Source of the DNA: Promethearchaeota archaeon | GTDB lineage: Archaea > Asgardarchaeota > Lokiarchaeia > Sigyniarchaeales > SOKP01 | Length of the DNA: 64,000 nt | Assembly (NCBI GenBank): GCA_016839705.1 | Contig: JAEOTR010000062.1 | Span: 38,365-102,364, forward strand | Reading direction: 5' to 3' | In this document: one piece after another, positions 1 through 64,000 of the stretch | Layout of the letters: every line of letters begins with the position of its first letter | Position numbering within the stretch: the stretch's first letter is position 1 | Position numbers and translations under genes: made by a program | The notes under the pieces: model-generated | Database searches by the model: none | Seen by the model: the letters and a program-made list of their open reading frames with translations, nothing else | Told to the model about the DNA's origin: nothing

Positions 1-892
1 GGGCTATAATTATTTTTCTAGGACCCATATCCATGGTTTTTAGATATCTGCAACCTACAATCGATTCCTGCATACAAGCATTCACAGCAGTCATTAAGCT
101 GCTGAATAATTGAGGTCTATTAATCCTACTTCCTTTAGTAAAGTCGTAATAATGTAATAAACTTCCTGACGCAGTCTCCATAAACCCGATTGCATAGATT
201 TTGATTGGGGAGGCTATTAAACTTGAAGGGAACCTTACAATTGATAATGATATCAATAACAATCCCCCTAATACAAAAATCAAGAATGAATAAGTGGGAA
301 TAAAATCGATAAGTAAAGATAACACTAAAGCAACACTTGATGAACCAGTTACAATCCAACCGATAAAAAACAATTTTAGATTGTTTTTTACTTTCGGATC
401 TCTACTTGTAAGGAATAACCTATTTGTAAATGATATTAATTCATATATTACAAAAATCATTAATGCTCCAATTAAAAACATCAACGCAGGATGGAAATTC
501 ATCATCCACAGGCCCACATCTGCATTCCATTCAATGTTATAAAAAGTTCCTGTCAAATATAGTGTAACTATAGCACCAAGTAATCCAGATACTATATGAG
601 TGCTAAATTTATACAGGTCTCCCTTAGACAATTTTATTGCTAAATAAAGGAAGTAAATGCCAACCCAAGTAAGAGTAAAAGTAGCGATTTGGATTATTCT
701 TATAAACTCTTCAGCAAGTTCCAAGGTGCCAGCGGTCAATGCTAATGTTGCAAAAATTAAAAAGAAGATACCAAAAAAATAAAGCAGGATTGTTTTAAAA
801 CGCAATCTAAAATATGAATATAAAATTGTTATTGAACAAACTAATATACTTATTGATGTAATAATTCCTATTATGAAGTTTATGTTGATCAT
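1..892 (-). CDS. Multi-pass membrane protein with C-terminal longin/roadblock-like domain (3' end outside window)
   Basis: Not in ORF track. ATG at 892 (MININFIIGIITSISILVCS...), hydrophobic N-terminal part, and in-frame C-terminal KIYAIGFMETASGSLLHYYDFTKGSRINRPQLFSSLMTAVNACMQESIVGCRYLKTMDMGPRKIIIA at the window edge. I translated both ends and they share a frame. Confidence 0.7.
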   Translation of the reverse strand, partial: MININFIIGIITSISILVCSITILYSYFRLRFKTILLYFFGIFFLIFATLALTAGTLELAEEFIRIIQIATFTLTWVGIYFLYLAIKLSKGDLYKFSTHIVSGLLGAIVTLYLTGTFYNIEWNADVGLWMMNFHPALMFLIGALMIFVIYELISFTNRLFLTSRDPKVKNNLKLFFIGWIVTGSSSVALVLSLLIDFIPTYSFLIFVLGGLLLISLSIVRFPSSLIASPIKIYAIGFMETASGSLLHYYDFTKGSRINRPQLFSSLMTAVNACMQESIVGCRYLKTMDMGPRKIIIA

Positions 893-1205
893 CAGTTAGA
901 TGTAAAATGTCCCTATACCTATATTAAAATCTGTAATATCCAAGAAATAATTTCTTAATCACATTAAACATCACATTTTAAGTATATATATCTATAGCAA
1001 AATAACACAAATTTAGGATAATGCAACATAAATAAAAATTTTTTATGCAGACCAATAGTTCATATTTTAACATTTCATTTTCAATTATCACCATTACTAT
1101 TCTTAGCTTGTTCGTAATATCATAAATTAATTAGAAAGCCTTCTACTACATTTGAAAATTTTTTTTTCCTACCCAAACATTTATATATGAATACGATTTT
1201 ATATC

Positions 1206-1236
1206 TTTTACAGTAAAAAAAGTTTTTACCATAAAA
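1206..1236. promoter_or_regulatory. Inverted repeat, candidate operator of the ArsR-like regulator
   Basis: TTTTA-ca-GTAAAAA-aag-TTTTTAC-ca-TAAAA lies between a TATA-like tttatata and the ATG at 1256. Confidence 0.4.
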
Positions 1237-1255
1237 TAATTATTATTTGATTGAT

Positions 1256-1660
1256 ATGGCAAAGAAAATAGAAGAGAAAAAACAAAAGAAAAAACCTATA
1301 TTTGAAAAGGTTGGCATTGTATTTAGAAACCCCGTAAGGGCGGATATTATGCGAGAACTCTCAGAACGTCCACAAAGACCTAAAAATATTGCGGAGAATA
1401 TTGGCATCCAAAAGCAGAGTCTGAACTATCATTTAAACGCTCTTAAAAAAGGAGGGCTAATAAAATCTCATACTGAAGAATTGTCAGAAAAAGAAATACC
1501 TAAAGAAAGAGGGACAAGAATAAATGGAATTGGAGAAGAAGGGAAAATTCAGGTTACTTATGGGGTCGAACTAACTGAAAATGGTAAAGATGTAGTAAAT
1601 CAATATATTGATCCACTTTATGAGGAAGAAAGTGGAGATAAGGAAGAAAAAATAAAATAA
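1256..1660 (+). CDS. ArsR-family winged-HTH transcriptional regulator
   Basis: FRNPVRADIMRELSERPQRPKNIAENIGIQKQSLNYHLNALKKGGLI pattern; ATG 1256 preferred over TTG 1247. Confidence 0.8.
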   Translation: MAKKIEEKKQKKKPIFEKVGIVFRNPVRADIMRELSERPQRPKNIAENIGIQKQSLNYHLNALKKGGLIKSHTEELSEKEIPKERGTRINGIGEEGKIQVTYGVELTENGKDVVNQYIDPLYEEESGDKEEKIK

Positions 1661-1681
1661 ATAAAAAGGAGGAATGTTAAA

Positions 1682-2740
1682 ATGAAAAATGAAAGTATCC
1701 AATTAGTAAAATCAGTTTTTGAAAATCCCTTAAGTTACTTTAAATTAGGAACAACTCAAGTTCATGAGAATATGACAATTATCCCTATCATTGTTCAGAA
1801 TGAAAAATTTATTGAATTCATTAACATTAAAGAAGCTGAAGAATTAGAATTAGTTGAAATAATTGAAACTGATACAGTAAATCAATTGGAAGTTATTAAT
1901 AAGAGTAATAAGCAAGTTTTAATTCCATTCGGGATGACAGTTCACGGTGGAAAGCAAGACAGGACCATTTGGGAACCAATATTATTACCCGTAGGAGGTA
2001 AACAAAATGTATTCAAGGATGAATATGAAACAATGAATCAAAAACTTATCAGCCCTAATCAAAAATATAATATCCCTGCTAAATGTATAGAGCAATCAAG
2101 ATGGAATTACACAGGAAAACACGGATTTAAATCTACTAACCAGAGATTGCATCCTAATGTCGCATTTGAGTCAATATCTTCAGCAGGTCAAGGTGCAGTA
2201 TGGGGAGAAATACAAGCTCATAGATCAGAAATGAAATATGCGGTAGGTGTTGCTCCAACTCAAAGCTATCTTGATATGACCAAAAATATTGAAAAAGAAA
2301 CGGAAAAAATAATTAAAAATTTCGAAAATGTAAACAATCAATGTGGAGTGGCAGTGTTCATTAATGGTGAACTTATCGGGATTGAATTCTATGCAAATCC
2401 AAACGCATGGAAGACTATGAGCAAAGATATTCTTAAAGCATTTTCAATCGAAGCTCTAAGATTTAAAGATAAACCTAGTACCAATGACATTTCCGATTTT
2501 CATAATGTATTTCTAAATTTATTACACAAATTATCTTTAGAATATTCAACAAGAAAAGGTGTTGGTCTTGGAAATGTTGTAGAATTTACTTCTAAGGATA
2601 ATAAGTGGCGGGGAATTACCTTGGTTCACGAAGAGAATTTAGTACAATTCTATCTGGTCTCAAAAAGAGGAGGTTATCGAGGGGAATCACATTCAGAAAT
2701 ACAATTTCAAACCAATGTAGCCCAAAGATATACAATCTAA
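1682..2740 (+). CDS. ARPP-1/DUF6569-family domain protein
   Basis: VNQLEVINKS...VHGGKQDRTI...KCIEQSRW...QGAVWGEI...QCGVAVFING motifs; strong RBS aggagg; 21 bp after the ArsR gene. Confidence 0.7.
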   Translation: MKNESIQLVKSVFENPLSYFKLGTTQVHENMTIIPIIVQNEKFIEFINIKEAEELELVEIIETDTVNQLEVINKSNKQVLIPFGMTVHGGKQDRTIWEPILLPVGGKQNVFKDEYETMNQKLISPNQKYNIPAKCIEQSRWNYTGKHGFKSTNQRLHPNVAFESISSAGQGAVWGEIQAHRSEMKYAVGVAPTQSYLDMTKNIEKETEKIIKNFENVNNQCGVAVFINGELIGIEFYANPNAWKTMSKDILKAFSIEALRFKDKPSTNDISDFHNVFLNLLHKLSLEYSTRKGVGLGNVVEFTSKDNKWRGITLVHEENLVQFYLVSKRGGYRGESHSEIQFQTNVAQRYTI

Positions 2741-2858
2741 ATAAAATTATGTAATTTAAGAAAAATTGATTTAATAAAATTTTTCTCTTTTTTTTTCCAA
2801 GTTCTTTGAGCCAATATTTATTTTGATTTACCTGTGTTCTTGGAATATCATAGATGCT

Positions 2859-3263
2859 CTAACTAATCTGGGTAGCTTTTGTGTGTTTTTTCAAATATAT
2901 TTTTTGGAGAATAAAACGACTTATTAAATAGCAAAGAATGACTGATACAGGTAAAACAATAAACAGTTTTATAATAGGAGAAAGAGGTATAAATGCAATT
3001 CCAAGGGATACAGGAATAACGACGAATGGATAAATGAGGTACATATGGAATGAGCTATCGGCTAAATTCTGTAGTATTTTTCCTTACTTGTTGAATTTTG
3101 CTTAAAAAATCTTAACTAACACAAAAATCATTCCCATACACGCGATATTATCTACCAGTGCAAATATAAGAGCATTCAAATTGCTTCCTCCTAAAAAAAC
3201 GTTAAAATCTGAATCGACCCCAAAAACAACAAAGAAATACGTAAAAAATAATATTTTCTTCAT
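2859..3263 (-). pseudogene. Truncated acyltransferase-3 (OafA/OpgC-like) remnant
   Basis: One frame reads ...CMGMIFVLVKIF*AKFNK*GKILQNLADSSFHMYLIYPFVV..., with TAA stops at 3102-3104 and 3084-3086; only the C-terminal part is present. Confidence 0.65.
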
Positions 3264-3307
3264 ATAAATTATATAAATTATTTTTTCAAGTTTAAATCTA
3301 TTTACTT

Positions 3308-3901
3308 TTACGTTTCTCTTTTATCTGCCGATCTTACTATAAAGAAACCTATCAGCCCCCCAACGAAGAATGGAATAAGAATTTGTAACCATAGGAGATC
3401 AATTGGCAATAAATAAGTTGGAGGATCATGCTGGATATTAGGAGGGATCGTCCTTAAATAGTAGGAAAATGCAGAAGTAATCCAAAGATAAGCCCATGCT
3501 ATAAAAGTGGCAATTCCTAACCATTTACAATTTTTATATATTAGGGGTTTTTTGAAATATGATAAATACGTTTTCAAAACAATAACTACCAAAATAGCAA
3601 AATTAGGCCATACATGAAAGTTATAACTTAGATTTGCTATTTCAAATGGTGGCTCCCCAAAGAAAATTCCTCCTAAAAAACCGACCATTCCCGCAAATAA
3701 CCCAAGAAAATATAATGTTGTTGCAAATCCCCCAAACGCTCGATGAGATCTAAATAAAATATCGTTAGTTTTTAAAAGAGACCGTTTCTTCTTATAATAT
3801 CCTGCGTAAGTTCCTGTAGCTGCTTGGACCGTCGCACATAAACAACCTAACATTGTTATTATAGTATTGAATTCTGCCACAGAATATGTAAGTCCTGCCA
3901 T
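3308..3901 (-). CDS. Integral membrane protein, DUF6529/cytochrome b561-like
   Basis: About 5 TM helices with His in SHRAFGG and NFHVW. Confidence 0.5.
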   Translation of the reverse strand: MAGLTYSVAEFNTIITMLGCLCATVQAATGTYAGYYKKKRSLLKTNDILFRSHRAFGGFATTLYFLGLFAGMVGFLGGIFFGEPPFEIANLSYNFHVWPNFAILVVIVLKTYLSYFKKPLIYKNCKWLGIATFIAWAYLWITSAFSYYLRTIPPNIQHDPPTYLLPIDLLWLQILIPFFVGGLIGFFIVRSADKRET

Positions 3902-4004
3902 AATATGGATAATTAAAAATTCTATTTGAAATTTAATGGAATAAAGTTTTAATCGGTAAACAATTTATGAAATTAAAATAGTTTTTTTCGTTAAGTGAGT
4001 ACAT

Positions 4005-5342
4005 ATGGTTAGACCTAAGATTATAATACCAGAAAAAGGAATTCCTGAAGAGGCTCTCCTGAAAGAAATGGAAGATCTTCGTGAAGAAGATACTAATTGG
4101 AGAGAAGGTAGGGTTTGGAGTTTAGTATATCATGCAACAGATAAGCATACTGAAATGCTAAAGAAAGCCTATACAATGTTTTTCTCAAAAAATGCCTTAA
4201 GTCCAATTGCCTTCCCAAGTCTAAAGAAATTTGAGACGGAGGTTATATCTATGGCTATAGATTTATTCAGTGGAGATAAAAGGTGTTGTGGGAGTATGAC
4301 TTCAGGAGGAACTGAAAGTATTTTAATGGCTATAAAGACCTATAGAGATTGGGCTAGAGATAAGTTTCCAAATATAAAAGACCCGGAGATGGTATTACCA
4401 AGCTCAGCACATCCTGCCTTTGATAAAGGAGCAGATTATTTTGGAGTAAAAGCAGTACGAATCCCCGTAGATGAAGAGACACATCGAGCAGATGTAAAAG
4501 CAATGGAAAATGCAATAAACGATAATACAATATTAATGGTAGGCTCCGCATGTGATTTTCCTAGAGGGGTAGTAGATCCTATCTCAAAGCTTGCAACGAT
4601 TGCTCAAGAACATAGTATTGGAATGCATGTTGACTCTTGCCTCGGAGGTTTTATGCTACCTTTTGTAAAAAAGCTTGGATATGAGGTCCCCGAATTTGAT
4701 TTCTCAGTTCCCGGGGTTACTTCAATTTCTGCTGATGTCCATAAATATGGTTATGGGGCAAAAGGGGCATCAACTATACTTTATCGAAAAGAAAGAGTTT
4801 GGAAATATCAATTCTCTGTATATACAGACTGGTCTGGTGGTATTTATATCTCTCCAAGCATGCGAGGAACTCGTCCAGGAGGAGCAATCGCAGCTGCTTG
4901 GGCTGCTTTAAGGGCTCTTGGAATGGATGGTTATCTAAACTTAGCAAAAATTGTGATGACTGCTTCAGAAGAATTGATGAAGGGAATTAATACTATACCT
5001 GAACTATACATTATTGGAAAACCCGTAATGAGTGTCTTTTCTTTTACTTCAGACACACTGGATATCTATAATTTAGGAGATCTCATGGATAAAAAAGGAT
5101 GGCATTTAGATCGAATCCAATTCCCAAATGCATTACATATGATGGTAAATCCTCACCATGCGGAAGTTGTGGACACTTTTCTAGCAGATCTTAAATCCGC
5201 TGTTAGTGAAGTTATCGAACATCCTGAACAATCTTCTGACGGAGATGCTGCAATTTATGGTATGGTTGCTAGTTTACCTGACAGAAATAAAGTGAAAGAC
5301 TATATCATTAACTTCTTAAAAAGCCAATATAAAATTAAATAG
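4005..5342 (+). CDS. PLP-dependent group II decarboxylase, sphingosine-1-phosphate lyase-like
   Basis: MTSGGTESI, SAHPAFDK, HVDSCLGGF, SISADVHKYGYGAKG (PLP Lys), GTRPGG. Confidence 0.85.
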   Translation: MVRPKIIIPEKGIPEEALLKEMEDLREEDTNWREGRVWSLVYHATDKHTEMLKKAYTMFFSKNALSPIAFPSLKKFETEVISMAIDLFSGDKRCCGSMTSGGTESILMAIKTYRDWARDKFPNIKDPEMVLPSSAHPAFDKGADYFGVKAVRIPVDEETHRADVKAMENAINDNTILMVGSACDFPRGVVDPISKLATIAQEHSIGMHVDSCLGGFMLPFVKKLGYEVPEFDFSVPGVTSISADVHKYGYGAKGASTILYRKERVWKYQFSVYTDWSGGIYISPSMRGTRPGGAIAAAWAALRALGMDGYLNLAKIVMTASEELMKGINTIPELYIIGKPVMSVFSFTSDTLDIYNLGDLMDKKGWHLDRIQFPNALHMMVNPHHAEVVDTFLADLKSAVSEVIEHPEQSSDGDAAIYGMVASLPDRNKVKDYIINFLKSQYKIK

Positions 5343-5388
5343 ATCTATCCCAACTACATAATAAAACAAAAGAATAGAGTGATATCAA

Positions 5389-6219
5389 GTGCGAATGAAA
5401 AATGAAACCGCTATTATAACAGGATCAACTAGCGGAATAGGAAAACATATTGCGGAACTTTTTCTTCGAGAGGGATGTAAGGTAGCTATCTGTTCTCGTA
5501 AGGAAGAAAACGTTCAAAGAACACTTGAAGAATTTAAAAAGAAATATGGAGAATCTGTAATTGGGATGGTTTGTGACGTTACTGAACCATCTGTTATCGA
5601 ATCATTGGTCGATGAAACCATTAATAAATTTGGTTCAGTTCGTATATTAGTGGCTAATGCGGGTGTAAATTTAATATATGGTCCTTTTGAATATATATCA
5701 TTAGAGGAGGCTAATATGAATGCTAAAACGATCATTGAAATTAATTTAATCGGCATTATTAATACCGTAGCAGCGGTTTTACCACACATGCTCAAGCAAG
5801 GATATGGTAGAATAATAACTCTTTCTGGTGGGGGTGCCGAAAGACCGATTGAACACATGACCATCTACTCAGCTTCTAAGGGAGGTGTACTCGCATTTTC
5901 CAGATGCTTAGCAAAGGAGCTTGATAATAACGAAAAAGATATTAAAATTAATATATATAATCCTGGAATGATAGATACAAACTTAGCCACAAATGCGAAA
6001 GTTATTGAAGTTTGGAAAGATAAAGAAACCTACAATCGTGAATTCGAATTACTTAGAACGCATGTGATGACAGATATCGAAGATAGTTGTAGTAAAGTTA
6101 TCCCATATGCATTACCAACATGTAAAGATAACGGGAAATCTTTCAGAGGCTTTTCAGGAATGAAACTTGGAATGGGATTTAACAAAATCAGGAAGGAACT
6201 AAAGAAAATGAATCAATAA
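5389..6219 (+). CDS. Short-chain dehydrogenase/reductase (SDR)
   Basis: TGSTSGIG, ANAG, YSASK, NPGMIDT. Confidence 0.9.
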   Translation: MRMKNETAIITGSTSGIGKHIAELFLREGCKVAICSRKEENVQRTLEEFKKKYGESVIGMVCDVTEPSVIESLVDETINKFGSVRILVANAGVNLIYGPFEYISLEEANMNAKTIIEINLIGIINTVAAVLPHMLKQGYGRIITLSGGGAERPIEHMTIYSASKGGVLAFSRCLAKELDNNEKDIKINIYNPGMIDTNLATNAKVIEVWKDKETYNREFELLRTHVMTDIEDSCSKVIPYALPTCKDNGKSFRGFSGMKLGMGFNKIRKELKKMNQ

Positions 6220-6221
6220 AT

Positions 6222-7484
6222 TTATAAAATTGAGATCATATCTTTAATAGCTCTACTCACTAAATAGAGTTGTATGTTTCGAGCACCTCCTATTATCTCT
6301 TGAACTTTTGCAACTCCTAGTGCTCTATCAATCCTCAAGTTATCAGTAAACGCAATTCCACCACACAATTGTTGAGTTTCATAAGAAATTTTCTGAGCGA
6401 GATTTGATGCGAGATATTTCGTTCCTGAACTAAATGCGGCATTATATTTAACGAATTTTTGCTCCTCAAAGTGTTTTTTCTCAACAGTTTTATCATACTC
6501 TAAAGCTGACCTAAGACCTAATTCTGTTGCAGCCATCAATTCAGTAAAATTCTGTGTCTGTGGAAAAGAAACTCCTTGAAAATCATAAATTGGTCTGTTG
6601 AATTGTGTCCTTAAATTTGTATAGATAAGACCTGTAATTGCAGTTAACCATGCGATACCTAAACTAGATCCAATAATCGCACATCTTTCGGCTACAAGTC
6701 CAGAAAATAAATTTTTGTAGCCTTGCCCTTTAGCTCCTAGCACATTTTTTCGAGGTATTTTAACAGAATCAAAGAGAGTTTGACCAATTTCCACTCGTGG
6801 AACTGATTGTATACCTAGTCTGTTAGTGGTTAATCCTTCAAATTCTCTCTCAGCAATAGCTTGATACATTGATCCCCGAGGATCTGACACATCAGATACT
6901 CCATATACGATAAAATAATCTGCAACTGGACCGTTAGTGGTATATAATTTTTCTCCATTAAGAATAATGTAATCAACTCTATCAGAAACCTTCGTTTCCA
7001 TGTTCACCGCATCAGAACCGTGTTTTCTTTCAGTAATACAGATGCATCCGATCTTTTTTCCCGCCATTATTTGATTTAAGATTTCAAAAATCCTGTCACC
7101 TTTGCCGAATTGAAAAAGTGGATTCGCAAATATAACACCCGTCACCACTCTAGCCAAATCTAATTCAGGATCAACTATGGATATAGCCATAGCTAAAAGC
7201 ATTTCATAGCGCATATTATATCTTTCACCATCGCCATGAGGATTCAATCTCTGAACATAATTTCTTCTCCCTAAGATTGGAAACAGATTATAAACTTGTT
7301 CTTCTAGATTCATCTTAGGTTCGATTTCTTTTAGTAAAAATTGCTCTAATTCCTCTAAAAATTCCCGTTCTTCATCTGTTATGAGGGGAAAAATGAAATT
7401 ATTAAAAATTTTGTAAATGTTTTCGGTCGTTAATTTTTTTTTAATTTCTTCATCTAGAATATCTACACCCGTTATCAGTTTCAT
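6222..7484 (-). CDS. Acyl-CoA dehydrogenase
   Basis: CITERKHGSDA, LNGEKLYTTNG, RTQFNRPI, QLCGGIAF, EIIGGARNIQ. Confidence 0.9.
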   Translation of the reverse strand: MKLITGVDILDEEIKKKLTTENIYKIFNNFIFPLITDEEREFLEELEQFLLKEIEPKMNLEEQVYNLFPILGRRNYVQRLNPHGDGERYNMRYEMLLAMAISIVDPELDLARVVTGVIFANPLFQFGKGDRIFEILNQIMAGKKIGCICITERKHGSDAVNMETKVSDRVDYIILNGEKLYTTNGPVADYFIVYGVSDVSDPRGSMYQAIAEREFEGLTTNRLGIQSVPRVEIGQTLFDSVKIPRKNVLGAKGQGYKNLFSGLVAERCAIIGSSLGIAWLTAITGLIYTNLRTQFNRPIYDFQGVSFPQTQNFTELMAATELGLRSALEYDKTVEKKHFEEQKFVKYNAAFSSGTKYLASNLAQKISYETQQLCGGIAFTDNLRIDRALGVAKVQEIIGGARNIQLYLVSRAIKDMISIL

Positions 7485-7905
7485 AATTAAGCCTCTTTTT
7501 AATCCTAATTAAGTCATTAAAACCTTGATCAATTAAGTATTTCATTGAAAAAAAATAATTACTAATTCTAGAAATCAACGAAAATTAATTAGTATAGACA
7601 GTGTTCTAATTATTTAAAAAGGTTTCAATAAAAAATATTTAAAAGGATAAGTAAGAAATCTTTGTTCAAAAAGAAGAACTTTTGCTCATTTAGTAAGCCC
7701 TTTAATTGAAAGAATTCTAATAGGAAAATCTCCCTACTATGAAACCAATTAAAGTTAAAATTATAATTTTTAAATATTATAAAATGAAAAGTTAATTTTC
7801 ATTACTGAATATAAATTTGTTCCAGAAGCAAAAAATTCAGAATTATAGAAAATCTTATTTTAGTGTAAACTAATAATCTTACATCAAAATAAAAATGGAA
7901 TATTT

Positions 7906-9279
7906 ATGGTATATTTTCAGATCAGTCGGTTAGGATTTGATTGTGGTCTTGAGAAGGACAGTTGCAAGGATTATCCTGGATTTTGTTCAGAATGTGTTAA
8001 AAAGCAACTTGAAAAATTCAGTTTAGATGTAAATCAGAACATAAAAATAACACTAATAGATTCTAAAGAAAAGAGAATTCAAATGTTTCAAGATCTAATT
8101 TGGCAAAAGTTTTTAGATGTTCTAAACATAAAACATATCGTCTTAACAGCTAAAAAGTCTGGTTTACTTGTCATTGACTATCCAATCTCAGGAGCAGGAA
8201 TAGATCTTCAATTATTAACGGGATTTATACAAGCAAATATATCGTTTTCAGAAACGGGTAATATTCAAGATAATTCTATCAGTCAAGGGCAAAATATGCA
8301 ATTTTATGAATTCCAGTATCAGAATTTCAGTATATTATTAAAAAATGGGAAATTTGTTCGAATATGCTTGGTGTTAGATCACAAAGCCTCAGATAGTTTA
8401 AAAATACAGGTCTCTGAGTTTTTAAACGAATATGAAGCAAGATACTTTGATAAAATTGTTTCATATATCGAAAAAGGACGACTCGACTTTAAAGATACAC
8501 TTGATTTCATAATTGACATGTTTAACATCAAATTGGTTTTCCCGATGGTATTAACTCATACTTTTTTACCAGAAGTGCTAGAATCAATAGAAAAGAATTT
8601 TATTCAAAAGGCAATAGTAGATTTTGCAAAATTATTATTAGCTTCAAAACAGTTCTTTTTTATCATCAATCTAGTTGATGAAGTACAAAAAATAGTTAAT
8701 ATTGATTCTAACAGGATACTTTATGAAATTCATCAACTTATCGAAAAAAATATTATCATTCCAACCACTATTGAGACCGCTGAGGATAAGATTAGTACTT
8801 TTCAAGAGTCTCAAGCAGCAAGAATAGCTAACAATGAATTGATTTCTCCGATTATAGCAAATGAAGACGATATAAATGAACTAAAAGAAAAAGCAAAACA
8901 TATGAACGAAGAGGAGGTTAAGACTGCGTTAAATTCCTTTATTAAAAAAGCTGAAGTTGCTGAAAAAGGTATGGCATATAAAGAAGCATTAAAAGAGTAT
9001 GAAAAAGCATTATTTTTAGCCAGCGGTTTTGACATGAAGGAGGATATTGGCAGGATCTCATTTCTGATCTTCGAACTTGACAAAAAAAATAAGGAATTAG
9101 AACTCGAATATGCTCTAAAGGTTGGAGAAAAAGCAGAAAAAAAGAAGGATTATATTAAAGCTATTAATTACTATAAAGAATGCTTGATAATCTTAAAAAA
9201 AGATGGCATATTCGAGGACACTGAATCCAGAGTCAGGAAATTGGAAAAAAAATTAGGAAGTCTTCAGAAACAACTTTAA
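7906..9279 (+). CDS. Cys-rich N-terminus + longin-like domain + C-terminal TPR protein
   Basis: C-x5-C-x6-C-x2-C; IVLTAKKSGLLVIDY...LLTGFIQANISF...EFQYQNFSILL longin-like pattern; YKEALKEYEKAL and YIKAINYYKECL TPRs. Confidence 0.6.
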   Translation: MVYFQISRLGFDCGLEKDSCKDYPGFCSECVKKQLEKFSLDVNQNIKITLIDSKEKRIQMFQDLIWQKFLDVLNIKHIVLTAKKSGLLVIDYPISGAGIDLQLLTGFIQANISFSETGNIQDNSISQGQNMQFYEFQYQNFSILLKNGKFVRICLVLDHKASDSLKIQVSEFLNEYEARYFDKIVSYIEKGRLDFKDTLDFIIDMFNIKLVFPMVLTHTFLPEVLESIEKNFIQKAIVDFAKLLLASKQFFFIINLVDEVQKIVNIDSNRILYEIHQLIEKNIIIPTTIETAEDKISTFQESQAARIANNELISPIIANEDDINELKEKAKHMNEEEVKTALNSFIKKAEVAEKGMAYKEALKEYEKALFLASGFDMKEDIGRISFLIFELDKKNKELELEYALKVGEKAEKKKDYIKAINYYKECLIILKKDGIFEDTESRVRKLEKKLGSLQKQL

Positions 9280-9425
9280 ATCTAAATGAAATCTCCTTAA
9301 TTCTGTTTTTTATAGGATTTTTTTGCATTATAAGGACTTTACAGAAAATTTATGAGCTACTTAGTATTACATGCTATTTATGAATTTAAGTTCAAAAAAT
9401 AATCTAAAATTTCAAAAGAAAAGAG

Positions 9426-10289
9426 GTGGAAAACGGAATAATGGTAGAATATGAAACATTAAAAGTGCAAGAACGGGAAGATGGTATTTCCATTATAACC
9501 TTTAACAGACCTCATAGGTTAAATGCAATTAACTTCCAGTTTGTAGAAGATTTGCAAGATTATCTCAGTATTTTAGAAAATAACCTTAGTATTCGAGTTG
9601 TAATTTTAACTGGTGAAGGCCATTCGTTCTGTTCTGGTTTTGATTTAAAGGATGGGCAAGTTATTTTTCAAAAAAAGGTACCTGAAACAGCTCAGAAATT
9701 CGAATACCTTCAATTCAAAGACAATATTAAAAGAGCTACTATCGTTCAGAAGTTAGTCTCTCAGTTAATGGTAAACCTTAAGAGAATTCCCCAACCCGTT
9801 ATAGCCGCAATAAAAGGAATTGCGTATGGTGGTGGTCTAACGTTCGCTTTGGCATCTGATATTAGGATCGCAGGAGAAAGCGCTAAATTTTGTAATGCTT
9901 TCATTAATATTGGCCTTTCTGGTGCTGATTGTGGAAGTTCTTATTGGTTACCTCGACTGATTGGATTTTCAAGGGCAGCAGAATTTATGCTTACGGGGCG
10001 AGTAATTAATGCTCAAGAGGCGGATAAAATTGGACTTGTATCAAAAATCGTACCTGATAATGAAATTCTTAATGAGGCACTTAACATCGCGAAACAGATA
10101 TTAAGTAAAAACCAGTTAGGTATAAGATTAACAAAAGATGCTCTAAATATGAATGTTGATGCTCCCTCACTCGAAGCTGCTACAAAATTAGAAAATAGAA
10201 CTCAAGTCATATGTGTAAATGCAGAAGATGCTCTTGAGGGTGTTTTTGCTACACTTGAAAAAAGAAAACCAGCCTATGATAAATGGTAA
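9426..10289 (+). CDS. Enoyl-CoA hydratase/isomerase (crotonase family)
   Basis: NRPHRLNAI, FCSGFDLK, PVIAAIKGIAYGGG, ASDIRIA; start could be ATG 9441. Confidence 0.92.
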   Translation: MENGIMVEYETLKVQEREDGISIITFNRPHRLNAINFQFVEDLQDYLSILENNLSIRVVILTGEGHSFCSGFDLKDGQVIFQKKVPETAQKFEYLQFKDNIKRATIVQKLVSQLMVNLKRIPQPVIAAIKGIAYGGGLTFALASDIRIAGESAKFCNAFINIGLSGADCGSSYWLPRLIGFSRAAEFMLTGRVINAQEADKIGLVSKIVPDNEILNEALNIAKQILSKNQLGIRLTKDALNMNVDAPSLEAATKLENRTQVICVNAEDALEGVFATLEKRKPAYDKW

Positions 10290-10383
10290 TAACTCGATTG
10301 TCGAAAATTAATATAATTAAGATTTGATTTTTATTTTTAAACTCATTTTTCTCTATTTTTTCATTCTTTGGGTAGATAAGTTT

Positions 10384-10399
10384 ATGAGTAATCGCTCAC
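10384..10399. promoter_or_regulatory. Candidate TetR operator ATGAG-N6-CTCAC
   Basis: Same palindrome as at 11785-11810 and 11817-11832; directly upstream of the probable TetR start. Confidence 0.5.
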
Positions 10400-10413
10400 T
10401 TATTATTCATACT

Positions 10414-11028
10414 ATGCAAGATAAAAAATTTACGCGAAATAAGCAAGAAAAAATAGAGAAAATTTATGATGTCTTTTTTGATCTTGTATTGAAGAGAGGA
10501 TATGATAAAACGAGTACAAATAATGTCGCAGAAGCCGCAGGGTTAAGCATAGGGACCGTTTACAGATATTTTCCAGAAGGAAAAAAAGATATCATTAGAA
10601 AATATTTTGAAAAATCTGTTGAAACAACCATGGAAATTGAAGATTTTAAGAACCTTGACCCAAATAATATACCTTCTGCTTTCCGAGGTTTTATTTCAAA
10701 TTTACTTAGAAATAACTATGCCAGTAAAGGTTATAGCCTTGCATTTAGATCAGCTATTTTATCAGACCACAATCTTTTAGATGCTCATAATAAGAGAGTT
10801 TTTGATATATCTAAAGGTTTTGCGAAGACTCTTATGAAATCAAATGAATTCTTCAAATCTAGAGAAGAAGAAAGACTTATTAGGGGTTTTATTTTTATTT
10901 ACAATCTCTCAAATGCAATCATTTATCACCACATCTTTTTCATGAAATTTTTTGAAAAAGACGAAGATTTAATTGACTATCTTTCAAATCTAATGTTCTT
11001 TACAATTCAAACTTTGTCAAAAATGTAA
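10414..11028 (+). CDS. TetR/AcrR family transcriptional regulator
   Basis: GYDKTSTNNVAEAAGLSIGTVYRYF HTH; start at 10414 preferred (alternatives 10384, 10324). Confidence 0.9.
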   Translation: MQDKKFTRNKQEKIEKIYDVFFDLVLKRGYDKTSTNNVAEAAGLSIGTVYRYFPEGKKDIIRKYFEKSVETTMEIEDFKNLDPNNIPSAFRGFISNLLRNNYASKGYSLAFRSAILSDHNLLDAHNKRVFDISKGFAKTLMKSNEFFKSREEERLIRGFIFIYNLSNAIIYHHIFFMKFFEKDEDLIDYLSNLMFFTIQTLSKM

Positions 11029-11075
11029 AGTATCAATACAGATTTTGAAGAAAAATAAAAAAAAAGAATAAAACA

Positions 11076-11750
11076 CTATTTTGATTTTTGGATGTAATAA
11101 CCATGCATTACAAGCCACGCCATTATTACAAAATAAGCTAACCATTCGAGTACTATTGCTACGTACCTGAAGCCTTCGAAGATAATTTCAGAGATTTCAA
11201 AGGTTAGAAACATAACATAACTAACAACCACGATAATACCCAAAACAGGTAAATATTTTGGTATGTTCTTCATTCTCAATTCTAACCTTGACACGTTTAC
11301 TTGAATGATGACGACACTGACAAAGTAGATTAAAGATCCAAGCATGTGACCAATTCGAAATACATCATGAGGAAACACAGCCAATGCGATAGAACCGATC
11401 GCACCAAGATAAATAACCTTAGCAGTGTTTTTTAGGGTTTTATTTGATCCTCCTTCGGATTCTAGATATTTTAACAAATACAATCCAAACACCACTCGAA
11501 CTGGGGCTGAAATAATCATGCCTACTGCAAAAACTAAAGATGAATTTCTTGACGCTGCTCCTAGATCACTTATGTAGGTAGTTAGTAAACTAAAAGTAGA
11601 TTCAGAGTTACTATATAACATGGCGGCAATTGTAAGAAAAGTTACTGAGAAAATAAAACCAAAATATGCTACAAGACTCCCATTTACTTTTTCATACCAA
11701 TTACTTAATTTTTCACTATTTTTTCCTTCCCATAATTCTGTTGTTTCCAT
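11076..11750 (-). CDS. DUF998-like membrane protein
   Basis: TTYISDLG motif, HMLGS, 5-6 TM helices. Confidence 0.7.
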   Translation of the reverse strand: METTELWEGKNSEKLSNWYEKVNGSLVAYFGFIFSVTFLTIAAMLYSNSESTFSLLTTYISDLGAASRNSSLVFAVGMIISAPVRVVFGLYLLKYLESEGGSNKTLKNTAKVIYLGAIGSIALAVFPHDVFRIGHMLGSLIYFVSVVIIQVNVSRLELRMKNIPKYLPVLGIIVVVSYVMFLTFEISEIIFEGFRYVAIVLEWLAYFVIMAWLVMHGYYIQKSK

Positions 11751-11784
11751 TTGTATTACCTCATTATTAAATTTTTAAAGTTAC

Positions 11785-11832
11785 TATAAATGAGTATTTG
11801 CTCATTTATAAACTTTATGAGTTATAGCTCAT
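11785..11832. promoter_or_regulatory. Tandem palindromic operators upstream of the DUF998 gene
   Basis: TATAAATGAG-tatttg-CTCATTTATA and ATGAG-ttatag-CTCAT. Confidence 0.6.
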
Positions 11833-12051
11833 TTATTGAAAACAATATCATTAATAATCCATTACTAGTTCTGTAAGATAAACTAACATTAAATCCTACA
11901 TTAATTAGAACCTTGTTCTTATATTTCAACATTTTTAGAGTAAAAATCTAAAAATAATCTAAGAGTCCATTGAGAGTTCCCATTCTTAAACTATATATTA
12001 AATCCTATCGATATAATAATTATAAGAAAAAACAAAAAAAGTGAAAAAAAA

Positions 12052-12273
12052 ATGACCCAAGCTTATGAAAAAGTAATGGAAATGAACTGTGTTGAAGTTG
12101 AAGAGGTTAAATATTCAGAAGTTCAAAAAGCCACAGAAAATAAGGTTGATGAACTACTTGGAGAGTTAAATACAAGATATTTTGAAGAAGCAACTTCTTT
12201 GAATGAAACCAAAGAGCGAGTTCAAGCTTCTCAAAATTATTCGAATTTTAGTTTCAATACCTATGGTTTTTAA
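12052..12273 (+). CDS. Small acidic hypothetical protein
   Basis: 73-aa ORF with normal composition, followed by a T-tract. Confidence 0.65.
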   Translation: MTQAYEKVMEMNCVEVEEVKYSEVQKATENKVDELLGELNTRYFEEATSLNETKERVQASQNYSNFSFNTYGF

Positions 12274-12314
12274 TTAATTTTTTTCTCTCTTATTTTTAAG
12301 TAATTAAGTTTACC

Positions 12315-12704
12315 TTAATACAATGAATTTTCAATTATTCTATCGACTTTTTCTTTGATGTCCAATTTAGCTGCTGAAGGATCTTTTAACACAGGCTTGG
12401 TTTCAATGAAAATATTTGTACTAAGCTTCTTAATTAATGGAAAATCTGCTTCTCCCTCAATTAAAAATACAAAATAAATCGATTTTGTATCACCAAAAAG
12501 TTCCTTAGTTATAATCGTTATTTCATAATTTTCACCGTATGAGATGGTTGCAATCTCCTCCTTAAATATTTGCTTACCTATCACTCCTATAGCAGAAATT
12601 AATCCACTAAAAATTGCGGGATTTATTTCACCCAAACTCTTATCTATTTGTTTAGAATAAAAAGGATACCCTTCAGAATCACAGACTAAGATTGATTTGA
12701 TCAT
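12315..12704 (-). CDS. Stand-alone longin/roadblock-like protein
   Basis: ILVCDSEGYPFYSK...INPAIFSGLISAIGVIGKQIFKEEIATISYG pattern. Confidence 0.65.
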   Translation of the reverse strand: MIKSILVCDSEGYPFYSKQIDKSLGEINPAIFSGLISAIGVIGKQIFKEEIATISYGENYEITIITKELFGDTKSIYFVFLIEGEADFPLIKKLSTNIFIETKPVLKDPSAAKLDIKEKVDRIIENSLY

Positions 12705-12829
12705 ATAGAATTGAGACTCTAAATTTTTTTCTTTAACTTATTCAATTATATTAATAAAAATAAAAGAGTTCATCTTTTTAATTCTGGGTTTATCACCATT
12801 TATGATCTGCTTTTGAAAGAGTTATGAGT

Positions 12830-12859
12830 AAACTCCAAAATTTTAAATAATTGGAGTTT
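12830..12859. promoter_or_regulatory. Inverted repeat in divergent promoter region
   Basis: AAACTCCAA-N12-TTGGAGTTT. Confidence 0.35.
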
Positions 12860-12900
12860 CTTGTTAGAACTTAAATGATTTTTTAACCAGTTGAGTTTTT

Positions 12901-13290
12901 ATGGGAAAAGAAAAAGAAAAAGATAAGGATAAAAAAGATAAGGACAAAAAAGATAAAGACAAAGATAAAGAAAAAGATAAGGAAAAGGAAAAAGAGAAGA
13001 AAGATAAAGATAAAGACAAAGAAAAGAAAGATAAGGATAAAGATAAAGACAAGAAAGATAAATATAAATATCCGGTTGATCAAGAGTGGAAGTTAGAGGT
13101 AAGTAAAAATCTTGATGCTATAACTCATGCTTACGAAAAAATTACAAACAAGTTTAGGGATGTTGATAATTATATACTAAAAGATGCTAAAACAAAAGAA
13201 GAATTCATAGAGAAAGTTAAAAAACAAGTTGAAGAGTTGCCTGAAGCATCTCAACAGATATTTCTTTCATTTTTACAGTCTATTGAATAG
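12901..13290 (+). CDS. Protein with N-terminal alternating-charge KD/KE tract and small helical C-terminal domain
   Basis: About 52 residues of only K/D/E with synonymous codon variation, then normal sequence. Confidence 0.75.
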   Translation: MGKEKEKDKDKKDKDKKDKDKDKEKDKEKEKEKKDKDKDKEKKDKDKDKDKKDKYKYPVDQEWKLEVSKNLDAITHAYEKITNKFRDVDNYILKDAKTKEEFIEKVKKQVEELPEASQQIFLSFLQSIE

Positions 13291-13380
13291 CAGATTAATA
13301 CTTTTTCTTTTTTTATTTATGTTCGAATCATCGAAATGGGAGATTGTTTCAAAACAATAAAAATAAACTATGGTTATTGG

Positions 13381-14610
13381 TTAAAAATAATTATCTTCTT
13401 CAGATTCATTTTTTTCTAGTTCTTTTTCATCTTCTTCCTTTTTCCTCTCTGATATTAGTCTAGTCTCATAAGTTGGCTTTGGTTCAGGTTCTGGAGTAGG
13501 TTCTGGAGTAGGTTCTGGAGTAGGTTCTGGAGTAGGTTCATAGACTGGTTGTGGTTCTGGTTCCGATTCAGGAATAGGCTCATAGATTGGTTGTGGTTCT
13601 GGTTCCAGTTTTGGTTCAGGAATAGGTTCATAGACTGGTTGTGGTTTTGGTTCCGATTCAGGAATAGGCTCATAGACTGGTTGTGATTCTGGTTCTGGTT
13701 CAGGAATAGGTTCATAGACTGGTTGTGGTTCTGGTTCCGGTTCTGGAGTAGGCTCATAGACTGGTTGTGGTTCTGGTTCTGGTTCTGGAGTAGGCTCATA
13801 GACTGGTTGTGGTTCTGGTTCCGGTTCTGGTTCAGGAATAGGTTCATAAAATGGTTGTGGTTCTGGTTCTGGTTCTGGAGTAGGCTCATAGACTGGTTGT
13901 GGTTCTGGTTCCGGTTCTGGTTCAGGAATAGGTTCATAGACTGGTTGTGGTTCTGGTTCCAGTTTTGGTTCAGGAATAGGTTCATAGACTGGTTGTGGTT
14001 TTGGTTCCGATTCAGGAATAGGCTCATAGACTGGTTGTGGTTCTGGTTCCGGTTCTGGTTCAGGAATAGGTTCATAAAATGGTTGTGGTTCTGGTTCTGG
14101 TTCTGGTTCAGGAATAGGTTCATAGACTGGTTGTGGTTCTGGTTCCGGTTCAGGAGTGGGTTCAAACTCTTTTATTGCTTTTGATTTTTTTTTTATCGGT
14201 TTTTTATCTATGGCACTAACCTGTAGTATTGTAAAAGGATTATTTTCAGGATTTAACATCTCAGGGCCTAAAAATATCATTTTAGGTTTAACTTTCTTTT
14301 TATTAATTCTTAATTCTAGTGTAAAATTACCCGGAGTTAGGAAATCTAAACCATCAACCTGATTTTTTAACGTAGTTTTCCATTCAATTACGTTATTTTC
14401 TATTTCGTTAATATTATCTCCAGTTTCAAGGTTAAGTTTTCTCGTGATTTTTAATTTATTTTGGCAACTTATTTTACCTTGGGCTGTATACTCTTTACTT
14501 CCTGCAGTAGTCCATCTTAAGTGAAAGCCATCTAATTGTTTCCATAAGGCATAGCCTAAGAATTGTCCGGAATCGACTTTCAAACGTCCCTTAATATTTT
14601 TTACATTCAT
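13381..14610 (-). CDS. Protein with N-terminal beta-rich domain and long (EP)nQPVYEPIP repeat tract
   Basis: Globular N-terminus ([17 protein letters not shown]...VDGLDF), >200-aa Pro/Glu repeat region, acidic tail. Confidence 0.8.
13480..14165 (-). repeat. Coding minisatellite of 36-42 bp units encoding (PE)2-3PQPVYEP(I/T)
   Basis: Recurrent ggttcatagactggttgtggttctggtt; variant blocks ([21 protein letters not shown]) each occur twice, indicating higher-order duplication. Confidence 0.9.
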
Positions 14611-14790
14611 AATTTATCTATAAATATTTTTATATTTGTGTCTATAAATTACGAAACAATATGTTGATATATATGTTTATATCCTTCTGAAACCTAAGAT
14701 TGAACTCTAAAAGAGTATGAATCAATAAGGCATAGATAATAACGGAAAGATAATCGAAGATATCTTTTTTGTTATTTTAATTTAAAAAAC

Positions 14791-15600
14791 TTATTTCCTT
14801 TGAGACTTTAAATCTTGAGGTGTAATTTCTGGATGGTGATACCTTTGTGTATTTTTAGTTTCAGTACCAAATTGAATGGATTTCTCAGGGCAATAATTAA
14901 TACAAGCTAAACAAAGTTGACATCTATGCTGCCATTGAGGTTCCCCTTCAACTAAGATTATATTATTAACAGGGCAAACTTCCTCACATATTCCGCAACT
15001 AGTACAATTATCATCAATATAAAATGATTCATCTCTTAAATTAACCTTTTCTCTAAAATTGGCATTAAATTTTTCAGTCTGGTATTTTCCCTCATAAAGT
15101 AAAAATTCTCTTTTCAGAATGTCTGGATCAAGGTTACTTTCTTCATTCTTGATCATTTCAGAAATAACTTCGACTTGCTGAGATGCTTTTTCAAAAAGCA
15201 AATTTTGACGGTCTTCTGGAGTAGTTTTATATGCGATGATGTAGTTAGTTGGCATGACGATTATGTATCCTAAATGAAGCTTTTTAGATTTTGTATTTAA
15301 AATTCTTTCTAACTGCTGAAAGGGGAACTCTGTGGTACCTCCCGCACTCGCTATAACCGTAAAAAAATAGCGGGGTTTACTAAGATCAATTTTAATTACA
15401 AAATCATAGACAATTTTAGGTAACCCTGAATAATAAAGGGGAAAAATAAAGCCAACTTTTTCACTTGTCACCGACAACGTCTCTTCTTTCCATATTTTAG
15501 CAATGGGTGTGAGTTCACAGTCTTCTAACATATCACAAATATCCCTTGCGATTTTTAATGAATTACCTGTTCCTGTAAAATAATAGATTGTAGTTTTCAT
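14791..15600 (-). CDS. EFR1-family flavodoxin-ferredoxin fusion
   Basis: YYFTGTGNS flavodoxin motif; CTSCGICEEVCP and CQLCLACINYCP 4Fe-4S motifs; RYHHP. Confidence 0.9.
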   Translation of the reverse strand: MKTTIYYFTGTGNSLKIARDICDMLEDCELTPIAKIWKEETLSVTSEKVGFIFPLYYSGLPKIVYDFVIKIDLSKPRYFFTVIASAGGTTEFPFQQLERILNTKSKKLHLGYIIVMPTNYIIAYKTTPEDRQNLLFEKASQQVEVISEMIKNEESNLDPDILKREFLLYEGKYQTEKFNANFREKVNLRDESFYIDDNCTSCGICEEVCPVNNIILVEGEPQWQHRCQLCLACINYCPEKSIQFGTETKNTQRYHHPEITPQDLKSQRK

Positions 15601-15657
15601 AAAAAACCTACCTTAATAGATCGTAATAATTTACAAGTACTTTTTAATCAGTTCCTA

Positions 15658-15810
15658 TCACACAGGCGTTAGATTAAAAATCCATTTCACTTTACATTGA
15701 CGGGAACAGAAAAATCGTTTTTCTGGTTTTTGAGCTATGTTGATATGATGATGCTCTTTGTTCCATTTATTACTCACGATGTCTTTTCCGCAGTTTTCGC
15801 ATACAGGCAT
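15658..15810 (-). CDS. 50-aa TRASH/YHS-like zinc-finger microprotein
   Basis: Below ORF-track cutoff: MPVCENCGKDIVSNKWNKEHHHINIAQKPEKRFFCSRQCKVKWIFNLTPV. Confidence 0.7.
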   Translation of the reverse strand: MPVCENCGKDIVSNKWNKEHHHINIAQKPEKRFFCSRQCKVKWIFNLTPV

Positions 15811-15965
15811 TATTTAAATTTTCTTCTTGTCTTACTTATATAAAATAGTCTAATTTTTATAATGCCTTATTGGTAAATATGGTTTTCGGATTTTAATCTA
15901 AATTTTTATAGTTTATACAAAATTACAAAAAGTAATTAAAGTGTATCAGATCAAAAGTTAATCTT

Positions 15966-17705
15966 ATGACGATTTTATTAAATCCTAAAGAGCATAACCG
16001 CTATTACCCCGATGAAAATTCGAGACATATAATGCTAAAAACCATTGAATTCTTCGAAAAGAAAGGTAAAGCTAAAATAAAAGAGGATGATAGGAAAAGA
16101 GTGTGGTATTCCGATTTCATCGAGTTTCAGAAACAACACGAGATTTTTGCCCAACTTTTAACTCCCGAACCTTTTGGAAAAAATGAAAATTATCGCTGGG
16201 ATACCTGGCGGATATGCGAATTTAATGAAATTCTTGGTTTTTATGGTCTAGGTTATTGGTATACCTGGCAGGTTTCAATTTTAGGTCTTGGACCAATATG
16301 GATGAGCAAAAATGAAGAGATTAAGAAAAAAGCTGCCCGTTTACTTAGAGAAGGCGCTATCTTTGCATTTGGTCTTTCAGAAAAAGCTCATGGAGCAGAT
16401 ATCTATGCAACGGAGATGTCACTTACACTACAAGAAGATGAAACATATAGGGCTAATGGAGAGAAATATTACATTGGTAATGGTAATGAGGCAGAAATGG
16501 TTTCAAATTTTGGTAAACTTGCAGATATAGATGGAAACATCCCTCATTATGACATGAAAAACAAGGATCAGTATGTGTTTTTTGTAGCTAATTATAAACA
16601 CAAAAATTATGAATTGATAAAAAATGTAGTTGATAGTCAAAACTTCGTTGCTCATTTTGCGCTCCATGATTATCCTATTACAGAAGAAGAAATCCTTTCG
16701 AAAGGTGAAAATGCTTGGAATGCGGCGTTGAATACTGTAAATGTCGGTAAGTATAATCTAGGATGGGCTTCAATTGGGATTTGTACTCATGCATTCTATG
16801 AATCTATTCATCATGCTGCGCATCGTAGATTATATAATATGTACGTTACTGATTTTCAACATGTGAAACAGAGCTTTGTAGATGCGTATACACGTTTGAT
16901 AGCAATGAAGTTATTCGGATTAAGAACTGCTGATTACATGCGGGTTGCTTCTAAAAAAGACCGGCGATACTTGCTTTATGCTCCTGTAATGAAAATGAAA
17001 ACTACAACCCAAGGTGAAGAAGTTATTAATCTCTTATGGGATGTCATCGCAGCAAAAGGTTTCGAAAAAAACATGTACTTTGAAAGCGCAGCAAGAGATA
17101 TTCGTGCTTTACCAAAGCTCGAGGGAACTGTTCACGTTAATATCGCCTTAATTTTAAAATTCATGATAAACTTCTTTATGAATCATAAAAACTATGAGGA
17201 AGTCCCCCGACAAGATCAAGCAGGAAATGATGCATTTCTATTCAATCAAGGTCCAACTAGTGGGTTGGGACGCGTTCGTCTTCATGATTGGAAACCTGCA
17301 TTTGAAAAGTACGACTTACCCAATGTTAAAATTTTCGTGGAACAAATAAAATTATTTAACCAACTTGGCACTAGAGCAATGCCCAGTATTGAACAACAAA
17401 ATGACATGGATTTCATGCTTTCTGGGATTGGTCAAATTTTTGCTCTAATAGTTTATGCTCATCTTATTATTGAAAATGCCCCCATCTATAATATTGATGA
17501 TGATACTTTAGATCAAATTTTCGATTTTCTTGTACGAGATTTCTCAACATTTGCTTTAAATCTCTATAACAAATCGAGTATCACAGCTCCTCAGATGGAA
17601 TATTGCATTCAAATGATTAAGAAACCTAATGTTGATGAGGAAAGATTCTTGAAAGTCTGGAACCTCGTACATTCCTTAAAAGATGCTTATCAAATGAATC
17701 CTTAG
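15966..17705 (+). CDS. Acyl-CoA dehydrogenase
   Basis: AFGLSEKAHGAD, ANGEKYYIGNGN, ALNTVNVGKYNLG, RALPKLEGTVHVN. Confidence 0.9.
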   Translation: MTILLNPKEHNRYYPDENSRHIMLKTIEFFEKKGKAKIKEDDRKRVWYSDFIEFQKQHEIFAQLLTPEPFGKNENYRWDTWRICEFNEILGFYGLGYWYTWQVSILGLGPIWMSKNEEIKKKAARLLREGAIFAFGLSEKAHGADIYATEMSLTLQEDETYRANGEKYYIGNGNEAEMVSNFGKLADIDGNIPHYDMKNKDQYVFFVANYKHKNYELIKNVVDSQNFVAHFALHDYPITEEEILSKGENAWNAALNTVNVGKYNLGWASIGICTHAFYESIHHAAHRRLYNMYVTDFQHVKQSFVDAYTRLIAMKLFGLRTADYMRVASKKDRRYLLYAPVMKMKTTTQGEEVINLLWDVIAAKGFEKNMYFESAARDIRALPKLEGTVHVNIALILKFMINFFMNHKNYEEVPRQDQAGNDAFLFNQGPTSGLGRVRLHDWKPAFEKYDLPNVKIFVEQIKLFNQLGTRAMPSIEQQNDMDFMLSGIGQIFALIVYAHLIIENAPIYNIDDDTLDQIFDFLVRDFSTFALNLYNKSSITAPQMEYCIQMIKKPNVDEERFLKVWNLVHSLKDAYQMNP

Positions 17706-17827
17706 TAATATTGTTAAAGAAAATAATAACTAAAAATAGATAAAAAATAAGAGGAAAAGTAAAAATTTTGTCAGTTGGATTTAGAGATACTTAATCACAA
17801 ATTGATTTTTACACGCCAATCATTAAG

Positions 17828-17977
17828 CTAATTTTCTTCCTCCTCATCCCACATATCATAATCTTCGGTTTCATCCCATTCATCGTCTTCATCATACGGA
17901 ATATCTTCGTTTGCGTAATCATCCCATTCATCATCAAACTGATTTCTCCTATTTCCATCATAATTGTATCGGTTCAT
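17828..17977 (-). CDS. 49-aa acidic Trp/Tyr-rich microprotein
   Basis: MNRYNYDGNRRNQFDDEWDDYANEDIPYDEDDEWDETEDYDMWDEEEEN; RBS ggagg just upstream. Confidence 0.7.
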   Translation of the reverse strand: MNRYNYDGNRRNQFDDEWDDYANEDIPYDEDDEWDETEDYDMWDEEEEN

Positions 17978-18302
17978 TTTTACTTCCTCCATATTATCTT
18001 TTATTAAATATAATTGTATTTATGGTATATTATCAATTATATCATATACTTATACTAGTATTTAAACCTTACTAATGAAAGTTGATATCACTAATGTTAT
18101 TCTCTTCTATACCATATCTCGTTAGTATATGAGTAATGGTTTGATATCATTTAGATCAGAACCACTTGGATGAAACTCTCTAATGGAATTATAGAAATTA
18201 GTAACTAAAACAAAAATATCTCTCAATAAAAATCTCAAAATATTATTAAACACTCTTGAATTTAATACCTGAGACTTTATTAAAAAAATTACAATTTTTA
18301 AA

Positions 18303-18821
18303 TTAATTAGTAAGTTTTTGGATGAATAATGAACTATCGGAAATATAGTTAGCTGACGAAGTCCCATAAACTGCTACGGTAACGTTATGCACTCCCGCTA
18401 ATAAATCATACCTTACATCTTGTAATGGTATCATGAAATTTACTGTTCCAACTCCGTTGAAAGTTCCTATTTCAGCATGCTGATCTGTATCAATTACTCC
18501 ATCTACGCGGAAATAAACCCAAATTCTAGACCAAGCTAAAGTAATCCCTTCAGTGTGAGCCCAAGCCATAAAGCTAAAATACACAGATTCATTTACTCCC
18601 AGTTCGAATTCAATAGTCAAACCAGAAAATGTTAAGTATGTGTTGGGGGGATTACATACAAAAGCAGTGTCATTTTCTTTATACCATGTAGTTTGCACAC
18701 CAAAATTTAATAGTTGGGTTTCTAAATTCGATACAGTTAACCAAGCAAAACCTCCTAACCCTATACCCCCTGCTCCTAAAATTAATCCAATTAAACCTAA
18801 TATAGCTCCACCTTTACCCAA
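18303..18821 (-). CDS. N-terminally anchored, beta-rich secreted/surface protein
   Basis: GKGGAILGLIGLILGAGGIGLG anchor; RBS ggaggt; TTG start. Confidence 0.7.
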   Translation of the reverse strand: MGKGGAILGLIGLILGAGGIGLGGFAWLTVSNLETQLLNFGVQTTWYKENDTAFVCNPPNTYLTFSGLTIEFELGVNESVYFSFMAWAHTEGITLAWSRIWVYFRVDGVIDTDQHAEIGTFNGVGTVNFMIPLQDVRYDLLAGVHNVTVAVYGTSSANYISDSSLFIQKLTN

Positions 18822-18945
18822 AATTATCTACCTCCATTAGAAATTAGATTATATGAAATTTTTTTTTGTAAAAATGTAAAAAAGATGTTAAGTTCTTTTA
18901 TCTGCTCTGCTTTAAAAATACATCTCTTCGGGCTAAAAAGGAGAG

Positions 18946-19557
18946 TTAAAACCTTGATTCATTCTTGATGACTTCTTCGAAAACTTCATAGGGTTGAGCA
19001 CCGATCACGAATTGGTTACCAATTAAAAAAGTCGGTACGCCATTAATCCCGCGCCTTCCTAATTCAAACATATTTTTCTTCAACCGATTGACGGGTTCAT
19101 CACTTTCTATATAAGTCATTATCTCTTCCTTATTCAATCCAACGGATTCTGCAAGTTCTATCAGTAGAGAAAGATCTCCAATATCTTTCCCTTCTAACCA
19201 ATAAGATTCAAATACTAATTTGTGAAACTTATCATATAACCCTTTAGTTCGTGCGAATTCAGAGATGAATAATGCTAATTGCGAATTCGGCAACGTTTTG
19301 GTAAACTTTAAGGTAAGACCCTCCTCATCTGCTAACCTTTTTACATTTGCCATAACCATCTCTAAGTAGTCAGGCGGAAATGATAAACCTTCCATCTTAA
19401 ATCCTTGCTTGGGGGTGTTAGGATGAATTTCGAATGGTTCCCACTCTACATCAAGATTATATTCTTCTTTAAGCCTTTCTATTCGGTAGAAACCGATATA
19501 ACAAAAAGGACAGATATAATCGGAGTAAACAATTACTTTCAATTTTTTTTGACTCAT
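18946..19557 (-). CDS. DsbA/FrnE-family oxidoreductase
   Basis: YSDYICPFCYIG, GINGVPTF, GAQP. Confidence 0.9.
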   Translation of the reverse strand: MSQKKLKVIVYSDYICPFCYIGFYRIERLKEEYNLDVEWEPFEIHPNTPKQGFKMEGLSFPPDYLEMVMANVKRLADEEGLTLKFTKTLPNSQLALFISEFARTKGLYDKFHKLVFESYWLEGKDIGDLSLLIELAESVGLNKEEIMTYIESDEPVNRLKKNMFELGRRGINGVPTFLIGNQFVIGAQPYEVFEEVIKNESRF

Positions 19558-19692
19558 AATTCACTGTTAAGAAGGGAAAACACGTTTTTATACTTTATTG
19601 AATTGAAAAATAGTAAAAACATTGATAAAAAATATTATTCAAAAAGAAGATGTAAATAATTTAGGATTAAAATGAATTTTTTATCCCATTTT

Positions 19693-20295
19693 TTATCCCA
19701 TTCCTTGGTTTATTAGAAATTCTGTTAGGGTTTCAAATGATTTTTCTACATTCTGACCCGTTTTGGTCGAGATTTCACTATAACTAGAGAGGTTATATTT
19801 TTTAGCGATTTCAATTCCCTCTTCTCGATTTAATTCACGAACTTCTTGTGAATCTAATTTACTGCCAATCAACATAATTGGAATATCACTTGCTTTTTCT
19901 CTAACAACTTGAGTCAATTCTGATATTTGGTTTAAAGATTTAGAATTCGTAATATCAAACATGATTATAGCTGCATTTGCACCCAAACAATAAGTCGGTA
20001 TGAGGAACTTAAATCTTTCCTCACCAGTCACTTCCCAGATTTGTAATTTAATTTTCTTTCCTTGTAATTCTATTGTTTTAACATAAAAATCCACCCCAAT
20101 GGTTAACCTTTCTGAGGGATTAAAAATGTCAAAGCAAAACCGATGAGCTAAGGCTGTTTTTTCTACTTCAGGTTCACCCAATAATAAAATTTTAAATGTA
20201 AAATCATAATTAAAAGGCGGTCTAAAGATAACCTTCCTTTTTTTTATGAATTTTCTCTTTTTCCAATTTTTCACTAATTTTGAGATTTTATTCAT
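19693..20295 (-). CDS. Rab-like small GTPase with degenerate G-boxes
   Basis: TIGVDF, IKLQIW, ERFKFL; G1 GEPEVEKT, G3 WEVTG, G4 GSKLD. Confidence 0.85.
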   Translation of the reverse strand: MNKISKLVKNWKKRKFIKKRKVIFRPPFNYDFTFKILLLGEPEVEKTALAHRFCFDIFNPSERLTIGVDFYVKTIELQGKKIKLQIWEVTGEERFKFLIPTYCLGANAAIIMFDITNSKSLNQISELTQVVREKASDIPIMLIGSKLDSQEVRELNREEGIEIAKKYNLSSYSEISTKTGQNVEKSFETLTEFLINQGMG

Positions 20296-20504
20296 CGCTA
20301 TAGTTGATTTTATAATAAATTTAAAATATTACCCTTAAATACGTCTTACCTCAAATGTAAAAAGGTGAACTATCAATATAAATCTTACAGTATTGTCCTT
20401 TTTTCATATGACTTAAAAGAAATTGATTCATTCTTTTCAATATTTTCATATAACTAAAAGGAATTCATCCTAAGTAAACAAAAAAAAATTAGGGAGTTTA
20501 GCTT

Positions 20505-20696
20505 TTATTTCTCCTCTTTTTTAACTATATATGGATATTTATCAGTAAGTTCAAACAAGTGTGGATAATTTAATTTCCATCTACGAGATTTGAGAATTTT
20601 CTTCTTAATCTTTTGTCTGTGAATTACTTTTCTACTAACTCTATTACGTGGATATTTTGTTTTCTTTTTTCTTTGCCTTTGATATAAAATTGACAT
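20505..20696 (-). CDS. Small highly basic protein
   Basis: 63 aa, K/R-rich; gaggtg upstream; T-tract downstream. Confidence 0.55.
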   Translation of the reverse strand: MSILYQRQRKKKTKYPRNRVSRKVIHRQKIKKKILKSRRWKLNYPHLFELTDKYPYIVKKEEK

Positions 20697-21311
20697 GCTA
20701 ATCCGTCATATCGAATTAGCCACCTCACAGTCTTCCTTTTACTTTTTTTAATCTTGCTAAAGTGATAAAGAAATCTAATGAAATCTTCTTTAATCTTTAG
20801 AAATTATCACATGATTCTCTATCATGATCTTGAATGATTATATAATCTTTATTTATCTTAAAAACTATTTAAACCTTTCTATTGTTTAATAAACTAATGA
20901 AGATCCAAATCTGACTAATTATTTTTACATAAACCACTCAATCGATAATAAATATCGAATTTTGATATTTATCGATGCTTCTTTGATGAGTTACTCTAAT
21001 AATTTATAGTTGAATATCTCATACTTGCGTTTTCCGGAGTAACCTTCAATGGCTACATATATGCTACTGAAAACTATCAGGAAATACGCTTATTGCTCTA
21101 TAAAAAATATAAATGGAAATAACAATTTTCTGCGTAAAATTATTGAGCATCTTTAATCAGTGGTACTAGAAATTAACCAAGAAATATGGATTATTTAACA
21201 AAAATAAGAAAACTTTCATATAATAATTTTCGTGTTGAGGACTCAGAATTTTAAGAAGATATTTTATCAGGGTTCGTTAAATAACAGCTAGAAAAACAAA
21301 TTAAGAAGAAA

Positions 21312-21722
21312 TTACTTACTTTTTTCCTTTTTTAACTCTCTTTCCAATATTTTAATATCTCGGTCGATTAATTTCGTTTTGGTTTTCTTTTCTTTAGCAA
21401 TCGCATTCAATTTTTCATTAAGAGCTTTTTCCTTGGCCTTTTTCAAAGTGTTATACTCGTGTTCTAAGTTTTTTATAACTTGAATTAATTCTTTCTTTTG
21501 TAATGTTAAATCATCGATTTTACTCACAAGCTCATTAAAAATTGCCTGCTTATTCTGCAGTTTTAATCCAATTTCGCTAATTTTAGGATTATATTCTTCA
21601 TTTATTTTATTTTCAATATAAGTATCCTTTTTTTTTGCGGTTTCTTCTATCTTTTCTATTTCAATAGCAATTTTATTAATTTCATCTCTAATCCTTTGTG
21701 CTTTAAGTTCTTCCTCTGACAT
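21312..21722 (-). CDS. Coiled-coil protein
   Basis: Heptad-like E/K/I/L helical composition along the whole length. Confidence 0.75.
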   Translation of the reverse strand: MSEEELKAQRIRDEINKIAIEIEKIEETAKKKDTYIENKINEEYNPKISEIGLKLQNKQAIFNELVSKIDDLTLQKKELIQVIKNLEHEYNTLKKAKEKALNEKLNAIAKEKKTKTKLIDRDIKILERELKKEKSK

Positions 21723-21777
21723 TTTGATTCCGTTTGATTTATTTTTGTGCTACTTGTTAAATAATTTAAAATTTATT

Positions 21778-22572
21778 TTATTGCTTTTCTTCTGTGACTT
21801 CCTCCGCTAGGACTTTCAATAGTTCCTTTTTTCTCTTTTGAGCATCGATATCCGATTCATCGCTGGTGGGTAATAAACCATTTTCCTCCTCAAGATCAAG
21901 GATGGTCATTTTCTCGATAAATCCTTCATATAAATCATTAATAATGGTTTTTAAATTAGTTACAGAATCTTTGATACGAGGGTTCGTTTTGAGGTTATTT
22001 TCATTACTTTCTATCTCCTCACTTATTATTTTTAACTCCTTCGACATGTCTTCTAAGGATTCAAATATATATCTGTCGTTTTCTAACTGTGTTAATTTCT
22101 GTTCCTCTGATTTTTTTCTAGTCTCTTCTATAGTTTCCCAATATAATTCTTTTATCTCATCTTTAATTAATTGTTCATTCTTTTTTATTTTCTCTTTATC
22201 AATTTCATCGTAATTGTTTATGTCATTTATGTAGAACCCAGCATAAATGTTTTCATTCGATTGCATCATTTCAGCAAATTTTTTGCACAAATTTGCGATA
22301 CTTTCCTCAATTTCCGGAGAAAATTGTTGATAAATAATTATTGAAACCATCACCATTTCTCTAAATCCGCGAGCCCAATCTGAAGGAATTTGAAAATAAT
22401 AGTTTAGAAATTTAAACTCTTCGAAAGAATGTATAAAAAATTCTTCCCCTCTCTGCTGAGTCATAACATCATACAGTCTATCTGATATTTCCTCCCCTAC
22501 CTGATCAGGTGGAAATGAACAAAATATCTTCGGACCGATTCTTGTATGAAAAAATGATAGCAGAATGAGCAT
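21778..22572 (-). CDS. uDENN/longin-like domain protein with C-terminal coiled coil
   Basis: LSFFHTRIGPKI and YYFQIPSDWARGFREMVMVS motifs. Confidence 0.65.
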   Translation of the reverse strand: MLILLSFFHTRIGPKIFCSFPPDQVGEEISDRLYDVMTQQRGEEFFIHSFEEFKFLNYYFQIPSDWARGFREMVMVSIIIYQQFSPEIEESIANLCKKFAEMMQSNENIYAGFYINDINNYDEIDKEKIKKNEQLIKDEIKELYWETIEETRKKSEEQKLTQLENDRYIFESLEDMSKELKIISEEIESNENNLKTNPRIKDSVTNLKTIINDLYEGFIEKMTILDLEEENGLLPTSDESDIDAQKRKKELLKVLAEEVTEEKQ

Positions 22573-22721
22573 TTTATTTCACTCCTTTTATAATCTCTAT
22601 ATGTTTTAATAAGATAATCTGAGCATATAAATAATTATATGTTTTATTATCTCTAGCACTAATCCTTTCAAAAAAAGCGAAGAAAATGTGATTCTTACAA
22701 GATTTTAAAAATAACCGATAG

Positions 22722-23120
22722 TTAATCCTTAATCTTGGATTGAAAATCTAAGGAAATTGAATTAATACAATAACGGCAACCGGTGGGGTTTGGTCCATCA
22801 TTAAAGACATGCCCTAAGTGCCCTCCACAATTACTACAGAGAACTTCGGTTCGTTTCATATCATAGCTCGTATCTATTTGTTCTTTAACATTAGCTTCAT
22901 CATAAGGTTTATCAAAACTCGGCCAACCTGTTCCTGAATCAAATTTCTCCTCCGAAGAGAATAGAGGTGCTCCACAACCCGCACATTTGTAAACACCTTT
23001 TTCATGATGGTTCCAATATTTTCCTCTAAAAGCGGGTTCAGTCCCCTTCTCACGGAGAACACGATACTGTTCTTTGGTTAATTTCTTCTTCCATTTATCT
23101 TCAGATAATTCTGACTCCAT
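22722..23120 (-). CDS. msrB: Peptide-methionine (R)-S-oxide reductase
   Basis: [35 protein letters not shown]. Confidence 0.97.
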
Positions 23121-23270
23121 ATAACTAATAAGAAATTCCCCTTATTAGAATTATTGCCTTATAACCAGTAAACATACCTTTTTCTATGCTTATATAAAAA
23201 ATCTAATTGTCATTTTAGATTTATACAAAATTAAGCTTAGGTTTAACTTTTAGAAATATTAATCTAAGTT

Positions 23271-23750
23271 ATGGAGATTCAAAAAGCAATTTTTGCTGCG
23301 GGTTGTTTTTGGGGTGTAGAATCAAAATTCAGAAAAGTACCGGGTGTCTTATCTACTCGAGTAGGATATACCGGGGGTCAATTTAGCGAACCTACGTATA
23401 AGGACGTATGTTCCCTTAAAACGGGCCATGCAGAAGCTATAGAAATTACGTTTGATCCTTCTAAAGTATCATATGATGAATTACTAGATATATTTTGGTC
23501 AATTCACGACCCTACAACATTAAATCGTCAAGGTCCTGATATCGGTTTACAATATCGATCAGCAATATTCTTCATTAATCACGAGCAAAAAGAGAAAGCT
23601 ATACGCTCAAAAGATAAAATTGATGCATCTAGGCGCTTTAAAAAACCAGTAGTGACCCAAATAGTCCCCGCTTCTGATTTTTGGGAAGCAGAAGAATACC
23701 ACCAGCAATATGACGAAAAAAGGAAAAAACGTTTTATATTCAACATCTGA
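23271..23750 (+). CDS. msrA: Peptide-methionine (S)-S-oxide reductase
   Basis: AGCFWGVE, GHAEAI, HDPT, QYRSAIF, AEEYHQQY. Confidence 0.97.
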   Translation: MEIQKAIFAAGCFWGVESKFRKVPGVLSTRVGYTGGQFSEPTYKDVCSLKTGHAEAIEITFDPSKVSYDELLDIFWSIHDPTTLNRQGPDIGLQYRSAIFFINHEQKEKAIRSKDKIDASRRFKKPVVTQIVPASDFWEAEEYHQQYDEKRKKRFIFNI

Positions 23751-23789
23751 AACTTTAAATAAATATCTGCCCTATATTTATGCAGGAAA

Positions 23790-24215
23790 ATGAGTCCATC
23801 AATAGAAATAAGTGAAATTGTTAAAGGCAAATTGGATGAATTCAAAAAAAAAAGCGGTAGTCAATCATATTCAGATACTATAAATATTTGCTTAATTCAA
23901 TTGAAGCTACTTGAAGATAATCAAAAATTAATCACCGAAGTTCGTGATACATTAAAATCATTTAGTCCTATTGCTTCTAAAGATACAAAGATGATTGATG
24001 CGTTAAGAAATTATGTGAATACTGAGGATAACTCAGATAAGTTATCCATGTTCGTAAGATTGATTGATTCGAAAGCCAATTTACATAAACTCTTAGTATC
24101 TCAGGGAAAAGTAAGAGAAGCTCAGAATGTGCATTCTGAATGGAAAGCGTTAGTCGAAGTTGCAAATCTATTGGGTATTGAATCCGAACTTGAAATGATT
24201 AAAAAAGAAGTCTAG
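23790..24215 (+). CDS. Hypothetical protein with N-terminal ribbon-helix-helix-like segment
   Basis: SIEISEIVKGKLDEFKKKSGSQSYSDTI resembles the RHH/antitoxin pattern. Confidence 0.55.
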   Translation: MSPSIEISEIVKGKLDEFKKKSGSQSYSDTINICLIQLKLLEDNQKLITEVRDTLKSFSPIASKDTKMIDALRNYVNTEDNSDKLSMFVRLIDSKANLHKLLVSQGKVREAQNVHSEWKALVEVANLLGIESELEMIKKEV

Positions 24216-24326
24216 CTTTTTTCTAAAAAAATTATTGTTATTTTCTCAAGAGATCTATTTTCTAAATCTTTTAATTTCAACTAAATCATTTTATATATAA
24301 TCGAAGTATATCTTTATTGAGAGTTC

Positions 24327-24638
24327 ATGTCTGATTCAGATGATGACTTTGAAAATGATGCTTGGGAGTACTTAGATAAAGTAAAGAATGCTCTTAACGG
24401 CTTATTTGAGGTTTTAAATGTAGCGCTAGAGCCAGAAAACATCTTATATAAATGTGGTGTTGATAACTTAGAGGCACTAAGGAAGGGTTTGATAGAATTG
24501 CTTATGAAGGATTTTAACAGCTTGGAATTACAGGATACATTACGTAAGATTGAATTCAATGTTAAAAAATCTTTATTCTTTGAGCCTCCTAAGAAAAACA
24601 AGTTTGACGAAAAAAAAGATGAGGAAAAAACAATCTAG
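24327..24638 (+). CDS. Hypothetical helical protein
   Basis: 103-aa ORF with TATA-like element upstream. Confidence 0.7.
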   Translation: MSDSDDDFENDAWEYLDKVKNALNGLFEVLNVALEPENILYKCGVDNLEALRKGLIELLMKDFNSLELQDTLRKIEFNVKKSLFFEPPKKNKFDEKKDEEKTI

Positions 24639-24665
24639 ACTTCTTATTTAAATTAGAGTTGTTTC

Positions 24666-25490
24666 CTATTCTTTTATATTAATTTGTGATCGTTTTTTAG
24701 GATAGGCTACTTCAGATCTTCTGGTAATAAAAGATTGATCAAGATCATGAGCCATTCGTTTAGCAATCTTAAAGGGGATACCGAGTGATAAATAACTTTG
24801 AGGAAACCAATAATTTCCGGTAGGATCAGTAGGACCAATAATAATACAATTTTTTGGACCATTTTCAGCCATTCCTGCTGGATATGTCACAAAAGAAGCA
24901 CATGAAGGACCCCAGGGGATTTGAATATTAACTCCATTCTCCGGTCGAAAATGTGCTAAGGAACAGAGATTTCTTATTTGTTCAGGAACCCCGAAACAGA
25001 TAAAGGTTTTTACTTTAAGATTTTTATCATTTATGCCATCACATTTTTGCAGTACAGTATACTTCCCAAGAGGTGTAATTTTTCCAATTGATTTTAGCTG
25101 TTTTTCAGCCAAGTTAGGATTGGCTATTAAAAATTCAGCGGCTCCACTTCTAAAATCTTCTGAACCTGTTGATAAAAAATATTTTAGCATTGGGAAAAAT
25201 CCCTTATAACCAAACCATGCTTGTCCTCCTGGACAACAACCCTCCAAATCATCTTCCCCAATATATGCAGTATTGATATTTTCCTGGGCGGATAGGGTAA
25301 AAATAGAGTTCGCAATGCACCGATTAATCTTCTTTATTGGAGTTGCATCAACAGGAATTGTGTCTGAACCGTAAACGCATAAAACACTTGTCATTAACAT
25401 CCCTGCTTTAACTAGCTTGAGTCCAATTTCTTTAATTGTTAAATCTACCATACTTATCCCATATCCATTTTTCTTTTTCCTATTTGTCAT
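24666..25490 (-). CDS. DUF169-family protein
   Basis: GCCPGGQAWFG, FLSTG, PEQIRNLCSLAHF, PWGPSCAS, GPTDPT. Confidence 0.75.
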   Translation of the reverse strand: MTNRKKKNGYGISMVDLTIKEIGLKLVKAGMLMTSVLCVYGSDTIPVDATPIKKINRCIANSIFTLSAQENINTAYIGEDDLEGCCPGGQAWFGYKGFFPMLKYFLSTGSEDFRSGAAEFLIANPNLAEKQLKSIGKITPLGKYTVLQKCDGINDKNLKVKTFICFGVPEQIRNLCSLAHFRPENGVNIQIPWGPSCASFVTYPAGMAENGPKNCIIIGPTDPTGNYWFPQSYLSLGIPFKIAKRMAHDLDQSFITRRSEVAYPKKRSQINIKE

Positions 25491-25710
25491 AAAATTCTCT
25501 TAAAAAATCTTCAGAATTCAAGAAGATCTCACAATCACAAAATCCACCTGAATTTCTACAATTTTCCAAAAATTCTTCTTGTTCATCCTTAGGAATATCC
25601 ATTACTTCTAAAACAATCATTGCATTTGCTAAATTACTTCCGTTACAACCATTAATTTGCATAAGTTGTTCTAAACGTTTGAAGAATGTCTCTAAATCTT
25701 CACTGTTCAT
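25480..25710 (-). CDS. DUF2695-family protein
   Basis: GGFCDCEIFLN motif. Confidence 0.8.
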   Translation of the reverse strand: MNSEDLETFFKRLEQLMQINGCNGSNLANAMIVLEVMDIPKDEQEEFLENCRNSGGFCDCEIFLNSEDFLREFYDK

Positions 25711-25778
25711 TTAGTTCATTCCTTCCTTTCATTAATTTAAGAGTGATTAAAAAAATAATTCAAGAATTGAAAAAAAAA

Positions 25779-27314
25779 TTAGTATTTACCAATTTCTTCT
25801 TCGTCAATTTCAATATCCGAACTTTTCTTACCTACCTTCGAAACTTTTTTTATAAACCGATATGGATCAAGTATTTCATCTGAGATATTTGCGACACTGG
25901 TATGAGCACCCTGTGCACGAAGAGTGTCTTGTAATAGATTAACATCCAGATCTTTTGGGCTAATATTTTGCTTTGCAGCGAGAGCCGCTGCGGTTCCAGC
26001 CGCTTGACCCGTGCACATGCTCGGGGTACAATATCTTAATCCTCCATCAGTGAATATTCCGCATGAGATTGTTGTACCTGCTGCTAGTAAATTATGTATT
26101 TCTTTAGACACTATGGAACGATAAGGAATATCGTGAGGAAGAATCTCATATCCAAATCTACCAGTTACCTCCCAAATATCTGGAGGTTGATTATTTATAG
26201 CAATTGAATCACCAAAGGATTTTCCCTCTCGCATTTCCGCTACGGTTACCACGTGATCCCCTAAAATTCTATGCATTGTGGTTACTGGATAATTAGCAGT
26301 TTTCTCAACAAAGCAATTTTCAAAACCAGGAATCTGTTCCTTGAGTAATTTCTGAACTTCGAATGCCTGCCTTCTTAGACTAATTTCAAGATTAGTTTGC
26401 TCTCCAGCCATCCACATATGATTGTCTCCTCGTGGTCCGTACATGGGATTCATTACCCAAATCCTGCCACCCCCATGAACGCTATGTCCTGGAGAGAGGA
26501 TGATACTATCCCCCCTAATATAGGCTCCTTTCTCTCGTGCCTCCCTGACCATTCTATGTCCTCCATACATTTGACCCCATTCATCCATATGGTCTGCTCT
26601 ATATTCTAACCATTTACTAACGTTTACCCCACCAAGGTAAAATGCGGTTAATGAACCCATATTGCGTCCCCTACGCCGACCCATAGGAATTTTATCATCT
26701 AATACCGATGCTCCTGATTTCCATGCAATGTCTCCATCCCCAGTCGTATCTAATATAACTTTCCCTAATACGGCTCTTCGCCCTTCTTTACCTTCAACAA
26801 TTACACCTTTAAGCATGTCTCCTTCTCTTATGACTCCCGCTGCAAAAGAATGCAGAAACATCTTTACCCCATCGTTTTGCATCAAAGAATCAAGAAGATA
26901 CTTGTAATACTCCAGATCAAAGATAGTTTCACCGCCCCACCATCCTACATTGGTATTTAGCAACCTTTTTGGCAGGTTTTCCTCACCGTATCGTCTAATA
27001 AGACTGGCTCTAAAGGGATTCCGACGTTGTCGTTTTTCATCCACTTTTCTCATAGCACCACCTTCCATGAGACGGGAAATAAGTTCTTGTATAATTCCAT
27101 TATGTATCTCCGGATCTACTCGAGAAAAGACTGAATTAAGGCCTTGTGTCTGTTGTCCCCCCAAGCTACCAAAACGTTCTACTAAAACAGTTCTGGCTCC
27201 TGTTCGCGAAGAAGCTAAAGCGGCACCTATACCTGCTGGCCCTCCACCTACGACAATTACATCTACGTTATCAATTACCGGAAGATCTCTAGCCGGTTCT
27301 CTAACGGTTTCCAT
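25779..27314 (-). CDS. FAD-dependent oxidoreductase (FAD_oxidored/GidA-like)
   Basis: DVIVVGGGPAG, LVERFGSLGG, LDTTGDGD, IPYRSIV...NLLAAG, GQAAGTAAAL. Confidence 0.9.
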   Translation of the reverse strand: METVREPARDLPVIDNVDVIVVGGGPAGIGAALASSRTGARTVLVERFGSLGGQQTQGLNSVFSRVDPEIHNGIIQELISRLMEGGAMRKVDEKRQRRNPFRASLIRRYGEENLPKRLLNTNVGWWGGETIFDLEYYKYLLDSLMQNDGVKMFLHSFAAGVIREGDMLKGVIVEGKEGRRAVLGKVILDTTGDGDIAWKSGASVLDDKIPMGRRRGRNMGSLTAFYLGGVNVSKWLEYRADHMDEWGQMYGGHRMVREAREKGAYIRGDSIILSPGHSVHGGGRIWVMNPMYGPRGDNHMWMAGEQTNLEISLRRQAFEVQKLLKEQIPGFENCFVEKTANYPVTTMHRILGDHVVTVAEMREGKSFGDSIAINNQPPDIWEVTGRFGYEILPHDIPYRSIVSKEIHNLLAAGTTISCGIFTDGGLRYCTPSMCTGQAAGTAAALAAKQNISPKDLDVNLLQDTLRAQGAHTSVANISDEILDPYRFIKKVSKVGKKSSDIEIDEEEIGKY

Positions 27315-27530
27315 TTTTCACCATTTTCTTACTCTTTTCTATTTTTTAATAATATTAATTAATCAATCTACCTTAAAAATTTAATATTTTGATTAACAAT
27401 GAGTTAAAAATTGGAAATTCTTGTTCTAACAAGGATATTCTTTCAAGCTTTAAGAAAATTTCAAAAAGAAAAAAGAGTTTAAAAAAATTCTTTCTTATTT
27501 AATAATTAAACTTTTACTTTTTGGTAAGAC

Positions 27531-27635
27531 TTATTTTTTAGCACCTGCTTTTTTCTTAGGAGCTGCTTTTTTCTTAGGGGCTGCCTTTTTCTTAGGGGCT
27601 GCCTTTTTCTTAGGGGCTGCCTTTTTCTTTGCCAT
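27531..27635 (-). CDS. 34-aa Lys/Ala/Pro-repeat microprotein (histone H1 tail-like)
   Basis: MAKKKAAPKKKAAPKKKAAPKKKAAPKKKAGAKK; 18-bp repeat with synonymous variation; RBS gaggag; T-tracts downstream. Confidence 0.8.
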   Translation of the reverse strand: MAKKKAAPKKKAAPKKKAAPKKKAAPKKKAGAKK

Positions 27636-27849
27636 TAGTTTTTACGACTCCTCAACATTTTTTATATTGATTAAATTTTAAAGATTAGTAAAATAAAATT
27701 TATTTTTTTTTAAAGATTTCTTTTTTCATTTATTATTAATTTCAAGATAGATGAAATCCATAACTATTACTCTCTTAAATTTATTCATTAATCAAAACAG
27801 ATATTATCAGAAAATTTCGGAAAATAATCAAAAATAAATAAAAAGAACC

Positions 27850-28371
27850 TCAATTTCCTGCTTTCTTTATTATTCGATTTGTAAGTTCGAGAAAAGCAGT
27901 TTCCACATTTTCACCAGTTTTAGCAGATGTTTCAATATAGAAACAACCTTCATTTTCTGCATATTTTTCTGCTTCACTCCGATCTACAATCTGACCAATT
28001 TCAGGGATTAAATCGGATTTATTTCCTATTATTACCTTAGGTACGTCCATTTTCATGATACTACGCATTTCTCTAAGCCACGTTTTCATACTTGAAAATG
28101 TATTTTGTCTTGAAAGATCAAATACAAGCAATGCCCCCGTAGCCCCCTCATAAAAGCTACGATGGAGAAATTTAAATCTTTCCTGACCACCAATATCCCA
28201 TATATGGAGTTTTGCATATTTTGTTGGTTGATATTCTACTGTTTTTGTTAAAAAATCAACACCAATAGTCACTTTATATTTCAAAACAAATTGGTTATGT
28301 ACAAATCTGTGTAGTAAACTTGTTTTTCCTACCGCACTAGGACCAACAATTATAACTTTATGTTTATCCAT
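27850..28371 (-). CDS. Rab-like small GTPase (intact G1-G5)
   Basis: GPSAVGKT, TIGVDF, WDIGGQERF, GNKSD, ETSAK. Confidence 0.95.
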   Translation of the reverse strand: MDKHKVIIVGPSAVGKTSLLHRFVHNQFVLKYKVTIGVDFLTKTVEYQPTKYAKLHIWDIGGQERFKFLHRSFYEGATGALLVFDLSRQNTFSSMKTWLREMRSIMKMDVPKVIIGNKSDLIPEIGQIVDRSEAEKYAENEGCFYIETSAKTGENVETAFLELTNRIIKKAGN

Positions 28372-28482
28372 TCGATTCTACTCTTAATTTTCTCTTCTAA
28401 TGTATAATCGTTTAATGTCTTAATAAATTTAGTCTAAACAATAATTCAAAATTAGAATGCCTAGTTAAAATTTATAGATTAT

Positions 28483-29622
28483 ATGATGAAACTTTTTATT
28501 TCACTTTTTATAACGTTTCTTATGGAAGCAGGAAATGATGATCAAATGGTAGATATTAAATTGCCAAACGATGTTTCTATTATAAAAACCAATGCGTTCA
28601 GAGTCTGGGTAGCACTTCTCATATTTACTTTAATTGAAGTGATCCTCATCTTTTACTTCGAACCTCTCTTGAGACTTAACTTTCCGGCCTTGAATCCTGA
28701 TACGGGTCCCGAAGATTATTATTGGAAATTGAACGTTCGAGACACATTAACCATGATAATCACTTGGACTTTTTACGGAGCACACCAAATTTCCGTGTGG
28801 ATAGTTATTTATTGGGCACATAAAAATTATCGCGAGAAAAAACTCGACAAAACGAAAATTCTTAAGTATACTATGCTGATGTCAGCCATCTTAATAGGAT
28901 TTACACTTCTTCACTTGCTTCAAACGCATATTTGGTATGATGGTCTTGCTCAAGATGTACCAATCTTAACAAGCCAAGGTAGTGTGATTGTAATGCTTTC
29001 GATTCTTTTAGTTATGCAAAATCCCAAGCGTGGTCTATTCTTTGGAAGAAAGGAAAAAAAACTAATGCGACCAGAAGTTGCAAAGACTTTCATGACAAGT
29101 CATCAAATAATTTTCAGTTGGGCATTAGTATATACGTTCTGGTTCCATCCGATGGAATCCTCCCCTGCCTTGCTCAGTGGATTCTTTTTCATGGGACTTT
29201 TGTTTATACAGATGACGTTAGCTTATACTCGCATACATTTGAATAAGTGGTGGGTGTTAATCGTGGAATCATATGTTGTTATCCATGCAACCATCGTAGC
29301 GATTGCTCAATGGATCGATTTTGATGCAGATCCTCCCATGTGGCCAATGTTTTTGCTTGGATTCCTTGCTATGCTAGTATTCACGTACATTCATGGACTA
29401 GGTTTGAAGAATTGGCTACGTTGGTCTATTATTGCTGCTTACTTCGTATTATTGATTTTCATGTATGTCCCCCAACCATTCGGTTTTGGTCGAGAGATCA
29501 CATATTTCCTCAGATTTGAGTTTCTATGGATTCCTATAATCTTGTTCCTCATAGCATTCATTGCTGCTGCTATTGCTCATATCTACTTGATTCTCAAAAA
29601 ACGAAGAGCTGGAAGTAATTGA
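28483..29622 (+). CDS. Conserved multi-pass membrane protein
   Basis: About 10 TM helices, YYWKL, HLLQTHIWYDGLAQDVP, YTFWFHPME; start may be 28522 or 28546. Confidence 0.75.
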   Translation: MMKLFISLFITFLMEAGNDDQMVDIKLPNDVSIIKTNAFRVWVALLIFTLIEVILIFYFEPLLRLNFPALNPDTGPEDYYWKLNVRDTLTMIITWTFYGAHQISVWIVIYWAHKNYREKKLDKTKILKYTMLMSAILIGFTLLHLLQTHIWYDGLAQDVPILTSQGSVIVMLSILLVMQNPKRGLFFGRKEKKLMRPEVAKTFMTSHQIIFSWALVYTFWFHPMESSPALLSGFFFMGLLFIQMTLAYTRIHLNKWWVLIVESYVVIHATIVAIAQWIDFDADPPMWPMFLLGFLAMLVFTYIHGLGLKNWLRWSIIAAYFVLLIFMYVPQPFGFGREITYFLRFEFLWIPIILFLIAFIAAAIAHIYLILKKRRAGSN

Positions 29623-29686
29623 TTTATACCTACAAATAATGTTCTCAAATATAATTTGAGGACTACAAAATATTATGAATAAATAC

Positions 29687-30547
29687 TCACTGTTTATTTC
29701 TTAATAAACTTGCTTTATTATGTGCGTCTAAAGCACCTTCAAGATCACCCACTTTTTTGAGAATTAAGCTTAAGTCCTCCCATGTTTCATCATCCTCCGG
29801 GTCAAGTTCAAGTACTTTTTTATATGCCTTTATCGCACCCTCAAAATCTCCTTTCTCCTCTAAAGCTACAGCAAGATTATACCAAGCAAGTTCGATGTTT
29901 GGATCGAGTTCAAGTGCTTTATTATACGACTCAATTTCACCCTCATAATCACCGTTTTGCCCAAGTATTAATCCCAGATTGTACCACGCTTTTTCATCAT
30001 TAACATCAATCTCTATCGTCTTTTCAAACGCCCTCTGCGCTTCATCAAATTGTTCTGTCTGAATATAAACGGTTCCCTTGTTGAGCCATGCTTGAGAATC
30101 AAGTGGATTAAGTTCAAGAACCTTCTTGTAGGCTATTAATGCATTCTCGAAATTTTCCATTCTACCAAATGCTACTCCTAGATCAAACCAGATATCGGTA
30201 TCTTCTGAATTGAGCTTTATCGCTTTCTTGTAAGCATCAATCGCTCCCTCAAAATCGCCTGTCTCTTCTAAAACTACCCCAAGGTTGACCCATATTTCCA
30301 TATTTTCGGGATCGAGTCCAAGTGCTTTCTCGTAGGCTTTAATCTCTGCTTGAAAATCTCCATTCCGACCATAGACTAATCCTAAATTAATCCAAGCTAC
30401 TGCTTCTTTTGGATTTAATTTTAAACCTTTAGTGAAAGCCTCAATTGCTCCAGTAAAATCTCCTTTTTCACCAAGTTTTACTCCTAGATCAAATAACTCC
30501 TCAGGATCCTCTGAAACCGCCACTCTCACTAAATCTTGATCTTTCAT
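29687..30547 (-). CDS. Tetratricopeptide-repeat protein
   Basis: About 8 canonical TPRs (AWxNLG...A..AYKKALELDP). Confidence 0.95.
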   Translation of the reverse strand: MKDQDLVRVAVSEDPEELFDLGVKLGEKGDFTGAIEAFTKGLKLNPKEAVAWINLGLVYGRNGDFQAEIKAYEKALGLDPENMEIWVNLGVVLEETGDFEGAIDAYKKAIKLNSEDTDIWFDLGVAFGRMENFENALIAYKKVLELNPLDSQAWLNKGTVYIQTEQFDEAQRAFEKTIEIDVNDEKAWYNLGLILGQNGDYEGEIESYNKALELDPNIELAWYNLAVALEEKGDFEGAIKAYKKVLELDPEDDETWEDLSLILKKVGDLEGALDAHNKASLLRNKQ

Positions 30548-30757
30548 TGCTGCTCCCTCGTTCTATTAGGAGTAAAAAAATTTAATACATTATACAATTA
30601 GAATTTTTACCGAATTAATAAAACTTCCATTTTTAGATTATATAGTATGCTGTTAAATTAGGAAAGAACCCAAGGTTGTTTCACTCATTTTACTAAATTG
30701 AGTAAGAAACATTTTAAATTTGATAAGTTAGGACTTATACTTGAATCAAGAATGAGA

Positions 30758-31258
30758 TTAATACATTTTAATTGTATTCAAGATGTCATCAACGTAAAAA
30801 ATATTTTCTTGACTTAGTTCCTCTTTTAATGCATTTGCTAACGAATATCTAAATGCCCACAACTCCACATCTTTATCCAATTCTTTTAATTTTTTTACGA
30901 TAGGAACAAAATCGCCATCTCCAGAAACTAACACCGCTCTATCATAGGCATTTTCATATCCAAGGGAGACAACATCAATCGCAATTTGGATATCAACTTT
31001 TTTCTCAATAGCTCCACTTAAAGCAATCTTATCAAAACTCGCGTTTATCACATATCCACTTTTTTCACTTAACTGGTTATACCACTTTTTCTTCTCAGGG
31101 CTCATAGGATACACGACTCCTTCATATAAATGTATAGCTTGCAATTCTCTGTCTCTGGTTATGACATTCTTCAGTTTTTCGTAGTCCACTTTAATGTTAT
31201 ACTTTCTAAAACCCTGAAAAATGTTGCTATTATCAATGAAAACTGTGATCCGTTCCAA
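30758..31258 (-). CDS. NYN-domain (LabA/DUF88, PIN-fold) protein
   Basis: VFIDNSNI, EKKVDIQIAID, LVSGDGDFVP. Confidence 0.92.
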   Translation of the reverse strand: MERITVFIDNSNIFQGFRKYNIKVDYEKLKNVITRDRELQAIHLYEGVVYPMSPEKKKWYNQLSEKSGYVINASFDKIALSGAIEKKVDIQIAIDVVSLGYENAYDRAVLVSGDGDFVPIVKKLKELDKDVELWAFRYSLANALKEELSQENIFYVDDILNTIKMY

Positions 31259-31393
31259 TTCAATACTCCTTTTGCTCTTATAATAAGAAAATTAATTATT
31301 GTATATTAAAATAATATTAAAAAAAAGTTAATTGAAGTAATAATTTTAACGATTACAAGATTTTTATTAAAAATTCAATTAATTTTGTCTTGT

Positions 31394-32101
31394 TTATTGT
31401 CTTTTACGGGAAACTTCTCTAACAGAGATAGGTTTTTCAAACATAAGTTCATATATTATATTTGCTCTTCTCTGGATGCTATCCCTTTCAGGAGTCTTAT
31501 TTCCTTGATATTTTTGATATCTCTCTATCGCAATCTTCCTCCATTTCTTGTCCCAAGATGGAGATCCCGTCTTAACATAACGTTCACGATTTGGAAAATC
31601 TCGACAGACCCAATTAAAAGAAATGAAATATCTTTTAGCACCCGCTTCTTCTGTAAGGTTACGAGAAGTTATTCCAAGTTTTCTAAGGTGTTGGATATAT
31701 CTACCTTCCACAGCATTTTGAAGAACACCTTCAATGATAGCAGGTTCGTAATATATATTGTTCTCTTTAAAATATTCTCGAACAAGATTGAAACAATCAC
31801 CTCTACATAGAAGGATCCTATCTCCCTTGCCGTGCTTAAGAGCTTTAAGTCCTTTCTTTACTGCATTTACTATATATTTCTTTGGGGGATCACCATCTTT
31901 ATTGCCTTGCTTATAGAGTGCTACGGGAACGGATTGAAATATTATTTTTCCAGTATCTGAATCCCTAAAGCCAATAAAGGCATCTCCAACGAGATCTCCT
32001 GTCCCAGCGTCATCAATTTCTATTGTTCTTCCCTTCCACTCGCTGGGATTAATAGTGGATTGGCACGACTCATCATCGCCTTTTTCTTTTTTTGTCTTCA
32101 T
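31394..32101 (-). CDS. Uncharacterised protein with RNase HII-like N-terminal motif
   Basis: IEIDDAGTGDLVG resembles RNase HII GIDEAGRGPVIG; CRG, KTG and W motifs. Confidence 0.55.
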   Translation of the reverse strand: MKTKKEKGDDESCQSTINPSEWKGRTIEIDDAGTGDLVGDAFIGFRDSDTGKIIFQSVPVALYKQGNKDGDPPKKYIVNAVKKGLKALKHGKGDRILLCRGDCFNLVREYFKENNIYYEPAIIEGVLQNAVEGRYIQHLRKLGITSRNLTEEAGAKRYFISFNWVCRDFPNRERYVKTGSPSWDKKWRKIAIERYQKYQGNKTPERDSIQRRANIIYELMFEKPISVREVSRKRQ

Positions 32102-32246
32102 TAATTATTAAATATAATTAGGCTCATAAATATCTTGGGATTTTAGTTTATAGATTTTTATGCGTTTAAAACAATTTAAGATGATACCATCATTTAATAT
32201 CTGAAAACCTAAACATTATTAAGAATGGGTATAATCTATTTTAATT

Positions 32247-33224
32247 ATGAAACTCGAAAATTTTGATATTTTCTATATAGTTGGCTTAGCTGGAACCACC
32301 ATTTTTATGATATTGGAACTCATCTTAGGATTTGTCAACTTGAATATCACTTTTCTAATTTTCTTTTGGACGATGAAACTACTTTCCGGCTTTGGGTTAA
32401 TAATAACTGTGGCAAATGGGATTCTTTGGCTTTTAAACCGTTTTACCGAAAAATTAAGTAAAAAAGAAGTCCAAATTCTGGTAATTATCCAAGTGATCAT
32501 TCCCGGAATTTTAGCAGGTTATGCTATATACACTATTGTTTCAAACTTACCTCCCACAGCTCCGTTGACAGGATTCAGCTATTGGATTGATCTCCTTTTA
32601 TTTCTCTATGGTATTCTTTCATTGATACTCTCACTATATATATTTCCTTTAATTCGAGAAGAATTTCAAGATGCGGTAGATCAAGGATTCTTTAAACGCC
32701 TTAAAAAAGGTGGAAAAGGAATCGGTCGAAAGCTTAAAAAAAGATATTTCTCCTGGAGAGGTAAATATGCGAAAGTTCAAATTCAAGACCAAATGTCAAT
32801 CGGGGAAGTACTAGAAATCTGGAGAAATCGATTTGCAGTCTACTTACTTATCCCAATAACAATAGGATCCCTCATTTTTACCCCGGTGGCTTTCATCTGT
32901 ATTGTATACTGGTTAAAAGTAATAGTGTTTGATAAAGGTGAACCGAAAAAATACGAAAGAATTGCTTTGCTAGCATCTATGATATGGATCGCTTTAATTG
33001 CTTCCATTTCTTACATTTTCGACTTAGTGTTCTTTAGTTCAATACAACCATTATTCTGGACAATACAAATATTTTACTTAATTGGAATTCTTATTTCTAG
33101 CGGCATCTTCATTTACCAATTTATTAAGCTGAAGGGAATTACAATAAAGAAAATCAGGGAAGAAATTAAAGAACGAAGGGAAGATAAAAAGGAAGAAGTT
33201 GAAGAATCGGAAAATACAGATTAA
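32247..33224 (+). CDS. Multi-pass membrane protein
   Basis: About 7 TM helices with a basic internal loop. Confidence 0.75.
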   Translation: MKLENFDIFYIVGLAGTTIFMILELILGFVNLNITFLIFFWTMKLLSGFGLIITVANGILWLLNRFTEKLSKKEVQILVIIQVIIPGILAGYAIYTIVSNLPPTAPLTGFSYWIDLLLFLYGILSLILSLYIFPLIREEFQDAVDQGFFKRLKKGGKGIGRKLKKRYFSWRGKYAKVQIQDQMSIGEVLEIWRNRFAVYLLIPITIGSLIFTPVAFICIVYWLKVIVFDKGEPKKYERIALLASMIWIALIASISYIFDLVFFSSIQPLFWTIQIFYLIGILISSGIFIYQFIKLKGITIKKIREEIKERREDKKEEVEESENTD

Positions 33225-33256
33225 AATTGCTTAAACCTACGTTTTCCTTTTTTTTT

Positions 33257-33859
33257 TTATTTTTTTTTTCCATAAATCCAATATTGATATTCTCCTCCCC
33301 TTTCCAAAACTGCTTCAGAGATTATTGAGAAACCTGCTTTGTTTACGAGATTAAGAGTGGTATTTGGGCTGAAATTACTCCAAAACATTGGAACTCCAAA
33401 AAATCTGCTTGTACCTTCTGATTCGGAGACTCCTGTATTAATCAATAAAATACCACCAGGTTTTAAGATTTCAAAGAATTTTTTGAATATATTGAAATGG
33501 TTTTCCTTAGGAACATGAAAGAGAGCAAAGACACTTATTATCCCCTCAAATGTGTTTTCATTAAATTCTAACTCATTCATATCCATTTTAATGAATTCTG
33601 CATTGGGTACATTCTTTCGAGCTAGATTCAACATTGTATCAGATACATCAATCCCAGTCACTTTAATTCCTTTTTTTACTAAGAATTTAGCCGTAGGAAT
33701 ACCCGCACCGCATCCTACATCTAATACATGAGCATTATCTGAGAGGAGTGATATAAATTTCTCTAACTCATTATTAAATTTGTTTAAATTCCTGTGAGTA
33801 TAATAATCTGCAGCGATTTTATTGTATCCTTGTTCTACTAGTTTACTGATTTCATTCAT
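33257..33859 (-). CDS. Class I SAM-dependent methyltransferase
   Basis: VLDVGCGAG, GIDVS, LKPGG. Confidence 0.92.
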   Translation of the reverse strand: MNEISKLVEQGYNKIAADYYTHRNLNKFNNELEKFISLLSDNAHVLDVGCGAGIPTAKFLVKKGIKVTGIDVSDTMLNLARKNVPNAEFIKMDMNELEFNENTFEGIISVFALFHVPKENHFNIFKKFFEILKPGGILLINTGVSESEGTSRFFGVPMFWSNFSPNTTLNLVNKAGFSIISEAVLERGGEYQYWIYGKKK

Positions 33860-33966
33860 ATTTCTAATAAAAAAAATAGATCTTAAGTAGGCATTGTTAA
33901 TAATTTATTATTTATATTGACTAAAACAGCTATAAAATTTAATGTGAATAAGTCAAGGATTTATGA

Positions 33967-34434
33967 TTATAAACAAGGGATCTCTTCAACTTTTCCACAA
34001 TTTTCAATTTTATCATATTTATTTCTGTTAGATTGAAAGTGAACTAGAATTTCAGAATCTTTGATTTCTGGCATCTTTTCGAATAAATTTTTATCCCCCT
34101 CTCGAATTACCTGCAAAACAAGCGGTAAATGATGTCTAAAAATTCTATCTCGCAACCCCGCCCAACCAAAACAAAAACCTCCACTAACATGCATAAGAAG
34201 ATGGAGTTCATAATTTTTATTTTTTTGTTGCCATTCCGCTAATACCTCGTCCCTCATAAATCGTGTGTATCGACTTGATATTTGCTCATAATCATAATCA
34301 GCTCCTATTGTAAGGAAAAGATCCCCCGTTGAATCAGAATGAGTTAAGGTATATTTTCGAGGCATAGTTAATTTATACGGATCTACCGAGTCCTTATAGA
34401 CAACGTGTAATTTCTCAGGGTTCAAATCTGACAT
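33967..34434 (-). CDS. Stay-green (SGR) family protein, Mg-dechelatase homolog
   Basis: PRKYTLTHSDSTG, RDEVLAEW, HVSGG, LRDRIF..HLPLVL..I..GD motifs. Confidence 0.92.
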   Translation of the reverse strand: MSDLNPEKLHVVYKDSVDPYKLTMPRKYTLTHSDSTGDLFLTIGADYDYEQISSRYTRFMRDEVLAEWQQKNKNYELHLLMHVSGGFCFGWAGLRDRIFRHHLPLVLQVIREGDKNLFEKMPEIKDSEILVHFQSNRNKYDKIENCGKVEEIPCL

Positions 34435-34578
34435 TTTTATGTATTGAGTATTTTAAATAAGCGTTTAAATCTTTTACTTATGAATTATAAATATATTTTT
34501 GAAGCAAATCTTCTCTAAATTCAAATATCAAAATTTAGAAGTACAATTAAATAAATAAAAAAAAAGATTAGATTTTAC

Positions 34579-35385
34579 TTAAGCTGGTTGTAATACTCCC
34601 GCAAATACTAGCCATGCCAAAAGAGTTTTAGACCATAAACTGAGCAAAATGTATCCACGTTCTCCAAATAAATAATCTCTCCATTTTCCTACTTTTTTAT
34701 ATTGAAGGATCATATTGATCGGAAAAGTATTGAAGAAAAACACATAGGATCCAAAGATTGCCCATACAAACCATGGGATTTGAGTAATATTTCCATTGCC
34801 AAATAAATACAAAAGTATGATTATCCAAGGCATAATTCCTGCAAACACACCGATGTAAAAGGCTGTCCAGTTCGTTTTCTCAGTTTTTTGATTATGGATC
34901 TCCATCATTAATCCTAAAAGATTCATGGTGGCGTTGATAGCAAAAATTAGTATTAAACTGGAAAGATCATAGACCCCAAAAAACCATGCAATTAAAACAA
35001 TCATCAGGGATGAGCTTAAAGCATATTCAAACCATCGAAAGTAATTGATGCCCTCCTCCAATTTTCTATTATAGAAATCGTTAACTCTAGGTAATACTAT
35101 TAAAAGATGCGCAATCGCAGAGAGAAATAGAAATATTGAAACGAGAGGACCAACTGGAACTGTTGTTAATTGAATATAATTAGGTTGGAGTATTTCTAAG
35201 ACTTCGTTATATGATAGGTAAGCTGTCGTAATGGGTAGCTCAAAATCTCTTATTTTAGGCACTGTAAGAGCTAAAATCAGCATTATACTGGCTTGAATTA
35301 AATGCAATAATCCCATGATTAAGTTAAATCGTTTTAAATATGGGAAGGTTATGCTAGATTCTGTTCTTTTATTCATAATATTCAT
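34579..35385 (-). CDS. heR: Heliorhodopsin
   Basis: LKRFNLIMGLLHLIQA, AIAH, NYFRWFEYALSSSLM, FFNTFPINMILQY, GERGYILLSLWSKTLLAW (retinal Lys). Confidence 0.95.
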   Translation of the reverse strand: MNIMNKRTESSITFPYLKRFNLIMGLLHLIQASIMLILALTVPKIRDFELPITTAYLSYNEVLEILQPNYIQLTTVPVGPLVSIFLFLSAIAHLLIVLPRVNDFYNRKLEEGINYFRWFEYALSSSLMIVLIAWFFGVYDLSSLILIFAINATMNLLGLMMEIHNQKTEKTNWTAFYIGVFAGIMPWIIILLYLFGNGNITQIPWFVWAIFGSYVFFFNTFPINMILQYKKVGKWRDYLFGERGYILLSLWSKTLLAWLVFAGVLQPA

Positions 35386-35614
35386 TTTATGTATAAATTT
35401 TTTAAATTTTGAATAGATACTTTTGTATAAAAAATTGATCTATATAATTTATAAAACTTGGGAAGCAAACTAAATTTGTCCTTATTCTGAGGTTTTTATT
35501 TAGAAGACCGCTTATAGCTTATTCTTATGAATTATTAATGTAAACTATAAAAGATTGGATAAAATAAAAGATAGTAATAACGTTATCGTTTTAAACATAA
35601 TAAAAATCTTTTAG

Positions 35615-36445
35615 ATGATATTCATGACTTCTTTAAAAGACAAAACACTGTTCATTACGGGTGCAAGTAGGGGAATTGGAAAAGCTATTGCTTTGAGAGC
35701 AGCTCAAGATGGAGCAAATATAGCGGTGGTAGCTAAAACCAAAGAACCACAACCAAAATTACCCGGAACTGTCTATACTGCTGTAGAAGATATTAAAAAT
35801 GCAGGTGGGGATGCCATTCCATGTATTACGGATATCCGGTTTGAAGAACAAATCCAGACAGCCATTGATGCGACAATTCATAAATTTGGTGGTATAGACA
35901 TCCTTGTTAATAATGCGAGTGCGATTTCTTTATCCCCCACTTTAGAACTAGAGATGAAGAGATTTGATCTCATGTTTTCTGTTAATGTACGGGGAACTTT
36001 CTTAAGTTCAAAGTTATGTATTCCTTATTTAAAAAAGGCTGAAAATCCTCATATATTAAATTTATCACCTCCCTTAAATTTAGACCCAAAATGGTTTAAG
36101 AATAACGTAGCCTACACAATAGCTAAATATGGGATGAGCATGTGTGTTTTAGGAATGGCTGAAGAATTTAAAAACGACGGGATTGCTGTAAACGCTCTAT
36201 GGCCTCGAACACCAATCGCAACCGCTGCTGTAAAAAATTTGCTGGGTGGACGATCCACAATTAAGCATTCAAGGATTCCGGAAATTGTAGCTGATGCGGC
36301 ATATCTTATTGTCACAAAACCAAGTAGAGAATGTACAGGTAATTTTTTTATTGACGAGGAAATTCTTTTGGAAAATGGAATAACCGACTTAGAAAAATAT
36401 TCTGTAGAACCTAAAGCTGAGCTTTATCAAGATTTTTTTCTCTAA
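35615..36445 (+). CDS. SDR oxidoreductase, HSDL2-like
   Basis: FITGASRGIG, PKLPGTVYTA, NNASAISL, PHILNLSPPL, YTIAKYGMS, NALWPRT. Confidence 0.92.
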   Translation: MIFMTSLKDKTLFITGASRGIGKAIALRAAQDGANIAVVAKTKEPQPKLPGTVYTAVEDIKNAGGDAIPCITDIRFEEQIQTAIDATIHKFGGIDILVNNASAISLSPTLELEMKRFDLMFSVNVRGTFLSSKLCIPYLKKAENPHILNLSPPLNLDPKWFKNNVAYTIAKYGMSMCVLGMAEEFKNDGIAVNALWPRTPIATAAVKNLLGGRSTIKHSRIPEIVADAAYLIVTKPSRECTGNFFIDEEILLENGITDLEKYSVEPKAELYQDFFL

Positions 36446-36449
36446 ATAC

Positions 36450-37094
36450 TTAGTGATTAAACAACTTGGGAAAAAATCTTCCGGTGTATTTCATATAATC
36501 TCTGTATTCATCTTCGAATGATGATAATAACAAAATTCTCTCTTCATCTAGTGCTAATAGATATAAACCAATCCCTCCGAATAGGTATATAATTAACAAA
36601 ACCCAATCCAATAAGATAAGATTGAATCCTATTGAAAAGATATTAAATGAGAGGTAAACCGGGTGCCTGATCTTGCTGTAGATTCCTGTTTTTACAATTT
36701 TTTTGGTTTTTGTCCCACCATCAATCGGGTAAGCCCAAGATGTCCCTAATTCGCGATAAGAATAAAATAGTATAATGTTACCAATCAGTACTAAACTGAA
36801 TCCCCCGAAATTAATTAGGAAATCCATCGAAAAATGAAAGATTCTTGGTAAAACGGTACTAAACCAATTATAAAAAATAATATTTAAGAAACATAAAATA
36901 ATGAAAATATTCATTACCATTACCCCAATTCTTGACACTAATCGGGGTTTATCAAAATTATCCTTTTGTCCACTAGAATCATTAGGGGAATTATTCCTGC
37001 CTTTAATTTTCTTTTTAATTATATATACTTGATTAAATCCAAAAAATATGAAACCGAAACCAATTAAAGCTTTCACAATAGAAGATTCTAACAT
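36450..37094 (-). CDS. Isoprenylcysteine carboxylmethyltransferase/PEMT family membrane protein
   Basis: LGTSW, GIYSKIRHPVY, EERIL...Y..Y...TGRFFP. Confidence 0.85.
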   Translation of the reverse strand: MLESSIVKALIGFGFIFFGFNQVYIIKKKIKGRNNSPNDSSGQKDNFDKPRLVSRIGVMVMNIFIILCFLNIIFYNWFSTVLPRIFHFSMDFLINFGGFSLVLIGNIILFYSYRELGTSWAYPIDGGTKTKKIVKTGIYSKIRHPVYLSFNIFSIGFNLILLDWVLLIIYLFGGIGLYLLALDEERILLLSSFEDEYRDYMKYTGRFFPKLFNH

Positions 37095-37283
37095 CTTGGA
37101 TAGTGCGATAGTTTTTCTCCTTAAAATTCTATATCATAAAAATTATGTAAATTAAAATAAGGTAGTTTAATTTTTATCTTTTTATTATTGATTCTATACA
37201 GATATCAATTTAAGCAATTTACAGACGAAAATTAAAAAAAAGAGAAAAAAATTATTTTTAAAATAATATTATTTTTATAACTC

Positions 37284-38069
37284 CTATTTCTTTGCTCTAT
37301 ATGCTGTATAGATTATACCCACAGCGATTAGAATTATGGCAATTATCGCGGTAATTGTAATGGTTAAATTAAGACCTAGCTGTTTGAGAAATATTCCAAA
37401 TGTTGCCCATAATACCACAAGGCTATAAGCATAATCTTTTCTTAAGAATAACATCACAAATGTAATTAATACTGCTACGGAAATAACCAGTATTGTTAAG
37501 ATTTCAGCTAGTAATCCAAAACTCTCTACACCTGCGTTGACTAACACAGCCGTAACATTTGCTATAGTTGCCACTGTTATCCATCCAAGATATATACTGA
37601 AAGGTGTATACACAAACCATTTCTCTTTCCTAGTCACTTCAATCTTGCCAACATCAAGCCTTAAATATATCCATAGTAATGATAACAATATAACTATCAT
37701 TGCTACTATTGAAAGATAGATTAGCCCATAATGCCAGAAAAAAATCCAAAATATATTAGCAATATTACTTAGAATGAAAAGATAGCTAATTTTTTCAAGA
37801 AAAGGCATTTCAACTTTCTCATCTTTAACTACATCGCGAATTTGATATACCACAAATATTCCGAGGAACGCATATATAACTCCCCATATACTAAATGTTA
37901 TTCCAGCGGGTACAAATAAATTAGGATACAAATCAGAGATATAACCAGTATTACCTAGACCTAATGGAACAGAAGCTGCAACATAATTAATTATCACTGT
38001 TAATATTAGTGTTGTTAAATTTAAGACTTGTAAAATCAATTTCTTCTTATCATCAATCATTTTTATCAC
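37284..38069 (-). CDS. TspO/MBR-related tryptophan-rich membrane protein
   Basis: ISDLYPNLFVPAGITFSIWGVIY, NIFWIFFWHY, PFSIYLGWITVATIAN. Confidence 0.75.
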   Translation of the reverse strand: MIKMIDDKKKLILQVLNLTTLILTVIINYVAASVPLGLGNTGYISDLYPNLFVPAGITFSIWGVIYAFLGIFVVYQIRDVVKDEKVEMPFLEKISYLFILSNIANIFWIFFWHYGLIYLSIVAMIVILLSLLWIYLRLDVGKIEVTRKEKWFVYTPFSIYLGWITVATIANVTAVLVNAGVESFGLLAEILTILVISVAVLITFVMLFLRKDYAYSLVVLWATFGIFLKQLGLNLTITITAIIAIILIAVGIIYTAYRAKK

Positions 38070-38510
38070 AGATTATTATTTATCGAAAACTAGATTTTAC
38101 CTATATAAATTAAATTTTCTTAAGTATAAGATAGTGTTGATTATAAATTAAAGAGAGAAAAAATATACACATTATAACCTATAGTAAGAATACGAGTATA
38201 GCATAATAAATTATTATATTTAGTTTTGATATACCAGATAACCTACTAGGATATAAAAGTAAAATAACATATAAGTAAGGTTTATTTCTAGTAATTTCTT
38301 ACTCGAAATTTTTTGGAATCGAAGAGTTAAAGAAAGATATACATTTCTGAGATATGTCTTATTCTTGTCCTAATGTTTATTCGAAAATATTTAACAATTT
38401 ATTAACAAGAAAGAATATTCAAATTTTTCCTAATTATTATTTATTCTTTGTAAAATTATTGAATATTTTATTATCTGAAGTCTTAATACTTTTTTTTAAC
38501 CTTTCTATTT

Positions 38511-39800
38511 ATGGTAAAAATAAGTTCTGAATATCAAAAACTCACTCCTCTTTGGATCTCAGTCTTTGTGGACATTCTTGGGTTTAGCATAATATTACCC
38601 TTTCTACCATTTTTTATTGCAGATTTTAATACTTCACCTATCGTGATAGGATTCCTTTTAAGTTCGAACGCTATTTTTGGATTCTTTTTTGGACCAATTT
38701 TAGGTAAACTAAGTGATAAATATGGAAGGAAACCTTTTATGCTAATTTCTCAAGCGGGGACCTTAGTGGGATTCATAATATTGATTTTTGCGAATAATCT
38801 TATTGTATTATTTATCGCGAGAGTGGTAGATGGGATATTTAGCGGACAGTTTCCGATATCTAAAGCAATAATTGGTGATGTTGTCCCTCCTAAAGAACGA
38901 CCAAAACAAATGACAAATATAGGAGTTGCATTTACTCTTGCATTTTTAATTGGACCTGCTATTGGTGGATTTTTATCTCCATTTGGAATAATGGGCCCGG
39001 GTATTGTAGCAAGTATATTAGCGGGATTTACTTTTGTTTTTACGGCATACTATCTGAAGGAGACACTGCCTATTAAGGTAGGCATTCAACATTGGGCTAA
39101 ATTTGAGCTGAATTCTCAATCGACTGAAACTGATAGTATTATTACTAAGGAATTGAAAACGAAAAAATCATCGATTTGGAGAAATGAACGGACTATAATA
39201 CTCTTAATCCAATATAGCATTCTTGTAGTAGCAGCAGGTATTTTTCAAACTACCTTTAGTTTATTCGGAGGACTTCGTTTAGGATTAAATGCTCAAACAA
39301 TTGGAATTCTTCTCTCTTTAATGGGTGTCTTTCAATTAATCTTCCGGACTTTATTCTTTAATAGAATTCGGCAAGGTTTGGGAGACCCTAAAACAGCTAT
39401 GCTGGGCTTGGGTAGTTATATTATCTCTTATTTGTTATTAGCTTTTGTATCCCAAACATGGCAATTAGTCTTAGTTTTGTTCTATATCAGTTTTTCTGGA
39501 GCTACTTCAAGGGGAATAACAATTGGCTTTACTAGTCGTTCAGTTGATTATCTGAACCAAGGAAAGATAATGGGTATCACTTCATCCATCGATAATATAT
39601 CGCAAATACTTGGACCGATATTAGGTGGATTTTTACTCTCATTGACAGGGAATCTTCCATTCGCCTTGATGTTAAGCGGTTTAAGTATCTTACCTTTTAT
39701 AATAAGTTTTCAAGTATTGAAATTTGGTTATGATAATAGAACACATGATAAAAAGAGTAAAATTCCTCAAGTTATAATCGAAGCTCAAACTGAAAAATAA
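38511..39800 (+). CDS. MFS transporter, TetA/DHA1-like exporter
   Basis: DILGFSIILP, GKLSDKYGRKP, ARVVDG, IGPAIGG. Confidence 0.92.
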   Translation: MVKISSEYQKLTPLWISVFVDILGFSIILPFLPFFIADFNTSPIVIGFLLSSNAIFGFFFGPILGKLSDKYGRKPFMLISQAGTLVGFIILIFANNLIVLFIARVVDGIFSGQFPISKAIIGDVVPPKERPKQMTNIGVAFTLAFLIGPAIGGFLSPFGIMGPGIVASILAGFTFVFTAYYLKETLPIKVGIQHWAKFELNSQSTETDSIITKELKTKKSSIWRNERTIILLIQYSILVVAAGIFQTTFSLFGGLRLGLNAQTIGILLSLMGVFQLIFRTLFFNRIRQGLGDPKTAMLGLGSYIISYLLLAFVSQTWQLVLVLFYISFSGATSRGITIGFTSRSVDYLNQGKIMGITSSIDNISQILGPILGGFLLSLTGNLPFALMLSGLSILPFIISFQVLKFGYDNRTHDKKSKIPQVIIEAQTEK

Positions 39801-39969
39801 TAATTTTCTTTTTTTTTTATATCATCCCACTTATTAAGTTTGAAATATGATAATTTGAGAGAGTTTGCCATATAGAATATACTCAATTAGTCTTATGAAT
39901 TATTAATAAAAACTATTTAAAATGGGTATAAATAAGCTTATCAGAAGTGATATGAAAATAAGAATTTAA

Positions 39970-40986
39970 TTGAATAATATGATTTTACCACAAGAAAGTA
40001 GAACTTACATTTCCAATGATATAGAAATATGCAGAATTATAAACGGTATGTGGCAAATTTCTGGAGCACATGGACCTATTAATATGGAAAAAGCTTTGGA
40101 AGCCATGGGTGATTTTACAGATAACGGATTCATTACATGGGATTTAGCTGATCATTATGGTCCAGCTGAAGATTTTGTAAAGTATTTTAGAAAACTAAGA
40201 AGAAAAGAACATCAGGAACCTAATCTTAGATTTTTTACAAAATGGGTTCCAAATCCACAACCAATATCAAAGGAGATCGTGAGGAAAGCTATAGATCTTT
40301 CAAGAAGAAGAATGGATATGAATGTTTTAGATATGGTTCAATTTCACTGGTGGGATTATCAGGATAAAAATTACATAAATGCGATTGAATATCTTGAAGA
40401 ATTAAGAGAAGAAGGAATAATATTGAGTCTGGGATTAACCAATTTTGATTCATTACACGTCGAAGAGCTCTGTGAAATGGGCATCAAAATCATTACAAAT
40501 CAAGTTCAATATTCAATAATAGATAGAAGACCCGAAAAGTTTATGACACAGGTTTGTCAAAAATATGGTATAAAATTATTTGCCTATGGTACACTATGTG
40601 GAGGGCTTCTCTCAGAAAAATATCTAGGAAAATCTGAACCTTACAGATCTGATTTAAATACAGCTTCTCTCAATAAATATAAGAATATGATTAATCGATG
40701 GGGAAACTGGGATCTATTTCAAGAATTATTATCTACTCTTAATCATATAGCAAAAAAATATGGTGTTAGTATTTCGAATATTGCAGTTCGATATATATTA
40801 GAAAATCCGATAATAGCTGGAGCGATTATTGGTGTTCGACTCGGTGTTTCCGAACATTTAGTCGAGAATTCAAAAGTTTTTAACTTCTCACTGGAAAGAT
40901 CCGATTTGGATGAAATTGAAAAAGTTTCATCCAAAGCTAATAATCTTCTTGAAATAATTGGAGACTGTGGAGATGAATATAGATAA
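39970..40986 (+). CDS. Aldo/keto reductase
   Basis: RIINGMWQISG, WDLADHYGPAE, QFHWWDY, GLTNFD, NQVQYS, AYGTLCGG, GDCGDEYR. Confidence 0.92.
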   Translation: MNNMILPQESRTYISNDIEICRIINGMWQISGAHGPINMEKALEAMGDFTDNGFITWDLADHYGPAEDFVKYFRKLRRKEHQEPNLRFFTKWVPNPQPISKEIVRKAIDLSRRRMDMNVLDMVQFHWWDYQDKNYINAIEYLEELREEGIILSLGLTNFDSLHVEELCEMGIKIITNQVQYSIIDRRPEKFMTQVCQKYGIKLFAYGTLCGGLLSEKYLGKSEPYRSDLNTASLNKYKNMINRWGNWDLFQELLSTLNHIAKKYGVSISNIAVRYILENPIIAGAIIGVRLGVSEHLVENSKVFNFSLERSDLDEIEKVSSKANNLLEIIGDCGDEYR

Positions 40987-41160
40987 TCAAATACCCCTTG
41001 TCAGTAACGTGGAAGCTCTCAATAAATCCTAATTTATATATTTAAGCAGTTCTATTACCTTTTTAGAAATAATAACATTTAGTCACCAACTGATGCTGTA
41101 TTTTATAAATTATTATGTAAAATGTCTTTAATTCTTTTTAATTTTGATTATTGAGTAATT

Positions 41161-42147
41161 ATGATACGGAATCAATGGTATGCCGTTCTGGAATCTAATG
41201 AAGTTCCAAAAAGTAAACTAATTGGAGTAATAAGACTTGGAGAAAAATTAGTCTTTTGGCGAAATAAAAATGGAGAATTAATATGTCTAAGAGATAAATG
41301 TGCTCATCGAGGGGCGAAGCTTAGTATCGGAAAAATTTGTGCTAATGGAGATAAGGTGGAATGTCCATTCCATGGGCTAAGATACGATAAATCAGGTCAG
41401 TGTACTTTAATACCCGCAAACGGTAAAAACACTCCAGTGCCAGAACGGTTTAAAGTGGTATCTTACCCAACAAGAGAAAAACACAATTTTATATGGATTT
41501 GGTGGGGAGAACCTCAATTTGAATATCCTCCTATACCATTTTTTGCAAATATTGATAATAAATTTTCTTATAATACTCATACTGAAGTATGGCCGGTTCA
41601 TTATTCTCGAGCAATCGAAAATCAACTTGATGTTGTTCATTTACCTTTTGTCCATCATAATACAATTGGGCGAGGCTATCAAACACTTGTACATGGACCT
41701 TTAGTGGAACCTTCTGAGGATGGAAATGAGTTCAACTTCTGGGTATATAATCAAAAAGATGATGGAAAGACTAAGCCTTTAAAACCTGAAGAATTTACTA
41801 ATGAAATGAAAATCTTTCATCTTGAATTTAAATTTCCACATATATGGCAGAATTATCTTGGGGAAAAAGTTCGGATATTTATAGCTTTTGTTCCAATAGA
41901 TGAAACACACACGAAGTTTTATATGAGATTTTATCAAAAATTTATAAGGATCCCTATTTTAAAATCAATTATTAATTGGTTTGCTAATAAATTTAATCTC
42001 ATTATCCTACATCAAGATAGAAAGGTTGTTCTAACACAGCAACCAATTAAATCTCAATTAAAAATGGGAGAAAAGCTCATTCAAGGTGATAATCCCATTG
42101 TATATTACCGGCGTAGAAGAGAAGAATTAATATTAAATAACAATTAA
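41161..42147 (+). CDS. Rieske non-heme iron oxygenase, alpha subunit (VanA/CAO/PAO-like)
   Basis: CAH...CPFHG Rieske motif; ENQLDVVHLPFVH mononuclear Fe motif; late HQD Asp ligand. Confidence 0.92.
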   Translation: MIRNQWYAVLESNEVPKSKLIGVIRLGEKLVFWRNKNGELICLRDKCAHRGAKLSIGKICANGDKVECPFHGLRYDKSGQCTLIPANGKNTPVPERFKVVSYPTREKHNFIWIWWGEPQFEYPPIPFFANIDNKFSYNTHTEVWPVHYSRAIENQLDVVHLPFVHHNTIGRGYQTLVHGPLVEPSEDGNEFNFWVYNQKDDGKTKPLKPEEFTNEMKIFHLEFKFPHIWQNYLGEKVRIFIAFVPIDETHTKFYMRFYQKFIRIPILKSIINWFANKFNLIILHQDRKVVLTQQPIKSQLKMGEKLIQGDNPIVYYRRRREELILNNN

Positions 42148-42218
42148 TTACCATTTAGTTTTATAACTATAAATTTTAATTAAGCTTTCAGCATCATATA
42201 GAACGTTTGACATTGAAT

Positions 42219-42761
42219 TTATTTCTTTTTACTTCTATATACGGAAAGAATACCAATGATAATATCGCAAGAAATTACACCAAACAACAAAATCCATTTG
42301 ATTAGTGCGAATACTGAATGAGAAATAGCCCATGAATTAGGAAATCCAGTAGAATCTGTTAGCATAGCTAAAATAAATATATTTTCAATTCCGTCGCAAC
42401 ATGCTGCTATTACTCCAGAGATTGCTAAAAGAAGACTAATATGTCCTATTCTAGATGGTATTCCATACCTTCTCGCTATTAACACAGATAAACTAAAAAG
42501 AATCAACCCATAACCCACCATAAATATGTAATCCAGAGATGGAGCAATTCGGTATAATTCAATATTCGTCACTGCATAATATGATTTCATTAGTTCTCCA
42601 CTAAAACTTAGTTGACTTGAAAAAATTTGTGCGGGATATCCAGATAAATCGGTGTAAAACTGCATTACAGGTATCACAATAATACATAAAATAAAACCTA
42701 AAATTATCAGAAATTTCAACTTTCTTGCTGATGGACTTTTAGAAAAATTTTCAAATTTCAT
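42219..42761 (-). CDS. Membrane protein
   Basis: 4 TM helices, LDYIFMVGY, DGIEN, K-W motifs. Confidence 0.7.
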   Translation of the reverse strand: MKFENFSKSPSARKLKFLIILGFILCIIVIPVMQFYTDLSGYPAQIFSSQLSFSGELMKSYYAVTNIELYRIAPSLDYIFMVGYGLILFSLSVLIARRYGIPSRIGHISLLLAISGVIAACCDGIENIFILAMLTDSTGFPNSWAISHSVFALIKWILLFGVISCDIIIGILSVYRSKKK

Positions 42762-42783
42762 ATTGTAAATAAAATTTGTTCCT

Positions 42784-43629
42784 TTAAGAGATTTTAATTA
42801 TTTTTCGTTCCATAACCATCGTTTCTAAATCAATTAAAACGTAGATTAAGGAGTCATCATCTTGTTGAGATTGTCCCGGTTGAATAGATATCGTATTGTC
42901 TATTTGGGCATGCCATTTACCTGAAACATTGGGAGATTCGTGAATATGCCCATGAAGTGAAAGTTTCGGTTGACGTTCTTTCAGAAACGCATATTCTGCC
43001 TTTGATCCCACTTTTTGACTATTATAGATTACATCAAGATCTATATTAGCAGGCGGATTATGAAAAATATAAATTGTGTTGTTCATATCAGAAGGTTTTA
43101 CTAAATTCTTAATCTCATCTTCGATTGTGGGGAGATTCTCAACATATGAGAACCAATCTTCAAGTCGTTTAAATCCATTTGGAGTCGAAAGATATTGCTT
43201 CCCAATTTGTTTAGGAAACTCAAAATCTACAGAATCTTTACGTGCTCTATCTTTTAGCCCAAAAGGTAAGTCTGAAACCCAATTCATACCTATAAACTCA
43301 TATTCACTACCCTCAATTCGGAACCTTTTTTGAGCCATATTAGCGACATAAGAATATTTGTCGCACGTTTGCTGAAATAAGTCGTCAAATATTCTCAAAT
43401 CGTCATTTCCCAAAAGACCTAAATAATATATTCCCATTGATTCAAATCTCGAAAAATACTCATCAAGAAATCCAGTGATAAACTTATCTTGATGTAATAA
43501 ATTTCCTTTAAAGGGGAGCATATCGCCACCATTAATTACCACATCTGGCTTTAATGATGATGCTATCTGGAGAATTTCATTATGCTTCCACTCAATCCCA
43601 TGTATATCAGTGACATACAATAGTTTCAT
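42784..43629 (-). CDS. Metallophosphoesterase (Icc-like)
   Basis: TDIHG, GGD, GNDD, HNPP, LHGHIHE. Confidence 0.9.
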   Translation of the reverse strand: MKLLYVTDIHGIEWKHNEILQIASSLKPDVVINGGDMLPFKGNLLHQDKFITGFLDEYFSRFESMGIYYLGLLGNDDLRIFDDLFQQTCDKYSYVANMAQKRFRIEGSEYEFIGMNWVSDLPFGLKDRARKDSVDFEFPKQIGKQYLSTPNGFKRLEDWFSYVENLPTIEDEIKNLVKPSDMNNTIYIFHNPPANIDLDVIYNSQKVGSKAEYAFLKERQPKLSLHGHIHESPNVSGKWHAQIDNTISIQPGQSQQDDDSLIYVLIDLETMVMERKIIKIS

Positions 43630-43717
43630 AATTATTATAGAATTTTAATAATAATGTATTTAAAATAAAATTAAAACTTACAAGTTCTAATATGTTACGT
43701 TCAAAATTTTACATAAG

Positions 43718-44179
43718 GTGAAAGTCATATTAAATATTCAGGATAAAGATACAATCCTTCACCTCGCAGCAGATTTAGACAACGATTTGGAAAAAAAAGA
43801 TATTACTAAATTATTATACTATTTTTCTGAAGATTGCGAAATCGAATTACTCGGTTTAACATTGAAATCCCACTCTGGGGTAAAAAAATGGCTAAAATGG
43901 TTCTTCCAATTCTTTGAATCAATTAAATTTGAACCAATTGTAATCATAGCTGATAATAATACTTTTTTCGAAGAATTCTTCATCCATGGGATTACTAAAA
44001 ATAATGATAAATTAAACATTAAAGTCTCAGAAGTGTTAATTTATGAAAATTACAAAATAAAAAGCTTGCGATTATATTTCGATAGACTATTATTTGCGGA
44101 TGCGGCTATCACTGGGTTCTTAAGCAAAAAAATTGTTAACCTCATTAAGAAGAAATCGATAGAAGGCTTAGTTGCCTAA
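43718..44179 (+). CDS. SnoaL/NTF2-like protein
   Basis: LLYYFSEDCEI...KIKSLRLYFD. Confidence 0.75.
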   Translation: MKVILNIQDKDTILHLAADLDNDLEKKDITKLLYYFSEDCEIELLGLTLKSHSGVKKWLKWFFQFFESIKFEPIVIIADNNTFFEEFFIHGITKNNDKLNIKVSEVLIYENYKIKSLRLYFDRLLFADAAITGFLSKKIVNLIKKKSIEGLVA

Positions 44180-44199
44180 TAATTATTACCAATTATTTA

Positions 44200-46065
44200 C
44201 TAATCAATTAATTGTAAATTTTCTAATATTTCAAGCTTTCTCAATTTTATACTATCAAAACTTATTTGTTGTTCAAAGAAGAAATCAAAAGGATCTTTGA
44301 GGTCTCTTAGTAATTCTTTAGAGTAGAGATGTTCATAAAAGTATGCTCCTCTTTTAGTTAAGTTAAGAAATCCTTTTTCTGATAGGAATAAGAATTTCTC
44401 ATCCATTAAGTCATTTATCACTGAAACTACACCTTTCTGCTTAAACAAATATAACCCAAAATAAGCAAACTCAGTGTAAACCTCTTCACCTTGTTTCAAA
44501 GATTTTTGAAAATATTCCGATAATTGTTCTGGTGTGAATTTCAAATCTAAATTATCATTATAAACAGAGAGTATCCACTTAATTATGTATTCTCTAAAAT
44601 TTCTTTCATATTTCATTTGGAATTTCTCAAATTCAATTTCTTCTTCTTTCGAGGTAATTAAATCACGAATAATTTCAATAACTTCTTTAAATATGAGAAA
44701 ACATACAAAAATTGCGATAATTGGATCACAATAATGAAAAAACGTTACCCCGAGAGACGTACCAAGATTGGATAAAAGGGCACCTAAAATGATACTGAAT
44801 GATAATATAATATTTACTTTTGAATCTATTGCACTCGCGATTAGTGAAGAGTTCCTATTTTTTTTCCCTACAAAATTCTTCAAAATACGCATGTAGGTAT
44901 TTAAAAATATCGATAATAGAGCAATTACTACGATATATATTACATTGGAAATGGGATCAGGACCTTCAAATAAAGAAGTAATTGAATTTAGTAAAATTGA
45001 CCCTCCCGTAAAAGCCATTAAGCTTATAATGATTATATTTACCAATCTTTCTTTTTTAAATTTAATACCTATTATAATTAAAATTATAGCGATACAATCA
45101 AGTAAATTTTCGAACCCTTCTGCGAATAATGATTCTGAATTGAAAAATCCTATAAGGATTTTAAGAAGGCTCAGAATAATTAACCCTGTAAAAGACCTTA
45201 TCAAGACACTATTACTATTTAAAATTTTCTTGAATTTCCTCAATTGAGTGTCCAATATTTCATTCCATCGTTTCCCCTCTTGCCTACCTAACTCGTTCAG
45301 GCAAACTTCATTATCTATGATATCGGCAAACCCAAGAGCACAAAGATAATATATGCTAGATTTTGCTGTTTTATCATCAAAATGCACGTTTTCTATAAAA
45401 ATGTTAAAAATTCCATTAATTTGCTTTTTTAATTCCAAAAAATTTATACGATTATCCTCTATCTTTCCTAAATAATATAATGCAGCATATTCTACCCTAC
45501 TAATAGGAAAAACTTCGTATTTTCTTCTATGAAACCCAACCGCGGCTATTCTAATTAAAGAATTTATTGTTAGTAAAATCATAAAAATTAAAGAAAGATA
45601 AAAAATAAAACTAAATTCTATAAAAAGAATGGTTAGATTAACAGTTTGAAGGAATATGTACAATAATATGTAAAAATAAGCAAATGTAAAATAAAAACTA
45701 ATTAAACCCCGATATATTTCTTTAACGTGAAACTGTTTGAAAATAATATTAAAACCACTTGTTAAATAATGTCCTACAAAAAAAAGCGACATTGTTGTTA
45801 AAGAAAAGCTCCAAAGAAAACTTCCTGTTATTATAAATTCTATTACCATTAATGCTGTGGAGAATGTGAAATAGAAAGAAAGGACTTTTTTGGTATCTAA
45901 TTCCCAATTAAATTTATGGGTAAGAACATGCGCATAATTTAATAGTACTCCTATGCAGATTAAGAAACTCCAATAGATTGTTGTAAATAGCAAAAATTCT
46001 ATTAAAAATAGTGAAATTAAGATTATTACTAACACTATGCCAATTACAACGTAACGCCATTTCAT
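44200..46065 (-). CDS. Membrane protein with atypical cation-efflux (CDF) domain and wHTH-like inserts
   Basis: LKILIGFFNSESLFAEGFENLLD...SSLIASAIDS...DPIIAIFV CDF pattern; two LTKRG/LNELG wing-like segments. Confidence 0.6.
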   Translation of the reverse strand: MKWRYVVIGIVLVIILISLFLIEFLLFTTIYWSFLICIGVLLNYAHVLTHKFNWELDTKKVLSFYFTFSTALMVIEFIITGSFLWSFSLTTMSLFFVGHYLTSGFNIIFKQFHVKEIYRGLISFYFTFAYFYILLYIFLQTVNLTILFIEFSFIFYLSLIFMILLTINSLIRIAAVGFHRRKYEVFPISRVEYAALYYLGKIEDNRINFLELKKQINGIFNIFIENVHFDDKTAKSSIYYLCALGFADIIDNEVCLNELGRQEGKRWNEILDTQLRKFKKILNSNSVLIRSFTGLIILSLLKILIGFFNSESLFAEGFENLLDCIAIILIIIGIKFKKERLVNIIIISLMAFTGGSILLNSITSLFEGPDPISNVIYIVVIALLSIFLNTYMRILKNFVGKKNRNSSLIASAIDSKVNIILSFSIILGALLSNLGTSLGVTFFHYCDPIIAIFVCFLIFKEVIEIIRDLITSKEEEIEFEKFQMKYERNFREYIIKWILSVYNDNLDLKFTPEQLSEYFQKSLKQGEEVYTEFAYFGLYLFKQKGVVSVINDLMDEKFLFLSEKGFLNLTKRGAYFYEHLYSKELLRDLKDPFDFFFEQQISFDSIKLRKLEILENLQLID

Positions 46066-46303
46066 GTTTTTACCATTATTACTAAAAGTAAGTTTGATTT
46101 GACTCTATTGTATATAATAATTCAGTAGATTTTATGTTGTTAAATATTTTATTGTATTTCTAGCTAAAATTTCATAAGTTACACATCTCAGTAATAACCA
46201 TTTTTGAAACTTAAGAATATAAGTTTTAGGATACAACATTTATAGTGTAGTTATAAAAATTCCAAGAAATTGTATTCCAAACTTTTTTAACACTAAATTT
46301 GAA

Positions 46304-46558
46304 TTATGACTTGACAGCAATCGCTATCACTCTTCTATTTAAAGGTCCTCCTCCTCAAGGAGGTTTAAAAATAAATGGATATGGGAAAAATATATCTTCA
46401 TCATAACAACCTCTTGTTGCTTAGATTTCTATCAGTTATTTTTTTTGTTTGCTTGCGATCTCATAATTTATAATTGAATCTTTAAATTTATTTTGGGTTT
46501 GTAGATGATGCCCTTTTTTAATAATAGAAGAAACCATATTAACCGCAGATTGAATGCT
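46304..46558 (-). pseudogene. Decayed ORF remnant
   Basis: One frame ...YEIASKQKK*LIEI*ATRGCYDEDIFFPYPFIFKPP*GGGPLNRRVIAIAVKS* with three internal stops. Confidence 0.35.
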
Positions 46559-46664
46559 TTATCACCTCTCGCAGTTATATTTATTACTCATTCCACTTTC
46601 AATCCCGTACCCATTAGTCCAGATGTTTTTGAATTGTTTGATTGCGCTAAATCCGCTTAACCAT

Positions 46665-48452
46665 CTAATTTCTATTAGACGTTTTTGTATCTAAAGAACT
46701 TGTAATTGACGGAAACATCTTGTTAAATATAAAAATGGCAATATAAAAACCGATTAAAAGAACAAAAGGAATCATAACTAACAAAAATTTAACTCCTAGG
46801 ATTGAATTAATAATAATCGTAAAAACTAAGATACAAAAATAAATAGAATATTCTATGAAAAGAATTAGTATCCATTTAAGTGTTCTCCTTTCCGGAAACA
46901 CTTCCTCTATAACATAATGATGTTTCAATTTACCAAAAAAGTAAACTCTCAAATCAATCATTAAAAAGAGAAACATTAGCACAAATGGTAATGCCCCAAC
47001 CGAATTTATTATTGAAGTAAGAAATTTTGAACTATTTATATATATCAAATTAGGTAATAGGACTGTAATTATTTGAATTGAAAACATTAAAAACAATTTT
47101 GCTTTAGCTTGATCTCGAGGAATAAGAGGCATTGATGAGATAATTGAATTTCCTGTATCTTCAATATTAAACAAACTGTACACAAGCATACCTGAAATAA
47201 TGATGTTGAAACCCAAAATTGCGACCCAATTGTATATAAAATCTATATCTAAGGGAGTTCTCCCTCTAATACTACTTAAGTTATAAGTAAACATGAAAAG
47301 AAAACTTAGTATAATTGGCATTATTAAAGACAAAAAAGTTTTAAGGTCTCGAGTGGCTATTAATAAATCTTTGTGTAAATATACTCGAATTGGTTTTCTA
47401 GTTTTAATCGTTATAGGTATAATCTTTTTACCAATATCTTGAATTGAATCTATATTACTTGTTTTAGACTTTGGAATGTAAATCTTTTTTATTGATTTAT
47501 TATAAATCCACCAGATTAGAATTATAAAAAGTCCAGATCCTACGACTATATTAAACCAAATATGTGAAGGAATACGATTTGGGGCAATCATTGATGAAAT
47601 TAAGTAGCTTGGAGCAATAGGAAATGGAATCATACTAATTATTAGAATTAAGAGCCGTGGATAAATAAATTGTTCAAACCAATTAAAAAACATACCCAGT
47701 GAACTAAATGCCCATTGAATCAAGAAGATACTTGCAATAACAATAATTATATACAGAATCATATTATAAATTCGAATATTATGTGTTTTTTTTGATCCAA
47801 TTTCATTTATATTCAAACTATTGGTAAGTTTTTCACCATATATGATAACTATACTAAAGCAAAAGATGGTATTTAATATCGAAACACCAAGACATACAAG
47901 AAAAATTATTAAATTTTGAGTTCCAATCAGCATAACTAAAGGTAGACTAAAAGTTATAACTAAGAGTTGTATGCCTGAACTACGTATAATTGTTAAAAGA
48001 AGCAATTTTCTTATTTTATCGCGTGATATAGGTAAGGTTTCATACCATTCAAAAATTCTACCAGACATTATCCTTGTAATATTTAATGTGGACATAAGAA
48101 AAAAGTTCAAGAAGAGGAGTAAAAAATATAATCCGACTATTAAACTACCTCCTAATAAAATGATTTCTATTAAACTTGAATTATTTATAATATGATCCAG
48201 AATCTGGAAATAGGTTAAGAGGGGAATAATAGGCAGGATTCCGAATATAAAAGCTCCAAGAATTTTACTTGTTATTAGCTTTCTTTTTAGTGTTTTTTGA
48301 TTTGAACTATATATTTTAAATGAACGATACCGAGATTCACCAAGATAATCAAGTTGTTCTTCTACTAATATTTCACGAGTCGTAAGTTTTGCTAACGATA
48401 ATAAATTTAGTTCTTCATCATTATTATGAAAAGACTTTTTTTTAAACAACAT
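46665..48452 (-). CDS. Putative ABC-2-type exporter permease (two-repeat, about 12-14 TM)
   Basis: ETLPIS and SSMPLIPRD motifs, KDLLIATRD; divergent from the ABC ATPase fusion. Confidence 0.7.
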   Translation of the reverse strand: MLFKKKSFHNNDEELNLLSLAKLTTREILVEEQLDYLGESRYRSFKIYSSNQKTLKRKLITSKILGAFIFGILPIIPLLTYFQILDHIINNSSLIEIILLGGSLIVGLYFLLLFLNFFLMSTLNITRIMSGRIFEWYETLPISRDKIRKLLLLTIIRSSGIQLLVITFSLPLVMLIGTQNLIIFLVCLGVSILNTIFCFSIVIIYGEKLTNSLNINEIGSKKTHNIRIYNMILYIIIVIASIFLIQWAFSSLGMFFNWFEQFIYPRLLILIISMIPFPIAPSYLISSMIAPNRIPSHIWFNIVVGSGLFIILIWWIYNKSIKKIYIPKSKTSNIDSIQDIGKKIIPITIKTRKPIRVYLHKDLLIATRDLKTFLSLIMPIILSFLFMFTYNLSSIRGRTPLDIDFIYNWVAILGFNIIISGMLVYSLFNIEDTGNSIISSMPLIPRDQAKAKLFLMFSIQIITVLLPNLIYINSSKFLTSIINSVGALPFVLMFLFLMIDLRVYFFGKLKHHYVIEEVFPERRTLKWILILFIEYSIYFCILVFTIIINSILGVKFLLVMIPFVLLIGFYIAIFIFNKMFPSITSSLDTKTSNRN

Positions 48453-48604
48453 GGCAATTTATCTTTTAATTATAAGATACTTATTCAGTAATTCGGACAA
48501 CTATGTGTCTCTAATTAGGCGTAAAAATCATAAATATTAAATACGAAATTAACCATATTTCTTCTACATTATTGTATAGATTTAAATTTTTGTATGAAAT
48601 TAAA

Positions 48605-50719
48605 ATGAAATCAAAAACAATAGCCCTAATAATTTTAGGAATCACTTTTGCTTTCTTTCCTATTTTTACCATTAAATTTAGTTTTATTAGCGGCAATACC
48701 AACAAAAGTGCGGGCTATAACGATAATAATCATTTAGATAATGATGATTTGAAAATCTCAGCAGTATCGGGAAAAATTCATGTTGATAATAATTGGACAG
48801 ATACTAGGGACGCAGGAATATGCACAGGGAATGGGATTTATTCTGACCCTTATGTCATAGAAGATTTGGTAATAGATGGCGGGGATTCGGGAAGTTGTAT
48901 CTTGATTGAAAATTCGAATGTGTACTTTAAAATAGAAAATTGCACACTCTACAATGCAAGCCAGGATAGTGCGGGAATCAAGCTACAAACAGTGAGTAAT
49001 GGATTATTAATTAATAATAATGCTTCAAATAATAACGACCTTGGAATATCTTTGAATTATAGTGATAATAACATTATCTCGGGAAACGTCGCAAATAACA
49101 ACGGTGGTTTAGGGATACAATTATCTTATAGTAATATTAGCACGGTTTCGGGAAATACCGCAAATAACAATAACTATGGGATAGTTATTACATTTTCGGA
49201 GGGCAATAATATCACAGGAAACATAGTTAATAATAATATTTATGGGATGATTTTAGCTTATGGTAATAATAATATAGTTTCGGAAAACACCGTAAATAAC
49301 AATAACCAATGGGGGATATATTGGGGGGGGGATAGTAATAGCATCATTACGGGAAACACCGCAAATAACAACTTCGTTGGGATATATTTGGAGGGTGGAG
49401 GTAAAAGCATCCTTAGAGAGAATAATGCCCATAACAACGATTTTGGGATATATTTGTTGAATAGTGATAACAATAACCTCATAAAGAATAATTCCACTAA
49501 CAATCACTATGGAATACGTCTTGATTATAGCCATCATAACACAAATACTCAAAATATTATAATAAATAACTCTTGGGGTGGGATTTATTTACAGTATAGC
49601 GATTACAATAAGATTACTCGAAATAATATTTCTCATAATAGAATAGGTATATACCTATTTTACTCTAATTATAATTATGTCATAAATAACGATCTAAACG
49701 CTAATGAAATGGATATACAAGAATATTCCAGTCAAGGCAACATATTCGAAGAAGAGGATATTCAATTGGAACTGGTCATTTCTATTATAATGCTCATCAT
49801 TGCTGTATTGATAATATCTATAATTATTAAAAGAGGATCGCCAAGACATAAAGAAATACTAACATTAATTACTAAGACAGAAAATAATCTAAAACGTTCT
49901 AATAAGTATGTACAGGAAGAGAGGAAATTAATTATAGAAGGAGGAGAAGAAGCAGATTCAATAATAGTTGTAAAAGGTTTAAGAAAATACTTCGGAGATG
50001 TGAAAGCGGTAAATGGTATCTCTCTTGAAGTTCGTGAAGGTGAGCTTTTTGGGCTTTTAGGACCAAATGGTGCCGGAAAGACGACTACGATTAAACTTCT
50101 CCTAAGCATCTTAGAACCAGATGAGGGAGAAATAAAAATATATGGATTAAACCCAGAATATGATGAATTTCAAATTAAATGTCGTGTGGGGTATGTTTCT
50201 GAAGAACCGTTAATGTTTAAGTCATTAACGCTTAAGGATCTATTTGATTTTATCATATCGACTAGGAGATTAGAAAAAGTAACTACTTTAAAACGTATAG
50301 AAGACTATTTAGAGAGCTTTGAAATGACTGGATATTATGATCATTTTATTTCTACTTTATCGCATGGTATTTCACAAAAATTAAAATTAATTGTTGCCAT
50401 GTTGCATGAACCTGATTTACTTATATTGGATGAACCTCTTTCTGGACTTGATCCCAAATCTGTAAAGGTTATAAAAACACTGCTGGAATTACATACTCAG
50501 CGTGGTGGTTCAGTTCTATTTTCAACACATATTATGGAAATAGCGCATCAATTATGCGATAGAATCGGAATTATAAATAAAGGGAAGATGGTTGGAATTG
50601 GGACAATTGAAGAACTCCGTCATCAATCAGAAAGTGTTGGTGAGAGCTTAGAAGATGTGTTTTTGCGTCTTACTGAACAAGATAGTTCCGTAAATGAGAT
50701 TGTGAAAAAATTCCGATAA
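48605..50719 (+). CDS. NosD/PbH1 beta-helix + TM + ABC ATPase fusion
   Basis: N-terminal hydrophobic segment, DPYVIEDL, repeated NNxxGIxLxxSxxNxIxxN, TM helix, GPNGAGKTT, LSHG, LLILDEP, STH; ATG 48605 preferred. Confidence 0.85.
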   Translation: MKSKTIALIILGITFAFFPIFTIKFSFISGNTNKSAGYNDNNHLDNDDLKISAVSGKIHVDNNWTDTRDAGICTGNGIYSDPYVIEDLVIDGGDSGSCILIENSNVYFKIENCTLYNASQDSAGIKLQTVSNGLLINNNASNNNDLGISLNYSDNNIISGNVANNNGGLGIQLSYSNISTVSGNTANNNNYGIVITFSEGNNITGNIVNNNIYGMILAYGNNNIVSENTVNNNNQWGIYWGGDSNSIITGNTANNNFVGIYLEGGGKSILRENNAHNNDFGIYLLNSDNNNLIKNNSTNNHYGIRLDYSHHNTNTQNIIINNSWGGIYLQYSDYNKITRNNISHNRIGIYLFYSNYNYVINNDLNANEMDIQEYSSQGNIFEEEDIQLELVISIIMLIIAVLIISIIIKRGSPRHKEILTLITKTENNLKRSNKYVQEERKLIIEGGEEADSIIVVKGLRKYFGDVKAVNGISLEVREGELFGLLGPNGAGKTTTIKLLLSILEPDEGEIKIYGLNPEYDEFQIKCRVGYVSEEPLMFKSLTLKDLFDFIISTRRLEKVTTLKRIEDYLESFEMTGYYDHFISTLSHGISQKLKLIVAMLHEPDLLILDEPLSGLDPKSVKVIKTLLELHTQRGGSVLFSTHIMEIAHQLCDRIGIINKGKMVGIGTIEELRHQSESVGESLEDVFLRLTEQDSSVNEIVKKFR

Positions 50720-50954
50720 TTTTTAACAATATTACGATAATTTAATTAGATTTAACTCTATTGTATATAATAAATCATTAATCCTTTAATTCTTAGATCA
50801 TTCTCAAATCATCTAATTGTACACTATCTAATACTATAAACAAACAATTTATATTCTAAAGTTAAAAAGTCTATTAACTATCTTTTTTTTTCGTATTATA
50901 ATAAGAACATGAGGAATGAATATTATTTATTTCCAAATAAGCAAGGTTTTTTAA

Positions 50955-52787
50955 TTGTCAAAACGTAAAAACTTTAAACAGTCAAACCAACTTATAGAGT
51001 TTTCTCCAGGTAGAGACTTTTTTGAAACAGCACGGAAAAAAGGAGTGCGAAGCTGGATTCTTTCGCACATTTTTCACAAAACTAATAAGATATTTATTTT
51101 CGTAGTTTTATTTACTACTATCCTTGCTTCAATTTTAGCTTCAGGGATCTCTGTTTTTATTGGTTTTGCTGTTGTGGAATTTCTAAATGCGGATATTGAA
51201 AGTCTTATCTTTTATACAATAACAATTTTGATTCTTGGTTTAATAACTCCCATATTAAGGCTTTTAAATTATAGTTTAAGAGAAGTTCTAGCACAAAGAC
51301 TTGAACGAGATACAAGAAAAGAATTCTATGGAATTTTATTAGGTAAAAGTCAATCTTTTCATGATAAACAACAAATTGGAGATCTGATGGCGAGAGCAAC
51401 TGATGATGTAAGAACTCTAAATTTTCTTATAAGTCCTGCTGTATCTCTTATTTTTGAATCATTCACAACGCTTATAATCCCAATTATTTTTATTTTACTT
51501 TTTTATCCTGTCCAATTAATTTTTGAGCCACTAATTTTTATAATATTGTTTCTCATCTCATTGAGAAATTACACTAAAAAATTAGCACCTGTGACAGGAA
51601 ATTTGAGAATGAATTTCGGCATGATTAATGCCATGTTAAATGAGGCTCTTTCTGGTATTGAAGTAGTGAAGACTTCAACTCAGGAAGCATATGAGCTTAA
51701 AAAGTATTTAACTTACGCTAAAAAATATAGGGATGCTGCCTTAGCTCAAGGAAAAATTCAAGCTAAATATATGCCAATTTTATTCTTAGGTTTAACTATA
51801 ACCGTAGGTTTAGCACATTCACTTTTCTTATTTAATTTAGGTATTATGAATATTGGACAAGTTATTTCCTATATTGGTTTATTAGATCTATTATTCTTCT
51901 CAACCTTTATTTCTATTTTTGTTTTTGCTCTTTTAAAACTAGCAGGAAGTAGCGCCAAACGATTACTTGAGCTTATGAATCTTAAAACAGAAATAGATGA
52001 AAATCCTAATGGAATCCAGAAAGAAATACATGGTGCCATCAAATTTGAAAAGGTATCCTTCAGATATCCTGGAACAACAAATTTCGTTTTAAAAGATCTT
52101 ACCTTTGAAGTTAAACCCGGTCAAACCGTAGCTATTGTAGGAACTACGGGTTCAGGGAAAACAACATTAACCAAGCTGATTTCAAGATTATATGATGTTT
52201 CTGGAGGAAAGATCCTTATTGATGACCAAGATATCCGGGATTTTGCATTGAAGTCGCTTAGAGCTCAGATCTCGTATATTGAACAGGATGTATTCTTATT
52301 TTCCTTTTCGATTTTTGATAATATCACTTTTGGAAGAATAGGTTCCAAAGAAAAAGTAGTCGAAGCAGCAAAGCAAGCACAAGCCCACGATTTCATAACT
52401 GCATTATATAATGGTTATGATTCTAAAATTGGAGAGAGGGGGGCCCTACTGAGTGGAGGTGAAAGACAGAGAATAGCAATTGCCCGAGCATTCCTCGCTG
52501 ATCCGAAAATACTTATATTAGATGACTCTACTTCTGCTATTGATTCAAACACCGAAGATAAAATACAATACGCAATTAAAAATATTTTGAGGAATCGAAC
52601 TACGTTTTTAATTACTCATAGATTAAGTCAAATCAGATGGGCAGATTTGATTCTGGTGTTAAAAGATGGGAAGATCGAAGCTAAGGGAAATCATAATACA
52701 CTTCTTAGAACATCGGAAGAATATCGAAAAATATTTGTTAAGAAGTTTGACCTTGATGAACAAGAATTAATAAAAGGAGTGGTATAA
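50955..52787 (+). CDS. Heterodimeric ABC exporter subunit (degenerate Walker B)
   Basis: TMD+NBD; GTTGSGKT, LSGGERQR, ILDDSTS. Confidence 0.93.
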   Translation: MSKRKNFKQSNQLIEFSPGRDFFETARKKGVRSWILSHIFHKTNKIFIFVVLFTTILASILASGISVFIGFAVVEFLNADIESLIFYTITILILGLITPILRLLNYSLREVLAQRLERDTRKEFYGILLGKSQSFHDKQQIGDLMARATDDVRTLNFLISPAVSLIFESFTTLIIPIIFILLFYPVQLIFEPLIFIILFLISLRNYTKKLAPVTGNLRMNFGMINAMLNEALSGIEVVKTSTQEAYELKKYLTYAKKYRDAALAQGKIQAKYMPILFLGLTITVGLAHSLFLFNLGIMNIGQVISYIGLLDLLFFSTFISIFVFALLKLAGSSAKRLLELMNLKTEIDENPNGIQKEIHGAIKFEKVSFRYPGTTNFVLKDLTFEVKPGQTVAIVGTTGSGKTTLTKLISRLYDVSGGKILIDDQDIRDFALKSLRAQISYIEQDVFLFSFSIFDNITFGRIGSKEKVVEAAKQAQAHDFITALYNGYDSKIGERGALLSGGERQRIAIARAFLADPKILILDDSTSAIDSNTEDKIQYAIKNILRNRTTFLITHRLSQIRWADLILVLKDGKIEAKGNHNTLLRTSEEYRKIFVKKFDLDEQELIKGVV

Positions 52788-52788
52788 A

Positions 52789-54600
52789 ATGGCATGGGTA
52801 GGACTTGAAGCCGAAGAGTACGATCGGGAGATCAAAGATAGCATATTGTTAAAACGAATTTTCGAATATTTCAGACCTTATAAGAAATACATGACAATTG
52901 TAATTCTCCTCCTCATTCTGTCTTCTCTATCAAATTCATTCGTTCCATTATTTACTTCCATCGCGATCAACATTCTTGCCGTTAGTCCAAATATGTTGAA
53001 TTTTATACTCATAATTGGATTGATATTTTTGCTAAATATACTAGCATATGTTTTTAATTACTATAGGTACATAAACTCAGCTAAAGCAATAGCAAACGTA
53101 GAATTAGATTTAAGGAAGGATGCCACTGAATCAGTTTTAAAACATGATCTATCGTTTTTCGATAAAAATCCTGTAGGAAAGATTGTTAGCCGAATTAATA
53201 CTGACAGTCGTGATTTTGCCCAAACCGTTGATTTAACAATAGAAGTGGTATCGAACTTTATTGTTATGATTATTATAATAATATTATTGTTGTTAATCAA
53301 TGTCATGCTAACGCTCGGAATATTAATTATGATACCAATTTTTTTCATCATTGCTTTATCTTACAGAAAATTAGCAAGGAAAATGACGCTTTTAGGACAA
53401 CGATCTTTAGCCTCTGTTAATGCTTTTGTTAAAGAGAGCTTTTCAGGTATTCAAATCGCAAAAACATTTAGACAAGAGTCTAAATTATATTATGAGTTCG
53501 AGATGGTTAATAATCAATCATACAAAGTAAATTTAAAGAGAGCACTTATTCTAAATGCAATTTTCCCCACGTTATCGATCATCCAAGGAGTTATTTTAGC
53601 TATCTTAGTTTATTATGGAGGTAATTTTTTAATTTTAGGAACGTTTAATGCAGGAGAATTTAATTTTTTCTTCCAAAGTTTGACTCTGCTTTTTTTTCCT
53701 TTACTCACGATCGCCTCATTTTGGCCCCAATTTCAATCTGGTTTGTCAGCGTCTGAGAGAATTTTTGCAATAATAGATAACCTCCCCCTTGTTATTCAAA
53801 CTGATAATATAGAACCGTCAAAATTGCAAGGGGAGATTGAATTTAAGAATTTAGTATTTTGTTATGATGAGAATAAAAAAGTTTTTGACAATTTTTCTCT
53901 AAAGATACAACCTGGAGAATCTGTTGCCTTAGTTGGTCATACAGGTGCAGGAAAGTCTAGTATTGCTAAACTTATAGCTCGATTTTACGAATTCCAAGAA
54001 GGGGATATCATGATTGATGGAATAAGTATTCGAAATTATGACTTAAAAAGATACCGAGGGCAAATTGGACTTATCCCGCAAATCCCCTTTTTATGGTCAG
54101 ACACCGTTGAGAATAATATCAATTATGGGTGTAAAGATGTTAGTTGCGATGATGTTACTGTTGCCCTAGAAAGAACAGGAGGTTCTGACTGGGTTCAAAA
54201 ATTGCCTAATGGGCTTCAAACAAATGTTGGAGAAAGAGGAGTATTTCTTTCTACAGGTCAGAGACAGCTTGTTGTTTTTGCCCGTGTTTTACTACAAGAT
54301 CCATCCATTCTTATATTAGATGAAGCCACTGCATCAATTGATCCCTTTACTGAAACCCGAATACAAGAAGCAATGGAAAAAACCATGCAAGGCCGTACTT
54401 CAATTATTATAGCTCACCGATTATGGACTGTAAGGCATGTAGATCGAATCGTAGTTATTGATCATGGAAAAATAGTAGAACAAGGAAGCCATAATGTCCT
54501 AATGAAGCAAGGAGGGACATATGCTGAACTTTATGATACTTACTTTAGACATCAATCTCTTAAATACGTAGAAGAAATGGGTAATTTCGGTGAGATATAA
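52789..54600 (+). CDS. Heterodimeric ABC exporter subunit
   Basis: TMD+NBD; GHTGAGKS, LSTGQRQ, ILDEATA, AHRL. Confidence 0.93.
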   Translation: MAWVGLEAEEYDREIKDSILLKRIFEYFRPYKKYMTIVILLLILSSLSNSFVPLFTSIAINILAVSPNMLNFILIIGLIFLLNILAYVFNYYRYINSAKAIANVELDLRKDATESVLKHDLSFFDKNPVGKIVSRINTDSRDFAQTVDLTIEVVSNFIVMIIIIILLLLINVMLTLGILIMIPIFFIIALSYRKLARKMTLLGQRSLASVNAFVKESFSGIQIAKTFRQESKLYYEFEMVNNQSYKVNLKRALILNAIFPTLSIIQGVILAILVYYGGNFLILGTFNAGEFNFFFQSLTLLFFPLLTIASFWPQFQSGLSASERIFAIIDNLPLVIQTDNIEPSKLQGEIEFKNLVFCYDENKKVFDNFSLKIQPGESVALVGHTGAGKSSIAKLIARFYEFQEGDIMIDGISIRNYDLKRYRGQIGLIPQIPFLWSDTVENNINYGCKDVSCDDVTVALERTGGSDWVQKLPNGLQTNVGERGVFLSTGQRQLVVFARVLLQDPSILILDEATASIDPFTETRIQEAMEKTMQGRTSIIIAHRLWTVRHVDRIVVIDHGKIVEQGSHNVLMKQGGTYAELYDTYFRHQSLKYVEEMGNFGEI

Positions 54601-54745
54601 CATAGGAACTATTTAATTTAAAGAATTTGTTATATTCTAATACTTTATAAGTTGGCAAAAAACGGAATGGATTATTCTAAACCTATTTCTGTATTCTCGT
54701 TTTTTAACAAAAAAATCTAATTATCAATACTTCACGGTCTATTTT

Positions 54746-55132
54746 CTAATCATCATTTTGAAATATTTTTGATATTTCTCGACACGCACGCTCACATTCA
54801 AAAAAGATAAGCCCTAACTTGGTATTCTCCGTAGTAGAAACAGCCAACAGCGCGGGTTCCGCTTCAAAAACTAATAAATACCCCTTAACTCCCTTAATAA
54901 ATAACTGTGTAAATTCACCAATCTTCATGTCCATCACTGCTTTTTCAGATAAGGAAAGCAATGTGGCAACTATCGCAGAAATTATGTTTTCATTGGATCC
55001 TCGTGGGATAATTGAAACAATAGGAAGGCCTTCAAGAGACGAAATTGTCGCTATGATTATACTCGGATTATTTGATAATAATCTTCTTAGAATCAATTCT
55101 AATTTCTCTCGGAAATCTTTTTCTTCAAGCAT
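54746..55132 (-). CDS. Roadblock/LC7 (MglB-like) protein
   Basis: ATISSLEGLPIVS...ISAIVATLLSLSEKA...QLFIKGVKGYL...KLGLIFFE. Confidence 0.9.
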   Translation of the reverse strand: MLEEKDFREKLELILRRLLSNNPSIIIATISSLEGLPIVSIIPRGSNENIISAIVATLLSLSEKAVMDMKIGEFTQLFIKGVKGYLLVFEAEPALLAVSTTENTKLGLIFFECERACREISKIFQNDD

Positions 55133-55172
55133 TTTTCTTTATAATATTTTTTTGAAACCTATACGTTGTATT

Positions 55173-55385
55173 TTAATCTATTCCCAAATCATGTGAATTA
55201 CTTTTTCTATGAATTCTTTTAGCTATACTATTTAATTTAGCTATTTGCTTACGATCTATAGGTATATCCTCAGATGGACTAATTATCTTAAACGATTTTA
55301 TTAAATCTTGACAAAGATCTAACAGAAAGTCAATATCCTCTAAAACATTAGTACCTTTATCTTCGAGAATGCTCATTTTTACCAT
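55173..55385 (-). CDS. Small hypothetical protein
   Basis: 70-aa ORF 40 bp upstream of the roadblock gene, same strand. Confidence 0.55.
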   Translation of the reverse strand: MVKMSILEDKGTNVLEDIDFLLDLCQDLIKSFKIISPSEDIPIDRKQIAKLNSIAKRIHRKSNSHDLGID

Positions 55386-55402
55386 CTTGGATTAAAATTA
55401 AT

Positions 55403-55529
55403 TTGTATATTAAAGTATACTCACTTGTATATCAATTGTATATTTATATATTTAAATCTTTGTGTTTCAGTATCATTTATATGTATATCCCCCCATATTT
55501 AAATATGATAATATACAAATAATATACAG
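55403..55529. promoter_or_regulatory. Phased TTGTATAT boxes in a divergent promoter
   Basis: TTGTATAT at 55403, 55425 and 55436 (degenerate copy at 55413); inverted ATATACA at 55511 and 55522. Confidence 0.5.
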
Positions 55530-55676
55530 GCTAAAAAAAAAAGAAAATATCATTATTATTAAGATGCAATTATAATGAAAAAAGAGATTGATACTCACAA
55601 TTTTATTTATTATTCGAGACGATTCAGTGAGGAAAACTAAAGATAAGGGTGAGAAATAATCACATTAAATTCTGAA

Positions 55677-56501
55677 ATGGGATTCAGTAATAAAGATCGG
55701 ATATTGGATCTTCTTAAAACTAATTCGTTAACCAGCAATAAAATCGCAGATAAACTCCATCTAAGTAAACAAGATACCCGTACTTATCTTCTACGACTTA
55801 AAAAAGAAGACAAAATTAAAACTCTTGGAAAAAGAGGAAGGCAATATATCTATACTTATAAAGCTTATGAAGCTCCATCTGATACGGAAAAACCTCATAT
55901 TGATACGAATATTCTTGTTGGAGTTTTAAGAGATTATCTTGAATCTGAACCAAGTTTTAAAAAGGAAGTTAATAAGAAGATTGCTGAACTCGAAGCGAAA
56001 CTCAACGCCATAGCTTCCAAAACAAACGAAAATTATAATGAAATAGAAGAAGAGCTTGAAAGGTTACAATATATTGAACCCACTGATAAACGTAGCCTAA
56101 GATCCCCAGAATTCTTATCCCAACAAATGTTTGAATCCCCTGTTTTAGAAAATCTTGACAAAATCCTAGTGAAATTAATAGCTACCATTTCGGAAGTAGA
56201 TGCTGCAACCATTGTTTCTATTGAAGGGGAAATATTAGCTTCGGCTCTTCCTCAGGACGTTGATGAGACAACAATTGCCGTAATGACCGCTGCACTTCTT
56301 TCATTAGCCGAAAGCGCCATAACTAAGATAAAAAGTGGTGAATTTGAACAATTGTTTATTCAGGGGAAACAAGGATACCTTCTTGTTCTCCCCGCAGGAC
56401 CCAATGCAGTATTAACTGTCTCTACATCGAGAAAAGTAAAACTTGGATTAATATATAACGACTGTAAACAGTTTTCTGAACAGATCGCAAAGTTAATCTA
56501 A
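55677..56501 (+). CDS. Winged-HTH + coiled coil + roadblock/LC7 fusion protein
   Basis: RILDLLKTNSLTSNKIADKLHLSKQDTRTYLLRLKKEDKI; C-terminal AATIVSIEGEILASALP...QLFIQGKQGY...KLGLI. Confidence 0.85.
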   Translation: MGFSNKDRILDLLKTNSLTSNKIADKLHLSKQDTRTYLLRLKKEDKIKTLGKRGRQYIYTYKAYEAPSDTEKPHIDTNILVGVLRDYLESEPSFKKEVNKKIAELEAKLNAIASKTNENYNEIEEELERLQYIEPTDKRSLRSPEFLSQQMFESPVLENLDKILVKLIATISEVDAATIVSIEGEILASALPQDVDETTIAVMTAALLSLAESAITKIKSGEFEQLFIQGKQGYLLVLPAGPNAVLTVSTSRKVKLGLIYNDCKQFSEQIAKLI

Positions 56502-56630
56502 TTAACCTTAAGTTAGTTCAAACTTATACTCCCTAAAATTTCAAATTACGCTTGAATAACAATATTCACATTTGATTGTTAAAATATTTGTCTATTAACC
56601 ATCTAGAAACAATTTAACTGAAAGAATTTG

Positions 56631-57179
56631 TTATACTCTAATACTTGGAATTTCGGTTTTCGTAAGCGTCATTCTATCTATCATTAATCGTGTTAATATT
56701 GAGAATGCTTCTTGAACATTTTCACTTGTTTTACTCGAACATTCCATAAAATCATTCAGATCCATCAATTTAGCGAATTTCCTCCCTTCTTTCCAAGGGA
56801 TTTCTCTTATATAATCTAAATCAGATTTACCCCCAAGTAAGATAATAGGAAATTTTTGACCCGTTCTTTGTATTAATGATAACCACTTACTTATATGAGA
56901 AAAAGAAGAATACTCTGATATATCATACATTAAAAATCCCCCCATCGCACCATAAATATATTGGGGAAACATAAAACGAAACCGTTTCTCCCCCGCAAAA
57001 TCCCAGATCATTAATTTTACTTCTTTTCCATCAACATCTATATTTTTAGTCTCGAAATCGACCCCAATCGTCCTACGAGAATCGGATTCAAACACATTGG
57101 TCATAAATCTCTTTCTTAAGGTCGTTTTTCCGCAACTACGCTCACCGAAAATAACAACTTTGAATATAAATTCATACAT
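56631..57179 (-). CDS. Rab-like small GTPase
   Basis: GERSCGKT, TIGVDF, WDFAGEKRF, GGKSD, ECSSK. Confidence 0.92.
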   Translation of the reverse strand: MYEFIFKVVIFGERSCGKTTLRKRFMTNVFESDSRRTIGVDFETKNIDVDGKEVKLMIWDFAGEKRFRFMFPQYIYGAMGGFLMYDISEYSSFSHISKWLSLIQRTGQKFPIILLGGKSDLDYIREIPWKEGRKFAKLMDLNDFMECSSKTSENVQEAFSILTRLMIDRMTLTKTEIPSIRV

Positions 57180-57222
57180 TTTAATCGTCTTTAGTTCTAA
57201 AGAGCTACCTTCTAGATTGATT

Positions 57223-57711
57223 TCAAAAATTTATTAATTCTATTACACATGTAGCCGTAAATGTGATCCTGTCAAATATTTTACCTTTAATCGTCATCTC
57301 ACAGAATTGAGAAGGCTCAACAAGACTATCTATCACTTCGGATCTATCAAACTTAACCATTAAATCAGGAATATCATTATTATCTCTATCACCAATATTG
57401 AATGGCTTTATTTCAGGAGATAAAAATTCATTTAATTTGATTTCCTCAAGGTTAATATCATGCAGATCATATTCTTTAGGTAATTCAATATAAGCTGTGA
57501 TCCATTTTCCTTTACTCTTTAGATTCAATTTGACAGGATGAATATCACAAATAGCTAATATAGTCTCTTTTTTATCCTTACCCTTTTTTGTCCCTTCCTC
57601 ATTAATATCCATTGGAATTGATCCATCAGCTAAAACTAAGGTTAACCCCGGAATGAAAACAAACCCTAAACATAATATAACTGCCCACAACCCTTTTCTA
57701 AAATTTTTCAT
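57223..57711 (-). CDS. Secreted protein with Ig-like/Ca-binding-type domain
   Basis: Signal peptide; PVKLNLKSKGKWITAYIELP...GDRDNNDIPDLMVKFDR. Confidence 0.7.
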   Translation of the reverse strand: MKNFRKGLWAVILCLGFVFIPGLTLVLADGSIPMDINEEGTKKGKDKKETILAICDIHPVKLNLKSKGKWITAYIELPKEYDLHDINLEEIKLNEFLSPEIKPFNIGDRDNNDIPDLMVKFDRSEVIDSLVEPSQFCEMTIKGKIFDRITFTATCVIELINF

Positions 57712-58194
57712 GACAACGCCAAATTTGTATAAATTTGATACAAGATATTAAATAAAAACATTAATATTTAAATGTATTGTGATAAATTAACCAGATTGTC
57801 CCATTTTTCGCGGAAATTAATGGAAAATGATATCTTTATGAAACTCTTAGATTATTTTCCTTTTTATCCCATGAATTGAAGGAAAACTTATTTTTGAAGA
57901 ATAGAAAGGATTTACGGGTAAATAAACTATGTGGACACAGTGACGATTGAAAAATGTCTCAGATTGAAATTCTAAATAATCAACTAGCGTTATAAGATGG
58001 CAAAAAACAGAATCGATTCTTCTAAATTTGAATGAGGATGACTTGATAAAATGCATTCTCATGCATAATTTTAATGGTATTAAAAATCTATCACAATTTT
58101 AATGAAATCCTTTTAAATTAAAATAGGAAATTTTAAGATATCAAAATTTATTTGTAGACTGATTATATAGAAATTAAAAAACAAAGAAATTACT

Positions 58195-58368
58195 ATGGAA
58201 AAAAAGAATCTAAATAAATCTAAAAAGAAAGATGGATTAAACAACGACCAAGACTCTTATAATGACAATGGTGACGATTACGATAATGAAGAATATAATG
58301 ATGGAAATTGGTATGATGAAGAGGAAGATGATGTCGAAGATGATGATAGATATCATTCCCACGATTAG
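58195..58368 (+). CDS. 57-aa microprotein with basic N-terminus and acidic Tyr/Trp tail
   Basis: MEKKNLNKSKKKDGLNNDQDSYNDNGDDYDNEEYNDGNWYDEEEDDVEDDDRYHSHD; below ORF-track cutoff. Confidence 0.6.
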   Translation: MEKKNLNKSKKKDGLNNDQDSYNDNGDDYDNEEYNDGNWYDEEEDDVEDDDRYHSHD

Positions 58369-58426
58369 TTTTTGTTAAAATATCATCAATTTACTACATT
58401 GAACGAAACTTTGTAAAAAAATATCT

Positions 58427-58726
58427 TCAGTCTTTTAATTTTGCAGCTTCAATTAACCTAAACAAATCCCTTGCGAGTTTTTTTATAATCGGAACATGGC
58501 CTTCCATTAGAATTTGATGCTCCATTATGATTGTTGGCGGGATTAATTCACCATACTCTTTTTTGGTATCACTCGAATACACATCTTCGTAGCTCACTTC
58601 GATTTTTTTTTCAAATTCTGGTATCGATGCAAACATGCGCTCAATAATGTTCACAGTTTTGCAACATTTCGCACAATAGTTTTCTTCTTCACTTTTTAAT
58701 AAAACATGCATTACTAGCTTTGACAT
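58427..58726 (-). CDS. Small thioredoxin-fold protein
   Basis: CAKCC, IPPTI, EGHVP. Confidence 0.65.
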   Translation of the reverse strand: MSKLVMHVLLKSEEENYCAKCCKTVNIIERMFASIPEFEKKIEVSYEDVYSSDTKKEYGELIPPTIIMEHQILMEGHVPIIKKLARDLFRLIEAAKLKD

Positions 58727-59061
58727 TATATATAACTAAGTCTCAATTATTTCCTTTTCACTTATGTTATTAAAGATTTTATCTAATAAATGATTTCTGT
58801 AAGAAAAGATCTATACAAATATATTTCAAGTTGAATGTTCAATTCTTATGAAAGAAGTCTTATTTATACCTGAATATTCAATTTTAAACTATTATCTTTC
58901 AAATAATCAAATAAGTTAAAACCTAAGTGACTTTTTGGGCATTTTGATAAAATTGACGAAGTCCTTTGAATTATTAATAATAAATTTAATAATTATAATG
59001 GTATAAAAATTCTAAGAACTTTTTTTTATAGAAAGGAATTCATTTGGATTAAGAAAAAACT

Positions 59062-60576
59062 ATGATAGAAGAAATCGAAAAAATCCCTAATTCTTCCATA
59101 ATGAGAGAAGATTTAGATTTTAAATATTATGTGGCTGGAGCATGGAAAAAATCATCTTCGGGGAACACAATAAATATTAAAAATCCCTATGACAATGAGC
59201 TAGTAGGCTCTGTGCAAGCATGTTCCATTGAAGAAGCTAATCAGGCTATAATTGTTGCAAAAGAAAATCAAGAATGTTGGGAAGAAAAAACTCAGAGAGA
59301 ACGATCAGATATATTAAGAGCAGCTGCTCACTTGATGAGGGAATGGGCTAATCCCTTAGGGTATATTATGATGAAGGAAATTGGGAAGCCCCTAAAAAGT
59401 GCAGTGTCAGAAATAACTCGAACAGCCGAGTTATTTGAAGCCACAGCCGAAGCAGGATTGCAACAAGAAGGAGCAGCAATTTACGGAGATGCGTTTAAAG
59501 GTTTTAGTAAAGACAAGATGTCAATGACTTATAGAGTTCCTTTAGGAGTGATCCTATGCATTGGTCCCTTTAATTATCCGTTTAATCTTACGGGATCTAA
59601 AATAGCTCCTGCATTAATGGCAGGAAATACTGTTGTGGTCAAACCTCCTTCCCAAGGAGCAATTAGTCCCTTATTCTTTGGATTAATTTTAGAAAAAGCG
59701 GGAGTTCCTCCAGGAGTTTTTAATATAATCACAGGGAAGGGTTCTGAAATCGGAGACTATTTAGTACAACACCCCATGATCAACATGGTAAGTTTTACCG
59801 GTTCTTCGGAAACAGGCAAGCATCTTGCAAGCATTGTAGGAATGAAACCATTATTGCTAGAATTAGGTGGAAAGGATGCTGCTATCGTTTTAAATGATGC
59901 AGATTTAGAAAGAACAGTAGGTGCAATTGTCTCGGGAGCTTTTTCATATAGCGGACAAAGATGTACAGCTGTAAAAAGAGTTCTTCCAATGCCCAGAATT
60001 GCTGATAAATTAATAGAATTAGTAAAAACGAAAACGATGAATTTATCGATTGGAAATCCCGAAAAAAATGCCACTATCGGGCCTCTCATTAATTCAAAAC
60101 AATGTGATTATGTTCAAGGATTAATCGACGATGCCTTGGAAAAAGGTTGTACCTTACTATGTGGAAATAAAAGGGAAGGCAATATCATGTGGCCAACATT
60201 GTTGGATAACGTTACAACTGAAATGAGAATCGCGTGGGAAGAACCTTTTGGTCCTGTACTACCTTTTATAAGAGTTCACAGTGCCGAAGAAGCCATAGAA
60301 ATTTCGAACAACTCGGAATATGGACTTCAAGGTATGATTTTTACTGAAAACATCGATTTAGCTTTTAACATCGCACAAGAGTTAGACGTAGGAACCGTTC
60401 AAATAAACGGAAAAAGCGAAAGAGGTCCAGATCACTTCCCATTTTTGGGAACCAAATCTTCAGGCTTAGGAACACAAGGCATAAAATACTCAATTGAAGC
60501 AATGAGTAGGCCGAAAGTCACTGTAATGAATTTATCTGAAAAAGGAAGACTAGTAAAATTATGCAAATATGATTGA
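59062..60576 (+). CDS. gapN: NADP-dependent non-phosphorylating glyceraldehyde-3-phosphate dehydrogenase (ALDH family)
   Basis: PFNYPFNL, KPPSQG, LELGGKDAA, FSYSGQRCTAVKR, WEEPFGP, ERGPDHFPFLG. Confidence 0.85.
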   Translation: MIEEIEKIPNSSIMREDLDFKYYVAGAWKKSSSGNTINIKNPYDNELVGSVQACSIEEANQAIIVAKENQECWEEKTQRERSDILRAAAHLMREWANPLGYIMMKEIGKPLKSAVSEITRTAELFEATAEAGLQQEGAAIYGDAFKGFSKDKMSMTYRVPLGVILCIGPFNYPFNLTGSKIAPALMAGNTVVVKPPSQGAISPLFFGLILEKAGVPPGVFNIITGKGSEIGDYLVQHPMINMVSFTGSSETGKHLASIVGMKPLLLELGGKDAAIVLNDADLERTVGAIVSGAFSYSGQRCTAVKRVLPMPRIADKLIELVKTKTMNLSIGNPEKNATIGPLINSKQCDYVQGLIDDALEKGCTLLCGNKREGNIMWPTLLDNVTTEMRIAWEEPFGPVLPFIRVHSAEEAIEISNNSEYGLQGMIFTENIDLAFNIAQELDVGTVQINGKSERGPDHFPFLGTKSSGLGTQGIKYSIEAMSRPKVTVMNLSEKGRLVKLCKYD

Positions 60577-60726
60577 GGAATTTTTCTCTCAACGGTACTA
60601 TATTTTTTAACAAAATGGATACCCTATTATTTTGACTGAAAATTTAGTTTAAATATTATTTCATGATTTTAATTACATAATTAATTTTAGAAGAAAAGCG
60701 AATAATTTTTAAAAAAAGTGAAAAAG

Positions 60727-61398
60727 CTACTTCTTAAGAACTAATTTCATCCAACCATTTGTTAGTATCATATGAAAATTATTTTTGAATTTCGTATGTT
60801 CAAGAAGCTTCTTAACTTTAGTATTATATATTTCCCAATCAAAACCGTGGAATTTTTGGATACGTGTTAAAATTTGGTATTTAAAAAAGCCATACCTTCT
60901 TTTTAACTTGAGGACTTCCTCGTCGGGGGGATTAGAGCATCCATCATAAATCCATGCCTTTGTATTACTCTTCAAAACACGATAACATTCATCGAAAACC
61001 TTAATTGGTTGCTTCCAATGATGAAATGAACCTGTACTAACAATAAAGTCGATTGAATTATCTTTAAATGGAAGCCGAATAGCATTGGCTAATTTGAAAT
61101 TAACATTTTCAAACTCTTTTCCATTACCAGAAGAAATTTCAACCATTTTTTTGCTTAAATCAATCCCATATATTAGGAGTTTTGGGGCTCTTTTTGCTAT
61201 TTCTATTGATAAGAAGCCCGTACCTGAACCCACATCAATCAACACGCCTTCATCTATTGTCTGAACAATGTTCTGAGCAATTTCCATTTCTGATTTACTT
61301 AAAATCCTTTTCACAAAAGCGTTGTAAAAAATAGAACCTAGAGTTGGAATAGACTCTAATCTCACTTGCATATCTTTAATAAATTTCGCAATAACCAT
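60727..61398 (-). CDS. Class I SAM-dependent methyltransferase
   Basis: IDVGSGTG, GIDLS, LPFKDNSIDF, SFHHW. Confidence 0.9.
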   Translation of the reverse strand: MVIAKFIKDMQVRLESIPTLGSIFYNAFVKRILSKSEMEIAQNIVQTIDEGVLIDVGSGTGFLSIEIAKRAPKLLIYGIDLSKKMVEISSGNGKEFENVNFKLANAIRLPFKDNSIDFIVSTGSFHHWKQPIKVFDECYRVLKSNTKAWIYDGCSNPPDEEVLKLKRRYGFFKYQILTRIQKFHGFDWEIYNTKVKKLLEHTKFKNNFHMILTNGWMKLVLKK

Positions 61399-61551
61399 AT
61401 TATTTTAACTTTCTTAATAAAAACTTACCCTACCTTTAGGAATTTATGTTACGTATTGAGATAAACTAGTTTATTATAAAAATTTGATTCTAAAATAATT
61501 AAAACTATTCCGAGGGGTAAGATTTAAAAGAAATTTTATATTATATACAAC

Positions 61552-61571
61552 TAAGTATAATCTTATACTTA
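61552..61571. promoter_or_regulatory. Palindrome in divergent promoter region
   Basis: TAAGTATAA-tc-TTATACTTA. Confidence 0.4.
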
Positions 61572-61638
61572 CGGTTCTAAGGCGGAACCAAATTTATATA
61601 ACATTTTCAACGTCGTTAATTGCCTTAAAAATAAATAA

Positions 61639-62046
61639 GTGTCAAAAATGGCTAAACCAACTAAAGAAGATGCATCATTGGTACTCCAAATTTTTGCTAC
61701 AGCTATCGCAGATAAGGATTACCAGAAAGCAACGAACTGGTTTGCTTTCGAAGTGAATGAAACAAATTACGAGGATTACACAAAAAAGTATCCTATGGGA
61801 AGTGAAGGCTATAAGAATTTCATGAAGTTTGGTAATTATGGCGAACTTGTAGGTACACTTGTTAACCGTGAACTTATTAGTGAAGACCTTATATTTGAAA
61901 TGTGGGGCGATATGATGTGGGAAAAAGCTAAACCTATTGTGTATGGGTTGCGAAAAGACCTTGCAATGCCCCGATTCTTAGAAAATTATGAAGTCTGTGC
62001 CTTGAAATATCCAAAATGGGCCGAGAATAACCCTCCAAAAGTCTAA
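61639..62046 (+). CDS. DUF4760-like helical protein
   Basis: NYGELVGTLVNRELISEDLIF...WEKAKPIV..LR.....RFLENYE. Confidence 0.6.
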   Translation: MSKMAKPTKEDASLVLQIFATAIADKDYQKATNWFAFEVNETNYEDYTKKYPMGSEGYKNFMKFGNYGELVGTLVNRELISEDLIFEMWGDMMWEKAKPIVYGLRKDLAMPRFLENYEVCALKYPKWAENNPPKV

Positions 62047-62073
62047 AAAACCTAATTCTTTTTTTTTAAATTT

Positions 62074-63714
62074 TTACTCATATATCTTTCTACGTTTTAT
62101 AACTATAACTAGGATGACAACTATTCCTGCTGAGAGAGGTAAGATCACAATCATTGCAACAGTCAATGGATTTCCTCCATCAGTCAATTGTGTTCCTTCT
62201 AGTGCTGTCACAAATACGTTCATTTCGGTCTGATTCATTGTGGCTTGCAGACCCGCTTCGATCAAAACATCCTTTGATCTCCTTAAATAGGTATGAAACG
62301 ACTCTTGCATTCCCGTGCCACTTTTCGGCACATAATCGGGATCTAACGAAGAATAGGTGTCATAGTCCAGCATAGCAGTTGCCATGAGGACGTTCTTAGA
62401 TGCCCAATAGTCTAATGCCACAGGATCTTGGCTGGCACCGATGATGTCCGTAAAACTTGTGTAGACATAATTGCCCCAAGGCCCACGCTTCATAGAACTC
62501 TCCAAAGGATTGGCGTTGATCCAAATCATGTCAAGAATATTCAATATTGGGGCCCGTGTCTCTACCATTAGAGTTGCCATCCCGCCTTGTGCAATTGAAA
62601 AGTGCTCGTGTGGAGTAGAAGGGTGTACTGACGGCTCAACAGACCCCTGCGGTACTCCCATATAATGCTTGATACAACCAGTCACGCCATAAAACAAATG
62701 AGACTTAAGGACTGGAATATTGATGACCTTTAATCGATCCGAATCGAAACCAGTAGTATTGTCCCATACTCCCTCTTTGAAACTGATATATGTACCATAT
62801 TCAGTCGTGAACTTGGGATAAGACACATAAATCTCTGTAGCTGAGTTCCAAGTTGAGTTTCGAACATAACCATCTGTGAAATCACCGTCATCAAAATCAT
62901 CGACAGTTTTGCTCCGTATCGAGTCCCATAGAAATGTTGATACGTCATAATTGTCAAACGAATTAGCCACATCGGCATTTGACTGAGTGTGGTAAAACGA
63001 GTTTGCTTGAGCATAGTTCATGCTTCCCCTTCCTTGTCCGTTATCAGCGATAATTATCTCCCCAGTGAAACCATCACGATGACCTACTATCACATTAATC
63101 AGGCTTTTTACTAGGTCAGTATTTGTCCCACCATTATAAGGCCATTGGCCATTCACTTTTAGAATCACCACATCATTATGCCCTATTAATCCAGAACTTA
63201 TATTCGCATTCTTGTAGAAGTACAGATCTTGAGCTTCCATAAGTTCGATGAGGGATGAGACGGCTTGATCCATATTTCCTTCTTCCCCTGTAGCATTCTG
63301 AACAAAGAACAGATCTGATGGATCAGACGCGAGTGCAGTTTGTGGTGATAAAGTGAGAGGAACCCGAATTCTATTTTCGGAAAATGTATCAAGGCTGAGA
63401 TTAAATGGATCTCTCACAATAATGAAGGAACTGACTAACAATGTAGACAAGATAAGCATGGGTTTTACAAACTTCGTCGATGTTCGCAATGAGATGATGG
63501 TGGTTGGGATTGGAGCCAATAGAGCATAACGGAATATTTTTATGTTCGCGACTGCAACCTGTTGACAGGGGTATACAATTCTTGTGGGTTTCTTACCTGT
63601 TCTGAGCATTAACCAAATAGCACTCAACACCGCTATAAAGCCAAGTTTCCACAGACCTCTGCTCTGCGTTTTATGTTTCTTCAATGAATGGGGACAATCT
63701 TTATTAGCAGGCAT
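62074..63714 (-). CDS. DUF362-domain protein with N- and C-terminal membrane segments
   Basis: VILKVN, GTNTD, INIPVLKSH, VTGCIKHYMG, SQDPVALD; RTGKKPTRIVYPCQQ N-terminal motif. Confidence 0.75.
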   Translation of the reverse strand: MPANKDCPHSLKKHKTQSRGLWKLGFIAVLSAIWLMLRTGKKPTRIVYPCQQVAVANIKIFRYALLAPIPTTIISLRTSTKFVKPMLILSTLLVSSFIIVRDPFNLSLDTFSENRIRVPLTLSPQTALASDPSDLFFVQNATGEEGNMDQAVSSLIELMEAQDLYFYKNANISSGLIGHNDVVILKVNGQWPYNGGTNTDLVKSLINVIVGHRDGFTGEIIIADNGQGRGSMNYAQANSFYHTQSNADVANSFDNYDVSTFLWDSIRSKTVDDFDDGDFTDGYVRNSTWNSATEIYVSYPKFTTEYGTYISFKEGVWDNTTGFDSDRLKVINIPVLKSHLFYGVTGCIKHYMGVPQGSVEPSVHPSTPHEHFSIAQGGMATLMVETRAPILNILDMIWINANPLESSMKRGPWGNYVYTSFTDIIGASQDPVALDYWASKNVLMATAMLDYDTYSSLDPDYVPKSGTGMQESFHTYLRRSKDVLIEAGLQATMNQTEMNVFVTALEGTQLTDGGNPLTVAMIVILPLSAGIVVILVIVIKRRKIYE

Positions 63715-63894
63715 ATCTTTAAGTCTCTATTCTTGCTAAAATCGGTACAGATATTAATATTTTCTTTTTTTCTCGCAAATTAAATGTGGCAATTTATGTA
63801 TATGTATTTATTATATTTTTTTTCTTATTCTCTTTATTATAAAACTTGAGTGCCAAATCTCACCATGGTACGTGCCACACAAACCCTTATTCTA

Positions 63895-64000
63895 TTAGCC
63901 GAGCGATGCACAGATAAATAGAGCCGCGCATGATGCCAGTAACCAACCGGTACTAGCCTTTTCAAGCGTTTTTCTCCCGAATTTGGCATATATGAACCAA
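63895..64000 (-). CDS. Possible 3' end of a membrane protein gene starting outside the window
   Basis: Frame reads WFIYAKFGRKTLEKASTGWLLASCAALFICASLG*; less AT-rich than the intergenic DNA. Confidence 0.3.
   Translation of the reverse strand, partial: WFIYAKFGRKTLEKASTGWLLASCAALFICASLG

Follow-up and report, generated by a model that had tools for sequence, protein, structure and literature searches.

A genus-restricted acidic-aromatic micro-gene of an Asgard archaeon and its possible role as a disordered polyanionic ligand

The window, a stretch of 64,000 nucleotides of DNA from a Promethearchaeota archaeon, carries on its minus strand a short open reading frame preceded by a Shine-Dalgarno sequence, a leader and promoter-like elements. 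The features are as follows, with positions counted along the window.

17828..17977, minus strand: coding sequence of an acidic, Trp-containing microprotein of 49 amino acids; start ATG at 17975-17977, stop TAG at 17828-17830.
17986..17990, minus strand: Shine-Dalgarno sequence GGAGG, 8 nt upstream of the start codon and invariant in the three genomic homologues.
17990..17992, minus strand: upstream in-frame ATG, an alternative start giving 54 amino acids; overlaps the Shine-Dalgarno sequence and reads AAG in genome G087.
17978..18036, minus strand: putative 5' leader, some 57-59 nt long, from an invariant TTGA to the start codon.
18033-18036, minus strand: TTGA, putative initiator, roughly 23-30 nt beyond the TATA box.
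18059-18066, minus strand: promoter TATA box TTTAAATA, conserved in genomes G097 and G087.
18067-18072, minus strand: BRE-like GTAAGG, immediately upstream of the TATA box.
17809..17961, minus strand: overlapping +1-frame ORF of 50 amino acids, Met/Lys-rich, open in all three genomes.

The minus strand is open throughout 17828-17992 and translates as MEEVK-MNRYNYDGNRRNQFDDEWDDYANEDIPYDEDDEWDETEDYDMWDEEEEN; in the alignment of family 1, as the microprotein and its homologues are called here, the 49-mer occupies residues 6-54. An earlier note on this DNA had described a 49-residue ORF with a ggagg ribosome-binding site and three Trp residues in acidic strings, and all of this is confirmed, the strings FDDEWDD, DEDDEWDE and DYDMWDEEEE being present in the translation. 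The product contains 23 Asp and Glu residues, three Trp, five Tyr and one Phe, and has a net charge of about -20. An Asn/Arg/Tyr-rich stretch precedes the acidic runs. When the entire 3.36-Mb genome is translated in six frames, only five small ORFs (30-130 amino acids) have at least 38% Asp plus Glu, and the pattern [DE]2-W-[DE]2, which the microprotein ORF contains twice, is found in only six ORFs of any size; by this rarity the ORF is more than a product of chance. The exact 49-residue sequence is already in a protein collection as a predicted protein of the contig, and two of its homologues have been deposited at NCBI under the name 'hypothetical protein'.

Seven homologues were recovered, which with the microprotein form an eight-sequence family. 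A word search of 5.8 billion clusters gave three (53-79% identical), an exhaustive phmmer search of 1.84 billion representatives gave two (62-64% identical), and two are genomic copies in G097 and G087. Their source labels are Promethearchaeota, Thorarchaeota and Hodarchaeota metagenome-assembled genomes. Y26, P32, Y33, D34, D46, M47, W48, E52 and E53 are invariant in the alignment, and DMW(D/A)[DE]3-4 is present in all eight sequences. Conservation of the three Trp residues, which the earlier note had proposed as a check, holds for one of them and not for the others: W48, in DYDMWD, is retained in 8/8 sequences, W23 in 7/8 and W39, in DEDDEWDE, in 5/8.

DNA-level comparisons cover three of the eight members, those of the source genome (G000), G097 and G087. 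In the acidic frame dN/dS is 0.27, 0.17 and 0.11, and in the shifted frames it is 0.99-1.44 (+1 frame) and 0.62-1.51. To judge from these codon comparisons, the +1-frame ORF at 17809..17961 is no gene but a by-product of codons rich in GAT and GAA. The same genomes bear on the choice of start codon. In G087 the upstream ATG is replaced by AAG, and the sole usable start is a TTG that lies 8 nt after GGAGG, at the position of the ATG at 17975-17977. Two database homologues are called from the downstream start. The G087 TTG, together with a profile alignment to a second family (below) that begins at this Met, supports the ATG at 17975-17977, and the 54-residue start at 17990-17992 is probably not the working one.

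The distribution of family 1 is narrow. It was found in three of 400 genomes of the phylum, all of one genus, in which it occupies 3/54 genomes, and the next-closest relatives, G021, G015, G013 and G094, lack it at the corresponding syntenic position. Whatever it does is therefore dispensable or specific to the lineage. Searches of genome and metagenome contig collections for further relatives gave pattern matches, none of which was confirmed by tblastn, and a degenerate DNA pattern for DYDMWDEEE had no match in these collections. Longer, fused versions of the family were not seen among 7997 scored candidates, which is weak evidence against them. Weak family-profile matches within the phylum proved on inspection to be unrelated sequence in G015 and G313, and those in G069, G367 and G105 (E 0.02-0.1) lie in short frames or contain internal stops.

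Family 1 has company within the genus. A second family, of 37-55 amino acids, is present in 20/54 genomes; W18 and W34 are invariant among its 18 aligned sequences. Of the 20 family-2 loci, 17 have an SD-like motif ahead of the start, in 14 cases at a spacing of 8 nt. In hhalign the two families match with a probability of 81% and an E of 1.3e-5, running colinearly from the start Met; this score may be inflated by composition, as both are acidic and of low complexity. Their upstream regions align better than all 400 control upstream regions (z 3.2-3.6), the control set being slightly less AT-rich (0.77 vs 0.81-0.85). Family 2 is thus a probable paralog of family 1. The genus has two more families of acidic-aromatic micro-genes, conserved in 13/54 and 4/54 of its genomes. 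These comparisons show, or make probable, that family 1 is the rarest branch of a micro-gene superfamily confined to one Asgard genus, whose members are homologous in promoter, leader and ribosome-binding site and follow a common plan, in which a short head, neutral or basic, leads into an acidic tail dotted with Trp, Tyr and Phe. No published description of these micro-gene families was found in the literature searched, and in the databases they appear only as hypothetical proteins.

The sequence ahead of the gene is better conserved than that behind it, with 73-84% identity among the genomic homologues upstream vs 23-46% past the stop codon. The TATA region is kept across family 2 as AGAAACATTTAAATAT, and TTGA is invariant in 20/20 upstream regions aligned from the two families, so that transcription can be inferred to begin near 18033-18036. 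GGAGG precedes 2.7% of 1896 long ORFs of the genome vs 0.6% at a control position, a 4.5-fold enrichment, and since most genomic spacings between GGAGG and start are 7-12 nt, the 8 nt seen here are typical. A conserved leader RNA structure was not found with RNAalifold. Consensus folding gave an energy of 0.0 for the 17 leaders of family 2, the same for the full set of 20 rows, and -1.6 for the three leaders of family 1; a structured regulatory leader RNA was rejected on these values.

Two other frames are open over the region, as might be expected if the ORF had arisen by chance in purine-rich DNA, or if the locus were a small RNA. Against such a non-coding origin, dN/dS lies well below 1 in the acidic frame only, the Shine-Dalgarno sequence is conserved at a fixed spacing through an exchange of ATG for TTG, the leader lacks a conserved fold, and a search of Rfam gave nothing at threshold (snoR31, 23.6 bits vs 44). 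This reading is largely refuted and we regard it as highly improbable. Comparative sequence evidence instead marks 17828-17977 (minus strand) as a real, selected, stand-alone gene led by a Shine-Dalgarno sequence and, from its inferred start site, independently transcribed. The free acidic-aromatic peptide from a stand-alone Asgard gene, as the earlier note had envisaged it, is thereby backed by homologues, by dN/dS values of 0.11-0.27 and by a conserved promoter and Shine-Dalgarno sequence.

The genomic setting does not include a conserved operon partner, and the neighbors differ among G000, G097 and G087. An ACAD gene lies on opposite sides of the micro-gene in G000 and G097, and an NYN-like gene is the neighbor in G087. 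In 15 other genomes the surroundings of the ACAD orthologues contained no acidic ORF, and no conserved basic neighbor of family 1 was found. A Lys/Arg-rich microprotein of 63 residues is encoded at 20505-20696 of the window. A Trp leader peptide acting in attenuation was considered and rejected, as no downstream gene is conserved and the whole peptide is under selection. A DNA mimic of mobile-element or anti-defence type is likewise unsupported; the gene sits in syntenic chromosomal DNA, and the flanks examined showed neither integrase nor phage genes. The genome has no Pfam match to Cas2 or PaaX_C. The Asgard host with actins that had been supposed for this DNA is upheld by three actin-family proteins (441 bits to Pfam Actin for the best, then 294 and 206), five histones, a Ras-family GTPase encoded in the window, and the Asgard labels of the homologues.

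AlphaFold2, run on the eight-row alignment, gives a pLDDT of 57 and a pTM of 0.12 with no helix or strand, and the microprotein is predicted to be fully disordered. Among Pfam-A families, WH2 and DSS1_SEM1 included, hmmscan found none at E ≤ 10 for four family members. A profile search of PDB sequences returned no WASP-family or DSS1/Sem1 chain at E ≤ 10; its best match, an unrelated staphylococcal protein (E 0.5-1.2), is no better than chance. In the ESM Atlas the best feature scores (0.78-0.81) fall on clusters that are unnamed or called 'highly acidic protein', below a usable lead.

Our preferred reading, held tentatively and with a little under even confidence, is that this gene of a genus-confined superfamily encodes a disordered polyanionic ligand whose aromatic residues would anchor it on a basic partner. 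The acidic residues would steer the microprotein onto a positively charged surface of the partner. There the conserved aromatics, above all those of the invariant (I/V)PYD and DMW motifs, could dock in hydrophobic pockets. The outcome might be competition with nucleic acid or another ligand, or chaperoning of a basic protein. Such a mode of action is that of DSS1/Sem1, CSNAP, prothymosin-alpha and acidic-aromatic histone-binding motifs.

A product of this composition could also act as a bulk polyanion with no specific partner, buffering divalent cations or shielding other proteins from aggregation in the manner of 'hero' proteins. Its extreme composition and predicted disorder, the high expression that the promoter and Shine-Dalgarno sequence would predict, and the coexistence of several unrelated-looking acidic micro-gene families in the genus are in keeping with such a role. 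The most conserved positions are, however, the non-acidic P32, Y33, M47, W48 and Y26, and in family 2 W18 and W34. A role of pure charge would not require invariant aromatic and other non-acidic residues, and we consider it unlikely.

Of the partner classes named in the earlier note, the actin-family proteins and the histones were checked; only the histones are basic (net +3.6 to +10.5), which suits the preferred reading, and two of the five have Lys-rich N-termini. The motif typical of histone chaperones is an acidic stretch with aromatic anchors. The microprotein might then be a chaperone of a histone or other DNA-binding protein, or a nucleic-acid mimic, covering a DNA-binding face. Histones are nonetheless present in 31/31 genomes searched, vs 3/54 genomes of the genus for the microprotein, and the gene is not linked to a histone gene. 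The 49-mer was also modelled in complex with two histone copies as a homodimer (16-row alignment); the prediction, made without control runs, scored 0.01 vs a mark of 0.32 and speaks neither for nor against binding. On balance we give this more specific alternative little probability.

The string DEDDEWDE closely resembles the C-terminus of WASP, and the earlier note had proposed that the peptide could act on an actin or actin-related protein as the Arp2/3-binding acidic segment of WASP does. In this reading the Trp-acidic motifs serve as a WASP/WAVE A segment or a cortactin-type DDW, and would control the nucleation of filaments by binding to an actin-related protein of the Asgard host. The genome offers candidates, two of its three actin-family proteins being ARP-like. 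The link is not supported by the remaining evidence. Neither WH2 nor any other Pfam family and no WASP-family chain in PDB was detected in the searches above, and the amphipathic central (C) helix is missing, the AlphaFold2 model having no helix. ARPC4 (PF05856), the sole Arp2/3 subunit family searched, gave a best match of 13.6 bits, below the cut-off of 22.2 and with an internal stop. All three actin-family proteins are acidic (net -10 to -14), which makes them poor partners for a peptide of charge -20, and the Trp of DEDDEWDE is the least conserved of the three. The Asgard actin regulators named in the part of a review available to us are profilin and gelsolin only (PMC12050087). A WASP-type function is accordingly very improbable. 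The caution attached to the original proposal, that short acidic motifs converge easily, fits what was found, and the resemblance to the WASP acidic segment is one of convergence only.

Trp-based acidic motifs have other known readers. Those of Dsl1 and ArfGAP bind the mu-homology domain of delta-COP, and W-acidic motifs bind kinesin light chain. The di-Trp motif of delta-COP has a Trp followed within a few residues by Trp or Phe in an acidic context, and the motif for kinesin light chain has Leu or Met two residues before the Trp and Asp or Glu after it. The microprotein could by analogy be a free short-linear-motif ligand of eukaryotic type for a mu-homology-type, TPR or longin/roadblock domain. 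In the sections of the sources at hand, Trp motifs with acidic flanks form a curated class of ligands of the delta-COP mu-homology domain (ELM, PMC7145657; PMC4868844). Such a ligand finds some favor in the W-x3-W present in 10/18 family-2 sequences and in the Ras-family GTPase in the neighborhood. Family 1, however, lacks the ordered pair W-x(1-6)-[WF], containing only W-x2-Y and F-x3-W, and the residue two before each of its three Trp is Asp, not Leu or Met. Pfam Adap_comp_sub (PF00928) has no match in the genome at E ≤ 0.01 (best E 0.135), and the gene was not co-localized with a mu-homology, TPR or longin/roadblock gene where examined. The proposal is decidedly unlikely. The broader version, in which the microproteins of the genus are free-standing eukaryote-type motifs, that is, diffusible Trp-acidic ligands tuning a eukaryotic-signature domain such as a TPR, longin or ARP-like one, is a shade more doubtful still.

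The aromatic residues of family 1 form two pairs in the acidic disordered chain, F19-x3-W23-x2-Y26 and Y45-x2-W48, the second of which is kept in 7/8 sequences. At the motif level they fit a loose pattern, that of the DisUBM of Dss1, which the portion of the source consulted gives as two aromatics 2-3 residues apart in a negatively charged disordered stretch, with millimolar affinities for ubiquitin (PMC9381478). The microprotein might then be a glue subunit resembling DSS1/Sem1, or a weak binder of ubiquitin-like proteins through these pairs. In size, charge, disorder and Trp content it agrees with DSS1 and CSNAP, as far as the sources describe them in the parts seen (PMC8442969; PMC9381478), and three ubiquitin-like ORFs lie above the Pfam cut-off in the genome. 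Against this stand the lack of any Pfam match, DSS1_SEM1 included, the acidity of two of the three ubiquitin-like proteins (-7 and -9, the two for which charge was computed), and a genus-restricted spread that is unlike that of a core complex subunit. A search of the genome for PCI domains gave weak matches of up to 24.5 bits and is uninformative, since controls also match in all 14 control genomes. We hold this identity to be very unlikely. For the preferred polyanionic ligand, the analogy to DSS1 can be drawn from composition and motif pattern only.

Taken alone, the locus is a narrow, dispensable, lineage-specific gene. Its interest lies in the genus, which keeps at least four conserved acidic-aromatic micro-gene families, under purifying selection or conservation, with a promoter and leader common to at least the two best-studied families. 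Eukaryotes have small acidic disordered proteins of this type, anchored by aromatic residues, that serve as glue or competitor subunits; DSS1/Sem1, CSNAP and prothymosin are examples. The partners of the archaeal microproteins could expose a new regulatory layer in the closest prokaryotic relatives of eukaryotes. If the doubtful reading of free-standing motifs were true, regulation of a proto-trafficking or cytoskeletal machine through motif and domain would predate eukaryotes.

The known systems resemble the microprotein to differing degrees. With the WASP/WAVE A segment it shares a run of Asp and Glu around a single Trp, a likeness at the motif level only. It differs in having no WH2 or C elements and in that its Trp is not at the extreme C-terminus, and the Trp of DEDDEWDE has been lost in 3/8 family-1 sequences. 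The delta-COP motif LIG_deltaCOP1_diTrp_1 and the W-acidic motifs for kinesin light chain are like it in placing a negatively flanked Trp in a disordered chain, as outlined in the available part of PMC7145657. The di-Trp arrangement is missing in family 1, W-x3-W being the form seen in family 2. The delta-COP and kinesin-light-chain motifs are loops of larger proteins, whereas here the motifs make up a free-standing protein.

Prothymosin-alpha and linker histone H1 form a disordered polyelectrolyte complex. Like the role proposed for the microprotein, prothymosin-alpha is polyanionic, fully disordered and binds a polycationic partner; it lacks aromatic anchors, and the aromatics of the microprotein are its best conserved positions. 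CSNAP has 57 residues and DSS1 has 70, compared with 49 for the microprotein. The microprotein is unlike both in being archaeal, restricted to one genus, without a C-terminal helix and without detectable sequence homology to them. To the extent that the sources set this out in the parts seen, DSS1/Sem1 (PF05160) and CSNAP are, like it, small, strongly acidic and disordered, and they make their contacts through conserved Trp and Phe residues within acidic runs, where the microprotein also carries its Trp (PMC8442969; PMC9381478).

The acidic micro-gene lies in an open frame on the minus strand of the window (17828-17992), whose translation is MEEVK-MNRYNYDGNRRNQFDDEWDDYANEDIPYDEDDEWDETEDYDMWDEEEEN. 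The 49-codon ORF, its GGAGG and the three acidic strings containing tryptophan are all found in the window exactly as the earlier note quoted them. Features of the locus are listed below.

17975-17977, minus strand: ATG start of the 49-codon ORF, from the translation of the window
17986-17990, minus strand: Shine-Dalgarno (SD) motif GGAGG, 8 nt upstream of the 49-codon start, third element of the conserved upstream block
18033-18036, minus strand: TTGA, putative initiator, invariant, about 23-30 nt downstream of the TATA box
18059-18066, minus strand: TATA box TTTAAATA, which with a BRE-like element belongs to the conserved upstream block
17809-17961, minus strand: overlapping Met/Lys-rich ORF, open in G000 (the genome holding the window) and in the related genomes G097 and G087

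An upstream in-frame ATG would give a 54-codon form. In G087 this ATG is replaced by AAG, and the sole start is a TTG located 8 nt after the conserved GGAGG, exactly at the position of the window's second ATG. Translation there could begin only at the downstream position, which confirms the 49-codon gene model of the earlier note over the 54-codon model. Two predicted homologues, available as protein sequences only, have L at the second-start position (MEEVKL and MEEAKL). GGAGG precedes 2.7% of 1896 long ORFs in G000, versus 0.6% at a control position, and because most spacings are 7-12 nt, a spacing of 8 nt is typical of the SD-led minority of genes. In this genome (31% G+C) such an ORF stands out. 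Translating the 3.36 Mb in all six frames yields just 5 ORFs of 30-130 aa in which Asp plus Glu make up 38% or more, and the motif [DE]2-W-[DE]2 occurs in just 6 ORFs of any length, twice in the micro-gene. No Rfam family exceeds its threshold at the micro-gene; a weak match to the C/D-box RNA snoR31 (window 17775-17850, minus strand; 23.6 bits versus a gathering score of 44, E 0.65) overlaps the 3' end and is taken as chance. A conserved leader fold was looked for and none was found.

Homologues of the product, here called family 1, are few. Searched with a word index, 5.8 billion protein clusters yielded three homologues (51-55 aa, 53-79% identity) besides the 49-aa product of the window itself, and exhaustive phmmer searching of 1.84 billion representatives added two (E 1.5e-7 and 6e-6). 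Genome profile searches located copies in G097 and G087, so that 3 of 154 genomes of the order, G000 included, have the gene, all from one genus. When a profile of the eight sequences was compared with 400 genomes of the phylum, only the same three gave convincing matches; among the weak ones, two that were inspected are unrelated and three others have E values of 0.02-0.1. The distribution is narrow.

The eight-sequence alignment has three conserved blocks, (D/E)EWD(D/E)Y, (I/V)PYD(E/D)(D/E) and (D/E)YDMWD(E/D)EE, and the residues Y26, P32, Y33, D34, D46, M47, W48, E52 and E53 (alignment numbering) are invariant. Conservation of the tryptophan positions, which the earlier note had proposed as a check, was found in full only for W48, present in all eight sequences. 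W23 is present in seven (Asp in G097) and W39 in five; W39 is deleted in two and missing in G087, where a Tyr stands one position further on. In the three copies for which DNA is available, Nei-Gojobori dN/dS ratios are 0.27, 0.17 and 0.11 in the acidic frame; the +1 frame gives 0.99-1.44 and the +2 frame 0.62-1.51. Judged by these ratios, the purifying signal falls on the acidic frame. The Met/Lys-rich ORF was rejected as a gene on its +1-frame ratios and is a by-product of GAT/GAA-rich coding. Interspecies identity is 73-84% over about 100 nt upstream and 23-46% beyond the stop, in agreement with the selection result, and on this sequence evidence the family-1 ORF is a genuine gene.

The micro-gene stands alone. 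A gene for a 172-aa membrane protein lies 310 nt upstream on the same strand, a convergent acyl-CoA-dehydrogenase-like gene lies on the other side, and other genes close by encode a DsbA-like protein, a Ras-family GTPase and a flavodoxin/4Fe-4S protein. In G097 the neighbourhood is kept, but the dehydrogenase gene is on the opposite side of the micro-gene; in G087 the neighbourhood is rearranged, and no operon partner is conserved across the three genomes. Nor does family 1 have a basic neighbour that is conserved, and searches of G000 gave no match to Cas2 or PaaX_C. The closest orthologous loci after these (genomes G021, G015, G013 and G094) have no acidic ORF at the syntenic site, nor is one found beside the dehydrogenase orthologues of 15 other genomes. 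The micro-gene is thus accessory and patchily distributed within a subclade.

Other genes of this region have features of their own. The dehydrogenase-like gene (window 15966-17705, plus strand; loci L007-L021) is 83-87% identical across the genus, and its context differs in almost every genome. This, with its opposite sides in G000 and G097, suggests that it has often been relocated. A very Lys/Arg-rich 63-aa ORF (MSILYQRQRKKKTKYPRNR...; window 20505-20696, minus strand) lies 2.5 kb from the micro-gene, matches no Pfam family, and has a homologue adjoining the dehydrogenase gene in the related genome G008. A 409-aa protein (window 13381-14610, minus strand) consists mostly of Pro/Glu repeats; its sole Pfam match, below threshold, is procyclic acidic repetitive protein.

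The 49-aa protein, whose net charge is about -20, contains 13 Asp, 10 Glu, 3 Trp, 5 Tyr and 1 Phe. AlphaFold2 with the 8-row alignment gave a pLDDT of 57, a pTM of 0.12 and no secondary structure, and the protein is predicted to be disordered. Its best-conserved residues are non-acidic (Pro, Tyr, Met and Trp), which argues for specific contacts over bulk charge.

The earlier note had linked the tryptophan strings to the acidic segment of WASP-family proteins, and this link is not supported. WH2, like every other Pfam family, does not match family 1; no helix that could serve as the C element is predicted by AlphaFold2; the PDB sequences that match at E ≤ 10 include no WASP-family chain and are confined to an unrelated protein of staphylococci (E 0.5-1.2); and ARPC4 does not exceed its cut-off in G000. 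The three actin-family proteins of G000 (441, 294 and 206 bits) have net charges of -14, -11 and -10.5 and, being negatively charged themselves, are unlikely targets of a -20 peptide. Of the three Trp, that of DEDDEWDE is the most poorly conserved. Convergence, already suspected in the earlier note, best explains the likeness. The accessible Asgard passages of one review (PMC12050087) list profilins and gelsolins, and no others, as actin regulators of these archaea. A 506-aa actin-family protein (G000 contig C27 17484-19001, minus strand; locus L026) carries four CxxC pairs, which look like two zinc ribbons, in an extension at its C-terminus; for an actin-like protein this is an unusual fusion.

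The scan of G000 also picked out three further small ORFs that are acidic and aromatic and have TATA boxes. Micro-genes of further families are listed below.

G000 contig C9 78178-78291 (locus L079:1501-1611), minus strand: founder of family 2, a 37-aa Trp-acidic micro-gene (...DDEWDEDEDYDD...EDWEED); family in 20 of 54 genomes of the genus
G000 contig C9 70541-70705 (locus L136), plus strand: 54-aa copy of the Lys-head/Tyr-acidic family (54-59 aa); family in 13 of 54 genomes
Window 58195-58368, plus strand: G000 copy of the 57-aa acidic aromatic family (MEKKNLNKSKKK...DDYDNEEYNDGNWYDEEEDD...); family in 4 of 54 genomes

In the other 346 genomes searched from the phylum, family 2 has a single weak match (E 0.0016, within a 352-aa frame). 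The 18 aligned members are built of a head rich in Lys and an acidic body; two Trp are invariant, and ten members also contain W-x3-W. In 17 of 20 loci the start codon (ATG, TTG or GTG) follows an SD-like motif (AGAGG, GGAGA or GAGAT); the distance between them is 8 nt in 14 of these loci, 7 nt in two and 5 nt in one. The gene usually lies between methyltransferase-like and MobA-like genes, and its upstream region is highly conserved over about 115 nt. Neither family 1 nor family 2 matches a Pfam family, and their database entries are hypothetical proteins only. Profile-profile comparison of the two gave a probability of 81% (E 1.3e-5), with a colinear alignment that begins at the start Met, passes the first Trp and an (I/V)xYD block and reaches the second Trp. 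Their upstream 120 nt are also colinear, with TATA, TTGA and SD invariant. Compared with the family-2 upstream regions, those of family 1 outscore all 400 control upstream regions (z 3.2-3.6), a supportive but not conclusive result because the controls are slightly less AT-rich. We read the two families as probable paralogues, duplicated along with their promoter.

The genus has two more micro-gene families, those of the last two lines. A basic coiled-coil protein (pI 9.1-9.8) is encoded in 10 of 10 Lys-head/Tyr-acidic loci examined and is a candidate partner; in the two loci inspected it is 218 aa long, on the same strand, and starts about 60-100 nt downstream. The 57-aa family copy is 72-81% identical to those of 3 other genomes of the genus and has a TATA-like box about 70 nt upstream.

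A literature search found no published description of family 1 or the wider superfamily. Family 1 is a new archaeal, genus-restricted form of an already known type of protein, small, acidic and disordered with aromatic anchors, and not a WASP relative. By analogy it may act as a disordered polyanionic ligand: electrostatic attraction would draw the peptide onto the basic surface of a partner, and the aromatic residues of PYD and DMW would provide specificity. Of the partner classes named in the earlier note, the actin-family proteins and the histones were checked, and only the histones are basic. Were a eukaryote-type domain the partner, the significance would be sharply greater. Prothymosin-alpha and acidic-aromatic histone-binding motifs are analogues of such a ligand. 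So are DSS1/Sem1 and CSNAP, as described in the available portions of PMC8442969 and PMC9381478. Trp-based acidic motifs also bind the delta-COP mu-homology domain, according to the accessible part of PMC7145657, which offers another lead; Pfam detects no such domain in G000. The Dss1 ubiquitin-binding motif, as outlined in the same portion of PMC9381478, is a loose pattern of an aromatic residue, 2-3 residues and another aromatic in an acidic setting, and the family-1 aromatic pairs F19-x3-W23-x2-Y26 and Y45-x2-W48 match it, although the two ubiquitin-like proteins extracted from G000 are acidic.

Follow-up and report, generated by a model that had tools for sequence, protein, structure and literature searches.

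A histone-tail-like lysine, alanine and proline repeat microprotein predicted in one family of Lokiarchaeia

Background

In a recent proteomic survey, Loki chromatin was found to be dominated by histones, with few alternative chromatin proteins. The HLoB histones are abundant, localise to the nucleoid and co-localise with DNA; their tail lysines are methylated, and possible acetylation was reported on a tail peptide containing KKAAPKK (preprint 10.64898/2026.07.02.735847). Linker-histone homologues were reported not to have been found in archaea (PMC6136690), and H1-like proteins are thought to be bacterial in origin (PMC9239181, PMC9769792). H1-like proteins that lack the globular domain act on chromatin (PMC9769792), and KPAA-repeat peptides bind DNA in vitro (PMC9239181). 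Repeats rich in lysine, alanine and proline (K/A/P) also bind RNA (PMC12818456) and polyphosphate (PMC9239181).

Here, a short K/A/P repeat ORF was analysed in a window of 64,000 nucleotides (the whole stretch of DNA under study) from a Lokiarchaeia genome of 3.36 Mb, with 31% GC and an estimated completeness of 93%. A first-pass annotation of the window had read the ORF as an unannotated gene for a minimal DNA-condensing protein resembling the tail of linker histone H1. Literature searches found no description of this K/A/P microprotein family, nor of the K/A microproteins of 15-45 aa from other organisms that are described below.

Gene structure and expression signals

The ORF encodes Met-Ala followed by four KKKAAP units, a fifth unit of variant sequence and a final KK (Table 1). 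It is real and stands alone, as the first-pass annotation had it; the strand, which had not been given, is minus. Recounting returned the same 17 lysines and no acidic residue, in a peptide of 3.4 kDa with a pI of 11.2 and a net charge of about +17, and no other short ORF of such composition occurs in the 3.36-Mb genome. The ribosome binding site, TATA-like element and downstream T-tracts named earlier were all located. Given the promoter position, the mRNA would be leadered, its 5' UTR measuring some 55-60 nt, and the ORF, which has its own BRE/TATA element, RBS and T-tracts, appears to form a monocistronic gene that would be expressed by itself.

Table 1. Coordinates of the peptide gene, its signals, its neighbours in the window and the tailed histone of the same genome
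Feature	Position	Strand or location	Basis or remark
K/A/P repeat microprotein ORF, 34 aa, five 18-bp units, ATG to TAA	27531..27635	minus	ORF check
Shine-Dalgarno GAGGAG, 12 nt 5' of ATG	27648..27653	minus	sequence
BRE-TATA-like promoter 12-mer at -85	27709..27720	minus	sequence; motif kept in orthologues
T7/T6/T5 tracts, likely archaeal intrinsic terminator, 43-67 nt past stop	27463..27487	minus	sequence
Ras/Rab-like small GTPase, upstream neighbour, no conserved partner	27850..28371	minus	domain search and synteny
FAD-dependent oxidoreductase, downstream neighbour, no conserved partner; cluster named Ca. Lokiarchaeota	25779..27314	minus	
Tailed HLoB-type histone	G000:C81:82805-83038 (L288)	other contig than peptide	begins MAKKKAPAKK before fold

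Selection on the peptide had been argued from synonymous differences between the repeat units. Within the gene this argument is weak by itself, the two synonymous changes being confined to unit 4; units 1-3 are identical in DNA, and the case for selection must therefore rest on relatives, where it proved strong. Elsewhere in the window, a 129-aa protein with a long N-terminal tract of alternating Lys/Asp/Glu is encoded at 12901-13290 on the plus strand; it is kept in relatives, and the same protein recurs near the peptide locus (L002, L420).

Orthologues and selection

Using pattern searches, DNA searches and locus extraction, one free-standing copy per genome was recovered from 48 genomes of a single Lokiarchaeia family, namely 29 of the 54 genomes of the host's own genus, 17 of the 42 of a second genus, one of a third genus, and G012. 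The G012 copy (genus g5) was discounted because its contig, G012:C50, is 100% identical over 2044 bp to G078:C16 and is probably misbinned. The check proposed in the first-pass annotation, a pattern search of Asgard genomes for frame-preserving orthologues, thus gave copies in 47 genomes, with length changes that stay in frame. Metagenome contigs yielded eleven more copies, and a search with promoter plus RBS for divergent members found none. That annotation had overlooked the gene was borne out by exact look-up: among 15 billion predicted proteins, a set in which the flanking proteins do occur, none of 11 peptides was present.

Orthologue statistics were computed from the 47 complete peptides, G012 included. 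These are 27-38 aa long and consist of 50% K, 28% A and 17% P (K+A+P 95%), with 0.3% Arg and no D/E. Charge (+12 to +19), lysine runs of two to three residues and proline in the spacers (243 of 249) are conserved, and repeat number is free. Between orthologue pairs of equal length, 1241 of 1580 base changes (79%) fall at codon position 3, and pN/pS is about 0.08, a value biased low by the pair filter of at least 85% identity. Codon positions 1 and 2 are constrained and position 3 is free in all members; only 4 of 1539 orthologue codons have T at position 1. The RBS spacing of 12 nt is kept in 37 of 47 orthologues, the promoter motif lies at -85 to -87 in 24 of 47 as against none of 2339 control ORFs of the same genome, and a T5 run occurs within 90 nt past the stop in all 47, a figure taken without a control in AT-rich DNA. 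Five orthologues (L008, L010, L080, L127 and L131) carry an in-frame relic of further repeats past the stop, a tolerated truncation by one or more repeats, a Lys codon being one base from TAA/TAG, or possibly a sign of read-through.

The orthologous genes stand apart from their neighbours, at median distances of 340 and 260 nt, and a conserved operon partner was rejected since the immediate neighbours vary. Despite this shuffling, 45 of the 108 ORFs that flank orthologues, from both main genera, map into the 64-kb window, which is 1.9% of the genome, whereas none of 113 ORFs flanking histone loci do so; the shared region indicates vertical orthology.

These data bear on the reading in which the ORF has no functional peptide product and is either a leader peptide that acts in cis as a lysine sensor or a microsatellite that is not translated. 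Its low complexity, the three units with identical DNA and the mostly open state of the two other frames would suit such an origin, but the third-position bias, the conserved ATG, RBS, promoter and stop, and the in-frame length changes argue for a selected peptide. Moreover, a leader-peptide role was rejected because the gene downstream differs between orthologous loci, lies on the other strand in 20 of 44 cases, and stands behind the T-tracts at the median gap of 260 nt. This reading was considered extremely improbable, and by the comparison of orthologous sequences the gene is real, with selection acting on the peptide.

Distribution in Asgard archaea

The free peptide is absent from about 45% of the genomes of its own genus and from most of the family, including several own-genus genomes that are 97-100% complete. 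It is patchy even among genomes of high completeness and is therefore not core chromatin. Outside the family, an HMM and two patterns gave no clear member in 154-161 genomes of the order and class, except for one divergent 28-aa ORF in a genome of another family of the class (G276:C26, L319). This ORF has an SD-like motif and combines a K/A/P core with an acidic end; it is possibly a distant relative. Three single-contig genomes of the sister family contain tailed histones, and the free peptide was not found in them. In other Asgard classes the C-terminal pattern, run on 400 genomes in all, found none, which is to be read as 'not found in those searched', since this pattern is less sensitive and recovers only about half of the known members.

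Several apparent extensions of the range were rejected. Three Thorarchaeia-like matches and one Loki match to the C-terminal pattern proved internal to larger proteins, which were assigned by sequence and context as an eL32-like ribosomal protein, a LarC-like protein and an RNA polymerase tail. Records titled Hermodarchaeota and Odinarchaeota (L176, L199) hold the same peptides as the Loki-family genomes G058 and G112 and did not extend the range.

Relationship to the tailed histone

The host genome encodes five histone-fold proteins, of which one has a K/A/P tail (Table 1). The N-terminal tail of this HLoB-type histone, and not H1, is the closest sequence match of the peptide; the first-pass annotation, which likened the peptide to an H1 tail, had not seen this tail of the cell's own core histone. 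The search pattern recovered the tailed histone as a second gene in most genomes. No tail start is commoner than MAKKKAPAKK, which also ranks among the top two peptide starts; several of the orthologous peptides consist of nothing but repeats of this motif. The Lys-rich tail motif of HLoB histones is thus present in the peptide, and in 5-mers the peptides reach a cosine similarity of 0.81 with Loki histone tails, as against 0.23 with bacterial look-alikes; both comparisons are partly circular because the tails were gathered with the same search pattern as the peptides. The histone fold (PF00808) was not found at the peptide locus: the five matches of the genome lie elsewhere, and no ORF with the fold follows the stop. 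By sequence, the peptide reads like an HLoB tail multimerised without its fold.

Descent from a histone tail would be plausible on this resemblance. Caution is due because the tails were selected by pattern, because these K/A/P words are found again in disordered parts of other Loki proteins (among them the RNA polymerase A' tail, Rpo7 and MoxR), and because the two genes are unlinked and show no sequence sharing particular to the same genome. Their promoters and RBSs are also unlike. No same-genome sharing of synonymous bases was seen between peptide and tail, nor was gene conversion or covariation with the tail of the same genome, tail length included. Tails are about 13 aa long in the two peptide-carrying genera and have medians of 15-24 aa in genera mostly without the peptide; this coincidence of short tail and free peptide holds between genera, shows no such trend within genera, and is a lead only.

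A peptide so close to the tail could act as a decoy or sink for tail modifiers, titrating a tail methyltransferase, a HAT or SIR2, or storing methyl or acetyl groups. That its motif and N-terminus are nearly identical to those of the HLoB tail fits this proposal, as do the methylation of HLoB tails and the action of Loki HAT and SIR2 on Lys-rich tails. However, bacteria and phages, in which tailed histones of the Loki type are not expected, have many peptides of this sort, and the Loki peptide does not covary with the tail sequence or length of its own genome. A decoy function, which would be compatible with DNA binding and not exclusive of it, was judged distinctly unlikely.

Two further observations were made during these searches. 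The tailed-histone genes L067 (G049), L097 (G083), L038 and L084 are apparently truncated or frameshifted soon past the tail, through assembly error or as real tail-only derivatives. In RNA polymerase A', the same K/A/P repeats stand ahead of a conserved C-terminal mini-domain (L322, L324, L326, L329-L333 and L336; L022 and L024).

Free-standing peptides in bacteria, other archaea and phages

A search of all GTDB species genomes gave at least 57 free-standing K/A microproteins of up to 60 aa among the 110 non-Loki matches listed. Their hosts, among those matches, are Verrucomicrobia, Planctomycetes, Acidobacteria, Bacteroidota, Nitrospirae, Bdellovibrionota, Gammaproteobacteria and a few other archaea, and an SD-like motif precedes 44 of the 57. 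Phages carry such microproteins too. A leader of the same kind is fused in bacteria to folded partners, which among the 34 matches listed include SWIB (6), DksA/TraR (4) and HU (3). The K/A microproteins are possibly a large overlooked class, and from its sequence the Loki gene appears to be a Pro-rich, lineage-specific form of this widespread, unannotated group.

The earlier placement of the gene in a histone-bearing lineage close to eukaryotes stands as far as histones are concerned, with five histone genes in this Lokiarchaeia genome. Proximity to eukaryotes adds little, because the gene is restricted to a single Loki family, with look-alikes in many bacterial phyla, other archaea and phages; the Loki peptide is not eukaryote-specific.

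Among individual matches, K/A microproteins with SD motifs were also seen in Iainarchaeum, Pacearchaeota and Methanosarcinales-labelled bins (L164-L283) and in phages (L381-L418). Two Methanosarcinales-labelled records encode Lys-rich microproteins of 30-34 aa with a Cys-rich tip (L215:158-250, minus strand; L268:229-333, plus strand). In two Planctomycetota records (L220:166-405 and L270:1-156, both minus strand) a Lys-rich leader is followed by a segment that by eye resembles a bacterial histone fold; L220 had no Pfam match, and both are candidate tailed bacterial histones.

Comparison with H1, Hc2 and related families

Searches of Pfam, NCBIfam and PDB with the peptide gave no curated match. 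The winged-helix globular domain of H1 (PF00538) is absent from the 34-aa ORF by Pfam, and a genome-wide search for it gave no match, the control of that search being uninformative. The HC2 profile (PF07382) matched 0 of 30 members at E<=1, and the nearest named Atlas cluster, at 0.91, is 17% HC2. Rv3852 was matched weakly by 11 of 30 members, with a best E of 0.0025, which falls short of a curated cut-off. The peptide is thus not H1, lacking the globular domain, not Hc2 by profile, and not a histone, lacking the fold.

What stands of the proposed resemblance to an H1 tail is composition, the K/A/P make-up of H1 C-terminal tails and of bacterial H1-like proteins; no homology to H1 or Hc2 was detected. 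With 95% K+A+P and no D/E, the peptides have the basic C-terminal-type composition of H1 and would, judging from that composition, be disordered. As in H1-like proteins that lack the globular domain, the predicted product is a free-standing, basic, K/A/P-rich protein without a fold. A long tract of KKAPKK/KKSPKK repeats, broken by an assembly gap, was noted in G006:C299 (L323) and possibly belongs to a longer H1-like protein with SPKK motifs.

Discussion

Since charge, lysine runs and proline spacers are kept, repeat number is free and early stops are tolerated, the peptide would be an extended, disordered binder of polyanions; such features are what one would expect of a polycation driven by its composition and not of a folded or site-specific binder. 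The match to the histone tail, together with DNA binding by KPAA repeats (PMC9239181) and the action of H1-like proteins on chromatin (PMC9769792), makes an accessory DNA-neutralising and bridging role in trans the most likely. The bacterial fusions of the same leader to nucleoid-type domains (SWIB, DksA/TraR and HU, among the matches listed) were counted as support; counted against were the patchy gene, the partly circular k-mer comparison, the unlinked histone gene and the binding of RNA by KPAA repeats (PMC12818456). With somewhat better than even confidence, we regard the product as an accessory polycation that would bind nucleic acid, most likely DNA, in trans, by analogy with globular-domain-less H1-like proteins. 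A disordered 3.4-kDa polycation of about +17, with lysine doublets and triplets set between Ala/Pro spacers of two to three residues, would bind DNA regardless of sequence and would both neutralise and bridge the backbone. Alongside the histones of the cell it would serve as an accessory factor in compaction, in effect a free, multimerised copy of the HLoB tail acting like the H1-like proteins, and the enzymes that mark lysines of the HLoB tail may act on it as well.

A length of 27-38 aa, the charge and a strong Shine-Dalgarno sequence would also suit short basic ribosomal peptides, and the ligand could instead be RNA or the ribosome, the peptide being an accessory component of the ribosome like bS22 or eL41, a general RNA chaperone or a translation factor like the KPAA region of PhaF. 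The PhaF repeats bind mRNA through their lysines (PMC12818456), and the Toxoplasma H1-like protein associates with ribosomal proteins too (PMC9769792). On the other side, neither repeat number nor register is fixed, nonsense truncation at the C-terminus is tolerated, and Arg is at 0.3%, unlike in ribosomal peptides with fixed contacts; nor is there a link to a ribosomal operon, and the distribution is patchy. Searches of Pfam, NCBIfam and PDB gave no match to bS22 or eL41, and the Loki length is not fixed, varying with repeat number. An RNA ligand was therefore held to be unlikely, if a serious competitor.

A scaffold or counter-ion for other polyanions such as polyphosphate or acidic proteins, as with AlgP, was considered very unlikely. 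The KPAA domain of AlgP organises polyphosphate granules (PMC9239181), and Loki proteomes hold many very acidic tracts. Yet a search of the 93% complete genome for PPK1 and PPK2 came up empty, with positive controls, and an acidic partner peptide was rejected because no small acidic ORF lies near any orthologue.

A free polycation resembling a histone tail, in Asgard archaea that have histones, would offer a cheap, synthesisable test case for tails acting in trans on hypernucleosomes, and would also allow one to ask whether tail writers recognise free tails. The proteomic survey of Loki chromatin would miss such a peptide, because its gene is absent from search databases and trypsin destroys the product. 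A stronger version, in which the peptide is a tail-only HLoB paralogue or the source module of the tail and serves as an in-trans equivalent of linker histone on hypernucleosomes with the same lysine marks, was thought doubtful. Were it true, K/A/P modules would shuttle between microproteins that stand alone and the folds of chromatin proteins (histone, HU and SWIB), and such shuttling would offer a general way for histone tails and the H1 C-terminal domain to arise. Limits on the impact come from a range that is narrow and patchy, from the common bacterial analogues and from the ease of convergence in low-complexity sequence.

Among known systems, the HLoB tail shares with the peptide its N-terminus, K/A/P motif, genome and lineage, at a 4-5-mer similarity of 0.81-0.86. 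The peptide differs from the HLoB histone in having no fold, in repeating the motif four to six times, in being a separate, unlinked gene, and in its patchy distribution, the histone being widespread in the order. The bacterial, archaeal and phage look-alikes (15-45 aa, MAKK start) are likewise free-standing, with the same start, about 56% Lys and almost no acidic residues, but their Pro content is 2% as against 17% in the Loki peptide and their spacers use Thr/Val; at such low complexity, transfer and convergence are not separable. Chlamydia Hc2 (PF07382), the KPAA regions of Pseudomonas AlgP and PhaF, and mycobacterial Rv3852/HupB-type tails also have Lys-rich Ala/Pro repeats in variable copy number, but are much longer or fused to folded domains. 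Kinetoplastid H1, Toxoplasma TgH1-like (91 aa; PMC9769792) and the H1 C-terminal domain resemble the peptide in being K/A/P-only without a fold, and the globular-domain-less proteins also in being encoded by a free-standing gene alongside core histones. The Loki peptide is archaeal, is about one third as long as these H1-like proteins, has no demonstrable homology to them and, unlike H1-like proteins and the H1 C-terminal domain, rarely has a CDK-type S/T-P-x-K site (2 of 47 peptides). By analogy, it probably belongs with the globular-less H1-like kind, as an ultra-short, archaeal, tail-like form.
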